DNA of 64,000 nt, taken from the NCBI GenBank assembly GCA_977030845.1, contig OZ365113.1:6324001-6388000 (forward strand). Direction: 5' to 3'. The position numbers and the translations under genes are program-made. The notes below the pieces were generated by a model. That model saw nothing but the letters and a program-made list of their open reading frames with translations, was not told where the DNA came from and made no database searches. Below are positions 1 to 64,000 of this stretch, one piece after another. How positions within the stretch are numbered: position 1 is the stretch's first letter; every line of letters starts with the position of its first letter. Source of the DNA: Fimbriosthenelais zetlandica. Its lineage: Eukaryota.

Positions 1-171
1 GATCATTAATAGCTCCTGATATAAAATTAGGTTAGATCTAGGATATTTTTTATTGGAAATTATTCTAACATATAGGCCTAAATTATAGGTATATCTGCTG
101 CTTTAGGCCTACACACTTTCTCAAAACATTGATCCTAAATATTATGCTTTGATTTCAGAAGTTCGCTCAGC

Positions 172-1440
172 TTGTCTACCATAGTGCGTCATTACAAGTG
201 TAAAACCAATCGAGCAACCATCAATGGCGATTCTATCAAGAACGCTGTTGATGCAGTCCTCAACAATGGAAAAAGTGTGCGGTCAGCTGCTAATCAATGG
301 GGTCTTTCTCATGTTACATTATCATGTTATGTGCTTCAGAAGACAAATGGGTAGCTTGATAATCCTACGTTTGGCTACTCTCATCACTGGCGAGTTTTTT
401 TCCGAGGAGCAAGAGATGGAACTTGTGAGGTACATAAAAAATGCAGCATCTATTTTTTGCGGACTCAGTCCAAAAGATATCAGGTGTATAGCCCACCTCT
501 GTGCCAAAAAGTACAACCTACAGTTGCCACTTTCGTGGGAAAAGAGGGGACAGGCAGGAGCAGATTGGTTTGCAAGTCTCGTTGCTAGACACAACCTGTC
601 AATAAGGATTCCTGAAGCGACGAGTCTGGCAAGGACATCAAGCTTCAACAAAGCAAATGTTTCCAATTTGTTCTTCAAACTGGCAGATTTAATGGATCGA
701 TACAAATTCAAACCTAAAGACATTTGGAATGTGGATGAACACGGTGTATACAGACTGTAACAAAACCCCTGAGCATTGTGGCAGCAAAGGGGACCAAGCA
801 AGTTGGACTCATCACCTTAGCTGAAAGAGGACAGCTCGTTACTCTGTGTGCAGCTGTCTGTGCTTCTGGAAATTCTGTTCCACCAATGTTCATTTTTCCC
901 AGAGTGCACTTTAAAGAACACTTCATCAGAGATGGCCCAGTTGGGTGCATCGGCACTGCCTATCAATACGGCTGGATGACTTCTGAAAGTTTTCATCTAT
1001 TCATCCAGCATTTTATTGACAATGTCAAGAAGTCAACCAAGGAAAATCCTGTTCTCCTTCTCTTAGATAACCATCAATCCCACCTCGACATCGATGTCTT
1101 GAATATGGTGAAGGAGAATGGCATTCATATGCTATCATTCCCACCACACTGTTCACATAAACTGCAACCGCTCGACATCTCAGTATTCGGCCCATTGAAG
1201 AAACTAGTTTCTTCAGCTCAAACCAGCTGGCTCAGGTCGAACCCTGGTTCCACCTTGAGTATCTACCACACCCATGCGATATTAAAGGAGACCTGGCCAA
1301 AAGCTGCAACCCCAACAAACATCATGGCTGGCTTTCGGAAGATGGGCATAAGTCCATACAATATGGACGTGTTCACTGAAGAGGACTATGCCCCATCATT
1401 TGTGACAGATCGTCCAAATCCTTGGCCTGGCGCCAACATC
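172..1440 (+). pseudogene. pogo/Tigger-type DDE transposase (HTH_psq + CENP-B HTH + DDE_1), frameshifted and 3'-truncated
   Basis: Three consecutive frames (172-354, ~360-755, ~757-1440) give psq-like HTH (AVDAVLNNGKSVRSAANQWGL), CENP-B HTH (FSEEQEMELVRYI...AGADWF) and catalytic motifs IWNVDE, LLLLDNH and QPLD. Two frameshifts; no TIR seen. Confidence 0.85.
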
Positions 1441-1854
1441 AAGAGATTGACACACATAGCCATACAAGTGGCACGTTTTTCCCCTGGCTCGCAATTTATC
1501 ATTGCTGGAGGTATTAACGATATATCCATCAGGATATAGACAAACTACCACACAACCTCACACTATAGAGAAAGCCAAGAAGGTCAAGGTGGACGGGGGA
1601 GGATTAGCATTTGAATCCCACCACATGTATCTTTCTAACCCATGTAGGCTACATGTAAGATACAAGTTGGTAACATGACAAGTTTACCATAGTTTAAAAC
1701 AGCTCTACCAGTTCAAATGCGCCAAACTATATGGGCAACCTGATAAGGCAGCCGCTATATTGAGGGCCAAAGCCGCTTATGAGGCAAAGAAAATATCATA
1801 TGAAATAAAGAAAACTGAGGAATGGAATCAGACAAAATTCGAAGCAGTGGGATG

Positions 1855-2270
1855 GGCCCCCATTGAGCTGGAACTGTTGGCAGTAGCATTAAGCACAGAC
1901 AAATTCTGTGAGTACATCTTGGGGAAAAACTGTGATAGTACAAACCGACCACCAACCACTGAGAATCATTTGCAAAAACCCCTTCAAGCAGCTCCACTGT
2001 GCCTGCAAACAATGATACTCAAGCTCAAAGGTTATGACTTGCAAGTCCAATACCTGCCTGGAAAGAAGCAACTTATTTATAATAGCAGATACCCTCAACA
2101 GAGCCTGTGATTAGGAGCCAACTACAGAGGAAGAGGGATTCACATGTCTCACCCTTCCAGACAAGAATCCCACACGAGATGAATGAACTGTATATTTATA
2201 ATGATTCAAACTGGATGGCAGAACACTAGAAATGAGGTACCACAGAACATAAGACTATTCAGAAGGCTAT
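1855..2270 (+). mobile_element. Ty3/Gypsy Pol fragment (RNase H end and start of integrase region), degenerate
   Basis: IELELLAVALSTDKFCEYILG...KPLQAAPLCLQTMILKLKGYDLQVQYLPGK matches the Gypsy RNase H pattern; frameshifts and stops present. Confidence 0.75.
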
Positions 2271-2329
2271 CATGAAAGGCACTGTAACATGATGTGCAGT
2301 AGGTACAATGGAAAGAACAGCTGCTTTTT

Positions 2330-2575
2330 TTGGTAGACACCCTAAGTGTCAGACAGCACTAGACCATGCCATAGACTCAAGTGAAGTGGATTCAAGAAAA
2401 ACCAAACTGAAGAATGTGTGTAGGACATGGTAGGTACAACACATTGAGGCGTTAGAGACATTTACTGAGCTGTATAAACCTCTTGTTGGGTGTCTGGAGA
2501 GTATCTGTGATGAAGGTCCTCAACACTGGTCTACAGACAGTCTGACTGACGCCAGAGGTCTTCTTCTCAATATCC
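2330..2575 (+). mobile_element. hAT transposase fragment (THAP12/P52rIPK-like)
   Basis: KTKLKNVCRTW..HIEALETFTELYKPLVGCLESI resembles the hAT 'LK.LC.TRW' motif region. Confidence 0.65.
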
Positions 2576-2849
2576 GGGAAGCTGGGCCCTTGATATTTCC
2601 CAAAAAAATTAGGCCTATTTATTAAAAAAAAGAACTCCAGGCCTCCCTCCAGAATTAATGGTCGCCCCCCTCCCGCTCGGCGGGGGGGGGGGGGGGGCGA
2701 TTTGTTCAAAAACAAATTTATAAGACATGTATCACACCAGATAGACCTATAGATCTTAAAGGACTGAGTCAGTCGCTAAACGACAAATAAACAAGTTGGC
2801 TCAACTGACTTTAGGGACCAAGTCTTACTTGTGAGGCCCCTGTGTTACT

Positions 2850-2933
2850 AAGGTCAGGTTTAGGTCTTTAGGAATTAGGTTAGGGTTAGGTTTATATTTT
2901 AGGGGCTAGGTTAGGGTGAGGTTTAGGGTTAGG
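2850..2933 (+). repeat. Degenerate TTAGG/TTAGGG telomere-like tract
   Basis: ttaggttagggttagg...ttagggtgaggtttagggttagg; a similar short tract lies at 24958-25012. Confidence 0.5.
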
Positions 2934-2999
2934 AAAAACTTGACTGTAACTGCCCACTACTGCAGCCATGTCCACTCACTACTTTGTCATCATATGACC

Positions 3000-3180
3000 G
3001 AGGGGAAATCCAACAATATGGAACTGTTAAGGGGAAATCCAACAATATGGAACTGTTAAAATACCATGCTCCTTGGACGACAAAAGATTCCAGGACATTA
3101 CCTTCTATGTATGTGATTCCACAGGACCCATAATCCTAAGTCTACAGGACAGTTGTAAACTTAACTTGCTTAAAATCAAT
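3000..3180 (+). mobile_element. Gypsy aspartic protease C-terminal fragment with a 29-bp tandem duplication (3001-3058)
   Basis: GEIQQYGTVKIPCSLDDK..ITFYVCDSTGPIILSLQDSCKLNLLKI; aggggaaatccaacaatatggaactgtta occurs twice in tandem. Confidence 0.55.
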
Positions 3181-3221
3181 GAAAAATATGTGGGACAGAT
3201 TTGTGGGACAGAGAAAATTCC

Positions 3222-3491
3222 CTAATGGCCAATGTCCACGAGGCGACAAAATCCACTATAACTGGGTCAAAGGTGTGACATCGTCGCTCACTCTGGTCAC
3301 TTTCTTTGAACTCCACTGGGCAAGAAAAGCCACCTAAGTAGACCCTTTTTAGGTCATTTTTGTCGCCTGGTCGAACCTGGAGAGCATAGGCTCCACATAT
3401 TCATATTGATTGTACTTATGAATTAGGCGGCAAATTTAGGTCAGGTCAATTTGAGGCCGATTTTGTCGCCTCGTGGACAACAAGGGCCATT
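3222..3491. mobile_element. MITE with ~30-bp TIRs, PIF/Harbinger-like
   Basis: taatggcc..tgtccacgaggcgacaaaatc at the left end and its reverse complement at the right end; TAA/TTA flanks. Confidence 0.7.
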
Positions 3492-3545
3492 ACAAAGCGA
3501 CACTTAACTGAAAGACACCTCGCGTAGCTCACCCTAGGAAGTGTC

Positions 3546-3645
3546 CATGCAGTGTTCAAAAAGAAAAATCGCCTTGACAAAGCAAATTACAGGCCAATCA
3601 GCATCCTACCAACTCTGTCAAAAATCTTTGAGGGAATGCTGGCTG
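3546..3645 (+). mobile_element. Non-LTR (CR1/L2-like) reverse transcriptase fragment, part 1
   Basis: ANYRPISILPTLSKIFEGML is the classic LINE RT N-terminal motif. Confidence 0.8.
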
Positions 3646-3648
3646 CTG

Positions 3649-4070
3649 ACTTCTCAGGGATATATGTAGAGGGGTAGGACCTGAGCAGAGCAGCCTCAGA
3701 GCAACCACAAGAGGTCAAGTGGTCAGTAGGAGTGGAAGATGTATGATCAAAAGCACAGGAGGGAGATAGCCATGGTACGATCCAGGTATAAGCAAAGAAA
3801 TGGTGTCAGAAGAAACAAGATAGGCCTACATTTTATTAACAAGGTACATTTTAGGTACATTTTATTAAACTAAATGTAAAGGGTTACTTTACATAAAATG
3901 GTGTCAAAAGTTGGATATCAATCAAAGATATCAGGAGTAAAATATCACCTGGATTATTAAATTTCCAATCGTAAACTTTTAAACACAGATCTATTATCTG
4001 CAGGCACAGAAAGCAACATGAAAGGACATAATTATGTATTTACTATGCAGGACTATTCTCGCACATTAAG
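3649..4070 (+). repeat. Dispersed direct repeat, copy 1 (copy 2 at 7228-7810)
   Basis: acttctcaggg..gtagaggggtaggacctgagcag... and aatggtgtca...atttccaatcg blocks recur with small indels and substitutions. Confidence 0.85.
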
Positions 4071-4639
4071 ACTATATCCCCACACATTTCCATAGATTTT
4101 ATCATGGAAAATACACAGTGGAACATTATATAAAGGTGCTGATGCTCAAATTAAGGAATTAAGGACTAAAAGAGATTACAAAATGGCTCAGGAACAGGGC
4201 CAAGCGCCACCATGTGTATATTTAACTATCTATCTTAGCGCCTGCTCTGCGATGCATTCTCTTTCGCCTATCTTTACACTTCTGGTTTCCTTCCTCCTTG
4301 TTTTATCGCTCGGTTTGTTATGATGGCCGTGTACACACCGTGGATTAAATTGTGTTAGAACATGTGATTGTGTGTCTTCACTGGCGTGGTGGCAGCTTCT
4401 TCTTCCCCACTTCCTCCTCGACACTTTCACGCATAAGGTGAGCGATCAGTGTAGTCAATAGACTATATATAGTGTTTCATCACAGCCATAGACTGTCAGA
4501 TACATGTGCTCTACTCACTGGGATTACCATAGCAACGCAAGTCAATCAATCAGACACTCATCTGCCTGTCACCTCGACCCCGATGCTGTCTTCCCAAAGG
4601 ATGTACAGGATGAGTTCGAGGAACTCCTCCCTGAATAAG

Positions 4640-5200
4640 TACCAGATGGCATTAACAAGGAGGCCATGACAACATGGATCGAGGGAATAGATCTATAATA
4701 CAAGGGAGTGGACAAATGCTGGAGACGAGCAAGTGTTAGACATAGCACGATATATCACAGCTGGAGGCCTGGCCAACATACTCAGAGAATTCATGGTAGC
4801 AACTCCCATAGCAAATAGGACATGGGCAAATGCCAAGGAAGTGATCATCAGAGCTTTCCTAAACGAGAACGAAAAAGAATTCCTGAGGGGTAAGGTGGAT
4901 CGAATAGTTCAAACACTGAACGATGACAGCAGAGAGTACTGCCGGGGGCCGTGCAAAAGGCTTATGAGGTGGGTGAGCTGCAGAACATTTACAGATGGCT
5001 TGACAGATAGGGAGGTAAGGGCTCGTCTTCATGAACCGGCCCAACACCCTAGACACGGCTACCTATGAGGGGGATAGCAACTATGAACTTGTATGGAAAG
5101 GAAGTACAAGTGTGTCTGATGGATTTCCTGATGGGAAGTGACATTCTTATTGATGTGTTCCACACACAGATTGATTTGGAAAGAAAAAGGGTAGAACTGG
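4640..5200 (+). mobile_element. Gypsy-like gag plus protease fragments
   Basis: LREFMVATPIANRTWANAKEVIIRAFL...EYC...TFTDGLTDREVRARL (gag-like), then LYGKEVQVCLMDFLMGSDILIDVFHTQIDLE (protease C-terminal pattern). Confidence 0.55.
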
Positions 5201-5204
5201 TAAG

Positions 5205-5385
5205 CTACCCGAACAAAATACATATGGGCAAGGCCAAACATGTATTAAGGTATCTGAAGGGCACATTAAATCACGGCCTTACATTTGAAAGGTCAAAAGA
5301 TCCTTTAAGGTTAAATGGGTATTGTGATGCAGACTGGGGATCTGAAGATGATAGAAAAAGCATAACTGGATATGCTTTCCAATGA
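5205..5385 (+). mobile_element. Ty1/Copia RT-RNase H junction fragment
   Basis: HMGKAKHVLRYLKGT..GLTF...GYCDADWG...DRKSITGYAF is diagnostic for Copia. Confidence 0.9.
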
Positions 5386-6104
5386 AGTGATCTGTGGGTA
5401 TTGTTTGTTGTCGAAGAGTACTGGTATAGTGTTTGGTGGGTGACTGATATGATGTTTATTTTGCAGAGAGATACAAACGGGTAAATTGTTTCACATGAAG
5501 TTGTCGACGACACAAGAAAGCCTGACATATCTTAGGGCGTCCAAAGTGACCTGGATAGGCTCGTGTGTGGTCATTTACCAGCCAATGTATCAGGACGAGC
5601 AAATGTTCGGCCAGGATGTGCTGTACACCCGTGGGCCTTTTGTGCCTGGGAAGGTTGATATAGAATCACCGTTAACACCCTTTGTTGAGTCTGACAGGCA
5701 GGAAGGGAAGTTTTATAGTATTTATGGTGTAGTCAATGACCTTGCCCTGCACCATTTGGATGTGGAATACAAGTGTTCGGCCACTGGGTGTGATGGGAAC
5801 CATGGCGCTGAGAAGCCTTGCTTTACTATGGAAAGCAGTTGTACCGCAAAAGCAGTTCTGTACATATTGGTCTCTGCCCCCTCCCTAAACCTAACATTAT
5901 ATCTTGGGGTAAGTGTACTAAGTGTAAGTATTAATAGAATTGTATAAATATATCTGTGCTTTTGAATACATGACACAAATTACAAAAGGAAATAACCACA
6001 AGGATAAATTTCTATTCCTTTGTTTTTCGGAGTGCTTACTATTCATTCTTGCAATATCTGTATATATCAGTGTATGTGACTATATATTTTCAGGATGTAG
6101 CAGA

Positions 6105-6360
6105 TGAGGACATAGCCAAACACCTTTCGACGAAAGAGTGTGACGCTCCACGCATTGTGGCTTCACCACAGCAGGTGAACTCACTGGGTTGTATATCGTG
6201 GGCGACACCATGATCATTGAGGTGGATAAGAAGGGTGGCATCATGGCAGCTATTGTGACGCTGATCGGATGTTACTACATCCTTGATTTAGACTAGTCAA
6301 CAACCTATGCCATGACGCTAGGCTTACTTCAGACTTTCATAATGGAACAGGCTTTCAAAA
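6105..6360 (+). mobile_element. SAMD3-like C-terminal fragment of the kind associated with CACTA/EnSpm-type elements
   Basis: IMAAIVTLIGCYYILDLD...YAMTLGLLQTFI resembles the 'LF..YY.F.L.YP...TL.F.Q' pattern. Confidence 0.4.
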
Positions 6361-6379
6361 AACAGACATCGAAAGGATT

Positions 6380-6530
6380 GGAATGCTGGCTGATCAACTT
6401 TCTGATTTCTTTAAAAACATTTTCTCTCCCATGCTCTAAGCCTTCAGGAATGGTATGGGATGTCAAACGATCCTAATCAAGCTGCTGGAGGATTGGAAAG
6501 CTGCCTTAGATAGTCGACAGTATGTGGGTG
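6380..6530 (+). mobile_element. Non-LTR RT fragment, part 2 (direct continuation of 3546-3645)
   Basis: GMLADQLSDFFKNIFS..AFRNG.GCQTILIKLLEDWKAALDSRQYVG resumes exactly at the GML where part 1 stops. Confidence 0.75.
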
Positions 6531-6659
6531 GACATGTCCAAAATTACAGACAAGACAGGTCCTTCACACCCGCATCACAAATATTGCATCAAAAATGGAC
6601 GGCAAGAAAACCCTGCACATCGCAATAATTGAAGCATCTTATCCCAACTGCTTGAAAAA

Positions 6660-7130
6660 GTGCCAGAATGGTGCCACACAAAGTGGAGGACTGCCCTAGA
6701 TTACCGTGACAGATACCATGCATACACTGGCTTCTCCCAGTTTGTCTGGTTCGTAAGCCACGAGTCAAGAATCCTAAATGACCCTGCATTTCCATCTGCA
6801 GGCAGAGACATAAAGCCAGAAAATCAGACAAGACATCATAAAAGAGGTAATGCATCACAGCGCTTCAGAGGCAGCCAGACTACCTTCAGCACCTGCAGTA
6901 ACCAAGAAGCATCTACTACACCCGACACCCCCCTTGTGTTATGTCCACAAGCCTTGACCATCCCATCTGGAAGTGTAGAGTTTTAAAAGAAACCAGTGAA
7001 GGAGCATATACACAAAAGAATGGTTAAGAGCAAGTTCCTGTGCATTAGGTGCCTTAGGGATCAACCACTCAAGCAAAAGGTGTAGATCCCAGGTCAGGTG
7101 TGTCACATTGTAAAGAAAGTGCATTCAGGA
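6660..7130 (+). mobile_element. BEL/Pao gag fragment
   Basis: PEWCHTKWR...YTGFSQFVWFVSHESRILNDPAF followed by degenerate Cys/His knuckles (HPIWKC; C..LG.NHSSKRC.SQVRC). Confidence 0.7.
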
Positions 7131-7227
7131 ACCCTGTATGTGTACACGTACTTAGGTGAACTCTAAATATCAACAATATCCAGAGATCGCCTGAGATCCA
7201 GGGATATCCAGGGATATCCAGGGGCTA

Positions 7228-7810
7228 ACTTCTCAGGGGTATATGTAGAGGGGTAGGACCTGAGCAGGGCGGCCTCAGAGCAACCACAAGAGGTCAAGTG
7301 GTCAGTAGGAGACTAGGAGTGGAAGATGTATGATCAAAAGCTCAGGAATGAGATAGCCATGGTACGATCAAGGTATAAGCAACAGTGAAACATGGAAGAA
7401 TTGCCAAGCAAGTTTTGTAACTACAAGTGACAACGAATTGTCAAAAAGGAATCCTGGAATAAAAGATCACATCCATATATTACGATTTTAGATTTATTTA
7501 ACTATAATGGTGTCAGAAAAACAAAGAAAGAAAAGTACATTTTATTAAACTAAATGTAAAGGGTTACTTTACATAAAATGGTGTCAAAAATGGGATATCA
7601 ATCAAAGATATCAGGAGTAAAATATCACCTGGATTATTAAATTTCCAATCGCTTGGAAAACCCACGCAATGGACAGACAGTTAAAGTGTGACACTTGTAG
7701 TAAAACTTTTAAACACAGATCTAATATCTGCAGGCACAGAAAGCAACATGAAAGGGCATATGTATGTACTATGCATGACTATACTCGCACATAAAGTTTA
7801 TAATTATCCC
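7228..7810 (+). repeat. Dispersed direct repeat, copy 2
   Basis: Same blocks as 3649-4070 with extra inserted segments. Confidence 0.85.
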
Positions 7811-9690
7811 TTCCTCAAGGAGCCGATGCCATCCATGGGAGGGATAAAAACTTCAAGTTCCATCCGACACTTTAGCTGGGGAAGCCTTCTGGAAGCAGCT
7901 GCCACCAAGATGCCCACACTCCACGCTGCTGTCTGTGCAGGCGTAGGCACCAGAAACCTCAAGGCTGATGAACATGTAAAGAGGTAGGCCCTATTCAAAA
8001 ATACTGTATGGTCCTACTGCTGATACCACATATTATTACATATTACTTCTAATTGGGTAGAATTTAACCAAGGATAAAAAACACAGTACATTGCCAGTAC
8101 GTCTCAGTTGCTGATTATTTTCCTTATGTTTCAGAAAGAATCTGCAGCCATGTATTGGTCTGTTACTGGCGGTGGCCTTGTTTACACAAAAGCCCACATC
8201 ATTTAAAATGGTACAGTCCTTGTGCTCCTTGCAACTATGGAGATATGATTGTTAATTATGAACATAAGCAATACCGGTATATATTTCATGCACTATATAT
8301 GTGTCTTCATTCTGGCAGAATCAACACATATAAAACCTATTTCTCCCTTTTTCTGCTAGATGAAAATATTCGGTATGGTAGGGGCCAGCCGCCTACTATC
8401 TTATTGCCACTATGAGGAAAGATCAATCATTGTTCCATGTTACAGGTCTTCTCTTGCTTAAATAAGTTGGGAGTGTGCCTAAGCAAGACATCCACACAAG
8501 ACGTCCACACGGCGTCTTGTGGACTACCTGTGTACCCAAGTGGACGTGGACTTGAAAATGGCAAAGGATGCCGTCGAACAGGTAAAGTAATTAGTATTAA
8601 ACTTAAGTACCACTATACTTTTTTTTTGGTATTATTATTCCGAACACTTTACAACCAATACCGCCATACAGCGTTTTTCCAGGTGGTCCGTTAACATTTC
8701 TTGACATAAAAAACATTAAAAAGAAATATATATATATATATATATATATCACAAATGAATTAAATATTACTAAACCCCTCTCACCGGCCGGACATTCCTC
8801 ACCATTAGAACTCAATCGAAAGTGTAACAGGCAATTTTTCAATTGACTACCATTGACTTTTACAGGAAGCACTTCGAAAGTATGTCGTCAGGGCCAAAAC
8901 AGAGTCACGGGTCTGCCCTTAGACAGCGAGAGTGACGAGGATGACGACTTCCTCCCAACCATGGAGCAGCTGGAGTGATCCTTAAAAAGCGGCGGGAGTT
9001 TCTCAATGCTGGCAGATGTCTCTGACTTAGTAGGAGAAGGTGCGTTTATAAAACATAATTTGTGATTGTTTGTCACGAATTGCTTATACTGCACTCCTCT
9101 TGTAATGAATTCATTTTGTACATAACAATTCAGTTCATCAACTCTCATAGATTAAAAGGACTGTGTAACAAACATTTTTGATTATAATTTCAGTCCCTGC
9201 TGGATATGCGTTTGTCTGGGACAATATTCAGAAGTTATCTGTGACCAGAGATTGCGGTCTGGGGAAAGGCAACGAGATGCATATGTGAGCAAATGCCTTT
9301 GTGGTTATGAACCAGGTGCATCCCAGGGTGTCACAGAGATCGACAAATCAACTGAATGCCTCCGACATCCCCTTAACAGCATACTTCCCATCGATCCAGG
9401 ATGTGTGATATTGGCAGCCGAATGGAATGTCACGTGTCATATCTAGGATACTTGTACATCATCTGAAGTGTTTTCAGGGTTTTGCGGATGTTGTCGAATG
9501 GCATATACCTCACGAGTATTCGGATGAGATTACGAGAACCAGCTCCATCGTAAGTTTTTTAGATCTGTAGTACCATAGGCCTACATGTATGTTTGTATAG
9601 TATGTATATGTATATTATGTATATGTGTGGGTGTATACGTATGTGTGTAAATTTACATACATCAAATAAGCATCCATTTATTTCAGATAA
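7800..9690 (+). mobile_element. Intron-containing DUF6589-like (transposase-associated) gene remnant
   Basis: Exon-like pieces VFSCLNKLGVCLSKTST (~8445-8500), YAFVWDNIQKLSVTR (~9190-9250) and VISRILVHHLKCFQGFADVVEWHIPHEYSDEI (~9430-9550), separated by GT-AG bounded AT-rich segments. Confidence 0.5.
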
Positions 9691-9936
9691 TCCCCTTGGC
9701 CCTGCTGAGGGCATGACCGGTCAGATGAACAAGAGACCCCCGAGCAGAAAGACTGTACATAGGCCGCTGAGTTACTCGCCCTCACAACCTTACTGCCCGT
9801 CTCTATCATCTCACACATACTAAGTTACAGTAAGTAAATGGTATGACATACAGACTGGACATATACATACACATAGGACTGATATACATATACTCAATAT
9901 ACTGGACATATTCTACATATAGGCAAAAGTACAACA
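9689..9936 (+). repeat. 5' LTR (missing the first 64 bp)
   Basis: Identical by eye to 14539-14786; ends ...GTACAACA. Confidence 0.9.
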
Positions 9937-9937
9937 T

Positions 9938-9951
9938 TGGCGTCAGAAGTG
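9938..9951 (+). promoter_or_regulatory. Primer binding site, tRNA-Leu-like
   Basis: TGGCGTCAGAAGTG lies 1 nt after the LTR end and is close to the complement of a tRNA-Leu 3' end (...CACTTCTGACACCA). Confidence 0.75.
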
Positions 9952-10642
9952 CACGGCATCACCCACGCCGTCCTGAGGGATATACCTGCATCTGGATTGT
10001 GTGTGTTTTTTGTTTTGTTTTGTTTTTTGTCAGTTCTTGAGTCTACATATTTCCCCCGGACATTTCCACTATCACTATCATTATCGGGATCAAAGACATT
10101 GTGCCATAATTGCCCATACACCAGTCTACCAGTCATATCGCATCTTTATAATTAACCCATCATCCACGAGGTAAGATCTTGTCTTTGTCTCCACGGGACG
10201 CCATTGACCCCACGCGTGGAGTGGTATTCATATTACACGGCCAAATTAATCCATCGCCATCTCCATTCACTGATGAAAATATAGACTCAAGGAGCCATAG
10301 CTGAACATTTTTCCGGCTGAGATTCATTGTGAACCCTTTATGTTTTGTGTATTTTGGATTTGGAGGTTTTTCAAAAACACGTGCCTATAATATACATATA
10401 TTACAGTGCCTCCAGGGTGTCGGCCATTAGGCTGATATCATCACCACATGCTGGCCTAATTCCACCCCAATCCAGTTCAATTTAAGGTTACTTTCGGGTG
10501 TTTTCTAAGAGTAATTCTGTCCAGCTTTTGGCCTTATTTATTTCATGGGGGGAGGGAGTTATTCTCGGGTATTTCCTGAGACTAATTCTTGCGATTGCAT
10601 TTACTCCAAATCTGTTGGGGTACACAATAACTCTTGAGAATT

Positions 10643-11216
10643 ATTTGAGAGTTATCCTCGGATATTTTCTGAGGTTAATCCCAGGAGTTGAATAGGCCAT
10701 TCTAAATCGTATGCAATAGCTCTTGAGAATTATTTTCGGATACTTTTCTGAAAGTGGTTACTAGGCTTATGCATTTATGTGTTATCTGACAATACTTTTA
10801 TTCCTCTAGAACCAGGCAGGACAAGCTGGCAGAATTCTTGCCGGCGGAAAACCTTGTGCCTGAGAAAATGTAAATTTAGTAGTGTAGGGGCCTAGGCCTA
10901 TAGACCATGAGATAGGAATAGGCACTACATTAAATCTGGAACCAGACAGGAAAAGCTGGCAGACTTCTTGCCGGCGGTAAAACCCCTGCCTAATCTGGAA
11001 CCAGACAGGAAAAGCTGGCAGATTTCTTGCCGGCGGTAAACCCCCTGCCTAAGAAAAACATTTGAGAGTTATCCTCGGATATTTTCTGAGGTTAATCCCA
11101 GGAGTTGAATAGGCCATTCTAAATCGTATGCAATAGCTCTTGAGAATTATTTTCGGATACTTTTCTGAAAGTGGTTACTAGGCTTATGCATTTATGTGTT
11201 ATCTGACAATACTTTT
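10643..11216 (+). repeat. A-B-A duplication in the element 5' UTR: A = 157 bp (10643-10799, 11060-11216), B = 248 bp (10805-11052)
   Basis: The A copies are identical by eye; B is identical to 14051-14298. Confidence 0.9.
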
Positions 11217-11839
11217 CGGATACTTTTCTGAAAAGTGATTTCTAGGTCTATGCATTTATGTGTTATATGACAATACTTTTCAGATATTTTTCTGATACTA
11301 AAAAGTGCCTAGGATTCAGTAGCTCTGCCACCATAATTTTCGGATAGTTCTCTGAAATTTAATGTGCTTGGCCTCAGTCTTGTACTGCATGTAATTCTAC
11401 CCCACGCTGATGCCAGCTTGACACACTGTAAAACTTCATTCACGCTTTTTCTGGCATTTTCTGTCTGTTCTGACTGACAGTACCTCTACACCGTGAAGGT
11501 TCATCCTATATTGCATTGAATTATTTTCTAAGTTGTGATTTTTAATATTTCTTGTATCCCAGGTATCCTATCCTATTTTGTTCCCACACTGTAAAGCTTT
11601 GTTTTGCTACCTTTTGGCTAGAACACTTCTTACACTTCTTACACCTTCTTTTGCTATCTTATAACCTTTCCTTTTCCCTGTACACTGTAAAGCTTTGTTT
11701 TGCCATCTTATATCGTTTTCTTCCCTCCATACACTGTAGAGCTTTGCTTGGGTATTTCATAAATTCTCTGTAGTTCCTTTCTGGTTCTCCCTGTACACTG
11801 TAGATCTCTGTTTTGCTATCTTGCTATCTAAAATCTAAC

Positions 11840-13957
11840 ATGGCCCTGAATGTGAACTCTGCGACTGTGGAGGAGCTCAGTGGGCTCAAAGGCATAGGTG
11901 CCGTGTATGCTACCCGGCTAGTGGAGCTGGTGGGCGAGCATGGACCATTCCTTAATCTCCTGGCCCTGCAGGCTGTCTGTGAACCACAGCTGTCAACCAC
12001 AGTCAGCAATCTGTGCAAAGGTGGTCTGTTAACTGTATCGGCGGCAGAAGCTGATGCGGACACAGAGGCCAGCCGCTCAGAGTCTCCAGAGGTAGATGAT
12101 GACATGCAGAAGGAGATGATGGATGAGGAGGAACGGGAGGTGCACGTGGCCAAGGAGAGGAGACGGCTGGCGCTGGCAGCACTCCGGTTGAAGAATGACA
12201 GGGCCGAAAGGAGGTTGAGGGAGGAGAGGGCTGAACTGGCAGCCCTGGAAGAGGAGATTCGCCTGGAGAGAGGGAGGTGGAGACAACAGGACAAGGAAGA
12301 GGAGAATGTGACCCTTCCTGACATGCCCTATATAGCCCGGCTGCTTGCCAAGGGTAAACCCCGGGCTTCAGTTACTGCATTACCAGGACCCACACCAAGA
12401 ACCGAACCTACTGAGCTGGAAACAACAAAAGCAGAGCATGCCGCCAAGCCGAACATCCAAACTTCTTCTGACGCCCCTGGAGCTATCTTGAAGGTAGAAG
12501 AAGTGAAAGTTGAAGTAAATGAAGGGAAAAAGGTGGAAGAAGAAAGAGAGGAGGAAATGAAGGCTGAAGCGAATGAAGGGAATAAGGTGGAAGAAGAAAA
12601 AGAAGAGGAAATGAAGGCTGAAGCGAATGAAGGGGATAAGGTGGAAGAAGAAAAAGAAGAGGAAATGAAGGCTGAAGCGAATGAAGGGGATAAGGTGGAA
12701 GAAGAAAGAGAGGAGGAAATGAAGGCTGAAGCGAATGAAGGGAATAAGGTGGAAGAAGAAAAAGAAGAGGAAATGAAGGCTGAAGCGAATGAAGGGGATA
12801 AGGTGGAAGAAGAAAAAGAAGAGGAAATGAAGGCTGAAGTAAATGAAGGGAAAAAGGTGGAAGAAGAAAGAGAGGAGGAAATGAAGGCTGAAGTGAATGA
12901 AGGGAATAAGGTGGAAGAAGAAAGAGAGGAGGAAATGAAGGTGAACTATATATGTCATGAGGAGGACGGGGAAGTGGGAATGGCAAAGCAGGAGGATGGG
13001 GAAGAGAAGCAGGAAGAGACAGCTCGGGATGAACGCAGGGCTCCAAGGAGGGAACAAGACATGCCTTCCTTTGACGAGAAGAAAGAGAAGATCATCACTG
13101 AGAAAGTGAAAGAGAAAGAGAAGATCATCACTGCGCAGGTGAAAGAGAAAGAGAAGATCATCACTGAACAGGTGAAAGAGAAAGATAACATCATCACTGA
13201 ACAGGTGAAAGAGAAAGAGAACGTCATCACTGAACAGGTGAAAGAGAAAGATAACATCATCACTGAACAGGTGAAAGAGGAAGAGAAAGAGAACATCATC
13301 ACTGAACAAGTGAAAGAGGAAGAGAAAGAGAACATCATCACTGAACAGGTGAAAGAGAAAGAGAACATAAACACGGAACAGGAGAAAGAGAAAGAGAACA
13401 TCATCACTGAACAGGTGAAAGAGAACATCATCACTGAGCAGGTGAAAGAGGAAGGGAAAGAGAACATCACAGAACAGGTGACACAGGCTAAGCAGAAGAA
13501 GATGGCAATTCAAGTACCACAACAGGTGAATAAAAAGAAATTAAATTGTGCCTCAGTCACATGTGGTGCCGAAATAGTTGCGGCTAAGTCAGAGGCCAAG
13601 AGAATAACATCTGTTTGCAATGAAATCGGTGGCCAGTTCATGGTATGCGAGCCTTGTCAAGTTAAGAAGCCTGAGCCTGAGCCGTCTACTGGAGGCCTTA
13701 TTCTAGAAGCTTTCAGGCCAGGTGCTGAGGCAACTAACCTGGGCCCCAGACACTCCACCTTGCGCAAAGGGGATTTCATGGGATTGGTTGACCCAGCAGA
13801 GGATCTCCACTTATCTGCTCACCTTTTGGCCAAAATCGGAGCATTTGCCTCCAGAGGGCCCACTCAGGACACATCGGGACATGCCAAGCCTGGGTCGTTA
13901 GCAAATGACCAGGGTAAGGTGGCCACGAGCAGTGCTCGAGGGTTCTTCGGGTTTTAA
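11840..13957 (+). CDS. LTR-element ORF (705 aa): N-terminal helix-hairpin-helix (HHH_3/ComEA-like), coiled coil, 18-aa and ~11-aa acidic repeats, C-terminal Gypsy PR-RT linker-like remnant
   Basis: Good Kozak context (aacATGG); LNVNSATVEELSGLKGIGAVYATRLV is an HhH signature; uninterrupted frame; C-terminal ...KSE...CEP...GGLIL...TNL...LRKGDFMG..DPAE. Confidence 0.75.
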   Translation: MALNVNSATVEELSGLKGIGAVYATRLVELVGEHGPFLNLLALQAVCEPQLSTTVSNLCKGGLLTVSAAEADADTEASRSESPEVDDDMQKEMMDEEEREVHVAKERRRLALAALRLKNDRAERRLREERAELAALEEEIRLERGRWRQQDKEEENVTLPDMPYIARLLAKGKPRASVTALPGPTPRTEPTELETTKAEHAAKPNIQTSSDAPGAILKVEEVKVEVNEGKKVEEEREEEMKAEANEGNKVEEEKEEEMKAEANEGDKVEEEKEEEMKAEANEGDKVEEEREEEMKAEANEGNKVEEEKEEEMKAEANEGDKVEEEKEEEMKAEVNEGKKVEEEREEEMKAEVNEGNKVEEEREEEMKVNYICHEEDGEVGMAKQEDGEEKQEETARDERRAPRREQDMPSFDEKKEKIITEKVKEKEKIITAQVKEKEKIITEQVKEKDNIITEQVKEKENVITEQVKEKDNIITEQVKEEEKENIITEQVKEEEKENIITEQVKEKENINTEQEKEKENIITEQVKENIITEQVKEEGKENITEQVTQAKQKKMAIQVPQQVNKKKLNCASVTCGAEIVAAKSEAKRITSVCNEIGGQFMVCEPCQVKKPEPEPSTGGLILEAFRPGAEATNLGPRHSTLRKGDFMGLVDPAEDLHLSAHLLAKIGAFASRGPTQDTSGHAKPGSLANDQGKVATSSARGFFGF
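12500..12940 (+). repeat. 54-bp coding minisatellite (VEEEKEEEMKAEANEGDK), about 8 units
   Basis: Direct inspection of the DNA and the translation. Confidence 0.9.
13080..13480 (+). repeat. 27-39-bp coding minisatellite (KEKENIITEQV), about 12 units
   Basis: Direct inspection; all unit lengths are multiples of 3. Confidence 0.9.
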
Positions 13958-14050
13958 CCTGAGGAGCCCTGCCTGAACTGTACATAAGTAAATCTATTAG
14001 TGTAAACCATAGCATAGGAGTAGGGACAGGAATAGGCATTAGGGACTAGA

Positions 14051-14298
14051 TCTAGAACCAGGCAGGACAAGCTGGCAGAATTCTTGCCGGCGGAAAACCT
14101 TGTGCCTGAGAAAATGTAAATTTAGTAGTGTAGGGGCCTAGGCCTATAGACCATGAGATAGGAATAGGCACTACATTAAATCTGGAACCAGACAGGAAAA
14201 GCTGGCAGACTTCTTGCCGGCGGTAAAACCCCTGCCTAATCTGGAACCAGACAGGAAAAGCTGGCAGATTTCTTGCCGGCGGTAAACCCCCTGCCTAA
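14051..14298 (+). repeat. Block B in the element 3' UTR (three copies of a ~50-nt CTGGCAGAnTTCTTGCCGGCGG motif)
   Basis: Identical to 10805-11052. Confidence 0.9.
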
Positions 14299-14306
14299 TA
14301 AAAAAC

Positions 14307-14458
14307 AGTGCTGACATCATATGGCGGACGACACCTCAGAGCCCTAGCTGGGTAACCATCCCCGGCGACAAAGGCCTTCAAGAGTGCTGACGTAATATGG
14401 CAGACGTCACCCCGGGGCCCTAGCTGGGTAACCACCCCCGGCGCCAAAGGCCTTCAAA
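14307..14458 (+). repeat. 76-bp tandem repeat x2 just before the PPT
   Basis: agtgctgac...gccctagctgggtaacca..cccggcg.caaaggccttcaa occurs twice. Confidence 0.85.
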
Positions 14459-14474
14459 AGAAAACGGGGGAGAA
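14456..14474 (+). promoter_or_regulatory. Polypurine tract
   Basis: aaaagaaaacgggggagaa directly abuts the TGT start of the 3' LTR. Confidence 0.8.
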
Positions 14475-14786
14475 TGTAGTACGCGAGCAGGGAACCCCCT
14501 GTGTGACGTCACTGAGCGGTCAGGCCCTCAGAGCCGGGAATCCCCTTGGCCCTGCTGAGGGCATGACCGGTCAGATGAACAAGAGACCCCCGAGCAGAAA
14601 GACTGTACATAGGCCGCTGAGTTACTCGCCCTCACAACCTTACTGCCCGTCTCTATCATCTCACACATACTAAGTTACAGTAAGTAAATGGTATGACATA
14701 CAGACTGGACATATACATACACATAGGACTGATATACATATACTCAATATACTGGACATATTCTACATATAGGCAAAAGTACAACA
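14475..14786 (+). repeat. Complete 3' LTR (312 bp) containing a CRE palindrome (14504-14511)
   Basis: TGTAGTAC...GTACAACA termini, preceded by the PPT. Confidence 0.9.
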
Positions 14787-15653
14787 GACTCACACACGTT
14801 TATCCCAAATCTAAAGTAGTTAAGAAGTTCTTTAATTAAGTTTACACTAAGTACCGGTATACTAAAGTATGATTATAGGCTCTACTCTACTAGTCTTTAG
14901 GCCTTAGTTTCTAATCAACGTGACTTCGGAGTACCGGTAATGTAATTTTCATCTTTAAATTCGAATTCCTACCTGTAGACATACTCACCCTGCACCCCTC
15001 AAATGCAGAACGGAAATGGGAAGAAAAAATGGTAAAACACACATCCATGCTGCCGCCCCGTTACAACGCCAGCCCTCGCTGAGACAGCAATCTAGTTTTT
15101 GACATTTATTCCTTGGCTATTTTCACAAAGATCCCTTGGTTTGTCAAATATAAAAAGTGAGTATACAATAAATCAATCATGTTTTGTTCACATTATTGAG
15201 TATTAAATGTCATAGACAAATAGATAATTTATTATTCACTATATTCCCTATTATCGCTCAAAGAAAGTGTGCCTTTGGCTTTAGTGGCTTTAGCCTTTAC
15301 GGCTTTAGTATGGCTTTACTGCCTAGGCCGAGGCTCGAGAAAGTACGGTAGGCCAACAGTTGACTCCTGAGATGTTGAATATTTAACAAAAAGATAGGCC
15401 TATATCATGCATAGCCTACTAGTGTAGGCCTCCCGGGGTAGGCCTGAACAATATCCGCTTTCCTTAAATTTTATGTTAATCCGAAACAAAAATAACTTGT
15501 TTTTGCCTAACCGGGAGAAGATTTCCCTCCACCGGCTGGGGTTTAAGAAACAGATAGGACTGATATAATAGTCCTATGGAAGACTAATACCAGGGATATC
15601 ATAGCATAAAAGACTAAGTGTAAGCCTAATGCTTTTCAATTTCACTTTTCCAG

Positions 15654-15855
15654 ATGGCGCCACCGGAGTCCATGAAAGCTACTTTGATGAAGCAGGGAGC
15701 TGAGGCTAAGCTGTTCACTGGGACTTTCCTGGGGCGACCTGTAGTCATTAAGGAAAGATTCAAGAAGGCCTACCGCCACCCTAGCCTTGATAAAAGTCTC
15801 ACTAGTCAAAGAACCAAGTCTGAAGTCCGCTCCATGATGAGATGCAGAGCCAATG
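15654..15855 (+). CDS. TP53RK: EKC/KEOPS complex kinase Bud32/TP53RK, coding exon 1
   Basis: MKQGAEAKLF.G.FLGRPVVIKERFKKAYRHPSLDKSLT..RTKSEVRSM.RCR; phase-1 GT donor at 15856; the ATG directly follows a ttttccag acceptor, implying an upstream UTR exon. Confidence 0.93.
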
Positions 15856-16487
15856 GTAGGCCAAATTTATTTTGTTTTATTAATTTAACAGGGTTTCCTC
15901 GTGGAAAATTTAAGGCCTTAAAAAATCTTAAATTCCTGTCTTTTTTGTCTAAAAGTTGACGTCATTGCCAACGATGAAGACTAATCATGCAGGGTTCCTA
16001 GCGACTCTGGAAATCATGGAAAAAAACAGGGAAAACTCAGGGAATTTGAGAAAAACGGGGAAAATGTGGAATTTGATGAATATCTCAGAGGGATAATAAG
16101 ACAGAATGTCCCCAGGGGGGTGTACCTCGAGAGGTATACCAGGACCCCGGGACTAGGGCACAAGTTTTGGTTGCGTAAAAGTACATCCTGAGAGCTCGAG
16201 GGATCTAAAAAGAACTTCGATTCTGTCAGTTAGGAAAGATTGTGTACCGTAGTTTGTTTAATTCGTTTAAAATTTATTTCACCCCAACCAACAAAACACA
16301 CCCCAAAATAACTGTACATGTATTCCCATTGCAAATTAATGTTACAGGTAACTAGGTCAACCAGTATTTCCCTAGGGCAAATACTGGACATATCCTATCT
16401 GCATATTTTCCCCCTATACTGTTCAACAATACTTGGAATAAAATAAAGCCAAGTTTTTCATTGTTTTCTATCTTTCATGAATTTCAG

Positions 16488-16969
16488 GAATTGCAACCCC
16501 TGCCATTTACTTTGTGGACGAAACAGAGAACAAAATCTACATGGAGCATTTAACCGACAGCCAAACCGTCCGGGACTATGTGCGACAAGTTCAGACGAAA
16601 CCGAACAACGACCGAGACGCCCTCCTCCACTCACTCGGCAGGAAAATGGGCGACGCCATCGGTAAAATGCACGAGAAAAATATAATTCACGGAGACCTGA
16701 CTACGTCTAATATGTTACTACGTGGAAACGGTCTCGAGCTTGTCATGATTGACTTTGGTTTGGGTTATATTGACAACGTAGCTGAGGATAAGGGAGTAGA
16801 CTTGTATGTATTAGAGAGGGCTTTGCTCAGCACTCATCCAAACACAGAGAAGTTGTTTGAAGTTATCCTTGACGCGTATAAAAAAACAAACCCCACAGGC
16901 GCCACGGAAGTGATCAAGAAGTTAGAAGAGGTGCGCATGCGCGGACGAAAACGAACAATGGTTGGTTGA
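16488..16969 (+). CDS. TP53RK: Bud32/TP53RK, coding exon 2 (227 aa in total)
   Basis: tttcag acceptor; IIHGDLTTSNMLL, IDFGLG, AEDKGVDLYVLERA and VRMRGRKRTMVG* motifs. Confidence 0.95.
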
Positions 16970-17691
16970 TTGAGATTCTATTTTATAATAAAATAGTAAC
17001 GTTAATATGAATCTATTATCCCAATTAGTTTAATTATTTAAAAAAAATTATGATGTATGGAAATCATTTCGGAAAAATACCTTTCCTTTTACCCTATGAT
17101 ATGTGATGTGTTTTCTCTTAGCATTTTCGCGTTAAAAACAAGTCGAAAATGGGGATTTTTGTCTAGTTTTTGCTGTCACTACTTTTTTTTTTATGTGATC
17201 TTCTCTATAAGAATCTGTAACTAACTCAAAATCCATTTTTGCGACTTTAGACTCATTTAGTACAAGCACGTCACATATGAATAGAATATCCCAATACGTT
17301 GCATTAAGTGTTTTTTATTATGATCGATGGAAATCATTTAGGAAAATCCCTTCCCTTTTACCCTTACTATTGCTATGATGTATCACACTTATCTAGATAG
17401 TAAATCTATTTTCAAGCTTACCAGAAACGTTGACTGTATATTTTGTTTGTAAATGTAATAACTCTTACAACAGAAATTAAACACACATGTATATTAAACA
17501 CACATGATTGTATACATGTACTTAAAACTGACTTTACTGCTTGAATGCTACTTTGTTTAGTTAGAACATAAATCAATTTGGCACCTCAAGGTGTCGGGGA
17601 CTTCCCGACATTGGGAATTTATATGACTAACATTGAGTAATTATTTATATGCTATCAGTATCTCTACTCAAACTAATATATAGTGACTCTC

Positions 17692-17883
17692 TTAAGCCTC
17701 GAACACACTAATCCCATTCTCCAATCTGTCGCCATCCGATCCCCCATTGCTAACGACATCCAATGATTAGAATTTTGTCAATGGTTAGCCTTACCTAGGT
17801 GTAAAGGACTGTTCAAATTACAAGCATTTGGTGTTCATAGAAATATAGTTCCAGATATCGGATTAGTGTGGTCCAGGCTTTAA
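17692..17883. mobile_element. MITE family 1 (TIR AGCCTGGAACACACTAATCCGATTCTC; TA/TTAA flanks), representative copy
   Basis: Other copies or fragments at ~33058-33271, 38726-38926, 42577-42712, 44375-44568, 45499-45706, 46413-46570, 47370-47435, 47920-48076, 48597-48790, 51820-51905, 52977-53195, 54836-55075, 55598-55695 and 57522-57775. Confidence 0.85.
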
Positions 17884-18070
17884 GCGTATGATCCACTTGC
17901 AATGTGATGGTGCCGATTCTCCATTACGAGCTCTTGTCTTACGAGGGGAAAATACAGACTTGGAGAGGACGCAAGAGATCGTCAGGGGAAAATTATGCAC
18001 TACAAACTCCTACGAGTGTTACAATGCCTTTCGTGGGCTTCCGAGTGTTCCGACAGGTGTGAGAATATCA

Positions 18071-18160
18071 AAAATACTAAATATTCTCGGAAGGTGTGTT
18101 AACAATCGTGGGGCTAAAATACTAAATATTCTCGGAAGGTGTGTTAACAATCGTGGGGCT
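18071..18160. repeat. 45-bp perfect tandem duplication
   Basis: aaaatactaaatattctcggaaggtgtgttaacaatcgtggggct x2. Confidence 0.9.
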
Positions 18161-18333
18161 CGTAAGCATTTGGAGAATGTCATAGGCAATCGAGATACCT
18201 TATGAGGCTTAAGAAACCTTACGAGATTATGCGGCCTTACGCGAAAATTCATAGATAACAAATTTGGAACGAACCAGCCCCAATTTCAGGCCAACAGTAG
18301 GCTACACGCATGGGCCCTATATCTTTTGACTCT

Positions 18334-19218
18334 TTAAACCATATCTCTTTCATCCACTGCTTCTAGTATAGTAGCTATGAGTCCTAGTCTTTTGGGTTTA
18401 CTCTCTTTCGGGGCATCAGTGGGAACTGTCACTTCCCTTTTAGGTTTCTTCACGGGACTCCTATATTGACCACCTCTATGCCAAGTCTGTACTGTCACTG
18501 GCTTTTTATGCGGGGCTTTTCTAACTACATGAGGTTGCAGCTGCTGGGTTGGTTTCTTCCTGGCTTTTGGCACTTTTATACCTCCAAACACTGGATATAC
18601 AGAAAATGCTGCTATTGTCCCGTTACTGGCCACTGTCGGCGAGGTCGGGAGGCCTTTTAGAACTTTCCCCGACGAAGCTCTGCCTCGCGTCGGTGGAGAC
18701 TTGTCGCACGAATCTTTCCGAGTGAACGACGAATTAGCTGAAGTCGTCCGATCAAGACTTTGATCAATGCTCCTGTTGTGACTGGATCGGGTGGAGAGAG
18801 CAACACTAACGTTGGCTTTAGAAGTATTCGATGTGATAGAACCTCGACTTCTTACTGACACAGTTGGTGAGGAAGCAGGGCGAGTCTCTTTCAATCTGCT
18901 GACATGGGTTGGTTTTGTTAACCTGGAGGTTATCTGGTTCAGTTGTTTTTTGCTTACGTCACAATGGGGTGGGTAGGGACTGGCAATGAATACACTGATC
19001 GTAGGGGAGGAGGTACCATGCCGGGGGTAAGCCTTGGACTGTTGGGAATACGTTCCCCTAGATAACCTGCTGTTGACGTCATCCAGATCCGTACTCTCCC
19101 ATGGGGTTCTTGTGTCGATGTAGATTTCTTCCCCGACGTGGTATACACGTGGTGTGACGTCATAATTAGCTCTGCCATATCTTCTATAACAAGCCTCACT
19201 CAGTGCCATGGCCGCCAT
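18334..19218 (-). CDS. Orphan Ser/Thr/Pro/Lys-rich protein, 294 aa, single coding exon
   Basis: Long open frame with higher GC than its flanks; first ATG in a aaaATGG context; no recognisable domain. Confidence 0.55.
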   Translation of the reverse strand: MAAMALSEACYRRYGRANYDVTPRVYHVGEEIYIDTRTPWESTDLDDVNSRLSRGTYSQQSKAYPRHGTSSPTISVFIASPYPPHCDVSKKQLNQITSRLTKPTHVSRLKETRPASSPTVSVRSRGSITSNTSKANVSVALSTRSSHNRSIDQSLDRTTSANSSFTRKDSCDKSPPTRGRASSGKVLKGLPTSPTVASNGTIAAFSVYPVFGGIKVPKARKKPTQQLQPHVVRKAPHKKPVTVQTWHRGGQYRSPVKKPKREVTVPTDAPKESKPKRLGLIATILEAVDERDMV

Positions 19219-21179
19219 TTTGTCATCCAAATATCTCTGGAACTCCTGACTTAACTTTAATTGCCTATATATGTCTCAAACACTATAATATATCCAAATA
19301 AATTCTTGGGTGTTTAGATTCCTATCCATTAAGGTAGGCCTAGCCTATCACATCGGTGACTTTTCTTTGGCTTGAACAAGTTGATCAAAAACTCCTCTAC
19401 TCTTGTGATTTTTGTTCGACAAGTCTGTGTGACTTATAAATCGGCATAGTCCAAGGAGAGGGACATGACTTGGCAATGTAAATGATTTGAACTCCATGGG
19501 GTATGTGGCTTCTCAGTAGACGCAGGTCTGATGTAAGCATACTGATTTTTACCACCAGTCAATAAGAAATTCGTCCACTTCATGTAATGTTCTCCGCTAC
19601 AGTCTACAGATCATATGTTGGAGTAGACCTATTATGATACGATTAACTAAAGGCAAACCTGATCAGCGTATAGTTGTTTTGTTAGTGCAGGGGCCTGTTT
19701 CAAAAGGAATATTTGCAATGCTGCGGGGGCGACCATTAGGCTAGAACACCAGAGAGTTGGGGGAGAGGGGGGCTGAATTTTTTTTAAATAAATAATTTTG
19801 TGGGGGATATGGATGAAATAAATAAATTGACATCAGAGACAGTGGAAATAAATAAATTTTATCGCCATAGGCGGGTAAAATAGACAGACAGGAAAATCCG
19901 AAATAAATATTTCGGGCCCTTCTTGCCCTGAAATAAATAAAATTGTCTTTCTCTGTTCTGAAATAGATCAAATTGCCCCCCGCCCTGGTATTCCAATGGT
20001 CGCCCCCTAAGTCTATGGCTAATATTCGTTTTGAAACGTGCTCCAAATTTATCTTCTCCCGATTCCCAAACGAGATCTGAAGGACCCCACCACAAAGAGA
20101 CTTTCAAAACATTAAAAAAAACTTAATTAATTTAAGTCCCTCTTGGTCCCTCCTTCTAGATTACGCGTTTCTAATAATTTAATTCCAATGAGTTATATGT
20201 AATTACATATAAATTTTATATAGATCCATATACAATGTAGATTCATAGATAGCCTAATATTGGAAACTCTTATTTTTTCTTCAAAATCTAACTTCAAAGA
20301 TTTGTTATGAAAAATAGAGAGCCCCCTAGTTTTCTCTAAAGAAGGATATTTTTGGTTGGGAATGAGGAGGGGGAAGGGGCCCGGGTGGGGGGACTGGGTG
20401 GAAATACATTTAATTAATCACTTAAGTCCAGGAACAGAAAGTCCCGAGCAAACATGGTTGTTATGGCGAGAACGTGAGTGCAGAGCTGTTTTAAATATTC
20501 CGGTATTAGGTCGCTGAACAATCATGGCTTGTCTATGTTAAATAGTGATTGTATATCCGGTAGATTTATGAGATCTTGACATGGGCGACTAACCATTTCC
20601 TATTCAATTACACAGCAGGTGCTTAGCTCCTGAGCCGTGCTACTAATACCAAAGATACTGGACAATTATCCAATAGTATAAAGTCGCAAAAATGGATTTC
20701 GCGTTAGTTTCAGATTCGTATAGATCAAATCACGAGTGTTACACTGATATATAGCACGTGGACATGTGGAAAATATTCATATTTTTAATAAAATTTCAAA
20801 AAAATAAAAGTAGTGACAGCATAAACTAGAGAAGATATACCCATTTCAGACAATTTTCTGTCCAACTGGAAGAAATCCTGAAGGGACAATACACACAAAA
20901 GTGAACTTTTCTCAATTTCGCTCACAAATCTAGTAATTTCATTGTATACTTGTTTTTAATGCGAAAATGCCAAGAAAAATAAATAGCTTGTGTAAAAAGC
21001 TTTCAGGCTGAATGGCCCTACATGTAGCTGTGTGATTTCAGACTCATTAATTTTAGTGAAAACACATCACATATGGCTAACTAGGTGCAGTACTCTAAAC
21101 ATTTAATTTAAGAAGTGCTAACGGTTTGATTCAAAATAAACTATGTGCAGTATGTCAAAAAGGAATGTGACAACCCTTA

Positions 21180-21413
21180 GGGGTCATCTCAAAATTTCAC
21201 ATTTTTTTTTTATTTTTAAAAGTCTTTTTATTTGGAGCCAGACCACCCACCCTCCCCATCTCCTATCTTAAAGTGTGAAAAACAGTGGCTGAAATCATGG
21301 TAACTGATATCCATGCAGTTTGTTCACAAATTAAAGTGGGACTCAGACCACCAACTACTGTTTTAAAGAACTTAAATTTGGAGAAAAGACATGCGAACTT
21401 TGAGACGGCCCCT
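21180..21413. mobile_element. MITE family 3, PIF/Harbinger-like (TTA TSD)
   Basis: GGGGTCATCTCAAA...TTTGAGACGGCCCC flanked by TTA on both sides; a short relative at 63461-63560 also has TTA flanks. Confidence 0.75.
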
Positions 21414-22984
21414 TAATTCCAACATAATAAATGTACACAGTATCCGAGACTGATTAAGCGGCCTACAAGTATGCATGTACTTTGATCTAAGTAAAAAAAC
21501 AGGTAATTGAGTCATTTTTTTGTACTGGTTCCAATCCCAACCTGAGTAGGCATGAGGAGGCTTTGTTGTGTAAGTATATCACATGCATTTAATGGGCTTT
21601 TGTAAAATAATACTCTATGAGAACATACTAATAAGGAACCAATTCTCTGAGTGCAAAAATTAGAGAAAGCCAGAAAGTCTGGACCTTCTTTGACTTTCTG
21701 TTCAAACTCATGGGGTCAAATCATGGCAGAACAAATTCTGTCTGTTTTGATTGTTTGTATTTGCTTCAGCTTAGAAATAATATTTAGATCTATATGCATA
21801 GAATGAAATATAACTTGCAATTAGCATATGTATACATTAGCTTAAGGCTGAAATTGCATGGCTTTGGTGTTCTTTGGCGCCTCAGCCATGTATACAAATC
21901 TATTCTTATCCGTTACCTTGAATAACTTTATTGCGCATGTGTGTAGGCTTATACATATATTTAGTCAGTGAGTATAGCCAAACAATTTTGGTATTAAAAT
22001 AATCGGCCTGAGGTGGGAAATTTAATTTATTATAAGCCATGACGTAAACGACTTTTTTTTTTTTTTTTTTTTTTTATAAATATGTACTTGAACGTGTTAT
22101 TCCAAATCGGATTATATAGATGTAAAATGAATCGAATTTAGTCTCTTTCTATAGAAAATTTATTCAGAAGCTTTCTGCTATTGTAACCTTTGAAGAAAAA
22201 GGTACTTGGTATTGAATGTACAAACTAAACATTAATATCAAGGGTCATAATTATATGCCATATGCCTTTCTGAACAGGAATAATACTTTTTGTTACAATA
22301 AGGGGCACAAAACAAAAAACAATGCTTCTCGGAATCTAAATATGGTTCTACGGAAATAACTGTTTTATTTGATAAGAAAATAAGTTATGACACTTTGAAC
22401 ACCAAGAAGTAGCCTTCATAATATTGAATGAGGTATTAAGGATTAATACATACAGGACCTACATTAAAGCACATTCATTAGATGATTTTAGATGGGATTA
22501 TCAGAGATTATCAGGTTGTTGCTCACATATGAGATATCTATACAGTATAATATTCTAACATTTGTCTGAGTAGGCCATAAAATAATTAGCTAACACCAAT
22601 ATTCAATAATCAATAGATTACCATAAAAAATATCATTTAAACCGATCCTAACTGAATGAGAATTTATTGATTGTCCTGATACTACATAATATGTGGTGAC
22701 ATATATCCTTTTACAATTATGTACAAGAGCTAACACGAATTTTTGCAGGTTGACACCATTCTCTCAAAAAATCATCAGTAGCATGAATCCACATCGTACA
22801 ATCATCATTGTAGGCCTATACATTTTGAAACACCAGTTTCCCATAAGAAGGTTTTTTCCACAAATTGTAGGCTAGTTTTGAAGAGGGAATGTAAAAGATA
22901 TATTCCAGGAAAAAGTTTGAAGACATAAAAAGTAACATAATTAAGAGAAAAAGAGAAGAAAATGACAGTACAATAGATCAATAT

Positions 22985-23722
22985 CTACCATATAAAACCA
23001 TGGCATCTTTTGCCCCCTGCAGTCCATTGGAAACTAACAGTCATTCCACACTTATCGGTAACATTACTTGGAAACACCCTTTTGGAATCAGGTACTTTAT
23101 CTGGTGGACAATTAGACAATCTGTCTGAATTTTCTTTCAGAGAGTCCTTCCCCAGTTTAGCCACCCCCGTGTAAGTAAGCAGCGATCCTCCACCCACTTC
23201 CGTTATGAGACCTAAGGTCGTTGCTCTAGTGACAGCGGAACCTTTCTTCTTTCTCTTCTGCTCAGATTCCTGTATGTACAAGGACCTCATGGATTCAGAC
23301 GAATATCGCGATCTGATTGTAGTCATTCCCATTTTACCCTGGTCCACCGGAGGGAACATGCTCTGTCGACTCTCACTTCTCATACTGTCCTTGCCATCTG
23401 CTAAATTCAGCGACATCTCTTGTTCTGATATTTGTTCAGAGACGGTGTCCCGTTTGAAATGACCTCCGCCATCGGGGCTTTCCTTCGGGGACGGCACCGA
23501 CACTGGTCTCCTGATCTTGGCCAGTGCCTTCTTCCTCGCTTCTTTGGATTGTTGTTGGAGTATTCGGATGGCAGCAAGCTCAGTGTTGGCATACGGATTT
23601 CCAGCTGTCGGTTTCTCCTTTGATTTGGTCTTCTTGGATTTCTGGTCTGTCGGGGCTGGATTGTTCTGCTCCAATGAAGAGTCAGTCGCCTGTAAGTGTT
23701 TCTTTTCTGAACGATCCTCCAT
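22985..23722 (-). CDS. Orphan Ser/Lys/Glu-rich protein, 245 aa (may splice further 3')
   Basis: Long open frame, GC-elevated relative to flanks, good Kozak context (aacATGG); no recognisable domain. Confidence 0.55.
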   Translation of the reverse strand: MEDRSEKKHLQATDSSLEQNNPAPTDQKSKKTKSKEKPTAGNPYANTELAAIRILQQQSKEARKKALAKIRRPVSVPSPKESPDGGGHFKRDTVSEQISEQEMSLNLADGKDSMRSESRQSMFPPVDQGKMGMTTIRSRYSSESMRSLYIQESEQKRKKKGSAVTRATTLGLITEVGGGSLLTYTGVAKLGKDSLKENSDRLSNCPPDKVPDSKRVFPSNVTDKCGMTVSFQWTAGGKRCHGFIW

Positions 23723-26700
23723 GTTTCAATCGAAGTAAAATCAATTTCAAATTGTGCCAACAAACTTTCTGTATGATATCCAATCCTTACATTGTAGTTA
23801 GAACGTTGTGGGGATGAAATCCAACTTGACAAAACTTCTCACTCTCTTTTATATATAAAATTCTCAAGTATAGGCCTATATATATGCCATATATATCAGA
23901 ATAAATGTCTTAGTGTTGGCCACAGGTTGCTACGATAATGAATGATCCTGAGCTGATCTATAGAGACTACTGGTAAATATAACTCCTTCCAAAATATCAT
24001 ACAGTATTTGGTAGCCAATAAATGGACAGTTCATATCCGGTCCAGATCTTGCTCACAATGAACACATACAGCAGTATTGGGTTTAGAAACTCAAGGCAAG
24101 CATGGTAGCGATAATCCGATTTAGAAGGATCTAAACAGCTGCCAATACATGCATGACCTGTTCCCTTAATGCTTTACATTGGGGCCTGTTTCAAAAGGAA
24201 TATTGCGTGGGTTGCAGAAACAAATTTTAATCGCCAAAAAACGATGTTGGTGAGCTTGGCGAGTTACGACCAGTAAGCCGTCGCTCGCGAATTTCTGCTC
24301 GTCAAAATTAGGTTAAATCAGATTTGTCTTGAAATTAGACTAAATCTGGAGGTGATACATGGTGGGCCAAAATAGTGGCTTGAAGATGAGCACACATATT
24401 AGTACCCGGTATTAAAATAAATCAATATTATTAATATTTGGCGTAAAAAATAATTCCCCAAACACCAGTTATTCTGTAAAATACTAAAAACATTAAAAAT
24501 ATGTTTTCTCAAATCTCAATTATCCATGAATTATGCCACCACTGTCTGGACTGGAGGAACATGTCGTGCTGCCACCTGTGATCTCAAGTCACATCCAGTG
24601 GACATCATCATTGGCGGTCATCATTGCTATGGAAACGAGCAAATTGACCACCAAGTTGACCAGAATAGTATAAGGAGCCATCTCAAAAATCACAAATTGC
24701 CTCGATATCCCAGTTTCCCCATTCAAAACTGTCTATAATGTTGGATTCCTGTATTTCTGCTCCCCCTAGTTCCACTTTGGAATCATGGCCATCTACAATG
24801 CCTTGGGCAAGAATTGTTGAGAGGGGATTGGAAAGGTATGGCCACTTTATTACCGATTCCTTTGATTGCGGCCATCATCAACTGACAGAATTATATCGTC
24901 ATCAATATTTCCAATCCAGATCTGTCATGTCGGGGTCAGTCTCCCTCTCTCTCCCTATGGTTAACCTAACCCTAGGTAAAACGCTAAACCTGGGGTTAGG
25001 ATTAACCCTAAATTCTTGTCAACATATATTTTTGTCCTTCCTTAATTAAACACTATTTTTTAACCATTGTCATGAAGGGTACATATGGAGATTATATATG
25101 GGAAACATTACAAAAGATTTCAGGACAGCAAGGTGTTTTTGTACAATAAAAATGGCCTTTATTTTTCCAAATAAAAATATTAAGTACAAGTCAGACACAA
25201 TTGCTGTTCACATGCCCGAATTACAACATCAAGACAAACTAGTAAAATGCTAAAGTGTTTATTTGAAGTTTGGTAATGGCATTCCGTTACCACAACACGC
25301 ATCCGTATTAGGGCTTTCATATGATCCTCATAGACTACATGGGCATTTGAGGTTGAATGCTTGAGTTGGCTGTACTTGGTTGTAAAGAAACAAACTTTTT
25401 ACTACACCTAGAAAAGTAACCACAGTACAGGAAATTCCTAAAGGCAAATCATTACTTCATCAGGCCTTCAGTGAATCCTATCATTATTATTTGTATTATT
25501 TTCTTTCAGGGGGGGTTATTAATATTATTTTTAATTATAGCTTATATTCACTGGTTGTTAATGAATCGATTTCATGTTTCGTTTTAAAGGAATTTTTCTT
25601 TCCGTCCCGTCCATCTTCTGGCCTATCAAAGGGAAGATCACAAATACACATAGTTTATATTATGGGAGCCGCCATCAAAAGTGGCCTTACGTTACACTCA
25701 AGCCCACGTACGGCCTTAACCGATTTGAAATAGTGGACTTTGTTACAGATAATATATATTTATAGAATGGCAATTGTACATCCATGTCTGTAAGCTTGCA
25801 TGTATATGATAATCATGGTAACCTATCTGTATATATGTAAGTTCACCTATTTGGACTTTGGGCAGACATACAGTGAAAGAATGTCTAGCACAAAAAAGGA
25901 TTCTAGATAGACTCAATATATTGGCATTCATGCACTTTCTAAATTCAACCAAGGACTTAGCAAGCCCGTACGCAATGTTGCTTTTTTTGGGGGAAATGTC
26001 AATTTTTAAACTTTCAGGCAGTGTTTTGGAATTACTTGTACTTTTTACAAGAACATGAGGCTGAGATTCGTTGCCTCTTTTTAAACCGATACAGAGTGTG
26101 TCTGTACATTACAATGCCAAACCAGAATCGTCTCTTAACATATCATGATGACGTAGTTGTTTTCATTATGAAATTTGACAATTTGACCACTGGTCATTTA
26201 CACGTCCCTGAATCACATGAAACCATTGTTGTCACCTAATTATCATCATATTTAAATCTCTAAGTCCCCACACATCCGAGACAGTCTGCCTTTAAATACA
26301 ACTAAGAAATCAAAGTCCAGTCAGCAAAAACTTGTTCTGATTCACTGAAGAAAGTGTTAACCCAGGGGGTCGTCTCATAAGAGAGATGCGCTGATTTAGC
26401 CCATAGAGCCAGTGGGAGGCATTTATTATGAAACGACCCCATATATCAATGATAGTTGCTCGCACTACGATTCCAACCATAAGCAGGTATTGTCTTAAGT
26501 CCCATTTCTTCTTGCTAAAGGAGATTCAGTGAAGACTATTTGTCGGAATACATCTATATATGGTAATATAAGCCATGAGCTCGAATGTGAGGCTCCACAG
26601 CGCTTCATACCATTTCTATGTTTCTATTTCTATCACCTTGTCTATGAACAAATGATCATTAGGACATACAATTCTGGCGATAAATTTGAACAAGGACACA

Positions 26701-29700
26701 GTCGTGGGAACAATAATGCCCGAGCCCATTCTCTTATGAAGCCTGATTGAATGACACCAGTAAGAACCCGACCAAGAGGTTTTGGTAGGCCTCCAACCAT
26801 TGGTTTAGTCGTCGAACGGCTGAAACCACTGTTTGGTCTTCAACCAAGAAAATGGCAGCTCGATTATTTTGTTAGGGATGGAGTGACCATTTTGCTTGGT
26901 TGAAGGTACAACGGCCACCACCACCAGCCTAGTTGGTTGAAAAAAGCCACCCGCGGGTCTTTTTTTAAATCTTAAAGATTGTTCTAAACCAGGTACACAT
27001 GGTGAAGAAGGTCGGAGGGCAAACCTTGGAGGACCTTAAGGGTACCTTGTATATTTATTATTATCATTATTATACACACGCTCAAAACCTGCAGAAACTC
27101 ATTCTTAAAGGGGATGAGAATAAAAAGGGCAAAAGCTATGGGATTCTTATTCCTCTTTTGTACGGTATGAGCCAGTCAGTCTTAGTCCTATATAGAATAT
27201 GGTATATAAGGGATTATGTACGTGGACTTGTCTCTTCAATACTTTCCCCTCTTTATTATATATATTCATATATAGATATATTATATATATAGGTCAGTAC
27301 AGTGGACTGCCCTTAGCAGTTCATACTATACTCAGTTCAGAGAAATAGCCATTCATCTAATTATTATCATAACAGTAGCAATTTAACAATATGACACTTA
27401 TTCAGGCATACATACTGTCAAAAAGTTTTTTTCTGCCTTCTATATGTATAGTTTACCGTGTATTCATAACCACTGCACACAGCCATAGACGCTTAACTAG
27501 AGATAAGAGCAACAAAAGCCATTTCTCTTGGGACAATAATACTTAAGAGTGACCATGATTTTCTTTTTCTTTTGGTCCTGGACATGTATCTTGTTGCTCT
27601 CACGCCAAAAAAAACTATATCCATATCATACTAGAGGCGATAGAGACACAATCAGCATGTTAAATTTGTTATGATCTGTTATGATCAATATCAATAGATA
27701 AGGTAGCATGTGCAGCCCATGAAAAGTGCCTCTAACTCGCGGGGAGGGGAGGGGGGATGTTGCCATGGTGTGACAACGAGTGCAAAATCAGCTATTTTCT
27801 TCATTGCATTAAGAGCCCTGAATGATTACAAGCGTATCTAAGAACCGTGCGAGGCTATCTTTTCACACTGGTATTAATATAGCCTCAGAGAGGTGAACGT
27901 ACATTGGTTGTACACAAGACCCAAAGAGATCAAAACATTCTACAGAGCATCCGAAGAAAATAATATAGGTCATGGGGACTTGGTTCTATGGGACATCATC
28001 ATGGCCTCTTCACTAGTCTTGACCCCCCATTCTTTGTCTATATAAGGGATTTCTCATTTGGAATAAGTTTTCTATATAAGACAGACAATATATTTTGGTA
28101 TGAATATCATTGTAACGTGATCAAATTCCATAGAAGCAAGTCCGCCACCTCCTTGTACATATATAAATAGGGATTTCATTCTAGGGAAATGACAGAAATC
28201 TCTGTGGAATATTTCGACCTCGGTCGAGCACGTAAACTATGTATTTGGCAGATAACCTGCTGCTCCATTTTCATCATTTGTTTTCTTAAGACATTTTCAA
28301 CCATGACAAATAGAAAGTATACTGCAAGCTAATGTCCCAAATCCACTGCAGGATTTCTTTTCTTAGTTTTGACTGGAGATAAGCGAACCGCTAGAGATAT
28401 TCATCTCATTGATCTGATTTGGGAGGAAGATAAAAGATACAAATGAAATGGCATTATTCCAGCAAAAATATTGAAGTCGGTTAACCTAGCCATGACACTA
28501 TAGATCAAGGCGATTGTGTGGTGAACAAATCGCGCAGTGGATCCGGGCCATAACACACAACCAAAGATTCCAACTGGATGACGAACAAGAAACACTCGCT
28601 ACACGAATAGAAGATGCTCCGACCTGCAAGAAAAGCATTCTTCATTCGAGAATAAAACCCCTCTTGAGGGTCTTTTTTCTTCTTTTTTTTTGTATATTTG
28701 ACTCTCTATTATAACACATTGTATCCATTCACGATATAATACACAGGCAGGAATCCCATAGGATCCCGCCCACCAATCCATTTAGCAAGTAATACAGTGA
28801 GATAGGATAATATGTCTTTCATAAATTTACAAAGAAACAAGGACATTCACGCCAGTTTATCGGTGTCTCATTATTTGTGAATTTCAGTTATTAGTTTTGT
28901 CCCAGCGGTGTGCAGGCGTACCAACAACCTTCCGCGTGTGGTCCCTCTGAAAAATCTGAACTCCCATCAGTTTCTTTTCTTTTTTTGGATCATTTTTTTT
29001 GGTTTTCAAATCGAAAAAGAAATCTGGTTTTTGTACAAGGGTATATTACATACCATGTATAATAATACCCCGGACTCCGCCGATGGAGACGTGGGGGGGA
29101 ATTGGGTGCGGATTTTGGGTTGTGATACCTAAGAGTCAACTACTCGAGCTTGCCCTTCATTTACCCATTGCAATCTCTGATGCAAATGTTCTTGTTCATT
29201 CCATTTTCTGAGGGCAAAGGAGAGTAAGATCTATTATATATATGAATGTTAAGTATTTGACTGACGGGGAACAGCACCCTTAGCATAAGAGTCGTCTGTT
29301 GGCTTGTATCACAAAGCGTAGACTTTAAGAAGCGGTTCTGGGTAGCCTACACATATACAACATGAAAAAAAATCTCGCTTCTGTCGTACACTATAGAACA
29401 TCCTGTACTTCCAAAGTGTCTTCAAACATAAATTACCATTTAAGACATGATCTATTAAATAAAACATCATTTACGCAATAATAACTATCATGGAAAAAAA
29501 CTCACCCAAAAATAAAAAACTATATTATACACACATGTGTGTCATTAAAATTCTGACTAGAACAATGTCTTGAGTTTCATGATAAGGTAATTAATCATGT
29601 CATATATGATATATGTAACAAAAAGTTGTTGACACCAATACACAAGTGTCATGCAGAAATGCTGTGTATTCTTTGCCACACTAGAACGCATGTCTATTTT

Positions 29701-31212
29701 TAAGTTCTTCTCCCTTTTTTCTAATCTACTCATTTTTTGAACTGGATGCATTGATTACAGAAATTTCGGAGAACGCCCCTAAGCCTATGGATTATTATAA
29801 TTGGGCATGAAGCCAATTTCCCTTTTAAATTTCTCGTCCCCTGAACATGACAAAAAAGGAAAAATATAAATGTCCAAGATATGTTATGATTCGCATGTTC
29901 CCACTAGGCCTCCGAACCTCCTGAATTTAGAACCGGCCGAATAATGAATGAAAAATAGTTGTATTTTTTTGTTTTCCTCGTTTGCTATTTTTGGATCATT
30001 ATATATACAGATATATCATATACATATAATATAGATTCCTCATAGAGCGAATGGCAGTACTTTTTTTGGGGAAAGAAACAATCAATGAATCATAACAAAA
30101 TGTTAACCACTTATTGTTAATACTAGAGTTGCTAATTGATATTCCCTTATTATCTTCTATCTGTGACAAAGTTCCAACTTAACTCAGCTCAGAATCTAAC
30201 ACCCCTTTAGTATTACTTATATATAGATATATATATAATATTCATACAGATAATATAATAATAACTATTATTCTTTTCACTGTCCTTTCAATAATTGACG
30301 ATCTTGTAACCATTAACTTATAAATAGTTGAATACAAAATAACTGAAAAAATATTGATGACGAAGTATAGGGACTGACACTAAGTATAAGGGTTTGTTTT
30401 TTTGTTGTTTACACGCGGATGCGCACATTTGAACACATGCATGCATGGGGTGCTAACGTTTCCAATAGAATTAACCTGGCCTTCACTCATCACCTCATTA
30501 TTATTACCATTATTATTAGGAATAAATTAAGTAATATTAACAATAATTTCTCATTGAAATATAATCGGCTTTCTCTCTTAGCCTTGGTGTGGTTTTGATT
30601 CTTATACCTGCTTTATACCTCAGAATATGGATTATTTCATCATTTTCTTTTCTCTCCCCTTTCGTTCGCTTCTCTTTCACTTACAATGAATTTCATGCTT
30701 CCTATGACAAGACCCCTACATAGAGAGTGTCATCGGGCTATGCACTGGGAATGCGGTTTCTATGCAGGTGAAATGTTGCACTCATAATGCAGAACATCAA
30801 TGATTTGTTTTTTTTGTTAGTTTCACAGTTTGCATCAAGTTTGCTGTGTAGAATGACACATGCAGATTTACATTGATTATACGGGCTTACAGAAAAGTAG
30901 GATTTCTTCTTGATGTTCTTCGTCTTGCAAGTAGTAGTAGTAGTAGTAGTCGTTCGAGTAGCAGTAGCTGCAGATGGAGCTTTTAACGTCTCAAAACTGG
31001 CAGTAGCCTCACCACCACCACCACCACCACCACCTCCCGGCTGCCCACAACACCGCATTTTGGTATATTTTAACTGTATCATTCAAATCGTATCGACAGT
31101 TGGGCATCGTTTTGGCCACATTCACCGATAAATCGCGCAACAGGAACGCTCTAGTAAACCTCACTTCACAAGCACATAGAATAAGGAAGAGGGGGGCCTG
31201 GAGAGGATAACA

Positions 31213-31400
31213 TCAATATAGTCCACAGCCTCTCAGGTTGTTGGCAATGATCACATCTGTCACTGCGTCAAACACGAATTGGATATTATTCGTATCTGTA
31301 GCGCAAGTTTGGTGGCAGTAGATCTCTTTTGTTGTGCTCTTATTCTTGGCCTCAAACTGGGCTTGGATGTAGGCAGCGGCTTCTTCGTATATTTGCTTAC
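31213..31400 (-). CDS. GNAO1: G protein alpha-o, exon 8 (188 nt incl. stop)
   Basis: [34 protein letters not shown]; C-terminal CGLY pertussis-toxin site typical of Go. Confidence 0.97.
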
Positions 31401-31450
31401 CTGTAAGACGATCATATTGAATTATAGTATTGTTTTCTGATTTGTAACCA

Positions 31451-31811
31451 CAGGGTTCGTAGACTTGGAGGAAACCAAAATTCCAGGAGTTTTCAAGGAT
31501 AAATTTAGATTTTTCAAGAACTAAAATTTCGCACATATTAGGTTTTTCTCCATCTTTTATGTACAAAAAGGAAAAAGACTGAACTGTTTCAGAATCCATT
31601 CCCCTGGACCCATAATTGACACGACTCATCCACAAAATAACAAATCTTTGAATTTGACATGTTACATAAACACCTAAGGCATTTCTATTAACCAAGGCAT
31701 TTTAACATTTCTCCAGGTGATTGCAGGAGTTTGATTGGGTTTTCAGGAATTTCCAGTACAGGAAAATACATTTCTGATTTCCCAGGAATTTCCAGTAGTC
31801 AACGAACCCTG
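31451..31811. mobile_element. Non-autonomous DNA transposon with CAGGG termini and a 5-bp TSD (AACCA)
   Basis: cagggttcgtagac...gtcaacgaaccctg, with aacca on both sides. Confidence 0.7.
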
Positions 31812-32510
31812 AACCAAGAAGGCATTAGAATTAAACTGATTGTTTGACAAAAAGGTACAGTTTATGGTGGTAAATGCATGATATTGCATTATCAGAAGAA
31901 CTATTTAGAATCCCGCAAAATGAAAGAACTGCATTACCACACATGTATTCACTTCCATTAAATATAAATGCCTACAGACTAAAATTTTCCTGTCAGAACC
32001 CAGCCATATTTTACCATGTCGTACTTTTCCCCTTGCCATTCTGAGACTAGCGTCGCTAGAGTCGCATAATATAAATTTGCGACCACATCTAAACTATTAG
32101 ATATAGTCTCCAAGTGCCAATTCCCTTGCGATTCCCTTGCGATCCTTGAGACACGGGCAACTTCAGAGCTCTACTGCTGAATGATCCTTGCAATCTACAA
32201 ACGCTAGTCGCAACAGAAAAGTCGCATGGCAAAAGAATCAGTGGCACTATCCCATTACCAGTTTAGGGGTCGTTTTTTTAAGTTAAATAACAAGCCTACA
32301 ACTAACGCAACTTAGCAAGATTTGCACTAATAGCTAAGAAACTGCCGTTAGCGAACGCAAATTAAACAAATAGGGCAAACTACTGAGAGCAAGCTTGGGC
32401 TAAATTTTGACGACTTTTGACCTAAAAAATGGGCTTTTTAGGCTTTTTACATTAAAGTCACTCGTTATGTTCATTATTTAACTATGAGGGGAACTCAGCC
32501 ATAAGAATCA

Positions 32511-32747
<237 letters not shown>

Positions 32748-33612
32748 TCATGAAATGAGTCTAAAGTCGCAAAAATGATATTTGGAGTTGGGTTCAGATT
32801 CGTATAGTGCGGATTATGAGCTTTTCAATGATATATAGTAAAAGGAGATGTGAAAAATATTTATATATTAAAAACAATTTTGTATTCGATGTCTATCTCA
32901 AGAAGATCAGGAGACAGGCCGAATACCGGGCTTGAATTTTATTCATGTACCCGAGCTTGTTATGGTATATTTTAATCGTGAATAAATTAAAAAAATACGT
33001 CTTAGTAATTGCTCATCAGAGAGCTGTTGTAACGAATTTCCACAGGGGAATTAAAAATTAAGTCCGGAACACACTAATCCGATTCTCCAATCTGTCGCCA
33101 TCTGAACCATTTCTAATGGCATCCAATGATTGAAATTGTGTCAGTGGTTGCCTTACTTAGGTGACATAACTGTGTTGAAATTACAAGCATTTGTGTAAAA
33201 CGAAATCTAGTTTAGCACATCTATTGGATGTAGCTGGATAGAGAATCGGATTAGTGCGCTCCAGGCCTTAATCTGGATGATCTGGCCCTATTCTTCGGAC
33301 ACATTTATTTTATCTTCAGTTAACAAAATCTCATTAGGTTAATGTGGATTTTATACTATAGATAATGGGGACCGTTTCAGATCTACTTAGAATATTGTGA
33401 GATTGCCTTTTTAAATATAGCGTATAACTTGTTCAGAAACAACTGCTAAAATAGGTTGGGTCAAGAAAGACTTGTAAAAATACTTTATAGGCCTATGCTT
33501 TGCTCTGAAACTGTTACCAAAACACCACAATACTTTGTCAGGGCAAAATCGCCACTTAAATCATCGAAAAAATCGTCAGTAGTATAGCCGGCAATGACGT
33601 CAAGATATTTAA

Positions 33613-36155
33613 AGTGTGACTCGTGGGGCTATATATGACTATGCATAAATATGTTCCAAATAGTGTTTAAATAATGAAAAGTCGTTTCAAATATTTTTTT
33701 CGTAATTCGAAATTTGTATAAATCCTGCGTTTTTGGAGCTATTTTGACACCTGTCTGAAAACGGGTCGTTGAGACAGTAGGTGGCGTGATCAGTAGCGCA
33801 TGACGTCACAAATCTGCACACCCACCCACACTGATCTCTGAACGCCCGCATTGAGCCTCGCTCTGAGGCATCTGTGTTTGTAAACACCCGAGCGCCGACG
33901 TGGGAGAGAGCATGCACCTTTCCACTGCGAGAGAACATGCATGACACTTGGCGGCTCTATAGCCGATGGGGAAGTCAGCAAAGTGTTGATTTGCAGGGCT
34001 GTATGCAGGATTTTTTTTAAGGGGGGTTACAGCATGGGCAAATATGTAGGCCTATTATAGCCTGAAGAAACAAAGCACCGCCGGAAGATTTTGGAATTTA
34101 AGGTGGTATTTGGCGCATTTTGGAACAAAGAATAGACCGCCGTCATGATATCAATAATTTTCTCCAACCGCTCGATCGGAAATTGCCGCTCTCCAGAGCG
34201 GCTGGTATAGAAAGGTAGGCGTAGGCCTATAGAAAGCCACACTACCAAGCACCCTGAGCGCTCGATCTGCAGGTCTGAGATGAAGTTTCTTCCGTTTCGG
34301 TTTAATATGTTTATTAACATATGTTTCATAACTCACAAAAAGCAGCATCTGTTAGACATGTGACAATATTTATAATGAGGCGAGCGCTCGAAATTGACAT
34401 TGAAAAATGATAGAGGAAGACTCCACAGATTATAGGCGAGCGCTCGGATGAAAATCTCAAAGAGTTATCAGTTCGATCGTACTAGTGATAACGTGGCGAG
34501 CGCCCGATCGGTTAAAATTCAAAATTTGGAGCGAGACTCCTGGGGTTATGAGTGCTTGAGTGTTATTAAAGTTTTCAAAGTTTTCAGAGAGTCTGGGAAA
34601 ACAAAGAACTATTTTTGATAGCATTGCGCGGCTTCAAATGGGATAAACTAGATTAGCTAGTGGAAATAACAGAAACATGTTATGTAGGGGCCAGAAAATT
34701 GAAAGTGACAAAGGGGAAATGGCTGCAAATTAAAAGAAGTCAAAGAATGAACACAATGACAGGTAATAACATAGTGAAGCCTAAAAGACACCATGTAATA
34801 TTTAGAGTGAAATAGATCCTTTGACAAACAAGTCCAGTTCCAGTTACAACCTGCCCCCCCCCCCCCCCCGCTCCGACCTCTTTCCACGGAAACCCATTCC
34901 AAATTAGTAGCTATAGTCAAGAAAACAGTTTGAGATACCTCTCATCCCGACCCCCATCCTACCCCGACCCCCTGCCCAACCCTCGATCCTAGCTCCTATC
35001 TTACCCCATTTCAGGAGTGTTTTTGTTTTAATATATTTTTAATGATGTTCAGTGTTCAAAGCGGGAACATCAATGGTATAACCTGCACTCTTTTATTTTG
35101 TGATAAAGATTTCCAAATTTGATTGATAAACATATGCAAAAGTCATCGTTTGAGAATTGTAAATTTCCGGAAATAGGTTGCTTTTTAATTTGGCGATCTA
35201 TTGTGTATGACTTCAAACAATACGTGCCTGTTCTAATTATAGGCCTACACACATGTCTATTGCCGAGTCATGCCAGGCCCCCGCTACCAGATTTCAAAGA
35301 CACAGGCGGAAAGTGACGCAATACCAAGCCAGTGGCCGATTCCAAATGCCACATGTTAGTTGTTTTGCTTTGTATGAAAGATCGTGGTCTTGGACAAGCC
35401 AAAAAAAACTTTGAAAATGGTTAACATGACCATCCACGATTTCATATTGAAATGCATACAGTCATGGATATAGCCTACACAGAAACCAGGCAGATGACAT
35501 ATCTTTTATTCATTTGACTTATTCCCACACTTGAAATATTTTTGGGATCTGCAGGGGGGGTTACAGAACCCCTGTAACCCCCCCTAAATACAGCCCTGAT
35601 TTGTGGGGGCGGGGGTCAAGTGAAGGCAATATATTTTTTAGTACTTAAGTTAATAACGCCTATTAGTATTATAGGCCTCATTTAGGCGTGCCCTAGCCGT
35701 GCTCCCGGCGCCTGCTGCCCGGTACACCCCTTCAGCTCCTGGTCACTGCTCCCCACTATCATGCACACAATTTGACAGGGGACGTTTTTAGTTAATCAGT
35801 CCTAACTTGATTAAAAAAGTTAAGGACAATCTCATCTATAAAGTGTTTGGAACAATATACCCTATACCCTATACCACTGGCTACCTCGGAACTGCCCTAT
35901 TTGTAAAGTAGGAATCATCAGAAGCCATTTTCTCTCAACTAGCAATGCAGATTTGTGACGTCACACTCCCCTGGCTCTACAGCGCTTTTAAATCCGGCGG
36001 TTTCTGTGGGAACTACATATTTTACACTTTGTAGGGCAAATAACTCATAAAAAAATTAGTGATTAAACGTTGCCTTAACATTTTATGATACCTTTACTCA
36101 ACATGAATTGGTAAAAGTAAAAAAATGCTATTTTAAAATAGCCACGAGTCACACT
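33613..36155. mobile_element. Kolobok-like non-autonomous element (TTAA TSD)
   Basis: TTAA|AGTGTGACTCGTGG...CCACGAGTCACACT|TTAA. Confidence 0.7.
33994..35598. mobile_element. Nested non-autonomous DNA transposon with CAGGGCTGTAT TIRs and a 5-bp TSD (ATTTG)
   Basis: Perfect 11-bp TIRs; atttg on both sides; repeated GAGCGCTCG motifs at 34180-34540. Confidence 0.7.
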
Positions 36156-36371
36156 TTAAGACATTTTTAAAGACCTTTCGACAAAAAAATGCCGAAATTT
36201 GAGATTTTTTTTATGGCCTTTCAGTCAAAAAAAGCCTAAATTTAAGACTTAAGGCCACAACCAAATTAAGATTTTTTAATGAACTGCGGGGGACCCTGAT
36301 ATATTCATTGTTCTGTATACTTTTGTCTACTTAACAGTCCCTATGATTTCCCCAACTTTATGAATACTCAC

Positions 36372-36501
36372 TGTTGTTTCGTCTTCGTGTAAGACCTGGT
36401 CATATTCACTCATAGCTACACAGAAAATGATAGCTGTAACGTCTTCGAAACAGTGAATCCACTTCTTTCTTTCTGATCTCTGACCACCTACATCGAATAA
36501 T
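36372..36501 (-). CDS. GNAO1: G protein alpha-o, exon 6 (130 nt)
   Basis: [43 protein letters not shown] (G3 box, switch II). Confidence 0.97.
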
Positions 36502-37777
36502 CTGAAAATGCGAGAAATAACCAACAATATAATAAAGGATGTATAGTACAAAATGCAAAATACATAGCCTTCCGATACAGAAACACAAACCATGCTAACA
36601 TTTCCCACTTATCTCCTTATGGAGTTATTATACTGAATCAAATTATTGTTAATTCTTCTTTCATAATTATCTCCTCAAAAGTATAACTTTTTCAATGGAT
36701 AAAAGGGGTAAACAATATTTTTAGAAGGATTAGGTTTTTTTCGTAACATACCAATCCCCTATCATCAGGAAATGTAGATTGATTGCTAGATGGATAAAAC
36801 AGGTCTGTAGCCAGAACAAGTTTTGTTCAATTTTTACCCCGCAAAATGGGATAGGCATTTAACACGTAGACAAAGGCTGGTTTTAAGATTCTTTGGTGGC
36901 CGTTTCAGAATAAGATGCAAAACATTAACCCATAGAAACACAGCTTAAATGTGAAACAGGCCTTTGACTTTTTAATATACCTAGCTTATTTTCATAAAAT
37001 TGCGGAATACCTTTGTTAAAATTCATTGAAAAGGTAAGCAATGAAAATATATCTAATGATTATGGAACTAGTAAAATAAGTGCATATATAGGATAGTAAA
37101 GACACAACATTTCATCTATAGTGAGACTAAGTCATGCTGGGTGTAAGGGGATAGCAGTTACAGGGTGTCATGCTTTAGAAAAAGTTAGAAAAGGTAGGCG
37201 AGAGGTAGGCAGAAATTGGGATACTGTAATAAAATATTGAATAGGGAAGAGGGGTGTTCCTCAATAATCTTGATTCCATTTCTCTGATAGTCTGTTAGTC
37301 AGTCAGTAACTGTCGGTCAGTAACTGAATTAGTCAGTCAGTCGGGTAGTCAGTGAGGTAGTCTCTTAGGCAATTAATCAGTCTGTCAAGGCAGGTAGTCT
37401 GGCACCTGTCAGAGACTATTGTCAGACTCTATTGTCAGACTTTCAATTGCCCACAATTAATACTGGAATACAGAACCCCCGCCCCGACCAATGCTACTTT
37501 TCCAGATGGTGAAACCTTTTGAAAATTTCATCGCGAAAAGTAGGACTAGCCTACTTGCTATGTGAAAAATAGCTTAGTAGCAAACACTTTTGTTAGGAAA
37601 AACACTGTTTTCAGAATTGCAAAAATCTCCAAAGATTATTTTTTAAACAAAAATTGGAAAAGAGTATACTTGCTCCCTCTTAGAACTAGGGCCTACAGAT
37701 GGGCACTGAAACAATCTTGGCAAAAGTGGAAAATTCTTCTATGAAAGACGGGCTTCAAGTTGGCGTCAAGGCACCAG

Positions 37778-37986
37778 TAAAGATGGAACTCCACTGCTGC
37801 GACAGTGCTTGCGACACTACAGCGACAAAGGTGATGCTTGTGTCGCAACAAAATTCATAGATTGTATTTGATGTATCTAAGGCCTTAAGGCGGACATCCA
37901 CTGGTACAGTTCTCATTGCAACACAAGCATCACCTTTGTCGCTATAGTGTCGCAAGCACTGTCGCAGCAGTGGAGTCCCACCTTAA
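37778..37986. mobile_element. MITE family 5 with ~65-bp TIRs (second copy at ~53632-53839)
   Basis: ctccactgctgcgacagtgcttgcgacact...agtgtcgcaagcactgtcgcagcagtggag. Confidence 0.8.
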
Positions 37987-38239
37987 GCACCTTAAAGATT
38001 CTGTGTATTTGCATGGAAACGAAGAAAGGCGTGAAAAACACGTTGAAGCCTAAAATCAAGACATTCCCGTCTAGACTTATCTTTGGTCAGGCTATTTTAG
38101 CTACATATTAATGTATTATATATATCATACCATGCCAGTAAGCTTCAGCATTATAACAGGCCTGCCAGAAGCAATATTATTGGTTCAAATGAGTCTCTTA
38201 AGCTATTTTCACGGTTAGTGACAATTGGGTTTCACTTAC

Positions 38240-38280
38240 GACGCGTTGCGATACCTGAAGTCGTTTGAACAACGCGACAT
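38240..38280 (-). other. Candidate 41-nt (or 26-nt) frame-shifting cassette microexon in the Galpha-o intron after exon 5B
   Basis: Pyrimidine-rich acceptor ctgcacctccccctAG; donors cag|GTATCG and gtc|GTAAGT; CpG-rich sequence within an AT-rich intron. Confidence 0.4.
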
Positions 38281-38449
38281 CTAGGGGGAGGTGCAGCAGA
38301 TGACATGCACCATGATTCGTCCACACTCTACTTTGTTCACCCCTCTAAATTTCCACATTAATTTTTTTTCTGTCTTTCTTAATAGCAAATCTGTTTGAGT
38401 CACACATTTCTGGGGTTGTAATGTCCATTTTAGGACCAGGTGCAGTTAC

Positions 38450-38578
38450 CTGAAGTTCAGTTTTTTAAAGTTGAAGTGCACCTCAACTATACCGGTAGTC
38501 TTAACACGCGTACGTAAGATGTCTTGTTCTGTTGGTGAATAATTCGGCTTTCCTAACCGGTCTAAGCTATTTAGGAAA
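38450..38578 (-). CDS. GNAO1: G protein alpha-o, exon 5B (129 nt, alternative)
   Basis: [43 protein letters not shown]; canonical AG/GT; correct phase 2-2. Confidence 0.9.
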
Positions 38579-39297
38579 CTGTAAACAATGACAGACAAGA
38601 CAAAAGTGTAAGGCCACAATGAAGTGTTTGAACTTAAATAAGAAATGAGGGAAAACACAATTAAAAGAAATCTGGTACACTGGAAACATCGTAATCTGGA
38701 ATAGAAGCGTGATCAGTGTTCCTAGTAAAACCTGGAACACACTAATCCGATTCTCCAATCCATCGCCGTGCGATCGCCCGTATCTAATGGCATCCAATGA
38801 CCGAAATTTTGTCAGTGGTTACCTTGGTCTAGGTGTAAAGGTCTGTTACAAACATTTGGTGTGAATAGAAAGACAGCTATCGGATGGAGCCGGATAGAGA
38901 ATCGGATTAGTGTGCTCCAGGCTTAAGTGAGAGACAACCACAATACGGGACAGAGATGAAGTTGAAGTTGAAGAGAGAAATGTGAAATGACCTATTATTG
39001 CCTAACATCCAAACACTTGACTTTGTGTACTGATGACTGCAAAAGCGCAGTGGAAACATCATAATGAATCCAACAATTCTGACATGTTTAGCACCAAAAT
39101 ATTGATGAAAAGTTTGATGAAACATTATTTCTGACATCATTGTAAAACAATAACTTCGGGCTTTCGAAGAAAACCCCTAATAAAGTATCATTAATTAATT
39201 CGCACAAAGCCAAATGTTTAGTTGAAGACATATTCTAAAAGTGCAGAAAACACTCACATCCACCGGGACACAACAGCTCATGAAGTACAGTACTTAC

Positions 39298-39426
39298 TTG
39301 AAATTTAAGTTCTTAAAGTGGAAGTGTACTTCTACTATTCCAGTAGTCTTTACCCTTGTTCTAAGAATATCTTGCTCAGTGGGCATGTAGTCTTTAGTGC
39401 CTAAACGTTCCAGGTCGTCTAAGAAA
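39298..39426 (-). CDS. GNAO1: G protein alpha-o, exon 5A (129 nt)
   Basis: [43 protein letters not shown]; canonical AG/GT; TACTAAC branch point at 39451-39457. Confidence 0.93.
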
Positions 39427-40428
39427 CTGGAAGGCATTGCATATTGAGTTGTTAGTATACAAGCAATGTTAGTGAAATATGGGAGATTTGTCATAAAGCG
39501 AGAAAAATGAGGGTGAAATAGGTATTTTTCTCCAACGGAACATAACCACCAAAGAGTTTGTGGATTTCCATTGTAAAAACCTGCGATTTTTGGAAGGGTA
39601 ACAAGATGTTAAAGAGAAAGTAGAATCAACAGAAAACCAGATAAATTATCAATATGTATGCGTCAATCAAAAATCAGTATATTGACGATGCATAGGGTAT
39701 CCATTGGTTACCGCCATAATAGCCTCTGAAGCCAGGAACATCCTGGTAAATCTGATAAATTTTGGGAGATTTCTGTCAATTGACTTCCACTTTAACAGTC
39801 CAATTTTAACAAATTCTGTGCATATAATATACCTGTCATAAAATAAATTATCAATCATGTAAAATACATCATATAAAGCCAATATAATATACAGAAATGA
39901 TTAAATTAAAAATAGCACCAATATTTTTTTTTTTTACACTTTTTACACCCAGTCCCTATATATACAGGGCACCGCGCTTTTTTCGGTTTTTGTCCAACAC
40001 AATGCAAAATTATTCTTATAGAACTGGCCAACTCAATTCCTTTCTCATGTACATTCAAACTGATTTCAGACTAAACAGACCCGTTAAGTCCCGTTTATAA
40101 TTCCAAAACCACCCCAACTAGCAACATTAAATTTTTACAATAGCAATTGGTTTTTCTGAGCTTTCTAGATACTTTGACAGTACACATGGGACTAAGCAAG
40201 GGCCCAGTCTTCCACAATCGATTTCTAATTGATCCCTAGTGGCTACCTGATCAGGAGTCTACTGTTAGGCCTTTGGTAGCATAAAACCATAGGCCTATAC
40301 AGGTTGGTTATATACAGTAAAATCTCTATTTAAAGAACAGTTCCCAGTAAAAAAAACATCCTCATAATAGCGAACACATAAGATTCCACTCCAATTTCGA
40401 TGCCAATTCCCCAAGATACTGAGTTGTC

Positions 40429-40834
40429 ATATGTGACGTGTTTTCACTAAATGTGTCTAAAGTCGCAAAAATGGATTACTGATTCGTATAGATCAGATCA
40501 TGTGCATTCCAATGATGTATAGCACAAGAATATGTGAAAAATATTCATATTTTTAATAAAATTTCAAAAAATAAGTAGTGACAGCAAAGACTAGAGAAAA
40601 TGCCCATTCCAGACAATTTTCTGTCCAACTGGAAGATATCTCGAATGGACAACACAAATGTGAAGTTTTCCCAATTTCACTGACAAAAATCGTCATTTGA
40701 AACATTGTATATACTTGATTTTAATGCGAAAATGCCGAGAGAAATAAATAGTTAGTGTACAAAGCTTTCAGGCCTGTAGCGCTGAATGGTCAGGACTGTG
40801 CGATTTTAGACTCATTTAGTGAAAACATCACATA
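40429..40834. mobile_element. MITE family 2 (TIR ATGTGACGTGTTTTCACTAAATGAGTCTAAAGTCGCA), representative copy
   Basis: Related copies or fragments at ~17095-17282, 20680-21075, 32735-32870, 43968-44132 and 45090-45170. Confidence 0.8.
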
Positions 40835-42922
40835 TATTCCGCTCCCTCTGATTAGGGAACACCTCCTCCTTTTCCTCAAAATAATATTCCCAGTATTTAC
40901 GGTATAGGGAGGGATGCTACGGAGCGTTCCTATACTATCACAAGGCATCGGCTTTCCCTCCCATCCCTCCCCTCCCCTCCCCTCCCCGGCTCTCCCCAGC
41001 ATCACACAGAATGAAACCCCAACCAAATCAGAGACCCAACCCTCGTGTTAGCTTTCCCTCTAAAACATACCAAATAACTCGGTCTAACCCAGTTTAAAGT
41101 AGGGATGTGACGATGTTTATTCCCCAATTTAAGCTAAACCCACACAGCTAGCTGTCCGCCATGTTCATGTAAAGTGTGTCGTTGCGTGGAGCCATCAGCA
41201 TAATTTATTTCATCCAGGCTCCTGAGCACACCATGAACGGGACCGTACTGTCCTGCCCACTCGCGGTTCATTCCCGTACTACTAACACCACTGTCTCTCA
41301 CTCAGAAAAGAAGCTTCATTCATGAATGGAATAACCGCCCAACCCTTCGCGATTGGGATTATAATTTTGACGTTAAAATAACATTTGCAGGATCCTAAAT
41401 TAATTTTTATTCCATCCATATTAATTTTAACATTTTTAATAGTGAGGATTATGGAATTTTGTTGGGGAACAGGACAGCCCCCCAAAAAACTTGTATATAG
41501 GGAATACAAATAAAAATGTTTTAAAAACCTTTATGTTCTAAAAAACTAGTATGGGATGTATGCGCTAAATTATGGGATGTTGAAGTTCAATACCGCAGCA
41601 AATTTACTGACAGGTATTCTTCTACATATACGGGTCCATTTCTGATCAATTTCGATTCCAACAAAGGGATAACAGAAGATGTATTAAAATAGCTAAAATA
41701 GGTCGGATAAAATAGTTTATCACTAATTTATGCGAGCACAATCCTTTAAAATTGACCCCATTTGCACACGCCTGTACCATTTTCCAGTACCGGTATTTAG
41801 TGGAACTGCAAAACTAAGGTCTTGATGTATATAGGTTCTATACTACTTTACACCCGTGGTGCAAAAATGAGTTAATTTCCCAATCATACATTGAAACATA
41901 TTAGACACTTTATAGATCAATATACAGAGTGTCTCAAAATTAAAGCATGCCGGGATATTTTACATTTTTAAACATGAGCAGTTTGTTTTCTTGTTCTTCT
42001 CCTTGCATGGTATCCAGATGGCCTTATCAGGAACTAAACATGGCAGATCATAAAATACTGATTGTTAAACAAACATGCTTACAAATCACAATAGTCCTGT
42101 TGAAATCTTACTATTTCTTCTTCCCCCAGGCCCCGCTGATATTTTGATGTTCGGTGGTCCCCCAAGGGTCCCCACCTAGCCACGGACATAAATTTACTGA
42201 CCAACTTCAAGATTTACTTGAACACATGTTATGCTCATTTGCGAAATATTAATTATTTTAAATTTGTATTCTTTTTTAAATTTGTATTTTTAAATGTTAT
42301 TCTCAACCTGCACATTAAAGTATCGGTTTTGACTGACTTTTCCAATCACCCTCACAGTTTTTCCTGAACCGTGGGAACTCTAACCGTTGGATATTTTAGG
42401 AAAGGACATGAAACCAAAAAGGTAAGGATTATTTAAATTGACACCTGACCAACATTGGGAAAATGGATCCTTTCAAGACACCAGATTTATTCTAATGGGT
42501 GTTATAAAAGTACAATGTACCTTATAAGGAAAACCAATAATGTATATTATTATAAATAACTTCCTGTTGTATAGTCTTAAGGCCGGAACACACTAATCCG
42601 ACTCTCCAATCCGTCGCCATCCGAAACCCGTTCTATGTACATGTACATGTACAAGCATTTGGTCTGAATAGAAATATAGGTTCGGATGGAGCTGGAAAGA
42701 GAATCGGACTAGGGGGACCCAGCGAGAAACCTCCTGGCTTAGAACAAGAAATTTGTGACAGATGTATCTGTCATTTTAGGAAAAACCTAACCAGGAAAAT
42801 TGAAGGAAACTCCTAAATACCGACAAATTCCTACATATTATTACATGTCATTGAATAAGAAAAATGTAATTATGTTATTATTTTGACATAATAATTGTTT
42901 TGAATTTGGAATGAAGACTTAC

Positions 42923-43083
42923 TATTTTGCAGAGTCATTAAGTTGGTATTCATTCGACCGCCCAAAACATTCCTGCACGCCTGTATCTGCCCACAGCCTC
43001 TTCATAGCTTGTAGAAGTTCTTCAGAAAATGGCTCTGTGTCTTCCATACGGGCGATCACGTCCAGTACCATCTTTGCGTCCGA
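42923..43083 (-). CDS. GNAO1: G protein alpha-o, exon 4 (161 nt)
   Basis: [54 protein letters not shown]; AG/GT boundaries. Confidence 0.96.
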
Positions 43084-46000
43084 CTGAAATACAAAAAGAA
43101 AATGATTAACATGTATTCAATATGTTTTTTCTCGAAGGGTCAGATACGGTCGCATTGAAGTGTGGCCCTTGCACTTTTCTTATGCTATTCATAACATTCA
43201 TTTTTTTCAAATATTTTAACACAATCTTAGTTGAAATAATAGCATAGAAAATGCATTGCAAGCCATCAAAATTGATATCAATATTAGGAAAAAATACGCT
43301 TAGATTTTGGATCACAGTACATAATTACTTAGTCAGCCAAACTTTTGTCATTAATGTTTTTCAGAATTTCTTTAACCTTTTTAATTTTCTATACATGTAG
43401 TTTAATGCAGTAAAACATATTTAAATGACACATAAATATACAATAACAATGCGCATTATACATTGGCAACAAAAAATGAGTCTATTGGACTGCATCTACT
43501 GCATCCAATGGACAAAAAACATCTCCGAACCGCTGTGCACAATGTGCAAAACTTGACAAGACCACAAGAACATTTTTCTATTTATCCCACGGTCGCTTTC
43601 TTACATAATCGGCAAAACAAATTTGCCAATCTGACGATAATGGCATTTTGGGAAGTTATGACAAATTTTTGAAAAATGTCCTGATTTTGACTTTTCTCAC
43701 AACAGAACTGACAAAGTGTACTAACTGCAGGACAGACTTGAAGCTTTTGTATAGCACTTCCGGACACAATTATTACAAGTGGCAATGCGATATGGAATGT
43801 AATGTGATTCTCCTGAAAACTATCACCGGTTTATAACACTTGGAGATCAATGACCGTAATGGAGCAAGTTGCCATGAATTCAATTAATATAACAAAATTT
43901 AATCCATCAGTTTTCGAGTTTCTACATATATTTTGTGTCAAAAATAAACGTGGTGGGGACATCACAAATATGACGTGTTTTCACTAAATGAGTCCAAAGT
44001 CGCAAAAATGGATTTTGAGTTAGTTGCAGATCCATACCGATCAGATCACGAGCGTTCCATTGATGTATAGCACAAGGAAGTGAATGGTCCTGTGCGACTT
44101 TAGACTCCTTTAGTGAAAACACATCACTTATATACTAGAAGTGGTGTCACATGATATGTTGTCCGAGTGCATCTAGATCGGATTCTAATGCAGTGCTGAA
44201 TCAAACGTTACCTGTTTTTTCTGAATGTGCATTAAAGACAAGCTATATTTTACAGAGGACAATGTTAGATTTCAAATATCAAAGAAATTTAATGATCGCT
44301 TAATAGTGATGTAATTCTATCGTCTGTTTGCATGCTCGACATTTGTAAGCATGGCTCTGTTGCTTGTACCGTTATAAAGCCAGGAAAACACTAATCCGAT
44401 TCATCCGAACCCCTATTTCTAATGGCATCCAACATTTGATTGAAGTTTCGTCAGTGGTTAGCTTAGGTCTGTTCAAATTACAAGCATTTAGAGTGAATCA
44501 AAATATATTTTCAGCCAGATATCGTATGGAGCCGGAGAGAGAATCGGATTAATGTGCTCCAGGCTTAAAGGTGAAATGAAACTATAAAATGTACCCGCCC
44601 CTATTTATTGGAGATTCATCAAACCAAAAGTATCTATCTGTGATTGTTTCATGCTATCATCTGTAGTTTTATAATAATTTTTAACATTACATTTAAAAAA
44701 AAACACTACTTATGAGACTGAAACTTTATAATAGTGAGCATTGGTACAACTATAGTATTCGTGGTTATAGCCTTGGAATAGATTTTCCAACCTTTGTTCT
44801 GATTTTCCTATGTCCCAAACCAGAAGTCAACGACCGGAAGTTCAAATGTACCCCTAAAACTGAAACTGGGGCATGTCCAACTAATCTGATTTAACAGTGG
44901 CATTAAGAAAGACGTGCAAATCATGAAAGCGGCAGATTCTGAGTGAGAAGAATGGTGGAAAGCCCTGAGATTGTTTGTTCTAATCAACCACACATGCATA
45001 GATAGTTGTCTATGTAAGACATATATATATATATTATCCAACTCTTGATTTTCTTGAAGGCAAGCTGCATTTTAACAAGTTAAAGATTTAATGTGACTAA
45101 AATGAGTCTAAAGTTGCAAAGATGGATTTTGAGTTAGTTTCAGATTCGTGCAGATCAGATCACGAGTATAAAAACAATTAAAATCAAAGAATTACTCGGG
45201 ATTGCATATATTATAGAGACAATAGCAGAACAAGTGGAACAATAATAATAATTATGATCAAATTATCGTTAAAAATTAAAAATAGTGGATTGACAGACGG
45301 TGGATTGAAGAAAAAAATGGATCAATTGTCATTAAAGGAAAACTCCCGACTGAAATAACCAAGAATCCAGGAAAGTTTTCAATACAGTAAAACCTCGTTA
45401 GACATTGGACCGCAAAACAATGATCAGGATTATAGCGATGTTATAACACCTCAAGAACTAGGGATACTACAAAAGGTGTTCATTGCCCAGAGGTGTTCTA
45501 AAATCCTGGAACACTAAACAGATTCTCCAATCTATCGGCATCCAATCCCCCATTTCTAATGACATCCAATTTAGTCAGTGGTTAGCCTTACCTAGGAGTA
45601 AAGGTCTGTTCAAATTACAAGCATTTGGTTTGAATAGGAATATAGTTTAGGACAGCTATCAGATGGAGCCGGATAGAGAATCGGATTAGTGTGTTCCAGG
45701 TGTTAAATCAGAAGTGTTCACTAATGGGAGGTTTTACTGTATCCTCAAAGGCTTTGATGTTTGGCCAAATCGACCTAGACCTGGCAGCAGTCGTATATAA
45801 TCAATGTATTTTGGATCCTTCTTAAGGAGTGTAAAAAATGGGCGTGGTGCTATATTTAACCGATCGCTCCTAATCAATAAGATACAATTATTATTATCGG
45901 GGAACTATTGACCTAATTAATCATCTCCGGTCAATTAAATTGTGAAATCTAATTCTTCTAATCGACACAGGAAACAAAAACAAATATTTTGCATTCTAAA

Positions 46001-47057
46001 CTTTTTTCAGAATCTCAGTTCATTTAAGCCTACTTCCGAGTCTTTTCTGTAGCAGAATATGTTCTTATGTCTACCCTGGTCAAGTAACTTTTAAATTAAC
46101 AAATTAAATTTAGTAATTCTTCTAATAGACATAGGAAACATATTTCCATTCAAAAGTTTTCTCAAATTATTTTAAAAGCCTACTTTCAGTCATTTCTTTG
46201 GCAGAATATGGAACTTTAAGGCCTTCCGGGCAATGCGAGAGGTCCATTATGAGCTATATAGGCCTATAATATATCTATAATTCAAAGAAAGGCATGGAAT
46301 GATAGAATTTGATGAATAGTTAGCAATAGATAGATAATTCCAAAGGCAAGGAGCAATGGAGAAATGGGTCTGGGAAGGAGATAGTGAGGGGTATTTTATT
46401 GTATGGTTGTTAGAAATAGGGGTTCGGATGGCGACGGGGTGAAGAATCGGATTAGTGTGTTCCAGGCTTTAGGACATAGCAAGGGTAACCACTGACAAAA
46501 TTTCAATCATTAGATATCATTGGTTCGGATGGCCACGGATTGGAGAATCGGATTCATGTGTTATGCTTTAGGACAATCACTGAATGAAGAAAACACCGGA
46601 ACATCCGATGCTTGCACACCTAGTCTGATCCCAGCTAAAGGTTATTTATGAAAAATGATTTAGAAATATCTGAAAGGTCAATCAAAGATTATAACTGTTT
46701 CAAGTTGCAACAAAAAATTCTAGATAGACTTTACTCTCAATAGTTAGCAATTTAATTGTACATATGGTGACATTGTAAATATAATTGATTTGTTTCTTTT
46801 GTATTTGATGCATGTAGCGTTTATTGTCCTGTATTACTGTAATATTTGTGTGTAATTGAAAAATTGTCTTTTTTTCCTGTTTTTTTTCCTGTTTTATAAT
46901 TTAATTGAGCCCAATTGAGGTCTTTTCACTTGAGACTGAATTTTGTGAAAACCGGCTCATTAGCCGACAACTTTCAGAATAAATTTGCAATAAAAAAAAA
47001 GGTAGATTATACCAATTCTATAGTCTAGTCTAGATCTGTACATCATTGAGCTAAAGA

Positions 47058-47135
47058 AGGGGGCGTGGTTCCCATGGCAACCATCTGGGAGTTGTCAATC
47101 GTCAGGGGACGTTTACGTAAGATACCACTTCCGGT
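47058..47135. promoter_or_regulatory. Intronic promoter/enhancer-like cluster: GC box, RFX X-box, ETS site
   Basis: GGGGGCGTGG; GTTCCCATGGCAAC (47068-47081); CACTTCCGGT (47126-47135). Confidence 0.4.
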
Positions 47136-49460
47136 ATTTAACTCACCTGTCCTCTCAGTTCATAATGATCGGATATAATTTAATAAAAATCTTTTAAGAA
47201 TGTTTTGATATGGTATATAGATCAAATAATGGAGAATCATCCAACTAAAGAATTAAGTTATTAATGTATCTAGATATGAATAATAATCTAATAATTTGAA
47301 AACAATTTTAGCATTAAATTTCTAGGGGTTGTGGTATGGGGGTCGGATCAAGTATACTAAGCCATCCGATCACACGAATCCGATTCTCTATCCGTCGCCA
47401 TCCAATAGCTGTCCAAAACTATATATTTCTATTCCCGGCAAGTATTTTAGTATACATGTAATTATTTGTGATAAATATTCAGGTCAGAACACGGTGAATA
47501 ACATCACATCAAATAGTTGTCGTTCTGTGCAACATTGTATACAACTAAATATTGAATGATAATGCTCAAAATAACAAGTAATTCTATCGTGATATCTATT
47601 GGTTTGTACTAAATATATGTAAATAATATGTATTATTATCAAATAAAAGAGGCTTTCTCCGTGAGAATTAATTTAAGTCATAGTTCTCTACAATGGATAG
47701 ATGGACGATTATTTGTTTGAATTCCCGTCAGAAATGTTTTAGTGATATCAGGATGAGAAGGAAACAGGCTGTTGGTACACAATGGCCTGCTCGTCTTAAA
47801 CGGTAGTAATAGTTCTTTCAATGCCCCCACAGCAGACAGTGAGACAATGGATGAATTAATGAATAGTTGTTTTACGAAATGCCAGCTATTAAACTATCAA
47901 AACTAGAACATACATGTATACTAATCCGATTCTCCAATCCGTCGCCATCCGATCCCCCATTTCTAATGCATCCAATGATAGTTGGTTAGCCTAAGCTAGG
48001 TGTTACAATTATTTGCTCTGAATAGAAATATAGTCTCAGACAGCTATCGGATGGCGCCGGATAGAGAATCTGATTAATTTGGGGTGAGCAGTGGGAGAGA
48101 TGGCTGGCATTTGATATCCCAGTTAGCAGCACTGGGTTGGGAAATGTTCTAATACTCTTATTTCAATTTAAACCATGCAGTCACTTTGCATCCAATACAT
48201 ATATCTAGAGCATGAGTTTTTATCATTTGCAAATCTTAATTGCTCACAAGAGGGCGAAAGGAAGGGGAAGGACACTGCTTCTATAGATATTACAAGCAGG
48301 AAACCTGTTGGGGACTGCTTTTCTCTATGGATGAGTGGATTTGGACACACGCTTGGAAGGGTTCCCAGAGATGGTCGGGGAGAGATAATTCCATGCACCG
48401 TGAAATATAGGCCTATGTATTTAGAACCGACTCAAGGAAATATAAAGTTTCAATATAAACCTATTTTAAACTTAAAATAATGCAGGCTATTTATCTGAAT
48501 GCTTAATTCATATAATATTATAGCTATTTTAAACTTTCAATATTGCAGGCTATAATTTATCTGAATGCTGAATGCGGATAAAATCATATGAGACTATAGG
48601 GCCTGGAGAACACTAATCGATTCTCTATCCGGCTCCATCCTATAGCTGTTCGAAACTTTATTTCTATTCAGACCAAATGCTTTTAATTTGAACAGAACTT
48701 TACACCTAAGGCCAGAGAAACTACTGTAACTGGGTTCTAGTCTCTCTGGTAAGGCTAACCACTGACAAAATTTCAATCTTTAGATGTCATATTCTTCATA
48801 GTGTAATTTCCATGGATAGGTAAAATTCGTTAACAAATCATTTGTTTAATTTTCTGTCACTGATTTCTCAGCTATATCAAAGGACGTGGAGAAGCATTTT
48901 TTTATCGGCATTTTCAACAGTATTTTTCATCTGCATTTTTCAACAGTAGTGACACGAAGAAAGATTAATGGACATATTTCTTAAGTTTTGAGGTACAAGT
49001 TGTTATATAAATATGGAATAAAACTAGAAATTGATCTGCTCGAGCATATACATGGGTCGCACTCGCGATTAACTACATGTTTTCACCCCTTGTGCGACCC
49101 ATCTGCTCTCACAGATCAGTCTCGTTGTATACCATATTTATTAAGTATATCAACACTTCCAGAAATGGTTTGAATCACGTTGTCTCGTAAAAAAGACATG
49201 ATGAGGTTTTGTTATTATGTAATTAACAATGAGCTCGACATGATTAAATTACAGGTTATGGGTAAAGCGCAATGAGCAAAAGGAGTTATGCAATGAGGTA
49301 ATGGCCGGCTTTGTGTCAACGTCAGGTCAAAAAGTTACCAGCTATCTTAGGACACGAGGAAACACGCTGTCGGCACACAATGGTGTACTCCTCTCGAATG
49401 GTTCTTTTACATGCCCCTTCACCAGACAGTGTGAGTCAGTGATATGTGAGACATGACAGT

Positions 49461-49812
49461 GTGAGACATGACTGGCCTTATACATGCCTCCCACCACAGA
49501 CAATGTGAGACATGACTGGCCTTATACATGCCTCTCACCACAGACAATGTGAGACATGACTGGCCTTATACATGCCTCTCACCACAGACAGTGTGAGACA
49601 TGACTGGCCATATACATGCCTCCCACCACAGACAATGTGAGACATGACTGGCCTTATACCTGCCTCCCACCACAGTCAATGTGAGACATGACTGGCCTTA
49701 TACATGCCTCTCACCACAGACAGTGTGAGACATGACTGGCCTTATACATGCCTCCAACCACAGACAGTGTGAGACATGACTGGCCTTTGACATGCCCATC
49801 AGAATAGACAGT
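49461..49812. repeat. 44-bp minisatellite x8
   Basis: gtgagacatgactggccttatacatgcctcccaccacagacaat starts at 49461, 49505, 49549, 49593, 49637, 49681, 49725 and 49769. Confidence 0.95.
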
Positions 49813-50232
49813 ATGAGACATGGCTGGACTTTGATATCCCAGTTAGCAGCACTGGGTGGAGAAAGGCAATATTGGTAAATTCGAGTCGAACATACTATTT
49901 CCTGAACCAGGCTGGGGTTTGAGGAAAAACGTGTTCACTATGTATACATAATATTATATACAGAAATAATGAGTAGATTTCTGAGTGAAGTGAGATATAT
50001 CAAAAAATGAATGGCAAAAATGTGCTTTTCATTATTTAATGTGAAAGAACTTTCTCGCTTTTAAGCGATCATCACACCATCGCTTTTAAGCGATCATCAC
50101 ATAATATTATGTGGATATTTTTCCTAAGCTGTAGGCCTATGACACATTAAACTTGGTAGGCTCCTACTGTTTTTTACTTCGACCGCTGAATAATAGAACC
50201 TGCGTGGACCATTTCGTTTTTTTTTGTGCTCA

Positions 50233-50284
50233 GGGGTGGGGGCTGGGGGCTGGGGGCTGGGGGCTGGGGGCTGGGGGCTGGGGG
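50233..50284 (+). repeat. (GGGGGCT)6 G-rich tract, potential G-quadruplex
   Basis: Multiple G5 runs separated by CT. Confidence 0.75.
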
Positions 50285-50734
50285 TAGCATTGCTGGGGTT
50301 GATTTTAGGTTGATTTTTTAATCTAGCATGGTGCAGTGCACACATTATGACTGCAGGACAATGCAGGAGGGAGGAAGGGGAAGAACGGTGAGGGGGAAGG
50401 TACCGGTGGGAGGATGAGGAAAAAAAATGAGGGAAAAAGATATAAAGTTTGCAATGTCCAATGTAAATATGATCACGCTCTGCCAATTATGATTTTCCAG
50501 GCAATTTGTTTTGGCGCATGCGTGCTTGCGTCAGCGGCAGATAGTTGGGCTGAACGTTTTCAATGGTTTTGTCGTCATGGTTACGAATACGTTGATAGCC
50601 GCTGCTGCTGCTGCTCCTGCTGCCACACTCCTGCTGCAAATGCTTCTGATGGATATAGGAAGAATGCAGCTGTTATAGCAGAGCCGACCTTATTGAGCAT
50701 CTGCTCGTATTCCATCTGCTGTCATTGCTCCTGT

Positions 50735-50737
<3 letters not shown>

Positions 50738-50782
<45 letters not shown>
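50738..50782 (+). repeat. (CAG)15 microsatellite
   Basis: Direct count. Confidence 0.95.
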
Positions 50783-50783
<1 letters not shown>

Positions 50784-50865
50784 GATAGTAGGCCTAGAAC
50801 AGCTGCTGTAGACTGGCCCGCTTGGCTGGCTCAGCTCGGAGCAGCTCATCTAACTCCATCCCCGG

Positions 50866-51320
50866 GGTCGGAGGCACTCTGAATTAAAGTGGGTACTGTA
50901 GGGCTCGTTGGACCCTACCTTCAAAATCCCACCCTTACCAAGAATCTTCCCTTCAATATACTACCCTTTATAAAGGAGATTTTACCCGTCCAAAAGCAAC
51001 CATTTAAAAAAAGACCAAGGAGAACATATCATCATTCGTGCCAACTTTATCAAATATGCCAGAATAACACAATGGGGAATTGATATGCAATCTGAAATGG
51101 AAATTCATCATATAATCCACAAGAGTAGACCTATTTCTGAGAAATTTCCTGTTCTCTTAATTGGAATTATACCATTATTTACATTTTAAAGGAGGACAAT
51201 CTGAAAAAGCACCCCTTTTTTCAAATTTCAAGGTCCTTGATGTTAGCAGTAAAAGTTCCCCGCTTCTCGAGCACTTGTAGGCTACCCACTTTGATTCTGA
51301 ATGCCCCCCCCCCGACCCGC
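50866..51320. mobile_element. MITE family 7 (TIR GGGGCACTCGGAATTAAAGTGGGTACTAGGGCTCGTTCCC); other copies at ~56300-56722, 57030-57297 and 58676-59268
   Basis: Shared inverted termini and shared internal sequence (aataacacaatggg...aattggaattatac...ggaggacaatctgaaa). Confidence 0.7.
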
Positions 51321-54188
51321 GGAGCTCCATCTGCTCGTGGTGAAGCAGCAGCAGCAGCAGAGCAGCTGCTCTCATCCCCACCACCGGTTGGGAGTGTTTG
51401 GGCTTGGCTCCTCACAGAAGCTCACTTGGCACAGGTCCTCTCTCCACTAGCCTTCACAGATTGATCCGAAGCTTTAAAACCCGCGATCCACTACATTCTA
51501 CTATCTCCAGGCCAATACAATAAGGCCCATCCCTACTGTAGGCTATAGCCTTTCATACAATTAGGCCTACACTAGGCTTACACACTTACTTATTCTATAG
51601 AAGAACATTTTCATTTTCACCCTCTTTTCCGATGGTCAAAACCGCTTTAAAAGCCACGATCAACTATAGGCCTACCTTCAGGCCAACAAAATAAGGCCCG
51701 TTCCTCCTATATAGCCTACCCTATTAGGCGTTCACTAGTTGTAGACTAATCCTTTCTTATGCCAGGCCCCGATAGAGGCGATCCTCCAAGTGATAGCTGT
51801 GCGAAACTATATTCCTAATCACACCCAATGCTGGTAATTTTGTCAGTGGTTAGCCTTAGCTAGGTGTAAATGACGGTTGAAATTACAAGCATTGTGTGTG
51901 ACTATAGTTTCGCGCAGCTCTATTGCTTTGAGAATCGCCTATATATGGGGGCCTGGCATTATCCAAATGCAAATGTCCAGAAGTTTCCCATGGTCAAAAC
52001 CATCAATTTTCTCATACATTCCTAAATAAATATGAAACTGAATATTATGCATTTAGCATCTTGTCTGATGGGCAATTCCTTCAGAAATTTAGTGCACATT
52101 CCATATAAACTGTTTTGAATAAACATAGGATACTTCAAGGAAGCCTCGGCTTGATGGGAACCATTGCGTAACGCCAATGCCATTGCCATTGCATAACGCC
52201 ATTGCACAGCGTCAAACGCATATATAATTAGTGAGATGTACAATATTATGGCATGATAAAACTTGAATTACAAATATACATAGCATTTGTCAACACATTT
52301 CTAGTTCGATCGATATATTTCATGATCCAATATCGATTCTAAATCTTACATTGGTATTTCTGAGTGAATAAACAGGGTTCCTGCGGTTCTGAGATGATAA
52401 AATTTAAGACTTTGTTCAGACCTGTCACACTCATTTTAACACCTAAAATCCACACTTTCAAACAATGATAATCGCTGGCAAAACTACCAGTGAAATCATC
52501 GAATAAATCGCCAATATTATCATCGGCAATATATCATATTATGTAGGTTTATCAATCTATCATATTATGTAGGTTTATCAATATATCATATTATGTAGGT
52601 TTCAGTACTGAACGGTGCTATTTATATGGGATTTCTTTCTCTATCTCGTTGTATAGGTGTGTATATAGGGGGGACATTGCTCCCAACCCAACTCAAATTC
52701 GAACCCTCCTTTTCAAATTGCTGGATACACTCCTGACTGATAAAGTGAAAGAAAAAGGTCTGGCTCTCAAGCGATACCAAACCCTGGGAAAAGGTACTGT
52801 ATAATTCATATAGGACACGCTGTATTGCACACAAATTGTTCAAAACCTGTGAATAATTGACAGGTCTATTCATAAAGGTGAATCAGACACCTCAATCAGA
52901 AATCAATCATTTACATCTACTTAGCAAAGTTAACTGCCTTTTTCCAGACAGAGTTCAGCACAGAGTGGACTCCACAGTAAAACCTGGAAAACACTAATCC
53001 GATTCTCTATCCGGCTCCTTCCGATATCTGTTCGAAACTATATTTCTATTAACACCAAATGCTTATAATGTGAACAGACCTTTACACTGGCTAACCACAA
53101 GGCTAACCACTGACAAAATTTCAATCATTGGATGCCATTACAAATGGGTGTTCGGATGATGACGGATTGGAGAATCGAATTAGTGTGTATGGCTTAATAC
53201 TGTTTCGATACAATTTGTCACAGTTGATATGTTTTTATTTTAATAGTGGTTATCAATGCATTGGGGGGGAAATTAATTCTGGAAGAATAATTTTCAGAGG
53301 AAACTGGAACTCAATATGCCAATTAGGATAGTACTTTGTAAGCTCATAATTATTGCCATTTCTTGTTGGACAGTCTTTCCACTTGGATACTGAATCTTTT
53401 TCCTGGAATAACATATTCCAATCCTCTGATATTTGATAATTATGACCATAATATATTATGACCAAAGGGATTGTCCCTCATGAAAGTATGAGAGAAAAAT
53501 TTAATATTGTAATAGTACAGAATTCAATCATAGAAAATGAATAAATTTCTGAAAGGAACTTAGTCGTTATTTGGCTTATACATGCCTCAATTTTTTCACT
53601 GGCAATTGATCAACAAAGATGATGTCTGTAACTAAAGCCTATGTCCACTGCTGCGATTTTGCTTGTGACACTACTCCGACAAGGTGATACTTGTATAGGA
53701 ATATAATTTATAAATTGTGGTCCAAGTGTCCAAGGCCTTAAGATCGTAGTCCGATGGTAAATTTGTCATTGAAACACAAGCATCACCTTTGTCACAGAAG
53801 TGTTGCAAGCAAAATCGCAGCAGTGGAGTCCCGGCTTAATAGTAGATACTTGCGCACCCCAATACTGACAGGTCTACTGAACATTTATTATATTAATGAT
53901 CTGCTTCAATGGTTGGTTAACAATTAAATAATCATACACCCATAGAGCAGTAATCTATTTATTCTCCTATCTCATCAATGCATCTTCCGCTACTTTCCAA
54001 TCCATAGTCAATTCCTCCAAAGAACCTAGATAGGATCGTCGGTTACTTTTAAGATAATGTTTTCATCACATGATTGTCTGGTCAACACATATTTGCATTT
54101 TAATGTAGATGTTAAACAAACAGGAACAATTAGGGACCTTTTCCCTATTTCCCTGTAAAAAAAATCTGAAAATCTAATTATAGGTTTT

Positions 54189-54386
54189 ACAATCGCACAT
54201 GACATGATACTTCACCCAGTCACATTATACTGACACCGGGTCGACCAGTTCTAGTACTGTCCTCTTATTGCTGAGTGTCAAGCGAGGGAGCCACAAGTCC
54301 CATTTGTTCAGACTTTGGTATGACCCGGCCGCGGTTTGAACTAGCGACCTTCCACACACGGGGCAGATACTCTAAACACTAGACCA
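54189..54386 (-). mobile_element. tRNA-derived SINE (A/B boxes plus conserved central domain)
   Basis: On the - strand: TGGTCTAGTG (A box), AGTTCAAACC (B box), then GGTCATACCAAAG...CCCGGTGTCAGTATAATGTGACTGGGTG, a core typical of invertebrate SINEs. Confidence 0.75.
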
Positions 54387-54598
54387 GAATGGCGCTCCAC
54401 TGTATTATTTAAAACGTCCTCCACAAAAGATAGATTCCATTGTGATGGCCTTCTGAATGAACAGATTCCGATCACTAAGAACTAAATTAAAAAGGGGAAT
54501 TCTGTCCAAACCCATGTTGTTTCCATAGTGGTGGTCTCGGTCTAGCAGAGGGCACAGAATAAAAAATAATTTCCTGAGATAATAATGAAGACTCTTAC

Positions 54599-54740
54599 CT
54601 CTCTTTCAGGGTCGCCAAAAGCTATGTTTAGTGTGCCCATAGCCCTAATGATGGCCACAAGTGACTGGATCGTATTGCTGTAAACCACTGGCTTAAACTG
54701 CTTGTTATCTTCATTTGTGAAACCGCCTTCGTGAATAATT
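54599..54740 (-). CDS. GNAO1: G protein alpha-o, exon 3 (142 nt)
   Basis: [47 protein letters not shown]. Confidence 0.96.
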
Positions 54741-57700
54741 CTGCAAGACAAAAACACATAATGTTATACATTTTTTTTATAGTTTAAGGTTGTTTAAGAA
54801 AAGCCAAAAGAAAGGGACAAAAAAATCGGTATAGCATTAAACCTGGAACACATTAATCCGATTCTCCAATCCGTCGACAACCGAACCCCCATTTCTAACA
54901 TTGGTATAATAGGCTATCCAATACAAATCCAATCCAAATTTTGTCAGTGGTTATCCTTACCTTGGTGTAAGGGCTGTTCAAATTACAAGCATTTGGTGTG
55001 AATAGAAATAATTATTTTAGTTTCTGACAGATATCAGATGGAGAAAGAATCGGATTAGTGTACTCCAGGCTTTAGGCGTATAATTATGCATGCGTTTCAA
55101 AAGGCTGCATTTCGAAATGACGGTTTGCCGTTACTTTTCATTCCAATCATTAGCAAACATGCATTTTCGTTATTCGTTCCGTTTTGATAGAGAAAACATG
55201 TCGGGAAAGGAAAAGGTGTCCGTTTTAAATCAAGGTAAGTAAAACATGGATTATAAATCAATATGTAGGTGTAGAGTAGTTGTTTAATTTATAACCTGAA
55301 CACACTTACAACAATCACTATTATCACGCCCACATACATGAAAGGGACATCGCGTGTGGGGAGCCCGGAGCAGCCTCAGGTAGTAGTACTAGCCTTAGAG
55401 GAGAAATCACCTTTACTAACAGGCGAGTTACTCATAACAGATAACAATAGCTCACCAATAGCTCCCCCAGACATGCAATGCCTATTCACAATCCACAATC
55501 TTCAAGATTCCTGTCCCATAAGGTAGTCCCAGGAACTCTTAATATATTTTAGTTGATTTATTTAAACCTGGTTATACATTTGGAAAATAAACCGATTTAA
55601 AGCCTGTTGCACACTAATTTGATTCTCTATCCGGTTCCATACGATAGCTGTCCCAAATTATATTTCTATTCTGATACACACCAAATGCTTGTAAACTAAC
55701 AACTGTGATCGCACTGTCAACACTATGTTTATCACAAGCTCTTAATATGACGGACAATTTAATGACTCTTTTACACTGTCGAAGATTCAAAATTGACATA
55801 ATGACATTCAAAGATTCCAACTGCATCAACTATCGGCACTATCAAGCAGGGGCGGATCCAGCAATTTGAAAAGGGGGTTCGAATTTGAGTTGGCTTGGGA
55901 GCAATGTACACTTACACACCTATAAATCGAAATGGAAAAAAATCCCATATAGCCTAATTAGGTCAGTTCAGTACTGAAAACTACATTATATAGATTCAAA
56001 CTGTCCCAGATCTTTAATTTCTTCTTCTTTTTTCCAAAAAAGGGAGATTCGACCCGACCCCCAGCCCCTGCAGTTTGAACAAGAACCTTGGATTATACAC
56101 CGAATATATATGTATTTTTGGGCCTTGAGGGAGGAAAATCGGATCCAGCTGAGCTGGACAGAGGGCGTTTTTCACACTGAAGGAGTGTACAGGTGTGCTC
56201 GGACTGGGGCAATCGGACGGCAAGTTATAGATCAAACAGAAAATTATATCACTCCACAGCCGACCGATAGCTGTCCCCGCAGGGGGGGGGGGGGGGGGGG
56301 GGTGCGGGGGCACTCGGGATTATTAAAGTGGCACGTTCCCAATGTCGCGGAGAAGCCGTGTACTTTTACAGGTAACATCAAGGACCGCGAAATAAGAGAA
56401 AAAGGTTTACTTTTTCAGATTATCATCCTTGACAATGTTATAATTCCAATTAAGAGAACAGGAAATTTCTCAGAAATTTGATAGGTATAGACCCTTGTGA
56501 GGTTGTGGCGTGTAGGAGTATATTATACATGATGATTTTCTATTCCGGAGTGCATATTTCCCATTGTATTATTCTAGCATAATATGTTATGTAGTTGGCA
56601 CGAACGCTGATATGTTCTCCTTGATTATTTTTTTAAAAGGTTGTATTTTTAGGGTAAAATCGTTGAAAATGTTCGGATTTTGAAGGTAGGGAACGAGCCC
56701 TAGTACCCACTTTAATTCCCTCGCAGCCTTGGTAGCCACTATCATCTGGAGCGTTTCTTTTTTTTAGCCACACCAATCTCACACACCTAGAGTACTTCCT
56801 ATTATGGTTCATATTATATACACAGGCCATGCTCTGAAATACTGCTTCTTGGCTTTGGAAATATTCAGGGCAGGTTATTTATTCCTTTTAGGGCAAACCA
56901 TTTTTTTTTTTTACTTTTCTCTGTTTGGGATTTTCACTTCCTACCTATTCATACGTAGCTTGAAATAAAAAATATAAAAAACGTCTTCCATGTGGAAAAT
57001 TTAATGCATCATATCTTCGGTTGGACCAACGATGAAATCTGCTAGAATAACACAATGGGAAATATGTGCTCTGAAATTCATCATACAAGCCACTTATCAA
57101 AATTCTGAGAAATTTTCTGTATAATTGGAATTATACAAGTCCTATAATAACTATCAAATTTCTGAGAGATTGTCTGATCTCTTTATTTTCAAGAAGGAAA
57201 ATCTGCAAAAGTACCCCTTTTTTCAAAAAGTAAAAGTATCCCCGTTCTCCTTGTAATTGGGAACGAGCCCTAGTACCCACTTTAATTCCGAGTGCTCCGC
57301 TCCAACGGGATAATTTAGTGATAAGTATTCATATGCAGCAAGGCATGGGGAGATAATACTGAGTTTACAACAAAATAAAGTTCAAATAGTTCCGGATGAC
57401 ATGGCTTCCATGCCAGACTGACCTTTATGGTCCACAAATTACCAGGGTACATGTACCGGTATACATGTGGTATTTAAACGAAGGTCTCATCTTCGGGAAA
57501 GCTATGCATAGTTGATATAGTCTAAAGCCTGGACACACTAATCCGATTCTCCAAAACTTCGCCTTCCGAACCCCACTTTCTAATGGCATCCAATGATTGA
57601 AATTTTGTCAGTGGTTTAGCTTAACCTAGGAGTAAAGGTCTGTTAAAATTTAATACAAGTATTTGGTGTGAATAGAAATATAGTATCGGACAGCTATTAG

Positions 57701-57924
57701 ACGGAGCCGGATAGAGAATCGGATTACAAAAGTTACTATTAAGCCTGGTCATACTAATCCGATTCTCTATCCAGCTGTACAATGCTAATTAAATTTATTC
57801 AAGTTATTTTGTTTAAGGGAAATTTGTATATGAAAGGGGTGAACAAGGTAGGTTGGGTTACGTTATTTTGTCTTTTAAGAATGATTCTCAAATCATGAGT
57901 TTGGCAGTAGGAATGAATAGGGAA

Positions 57925-57962
57925 TGAATGAATGAATGAATGAATGAATGAATGAATGAATG
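57925..57962. repeat. (GAAT)n microsatellite
   Basis: Direct inspection. Confidence 0.9.
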
Positions 57963-60775
57963 TATGGCGATGTAACGCCATGCCAGCTACTATGGCTATA
58001 CTCATAGCGAGAACTATTTAAATAGAACCATAAAATTTGAACTTGGAATGTATAGGGAAGAAAAGGAAAAAATAGCTGTGAAAGGGAACAATTTTAATAA
58101 AATGAGAGAGAAGGAAGTTGAGAAAATCTCAACATAGAACAGCTTCCTTTCGTCCTGTTCCTATTATGATTCAGGGGGACTAGTTAAATAAGAGCAGAAT
58201 CGTATAGGGGTGGAGTGGCGGCAGAAGTGGTGTCCTTTTCCTTTTAGAAGGGGAGAAAGCAACAGCTAGGGAAGGAGGGAGAGTACAGGAAGAGCTGTTG
58301 GTACCGGAAAAAGGGGTGTGTAGGCCTACAACCAAAAACGGGATACAACTGAAAGGAACGAAACCTCGCAATGGAACTAAATTCCGGTGAAAATAATAAT
58401 TATGAGGAAATGTTATCCGGCAGTAAAGAAGAGGAAATGTTCATTCCACATTGCTGTGCTTAGAGGGGAAGGAGGAGGGAGGAGGTAGGAGGCTGCAGCC
58501 ATATTTGCTACTCCACCTTCTGCTCCAGCTGGCCCAAGCCTTCAACGATGGCTGCAAGCCCCACCACCACCACCACCGCCACCACCACCAACAGCACCAC
58601 CCTCGGCTCTCAGCATCAGCAGCAGACGATGCAAACAGCATATGAACCGGGGGATGGATCTAGGAGGGAGGGGGGAAGGGGGGGGGGCACTCGGCATTAA
58701 AGTGGGTAGCCTACTAGGGCTCCTTCCCTACCTTAAAAATTCTACCCTTTTGAAAGATTTTACAGGGTAGGGGCACACGGATTAAAGTACGTAATAGGGC
58801 TCATTCCCTAACCTCAAAATCCGATCTTTTCCAAGGCTTTTACCGTAAAAATACTACAATTTTCTTAAGAAAACAAGGAGATTTGACCCGCCCAAAAGCA
58901 CCCCTTTAAAAAGAATTTAGGAGATCATATTGAATGATTATTTTTCGTGCTAACTATATGAAATGCTAGGATAACACAATGGGAAAAATGCACTCTGAAA
59001 TAGAAATTTATCATGTAACCCACAAGGGTCTATACCTAGCATAATTCAAAGAAATTTCCTGTTCCCCAATTGGAATTATACCATTTTTTACATTTTCAGG
59101 GAGGACAATCTGAAAATACCATTTTTTCCCCTCAAATTTCGAGGTCCTTGATGTTAGCAGTAAAGGTACCCCACTTCTTGAAACCAACGAGTATGTACTC
59201 GTTGTTGAAACTGGGAATGAGCCGTAGTACCCACTTTAATTCGGAGTGCCCCCCCGGGGGGGGGGGGAGGGGAATGGATGAAGTCCTCAACAGAAAAGCA
59301 GCAGCCGCAGCAGAGGCAGCTGCAAACGCTCCCGACTACCGCCCAACCAAACTCCACTTGGACGCCATTTTGTATGGGACTAGGTCGTCTCCTTTCTCAC
59401 AGACACTAACTCTACCTCCACAAACCTATTCCAAAAGCCAGACATAGAATCTCCTCTCAAATCTCTACCTCAACTCACCCCTCTAGTATTATATCATCCC
59501 TACACAATCTCTCCCCCACTAGAAATCTTGGCCCTGTTCTCTCCCCTCTCCTCACTCTCTTCAGCCACAGATTGTGGACTGTTGCATCCAGTACGTTTAG
59601 ACTACCCCATTTATAAACTCTATGGTAGTCATATTGTAGGTATAAAAACACCGAAGGGGGATGATGATGATGATGGGATGGGAGTATATAATCACAGAAT
59701 AATACACATCATTTCTATACACCAAGTTCATAGAGCTCCTAGAGGAAACGCTCCAATGAGAAAACTGAACATAAAATATGTACTAATCCTATTTCAATCT
59801 GCTAAACTCATGTTTCCTTATACATCACCTTAATCTAACCTAAGATCTAACATATGAAATATAAATTCGTCAGATACATAATGTAAAAATAGCATATATC
59901 CAAGATAATTCTACAAATCAAAAAATTGCAATATAAAACAGAAAACTATATATTTAACTATCAAACGAGATTTGTATGATAAACAACATGGTATTACTTT
60001 CGAATTAAATTAAGTTTTCTGCTAACAATTTGGACACATTGGTGTACATAACCGACTATATCAATTAGAAACACCTGGCAAAGCTAACCAGGTGAGCTAT
60101 AAACATTTCTTTCCGATAGGAGGTATGATGGCCATATAAATAAGATCTAAATATAGAAGGTCGTACCTGTGTCAAAATATGACCCCTTTTTTAATCCAAC
60201 TGTCAGCGACAAAGCCGATACACAATAGATAAAGCTTGTATACATATTAGACACTGGTGTATATTCTGTCTGTTTTCAATGCTATAGTAGATTGACCCTT
60301 GCCCTGTGGGGTGTCAAATGGCAAGCTAGCTTTTGCACCCATCGACTGTCAGAATAAAGTATTTAGGTCATGGTGATAGAGTCTAAGAATTAGTTTATCC
60401 AAACTGTGGTTAACAAACGGGGCATATTACCGGTCGGTCTTCTTCCTATAATAACCATGGAATCCCTTATAGGTCGGCCATAGAAGACCGGTTCTGTCTA
60501 TTTGTATATTGACTCTCCAATTGTTTATTGTTCATTGGATATATTAAGGTTAAAAAGGTCGGGGCTTGATGGTTATGTGATGGATGAAAGAGTGGGACTG
60601 GTCTATTATAAGGAATGAAGACTGAAAATCAAAGTACATACACAGGCCATGTCAACATAAACAAAGTTGATGTGGGGATGGAACCCACCACCCTACAACT
60701 CCATCCCGAAAGATGAGGCAAAATAAGAGCATATAACTACATGAAGAGAAGAGTGGATAGAAATTTTATGCTTAC

Positions 60776-60818
60776 TTCATTTGTTTGACAATCGTACTCT
60801 TCCCCGATTCTCCCGCAC
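60776..60818 (-). CDS. GNAO1: G protein alpha-o, exon 2 (43 nt, P-loop)
   Basis: (G)AGESGKSTIVKQM(K); AG/GT boundaries. Confidence 0.96.
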
Positions 60819-61170
60819 CTAGACAGGGGTGAAGTAGAAGAAATTTTAGCACGGTAATTTATTCAAATGAATTTCCGCGACCATATTGGTCTGAGCCTAG
60901 CTACTCTATATGAGAGAGACTGGCAGGGGAAGAAAAGCAATCGAGGTTAGTGGGGATGTTCTAGGCTATGCACGGTAATAAATTGCTTACATGGGTATCT
61001 TAGATGTTCCCTCAATAGATTACAATGTGATAAAATATACTGGGAGTGGAAATACGATGGGATATGCAGTAAGATTAGACAAAAATGGCTGCTGAGGGGC
61101 AAAGCAGGACGCTCGGAGAGGCTGCCATTTTCACCGGCATCACCCCGACACAACAAACCTTTCTCCTTAC

Positions 61171-61288
61171 CTAAAAGTAACAATTTTATATCCTTCGCCG
61201 CCTGTAAACCGTCCTCTTTTAGGTTTTTCTCAATTTGTTTACTTCTCTCCATGGCGGCTCGTTCCTCGGCACTCATAGTGCAGCCCAT
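61171..61288 (-). CDS. GNAO1: G protein alpha-o, exon 1 (118 nt coding)
   Basis: [39 protein letters not shown](G); Gly2 myristoylation and Cys3 palmitoylation motif. Confidence 0.97.
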
Positions 61289-61930
61289 GGTTGGGTATGT
61301 ATATCCTGACAGCAGCTAAACCTCCAATATCAACACACACACCAGTAAAAGTCCAGTGGAGACCAAACTGCGTTCCCACCAGCGTCCGTTCCGCGTACCC
61401 TCCTCACTCCTAACTCTTCCTCCGTCTTCTCCAGATCTCAAGGAAAAATGAATAAGACGAATTCTCAAGAAAAGGTTTCTTTTGTTAACCCTGCATAAAG
61501 CCGAATTCTCGGCTGAAAAATCGAGAAATAACGGGAGCAGTATTATAATAAAGTAATAAGCATCAATTTACTCTCTCGACCAATCAATGAGCAGCATGCC
61601 AAAGCGAGGCACGTGCCTTTTGCCGCGACGATCGATACTGAGAGAACCGTAAGGGGGATTAGAAAACGGGATATAGCTTTCACTGAAAAACTCACCGCTT
61701 CAAAATAACATCATATACCGATTATTCAAACTCTTATCTGACCCATAGATCCTTACCTCTCGATTGCTAAGCCTCCTTTAAACTTCCCAGCTCGTTTTCA
61801 AGGCGCGACAGGCGACATTTTCAGCTGAAAGGCGTCAAAATGGAAGGCTGACGGTCGATGGATAAGCCGGTTACACCCTGCCGAGCCTCACCCTACTGCA
61901 AAGGATGTGTGGTGACGTCAAGCCAGCCTA
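61289..61930 (-). promoter_or_regulatory. Galpha-o 5' UTR and proximal promoter
   Basis: CpG-enriched relative to the introns; CCAAT (~61580), E-box CACGTG (~61610) and full CRE TGACGTCA (61913-61920). Confidence 0.5.
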
Positions 61931-62651
61931 GAATTTTATGTTATCGAACATACATTATGAGCCATCCGACCAGCACACGCCCCAGATTGTGATTGCTAGG
62001 AAAAGAGCTCACCGACTCATCCAACGATGATTCCCGTCGGTTATACACTTCCCAAGCCTCCAAACCCAAACCCACTTTTGTTAAGAATGAAATTCAAGGG
62101 ATAAATTCCCCGATAGTCGCTTCCCTTAGCTGGATTTCCACCTATTTCTAGGACCTAGCCTAGAAATGCCCGCCCGCCTCATTTTATTATCATTTTATAA
62201 TGGGGACTAATGTACGTAAGGAGCGCAGTGAATTATTCTAATTATTCACCCGCCACCTGGTTCATTCCTTTTCCCGTCCCCTTGTCTTGCATTTTTTTCA
62301 AATATTTTGGCGAAAAAATTAATTTATTTTATTTAGGCCTGGAATTTCTGGGACATGGGACCTATAGACCGGTCCTGGTGGATTGTATACACCCGAGCAA
62401 GGATTCTGATTTTAGGTTGCTATGGAAACTAGTGCTGCCAGCTGGTTTCACTTTCAGTAACTACGATTTTCATTCGAACCTACCCACACCTTGTGGTATA
62501 TTTTGTAAAGGATTTGGAAAATGAGCTCCACGAAAATTATTCTAAAAACATGAAAATTCCCGTCATTACAACTTGTAGTAAACGAACAAGTCGAATTTTT
62601 TGGGGAAAATGGATGGAATAAATAAATAAATAAATCTTCTGCCTATACTTT

Positions 62652-62880
62652 AGCTAGTGGAAAATAACAGAAACATGTTAACATGTTATGTAGGGGCCAG
62701 AAAATTGAAAGTGACAAAGGGGAAATGGCTGTAAAATTAAAAGAAGTCAAAGAATGAACACAATGACAGGTAATAAACATAGTGAAGCCTAAAAGACACC
62801 ATAATATATAATATTTAGAGTGAAATAGATCCTTTGACAAACGAGTCCAGTTCCAGTTACAACCTCCCCCCCCCCCCCTG
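62652..62880 (+). repeat. ~220-bp block nearly identical to 34654-34870
   Basis: tagctagtggaaataacagaaacatg...ccagttccagttacaacct followed by poly-C in both copies. Confidence 0.85.
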
Positions 62881-64000
62881 CTCCTGGTCGCCCCCTATCT
62901 ATAGACCTACACATGTGATACATTTCCCCTTCACCTACATCTTTATCCTGTTGTATTTCTTACTGAAGAACGATGCCTGGATCGTGCATATTGACCTTTT
63001 TCTACGTATTAAAACTAGCCTAGATCCGGACATACTCATTCATAAACCCCGAACCGGTTCTTATAATATGTTAGATATAATAAATTACTTATGCGCTCGT
63101 TATTTAACTAAAAAACGGGCCCCAGGGGTCTACTTGTTACGTCCTGCTAGCTCGAGTGTCGATAAAATGATCGTAATGATACGAAGGAGTTTTGTAAATG
63201 ATTGTAATTTCGAAAAAGTATGGAGTACTTAGATTAGATAGATTTAAGATATAATAGAATGAAGAGGTCAGAGATGTAGTCCAGTTTCTAGGTGCCTCCC
63301 CACCTGGCCGAGATAACATAAGATAAGCCAATAAGATAAGACAAGTACATGAATAAAGTACATCTATTAAGTAGTCACAAGTTTCCACTTATGGAATTTC
63401 CCATGGCCTGCAGTCACCTTACATCCGTCATTCCGGCAGGGTTAGCTATGAATGACATTAGGGACCATCTCAAAGACTCTCAACTAATTAATCTACTGTT
63501 TTAAAGGACCTAGAAAACAAAATTTAGAAAACAAAACTTGCAAACTTTTGAGATGGCCCCTTAGCTGAATTTGTTTTCGATATAAATATCTGCATGTTAT
63601 AAATCGTTAATTTAAATAATGGTATGATATGATATTTTCTTAATTTTCACCTCAACCTTTATTTGCATAAAATATTCCCAATGTGTACACTAACTCTTGG
63701 TCAACCGTGGCATGTTTTTTTTTAAATAGAAAATTCAGACATTACATAAAGTAATATAAGTAACCGTGGCATAAAATGTGATGCTCTATTTCCGTGCGAA
63801 TAACTAAATGTAAATATATTACAATGCCAAATTCCAACCCCAAAATTATTGTTGGCTTAGTATTACTAAATATTCCTTGTGAATCGGGCCCAATTACATG
63901 ACATGTGCATGTTATAATAATATAGTCTACCTTGAAATGTTTCAAATTTGTTTCAACTTACATGTTCATCTATTCTCGAGTACCCATGTACTTCCTCAGC

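What the first reader, a model, noticed from the sequence alone, without database searches (positions are those of the whole stretch)
9689..14786. Young non-autonomous LTR element carrying an intact HhH / coiled-coil / acidic-repeat protein instead of gag-pol
Seen: all cis signals are intact (identical LTR segments, tRNA-Leu-like PBS, PPT), so the insertion is recent. The only ORF (705 aa) lacks capsid, zinc knuckle, protease, RT, RNase H and integrase. It keeps an N-terminal HhH module, a coiled coil, ~8 x 18-aa and ~12 x 9-13-aa Glu/Lys repeats, and a C-terminus resembling the Gypsy PR-RT linker. Every repeat unit length is a multiple of 3 and there is no stop in 2.1 kb, which suggests selection on the protein. 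Established: HhH is a non-specific nucleic-acid-binding fold (ComEA-like); from recall it also occurs at the N-terminus of some invertebrate Gypsy Gags. Inference: a satellite retroelement mobilised in trans whose protein could (a) co-assemble with helper particles and favour its own RNA, (b) act as a dominant-negative restriction factor, or (c) be an acidic nucleic-acid mimic or disordered scaffold. This is the best candidate for an undescribed system in the window.
Basis: partly seen in the sequence, partly recalled or inferred. Interest (0 to 1): 0.82.

Follow-up and report, generated by a model that had tools for sequence, protein, structure and literature searches.

The report
Pol-less LTR element carrying HhH protein
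A recently inserted retrovirus-like mobile element in an animal genome has lost every gene needed to copy itself. It carries instead one intact gene for a DNA/RNA-binding, self-associating, very acidic protein with no known relatives; this is unusual but a variant of known defective or gene-carrying LTR elements.

Summary
The structure is real. A 312-nt 3' LTR (14475-14786, TGTAGTAC...GTACAACA) follows a retrovirus-type polypurine tract, and its last 248 nt are repeated exactly at 9689-9936. A primer-binding site next to that copy matches 13 of 14 nt of tRNA-Leu(CAA). One 705-codon ORF (11840-13957) lies between, and no gag or pol remnant occurs in any frame. The ORF is genuine coding sequence. 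Its non-repeat ends are open against chance (P about 5e-5 and 2.5e-4), and the N-terminus passes Pfam's threshold for a ComEA-type HhH domain.

Not everything is intact. The 5' LTR has 115 unrelated nt where the 3' LTR has 56, there is no target-site duplication, and the leader carries a duplication-insertion scar. No support was found for a Gypsy-like C-terminus or for HhH in Gag proteins.

A new finding is that all 18 upstream ATGs lie between the strongest splice donor (10171) and a cluster of acceptors (11480-11803). The flanking leader is ATG-free, which suggests translation from a spliced subgenomic mRNA.

No other copy, parent gene or helper element could be found with the collections available. 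Family status, selection and function therefore remain untested. I read it as a non-autonomous LTR retroelement with a cargo or accessory gene.

The parts
9566..9573 (+). TGTAGTAC, probable 5' terminus of the 5' LTR
   Evidence: It is the same octamer as the start of the 3' LTR. There are only two occurrences in 64 kb on both strands, 1.27 expected.
9574..9688 (+). 115-nt TG/TA-rich block standing where the 3' LTR has 56 different nt
   Evidence: The alignment of the two LTR starts shows no homology. The only Rfam hit is a weak mir-297 match below threshold.
9689..9936 (+). 5' LTR, the part identical to the 3' LTR (248 nt, 100%)
9938..9951 (+). Primer-binding site TGGCGTCAGAAGTG, tRNA-Leu(CAA)-like
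   Evidence: It lies one base after the LTR end. It matches 13/14 the reverse complement of ...CCCACTTCTGACACCA.
9846..10170 (+). ATG-free leader segment (putative 5' UTR exon 1), ending at the donor GAG|GTAAGA
   Evidence: 0 ATG against about 8 expected. The donor at 10171 is the best-scoring in the whole 5' region.
10171..11803 (+). Putative leader intron (acceptor candidates at 11480, 11562, 11621, 11739, 11803) holding all 18 upstream ATGs; also a candidate packaging region
   Evidence: The splicing itself is inferred and has not been seen in RNA.
10643..10799 (+). R1, 157 nt, identical to R1' at 11060-11216
10805..11058 (+). X copy in the leader, 254 nt, 253/254 identical to 14051-14304; lies between R1 and R1'
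   Evidence: The R1-X-R1' layout reads as a duplication-insertion scar.
11060..11216 (+). R1'
11413..11839 (+). ATG-free, pyrimidine-rich stretch before the start codon (putative 5' UTR exon 2), with repeated CACTGTA(A/G)AG motifs
   Evidence: 0 ATG against 5 expected, P 0.0025; sequence
11840..13957 (+). ORF, 705 aa, start context AACATGG
11846..12037 (+). ComEA-type (HhH)2 domain, residues 3-66. The first hairpin GIG is intact and the second is degenerate.
   Evidence: Pfam HHH_3. The best single-domain matches are about 30 bits to bacterial ComEA-like domains. PDB hits are EEPD1 and ComEA.
12098..12307 (+). Long helix / coiled coil, residues 87-156
   Evidence: AlphaFold2 pLDDT 90-98 over this stretch
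12496..12945 (+). 8.4 copies of 54 nt (18-aa Glu/Lys units)
13080..13458 (+). About 11-12 copies of 33/39 nt (9-13-aa units, EKENIITEQVK)
13472..13954 (+). Unique C-terminal 161 aa with five Cys; no relatives and no confident fold
14025..14304 (+). 3' UTR tandem units (X = 14051-14304), each with the hairpin GCTGGCAGAnTTCTTGCCGGC
14307..14457 (+). 2 copies of 76 nt with CRE-like TGACGTAA / GACGTCAC motifs
14456..14474 (+). Polypurine tract AAAAGAAAACGGGGGAGAA
   Evidence: it directly abuts the TG of the 3' LTR
14475..14786 (+). 3' LTR, 312 nt, TGTAGTAC...GTACAACA (7/8 terminal inverted repeat)

Best explanation
This is a recently integrated, non-autonomous LTR retroelement with a retrovirus-like layout. 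The order is LTR, tRNA-Leu primer-binding site, splice donor, long repeat-rich intron-like leader, splice acceptors, one ORF, a hairpin-repeat 3' UTR, polypurine tract, LTR. It has no gag or pol, so any movement must use capsid, reverse transcriptase and integrase supplied by another element.

The unspliced RNA would be the transposition intermediate. The ORF is most likely translated from a spliced subgenomic mRNA, because splicing removes all 18 upstream ATGs.

The ORF is a cargo or accessory gene and is not a gag derivative. It encodes a backbone-binding (HhH)2 nucleic-acid-binding domain, an oligomerising coiled coil and about 320 residues of Glu/Lys repeats.

I favour acquisition of the internal region by reverse-transcriptase template switching, that is LTR-mediated capture as in oncogene transduction, Bs1 or LTR-mediated retroposition. 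The same copy carries a further template-switch-type scar (R1-X-R1').

Shown: the anatomy, the absence of gag/pol, real coding capacity, the HhH domain and the ATG distribution. Inferred: splicing, trans-mobilisation, capture origin and what the protein does.
For: LTR, primer-binding site and polypurine tract sit in the correct relative positions with TG...CA ends. There is no gag/pol in any frame. The non-repeat parts of the ORF are open at P 5e-5 and 2.5e-4, and the HHH_3 hit is above Pfam's gathering score with the N-x-N-[ST]-A, GIG and HGPF motifs intact.

The best donor is at 10171. All upstream ATGs lie within 10273-11410. The flanking 427-nt stretches are both ATG-free, against about 10 and 5 expected (P<0.0005 and 0.0025).

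The R1-X-R1' arrangement has 100% / 99.6% identical parts. ComEA-type (HhH)2 domains are known in a metazoan host protein, EEPD1 (PMC12988330). They were not found in retroelement proteins. Chimeras of LTR elements with captured mRNAs that then behave as non-autonomous elements are documented in insects, fish and birds (PMC5131818).
Against: No parent gene or any homologue of the N- or C-terminal parts was found among billions of proteins. Capture therefore has no identified source.

Documented captures usually keep gag/pol remnants and truncated mRNAs. Here there are no remnants and the ORF is complete.

Splicing is predicted from sequence only. There is only one copy, so trans-mobilisation is unproven. 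The 5' LTR is altered and there is no target-site duplication. Three separate perfectly identical repeat pairs could partly reflect assembly error.
Confidence: 0.55

Rival explanations
1. The ORF is native to a retroelement lineage. It would be an accessory or env-position gene, or a radically replaced gag, kept after deletion of gag-pol. In that case the element is a true satellite family whose own nucleic-acid-binding oligomer helps it exploit, or interferes with, a helper element.
For: The ORF is complete with a good start context. It sits just upstream of the polypurine tract, where retroviral env and accessory genes lie. It appears to be served by a donor after the primer-binding site and by acceptors before the ATG, with an ATG-cleared leader. 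That pattern suggests long-term adaptation of the transcript as a unit. Spliced accessory proteins of LTR retrotransposons exist, for example Cer1 CERV (PMC10309623). No cellular parent was found.
Against: No related ORF was found in any retroelement or virus collection. There is no capsid-like or zinc-knuckle region. No second copy or helper is known. ATG-free leaders are equally expected from an inherited retroelement leader joined to a captured 5' UTR.
Confidence: 0.3
2. This is a one-off dead chimera. A single aberrant reverse-transcription product integrated once, and its ORF is open only because the insertion is young. The protein has no role for element or host.
For: Only one copy is seen. 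The LTR halves are identical, so there has been too little time for decay. The 5' LTR is altered, there is no target-site duplication and the leader carries an internal rearrangement scar. The repeat arrays carry no information on selection.
Against: The HhH signature residues are intact. Both leader segments are significantly cleared of ATGs. This argues that the source transcript was under selection for translation until recently.
Confidence: 0.1
3. This is not a mobile element. It would be an ordinary intronless host gene that happens to lie between duplicated segments, or duplicated segments created by mis-assembly.
For: Three repeat pairs are 99.6-100% identical, there is no target-site duplication, and no other copies were found.
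Against: A tRNA-complementary site sits one base after one repeat (13/14). A retrovirus-type polypurine tract directly abuts TG at the other, with matching TGTAGTAC/GTACAACA ends. This combination is very unlikely without retroelement ancestry.
Confidence: 0.05

Closest known systems
LTR-mediated retrocopies / 'pseudo-LTR retrotransposons' (Tan et al. 2016, PMC5131818; maize Bs1)
   Same: A foreign coding sequence sits between LTR-element ends and replaces the element's own genes. They arise by reverse-transcriptase template switches, are co-transcribed with the LTR and can be re-mobilised as non-autonomous elements.
   Different: No parent gene has been identified. No gag/pol remnant is left. 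The ORF is complete, not a partial mRNA piece. The leader is 1.9 kb and looks spliced.
Non-autonomous LTR elements (LARD, TRIM, TR-GAG; ETn/VL30 in mouse, from my own knowledge)
   Same: They have LTRs, a primer-binding site and a polypurine tract without pol, and depend on a helper.
   Different: LARD, TRIM, ETn and VL30 have no protein-coding ORF. TR-GAG elements encode Gag. This element encodes an intact non-Gag protein.
Replication-defective transducing retroviruses and retroviral accessory genes expressed from spliced mRNA (general knowledge); Cer1 CERV (PMC10309623)
   Same: The splice donor lies downstream of the primer-binding site, the acceptor lies before a 3' ORF, and the unspliced RNA serves as the genome.
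   Different: No gag-pol is present at all. There is no sequence or fold relation to any known accessory protein. Splicing is only predicted.
ComEA-type (HhH)2 domains: bacterial ComEA, metazoan EEPD1 (PDB 8dss, 9yi2; PMC12988330)
   Same: The N-terminal 65 residues match the domain, with about 35-49% identity to single bacterial domains. This is a sequence-independent nucleic-acid backbone-binding fold.
   Different: There is a single domain with a degenerate second hairpin. It is fused to a coiled coil and acidic repeats. It has no membrane anchor (ComEA) and no EEP domain (EEPD1).
LINE-1 ORF1p (analogy only, from my own knowledge)
   Same: It pairs a coiled-coil oligomerisation region with a nucleic-acid-binding domain, encoded by a retroelement in place of a canonical Gag.
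   Different: The binding fold is unrelated (RRM/CTD against HhH), the element class differs and there is no homology.

Membership tests
LTR retrotransposon / endogenous retrovirus-like element (structural definition) | Two direct long terminal repeats | tested here: met
   248 nt are 100% identical. The full 3' LTR is 312 nt. The 5' LTR differs in a 56- vs 115-nt block.
LTR retrotransposon / endogenous retrovirus-like element (structural definition) | TG...CA termini with a short inverted repeat | tested here: met
   TGTAGTAC...GTACAACA matches 7/8. The octamer recurs at 9566.
LTR retrotransposon / endogenous retrovirus-like element (structural definition) | Primer-binding site complementary to a tRNA 3' end next to the 5' LTR | tested here: met
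   It matches 13/14 a mammalian tRNA-Leu-CAA 3' end. The host's own tRNA was not available, and there is no tRNA gene in the window.
LTR retrotransposon / endogenous retrovirus-like element (structural definition) | Polypurine tract abutting the 3' LTR | tested here: met
   The tract at 14456-14474 has 18 of 19 purines.
LTR retrotransposon / endogenous retrovirus-like element (structural definition) | Target-site duplication of 4-6 bp | tested here: not met
   The flanks are AGATC and GACTC, or CAGAT and GACTC if the LTR is taken from 9689.
Autonomous Ty3/Gypsy, BEL/Pao, Copia or retrovirus | gag and pol (protease, RT, RNase H, integrase) | tested here: not met
   Pfam scans of the ORF and of 63 other-frame segments gave nothing. 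Superfamily assignment is therefore impossible from this copy.
TR-GAG | The internal ORF is a Gag (capsid and/or zinc knuckle) | tested here: not met
   There is no Gag family hit. No capsid-like fold was predicted, but the models are weak outside the helix.
LARD / TRIM | No protein-coding capacity in the internal region | tested here: not met
   There is a 705-aa ORF with a Pfam domain and openness beyond chance.
LTR-mediated retrocopy of a host gene | The internal sequence derives from an identifiable, intron-containing parent gene | tested here: inconclusive
   No homologue was found. The source genome itself could not be searched.
LTR-mediated retrocopy of a host gene | Microsimilarity at the junctions between element and mRNA | not testable with these tools
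   This needs both the parent mRNA and the progenitor element.
Satellite (helper-dependent, multi-copy) retroelement family | Several copies sharing junctions, and an autonomous partner with the same LTR and primer-binding site | not testable with these tools
   There is no copy in the window or in the viral, metagenome or prokaryote collections. The host genome was not available.
HHH_3 / ComEA-type (HhH)2 domain | Score above the Pfam gathering threshold and conserved hairpin motifs | tested here: met
   31.5 bits against 27. N-x-N-S-A, GIG and HGPF are present. The second hairpin lacks GIG.
EEPD1 | Two (HhH)2 domains plus a C-terminal EEP domain | tested here: not met
   There is only one HhH domain and no EEP domain.

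The most novel reading that the evidence does not exclude
The element is one member of a living family of satellite retroelements that have replaced gag-pol with their own ComEA-type nucleic-acid-binding, coiled-coil, polyacidic protein made from a spliced mRNA. That protein would act on the helper's particles or on the element's hairpin-repeat RNA, either to get the satellite packaged or to restrict the helper. This would be a protein-encoding parasite of LTR retrotransposons with a domain not previously seen in retroelements.
Probability: 0.15. Interest if true: 0.75.

Novelty: new variant of a known kind. Interest (0 to 1): 0.4.

Why it matters
Non-autonomous LTR elements are usually non-coding or keep only gag. 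One that carries an intact, apparently translatable gene for a DNA/RNA-binding oligomer would show one of two things. Either retroelements in animals shuttle whole genes around, or a parasite-of-a-parasite makes its own protein.

It also sits 868 nt upstream of a TP53RK-like gene on the same strand, so its LTR could affect that gene. On present evidence, from one copy only, it is a moderately interesting curiosity and not a new system.

Tried and rejected
**Homology searches.** Three word-indexed protein searches found nothing: the N-terminal region, the C-terminal region and the C-terminus alone. A full HMMER scan of 1.84 billion representatives with residues 1-95 returned only bacterial multi-HhH ComEA-like proteins, ranked high because their domains add up.

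**Copy and partner searches.**
- Exact-product look-ups of the 705- and 714-aa forms found nothing on record.
- Scans of viral, metagenome and prokaryote genome collections, with protein patterns and with the LTR-PBS junction, gave no match.
- blastn and tblastn of the element against the rest of the window gave no match.

**RNA families and structure.**
- Rfam gave nothing above threshold.
- Single-sequence AlphaFold2 was confident only for the helix at residues 87-156. The C-terminus had pLDDT 46, so I did not run fold searches.

**Readings considered and rejected.**
- An LTR of only 248 nt starting at 9689. It has no TG, no inverted repeat and no adjacent purine tract.
- An LTR starting at 14309 or 14051. 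The purine tract and the terminal match are poorer.
- A DIRS/Ngaro split-direct-repeat layout. The order of the repeats does not fit.
- An Env-like reading. I saw no signal peptide or hydrophobic segment by eye; no predictor was run.
- The within-array substitution pattern as a test of selection. There are too few changes and they are mixed.


Full report
**What is in the sequence**

The window is a TE-rich animal locus. It holds a pogo-type DDE_1 remnant, a TP53RK-like kinase gene and a G-alpha exon. Within 9566-14786 there are three pairs of near-perfect direct repeats:
- 9689-9936 = 14539-14786 (248 nt, 100%)
- 10805-11058 = 14051-14304 (254 nt, 253/254)
- 10643-10799 = 11060-11216 (157 nt, 100%)

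No other part of the 64-kb window resembles the element at the DNA or protein level.

**LTR anatomy**

Upstream of the 3' 248-nt repeat lies AAAAGAAAACGGGGGAGAA (14456-14474), an A-run followed by a G-run as in retroviral polypurine tracts. It is followed directly by TGTAGTAC (14475). The repeat ends in GTACAACA, whose reverse complement matches TGTAGTAC at 7 of 8 positions. The 3' LTR is therefore 14475-14786, 312 nt.

One base after the 5' repeat comes TGGCGTCAGAAGTG (9938-9951). This equals the reverse complement of the 3' end of tRNA-Leu-CAA (...CCCACTTCTGACACCA, as printed in PMC10359600) at 13 of 14 positions. The mismatch is at the discriminator base. I could not check the host's own tRNA, and the window holds no tRNA gene. 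Together these signals make retroelement ancestry hard to doubt.

**The two LTRs are not fully alike**

The first 64 nt of the 3' LTR are not found before 9689. Only the terminal octamer TGTAGTAC recurs, at 9566. These are the only two occurrences in the window on either strand, against 1.27 expected anywhere. After it come 115 nt of TG/TA-rich sequence where the 3' LTR has 56 different nt, including the palindrome TGACGTCA.

The flanks (AGATC before 9566, GACTC after 14786) give no target-site duplication. The claim that all cis signals are intact is therefore too strong. The 5' U3 region has been altered since integration, the assembly is wrong there, or the octamer is a coincidence and the LTR is simply truncated.

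**No gag or pol**

The ORF hits only HHH_3 in Pfam. I scanned 63 stop-to-stop segments of 35 aa or more from the other frames of 9400-15100. They gave nothing better than E 0.03 to irrelevant families. The element cannot supply its own capsid, reverse transcriptase or integrase.

**The ORF**

From the ATG at 11840 (context AACATGG) it encodes 705 aa:
- Residues 3-66 form a ComEA-type (HhH)2 domain. Pfam gives E 1.9e-7 and 31.5 bits against a gathering score of 27. The N-x-N-S-A, GIG and HGPF motifs are intact and the second hairpin is degenerate.
- Residues 76-100 are acidic.
- Residues 87-156 form one long helix with pLDDT 90-98.
- Residues 160-225 are Pro/Thr-rich.
- Next come 8.4 copies of an 18-aa Glu/Lys unit, an acidic linker, and about 12 units of 9-13 aa (EKENIITEQVK).
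- The protein ends in a unique 161-aa tail with five cysteines.

The arrays do not show selection by being open. They contain only 10-11% T, and all three minus-strand frames are open across them as well. The few differences between units are a mix of synonymous and non-synonymous changes. The non-repeat parts are another matter. Shuffles leave the N-terminal 225 codons open in 5e-5 of trials and the C-terminal 161 codons in 2.5e-4. The ORF is real coding sequence, or was until very recently.

**Relatives of the protein**

I found none. Word-indexed searches of 5.8 billion clusters found nothing with the N-terminal region, the C-terminal region or the C-terminus alone. They did not even return the protein itself, so this ORF is not annotated in the collection.

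A full HMMER scan of 1.84 billion representatives with residues 1-95 gave 331 hits. All eight of the top hits that I read and the ten that I scanned are bacterial-type proteins with 3-7 tandem HHH_3 domains, some with SLBB, T2SSK or GmrSD_C domains. Their high ranks come from summed domains. The best single domain scores about 30 bits.

Among solved structures the best matches are metazoan EEPD1 (9yi2, E 3.6e-4) and ComEA (8dss). EEPD1 is a host protein whose tandem (HhH)2 domains bind double-stranded DNA (PMC12988330). The C-terminus matches nothing and folds with pLDDT 46.

Full-text searches returned nothing relevant. The one paper holding 'helix-hairpin-helix', 'LTR retrotransposon' and 'gag' uses the term for a helical hairpin in Cer1 CERV. 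None of the twelve listed titles from the ComEA-plus-retrotransposon search concerns such a domain.

**New observation: the leader looks spliced**

The 1.9-kb leader holds 18 ATGs, all followed by short ORFs. All of them lie between 10273 and 11410. The 427 nt from 9846 to 10272 have no ATG against about 10 expected from dinucleotide-preserving shuffles (P<0.0005). The 427 nt from 11413 to 11839 have none against about 5 expected (P 0.0025).

The best 5' splice-site match of the whole 5' region, GAG|GTAAGA, lies at 10171, about 220 nt after the primer-binding site. Five pyrimidine-tract-plus-YAG acceptor candidates lie at 11480-11803. Splicing between them would remove every upstream ATG, so that 11840 becomes the first AUG.

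This is the retroviral arrangement: donor after the primer-binding site, unspliced RNA as genome, spliced RNA for a 3' gene. It indicates that the transcript was shaped for translation of this ORF. It remains a prediction from sequence.

**Scars and RNA elements**

X, a 254-nt block made of units carrying the hairpin GCTGGCAGAnTTCTTGCCGGC, occurs in the 3' UTR and again in the leader. In the leader it is bracketed by the two identical R1 copies. R1-X-R1' is the layout expected if reverse transcriptase jumped from the leader to the 3' UTR and back while re-copying R1. Mis-assembly is the alternative.

The 3' UTR folds somewhat better than shuffles (z = -3.35). In the three hairpins of X the stem is invariant and only one loop base varies. 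That is too little variation to count as evidence for the structure. Rfam recognises nothing.

**How it most likely works**

Shown: the element is an LTR retroelement without gag and pol, with a real ORF that has a nucleic-acid-binding domain and a long helix.

Inferred:
- The full-length RNA is reverse-transcribed and integrated only with proteins from an autonomous element.
- The ORF is translated from a spliced RNA.
- The protein binds nucleic acid without sequence specificity through the HhH domain and oligomerises through the helix.

For the origin of the ORF I favour capture by template switching. Such chimeras are documented in flies, mosquito, zebrafish and chicken and can be re-mobilised (PMC5131818). 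The domain is of a cellular type, not a retroelement type, and this copy shows another template-switch-like scar.

Three points count against capture. No parent gene was found, no gag/pol remnants are left, and the ORF is complete. The main rival, a native accessory or gag-replacing gene of a satellite family, fits the tidy expression architecture at least as well. I put capture or cargo at about 0.55 including the structural core, and the native satellite reading at about 0.3.

**Limits**

None of the collections I could scan holds the host genome or related eukaryotic repeats. Searches were all negative. Copy number, helper element, selection across copies and expression are therefore untested.

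**Verdict**

This is a new variant of a known kind: a non-autonomous or gene-carrying LTR element. It has an unusual protein and a likely spliced leader. Interest is moderate, at 0.4. It would rise substantially if a conserved multi-copy family were found.

Noticed in passing
window 3645-4038 and 7224-7768: A second, older LTR-like pair, 88-98% identical in pieces with indels. It encloses decayed ORF fragments (4733-5385) that give no Pfam hit. It has no DNA similarity to the element studied.
   Followed up: partly
window 15654-15855 and 16488-16969 (+): A TP53RK/PRPK-like kinase gene in two exons (donor AATG|GTAGG, acceptor TTTCAG|GA). It starts 868 nt downstream of the 3' LTR on the same strand, so the LTR could act on its promoter.
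   Followed up: partly
window 9409-9686: An exon-like open stretch (9409-9549) ends in the consensus donor GTAAGT at 9550. An acceptor-like TTTATTTCAG lies at 9677-9686, right at the 5' edge of the element. This may be an intron of an upstream gene or TE, or chance.
   Followed up: no
window 10805-11058 and 14051-14304: Each X copy has three hairpins GCTGGCAGA[A/C/T]TTCTTGCCGGC with an invariant 7-bp stem and a variable loop base. The single difference between the two X copies turns AAGAAA (leader) into AATAAA (3' UTR, 14296-14301).
   Followed up: partly
window 14307-14509: CRE-like motifs (TGACATCA, TGACGTAA, GACGTCAC, TGACGTCA) occur in the two 76-nt repeats upstream of the polypurine tract and in the first 40 nt of the 3' LTR. 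The latter part is missing from the 5' LTR.
   Followed up: no
window 224-1539 (+): A pogo/Tigger-type DDE_1 transposase remnant (Pfam E 1.5e-17 for 778-1536).
   Followed up: no
window 31216-31695 (-): An ORF piece matching the C-terminal end of a G-protein alpha subunit (Pfam G-alpha E 2.4e-12, just under the gathering score).
   Followed up: no
window 49411-49894: A tandem array of about 8 copies of a 44-nt unit.
   Followed up: no
window 9581-9661: A weak Rfam mir-297 match (33.5 bits against a gathering score of 90) in the TG/TA-rich block at the 5' edge. It is most likely a low-complexity artefact.
   Followed up: no

Follow-up and report, generated by a model that had tools for sequence, protein, structure and literature searches.

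Among neuronal G proteins, G-alpha-o is the most abundant, and it is still debated by what means it chooses its receptors and regulators. In Drosophila, isoforms of this protein arise through alternative first exons. Duplications of internal exons have been described in a survey of deuterostome G-alpha genes (Lokits et al. 2018, PMC5896119), in which exon 5 of the urochordate preGNAI gene, homologous to the exon considered here, was found to be duplicated and alternatively spliced. According to the same survey, a homologous duplicated and mutually exclusive exon is present as exon 4 of GNAQ/GNA11 in fish (coelacanth, gar and teleosts), and exons 7 and 8 of vertebrate GNAO are duplicated and used alternatively (PMC5896119). 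In view of the published preGNAI and GNAQ/GNA11 cases, the principle is not new. An earlier sequence-only reading of the locus described below had correctly named the vertebrate exon 7/8 pair as background, but its account was incomplete, as the homologous exon had already been published as duplicated (PMC5896119).

Here, we analyzed a 64,000-nt stretch of the genome of Fimbriosthenelais zetlandica (contig OZ365113.1, positions 6,324,001 to 6,388,000 of the forward strand; hereafter the window), which contains a G-alpha-o gene with two copies of exon 5, named 5A and 5B. Our literature search yielded no report of such an exon 5 pair, either for G-alpha-o or for any G-alpha gene of an annelid. 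The annelid G-alpha-o exon pair is real and conserved, and it has apparently remained unannotated so far.

The explanation that we consider likely is an ancient tandem duplication of the 129-nt exon 5 of G-alpha-o, which would have produced the adjacent exons 5A and 5B as alternatives. Each mRNA would take one of them, giving two isoforms of 354 residues that have the complete GTPase machinery in common, down to the switch I core P170-F190, which contains the catalytic Arg179 as well as Thr182. Isoform A would represent the slowly evolving canonical protostome form, and isoform B a selected but faster-changing form with a signature of its own. It may further be supposed that the two isoforms couple differently to receptors or other partners, and that the choice of exon is set by intronic elements, such as a (U)GCAUG downstream of 5B.

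Organization of the G-alpha-o gene

Using a motif scan and splice-site reading, we placed the G-alpha-o gene at 61288-31213 on the minus strand of the window, with eight coding exons, the fifth of which is present in two copies:

61171..61288, minus strand: coding exon 1, 118 nt, beginning with MGC; donor GTAAGG
60776..60818, minus strand: exon 2, 43 nt, with the P-loop GAGESGKST
54599..54740, minus strand: exon 3, 142 nt
42923..43083, minus strand: exon 4, 161 nt, with a 3' end encoding NDSAK plus the TA of the Y156 codon
39298..39426, minus strand: exon 5A (A-type, the canonical protostome type), 129 nt, phase 2-2, AG/GTAAGT
38450..38578, minus strand: exon 5B (B-type), 129 nt, phase 2-2, AG/GTAACT
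36372..36501, minus strand: exon 6, 130 nt, with switch II (DVGGQR)
32519..32672, minus strand: exon 7, 154 nt
31213..31400, minus strand: exon 8, 188 nt, terminating with the stop codon

The coding exon lengths (118/43/142/161/129/130/154/188 nt) match the eight-coding-exon structure of Gi/o genes, and the assembled product is a 354-aa G-alpha-o with either 5A or 5B. The P-loop, the switch I Arg/Thr and the DVGGQ, NKKD and TCATDT motifs were all present when the 354-aa products were scanned. When four exon translations were searched with the Pfam G-alpha profile (PF00503), both 5A and 5B exceeded the curated cut-off, and each of them aligned to profile positions 144-185. The predicted protein is 96.3% identical to the G(O) subunit of Capitella teleta and approximately 95% identical to that of Octopus, and it was placed in the spiralian G-alpha-o clade. 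Given the 96% match to the Capitella G(o) protein, the C-terminus and the Pfam G-alpha assignment, the gene is recognizable as a G-alpha-o orthologue in an annelid-type genome.

A tblastn search with the assembled protein detected one copy each of exons 7 and 8 in the window, i.e., there is no vertebrate-type GNAO1 exon 7/8 pair at this locus. The same search revealed no duplicates of exons other than exon 5 within the window.

Comparison of the two copies of exon 5

Exons 5A and 5B lie next to each other, are homologous and agree in length and phase, and each has its own splice sites. A polypyrimidine tract, an AG acceptor and a GT donor are found in both copies; the acceptor and donor read TTCCAG and GTAAGT for 5A, and TTTACAG and GTAACT for 5B. 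The flanking introns are in phase 2 in both cases: exon 4 ends with the nucleotides TA, and the last nucleotides of the two copies (AA in 5A and AG in 5B) belong to a codon that is completed by the first A of exon 6. Skipping of both copies would create a TAA at the exon 4/6 junction.

Isoforms A and B differ at residues 158, 159, 161, 165, 166, 167, 169, 191, 194 and 198, and the segment P170-F190, including R179 and T182, is identical in protein. Within this core, 15 of the 21 codons nevertheless differ. The anatomy of the two exons given by the sequence-only reading (coordinates, the length of 129 nt, phase 2-2 and canonical splice sites), its ten differing residues with an identical P170-F190 and its count of differing core codons were reproduced exactly by exon reconstruction, isoform comparison and codon comparison, respectively. 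The two copies share 83 of their 129 nucleotides, and the synonymous sites between them are saturated (pS approximately 1). Thus, the duplication is old, in agreement with what that reading had proposed.

We also searched the 447-Mb assembly using 5B as the query. The match to 5A had an E value of 2.6e-15 genome-wide, so the likeness between the two copies is far beyond chance. The next best match was one exon of another G-alpha gene, and the remaining G-alpha matches were likewise single exons elsewhere in the genome. Recent gene conversion from the G-alpha-i (Gi) paralogue of the same genome was considered and rejected, as third-position identities are all near saturation (13/42 for A-B, 12/42 for A-Gi and 17/42 for B-Gi).

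Conservation of the exon pair in related genomes

A search with the 42-residue translation of 5B retrieved short genomic ORFs spanning exon 5 in many organisms. One of them (P0001), which matches the query at 41 of the 42 residues, sits on a Logan assembly contig from a near relative (L009), where exon 4, 5A, 5B and exon 6 follow each other in the same order as in the window. The 5A-5B tandem was also found between exons 4 and 6 in the genome of Capitella teleta (L013), whose deposited protein contains 5A, and on two metagenome contigs (L017 and L066). The 5A copy of L066 is protein-identical to the Ridgeia exon. All ten exon 5 copies of the window and these four loci are exactly 129 nt long and are bounded by AG/GT.

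A comparison between the window and L009 yielded identities of 87% for exon 4, 94% for 5A, 90% for 5B and 96% for exon 6. The alignable sequence consists of the exons with their immediate flanks, plus one 72-nt island in intron 4. The introns being mostly unalignable, neutral sequence has diverged past recognition between the two genomes, whereas 5B has not. Moreover, approximately eight of the ten nucleotide changes in 5B are synonymous, compared with two expected (binomial p = 1.5e-4). In both copies, pN stays far lower than pS when the five species are compared (0.01-0.055 for A and 0.024-0.22 for B), which is the outcome of the dN/dS-type check suggested for the two copies. Decayed orthologous copies of 5B were looked for, and instead 5B proved intact in L009, Capitella (L013), L017 and L066. 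With both copies intact, including their splice sites, in four other species or contigs and with changes that are mostly synonymous, the claim of purifying selection on both copies holds. This pattern indicates that 5B is kept by selection and is not a relic.

In the five tandem pairs, protein-level change is 3-4 times faster in B than in A. Three positions separate A from B in all of these pairs (D/S159, N/K194 and K/R198). The B signature (S159, K194 and R198) is constant in five out of five, and the A copy is nearly invariant.

Distribution and age of the exon pair

A second exon 5 is absent in the leech Helobdella robusta, the oyster Ostrea edulis and the snail Littorina saxatilis, each of which has one copy and a short intron 5. 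A large group of metagenome contigs with a leech-like exon likewise has one exon 5. The annotated annelid proteins examined (from Capitella, Owenia, Paralvinella, Dimorphilus and Ridgeia) are all of A type, and so are the named mollusc proteins examined. Since the tandem occurs in several annelids and the leech has one exon 5, the pair is old within annelids and was either lost or never present in clitellates.

In a tree of exon 5 (43 columns), B-type exons fell outside the protostome A-type clade; beyond this, the tree had no resolving power, and it is compatible both with a single origin of B and with more than one. B-type exons share S159, H196 and R198 with deuterostome G-alpha-o, as well as the pattern IQF..KKL..FR with a cnidarian Go-like protein, and one spiralian lineage (L020, see below) has solely a B-like exon 5. 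It is conceivable, albeit quite unlikely, that the A/B pair predates annelids, such that two alternative switch-I exons were present in the G-alpha-o gene of the spiralian or even the bilaterian ancestor, one or the other being retained in each phylum. If so, this segment would have its protostome-type and its deuterostome-type sequence from the two halves of an ancient alternative pair.

Several other variants of the gene were observed in the examined data. In one spiralian lineage (L020:345-1275; P0357, P0454 and P0362), the sole exon 5 after exon 4 is B-like (...IQFDFKKLHFR), and the proteins begin with MST, not MGC. Two G(o) isoforms of the nemertean Tubulanus polymorphus (X1 and X2; P0285 and P0469) have different first exons, and both contain a proline-rich insert of approximately 67 residues between exons 3 and 4, which may be either an extra helical-domain exon or an annotation artefact. 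In Dimorphilus gyrociliatus, two consecutive G-alpha-o CDS (DgyrCDS6031 and DgyrCDS6032; P0478 and P0482) are located on one 4.6-Mb contig and are both A-type; they may result from a tandem duplication of the gene or from a gene model that was split.

Transcripts of relatives and the probable alternative use of the two exons

When metagenomes and metatranscriptomes were scanned with aligned B-type exons (alignment A1) as the query, intron-less contigs were obtained. One of them (L023) encodes a complete 354-aa G-alpha-o, which is identical to the window B isoform at 339 of 354 residues (approximately 96%) and in which one B-type exon directly joins the exon 4 and exon 6 sequences. A lone B-type exon 5 between exons 4 and 6 was also found in L022 (partial), L015 (P0290) and L088 (P0453), and three contigs (L081, L083 and L093) represent A-only mRNAs. 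No A-type partner of P0290 was present among the retrieved proteins. Although the samples behind L023 (B) and L081/L083 (A) are sister samples, assignment of these contigs to one species was rejected because their nucleotide identity is 78%; the A and B mRNAs that could be compared derive from different species. Since a lineage exists in which exon 4 is followed by a B-like exon 5 and no other (L020/P0357), a B-type mRNA of an unidentified organism is by itself no proof of alternative splicing.

Taken together, these contigs provide good evidence that, in close relatives, real mRNAs contain B-type exons in place of A-type ones. For F. zetlandica, we infer mutually exclusive use of the two exons, and given that several other annelids keep both copies intact, this animal most likely makes two versions of G-alpha-o.

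These observations bear on two other explanations. One is that 5B is an unused relic in the window species, intact yet unspliced, which would fit the loss in the leech and the absence in molluscs. The exclusive use of the A exon in all named annelid protein records examined and the single exon 5 of Helobdella are what such a relic would lead one to expect, but 5B and 48 nt of the intron upstream of it are conserved with L009, its changes are mostly synonymous, its splice sites are intact, and a relative whose protein is approximately 96% identical to the window B isoform expresses a B-type mRNA. We therefore regard an unused 5B as very unlikely.

The other explanation is tandem inclusion of 5A and 5B, which would yield a protein of 397 residues in which the switch I segment occurs twice. 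Because 129 nt is a multiple of three, double inclusion keeps the reading frame, and the intervening intron is long enough for splicing. However, the full-length G-alpha-o mRNAs and proteins recovered from relatives all contain a single copy and correspond to 354 residues, and none of the full-length G-alpha-o proteins retrieved and inspected combined A with B in tandem. The two-copy proteins that were seen are identical-repeat gene models (insect and fish) and a Gi-like entry (P0239). Furthermore, the Ras-like fold would be disrupted by a second switch I/beta2. Routine double inclusion is thus extremely improbable, and alternative use of 5A and 5B remains the preferred explanation. The mutually exclusive splicing proposed by the sequence-only reading agrees with the single A or B exon in the mRNAs of relatives and with the lack of tandem G-alpha-o products among them, but a mechanism forbidding double inclusion, which strict exclusivity would call for, was not found.

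Intronic elements and the choice of exon

In the tandem loci, the 5A-5B intron is 190-720 nt long and all splice sites are U2-type. Considering this intron length, the U2-type sites and the in-frame double inclusion, we rejected the idea that exclusivity is enforced by steric hindrance, by U12 incompatibility or by NMD. That no enforcing mechanism emerged lowers the certainty of strict exclusivity, not that of alternative use. Three intronic features were examined in this context:

38579..38626, minus strand: conserved intron segment directly upstream of 5B, 48 nt, with a polypyrimidine tract and a likely branch site CTTAC
41153..41224, minus strand: candidate regulatory element in intron 4, 72 nt, present once in the genome, with 82% identity to L009
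38304..38308, minus strand: GCAUG in the context GGUGCAUG, 142 nt downstream of 5B, a candidate Rbfox-type intronic enhancer

The 48 nt upstream of 5B align with L009, and the rest of that intron no longer aligns. Likewise, intron 4 outside the 72-nt element does not align with L009. We folded the conserved intronic islands and found no competing RNA pairing that holds in both the window and L009. The pairing fold of the 72-nt element was marginal in the window (p = 0.04 versus control windows) and not significant in L009 (p = 0.15), where it involved a different part of the element. Docking/selector pairing between this element and the conserved flanks of 5A and 5B was accordingly rejected as a conserved mechanism.

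The GCATG motif occurs seven times in four 300-nt stretches downstream of 5B and not once in the four stretches upstream of 5A (window, L009, Capitella and L017). The shuffle p value is 5e-5 before correction for approximately 18 comparisons and roughly 1e-3 after it. In the window, the motif (38308-38304) lies in a GGTGCATG context, as it does in L009, and Capitella has four GCATG; the region of the window around the GGTGCATG motif (38230-38315) does not align with L009. A search for Fox-1_C (PF12414) gave no match in the genome, and as the control genomes were equally without a match, this negative is uninformative. The position of GCATG downstream of 5B fits an Rbfox-type enhancer that would promote 5B inclusion.

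A MITE-like element is also present in the 5A-5B intron (38728-38927), with 25-nt terminal inverted repeats (GAGAATCGGATTAGTGTG.TCCAGG). This repeat has 12 copies in the window versus 0 expected, including one at 42576-42606 and ten further sites. The element folds into a hairpin of -89 kcal/mol (z = -6.8), and a complementary copy in intron 4 may pair with it across exon 5A. As nothing alike was found in L009, the element is best described as a species-specific insertion, not an ancestral splicing control.

Isoform differences and their possible function

The segment encoded by exon 5 runs from the end of alphaE through the alphaE-alphaF loop, alphaF, linker 2/switch I and beta2 to the start of beta3. 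The A/B differences fall into two parts of it: residues 158-169 in the helical domain, at the end of alphaE and in the alphaE-alphaF loop, and residues 191, 194 and 198 in the beta2-beta3 hairpin. This segment has been described as an interface for G-beta-gamma, RGS proteins and effectors (PMC5896119, Lokits et al. 2018). Residue 194, which is N in A and K in B, adjoins Leu195, and V34, L195, F336 and I343 of G-alpha-i/o form the pocket that receives intracellular loop 2 (ICL2) of Gi/o-coupled receptors (PMC9173784). The helical-domain part of 5B resembles G-alpha-i (LN.LDR...PNY), and in a PDB comparison 5B scored equally against Gi-alpha-1 and Go.

Since the catalytic Arg and the Thr are within the invariant core, both isoforms should hydrolyse GTP alike and make the same central RGS contact. 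Different partner selectivity of isoforms A and B is plausible, because the variable residues flank this core, residue 194 is next to an ICL2 pocket residue and 5B has a Gi-like segment. Alternatively, the 5A and 5B protein segments may be functionally equivalent, the pair being kept for separate control of splicing or expression (regulatory subfunctionalisation). The identical catalytic core would agree with this, as would the motif content around the two exons, GCATG being found solely downstream of 5B. On the other hand, the constancy of S159, K194 and R198 in the five tandem pairs, together with a nearly invariant A copy, points to specialisation at the protein level. Equivalence of the two segments is thus unlikely, and we favor two isoforms that would differ in their partners.

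Comparison with known systems

Annelids appear to offer a natural two-state experiment on G-alpha-o, in which the catalytic core and the receptor-binding C-terminus stay the same and the alphaE-alphaF and beta2-beta3 regions are varied. As the annotated annelid G-alpha-o proteins examined contain the A exon only, annelid expression atlases and knock-outs may overlook the B isoform.

The closest parallels are urochordate preGNAI and fish GNAQ/GNA11, in which the homologous 129-nt exon (alphaE to beta3, including switch I) was likewise locally duplicated and put to alternative use. Unlike those cases, the present one concerns G-alpha-o and annelids, and the published survey covered deuterostomes only (PMC5896119). 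With a different gene family and a different phylum involved, the annelid G-alpha-o duplication is a separate event. It is a further independent duplication and retention of the homologous exon, after those in tunicate G-alpha-i and fish G-alpha-q/11, and such repeated duplication strengthens the idea that the exon 5 surface is a preferred site for tuning G-protein specificity. We also noticed three entries (P0112, P0114 and P0115) in which the homologous exon is present as two G-alpha-q-type copies in tandem, so near to each other that they read as one ORF; they represent the known Gq-type duplication, here observed beyond the published fish cases.

Like the GoA/GoB pair of vertebrate GNAO1, the window gene belongs to the G-alpha-o family and has tandem-duplicated alternative exons that would give two full-length proteins. 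However, the vertebrate pair swaps the C-terminal third of the protein (alpha4-alpha5, including the receptor-binding helix), unlike the pair in the window gene. Drosophila and Tubulanus G-alpha-o provide a further example of invertebrate isoform diversity generated by alternative exons, but their isoforms vary in the N-terminal helix, with neither switch I nor the helical domain affected, and involve no tandem-duplicated internal exon.
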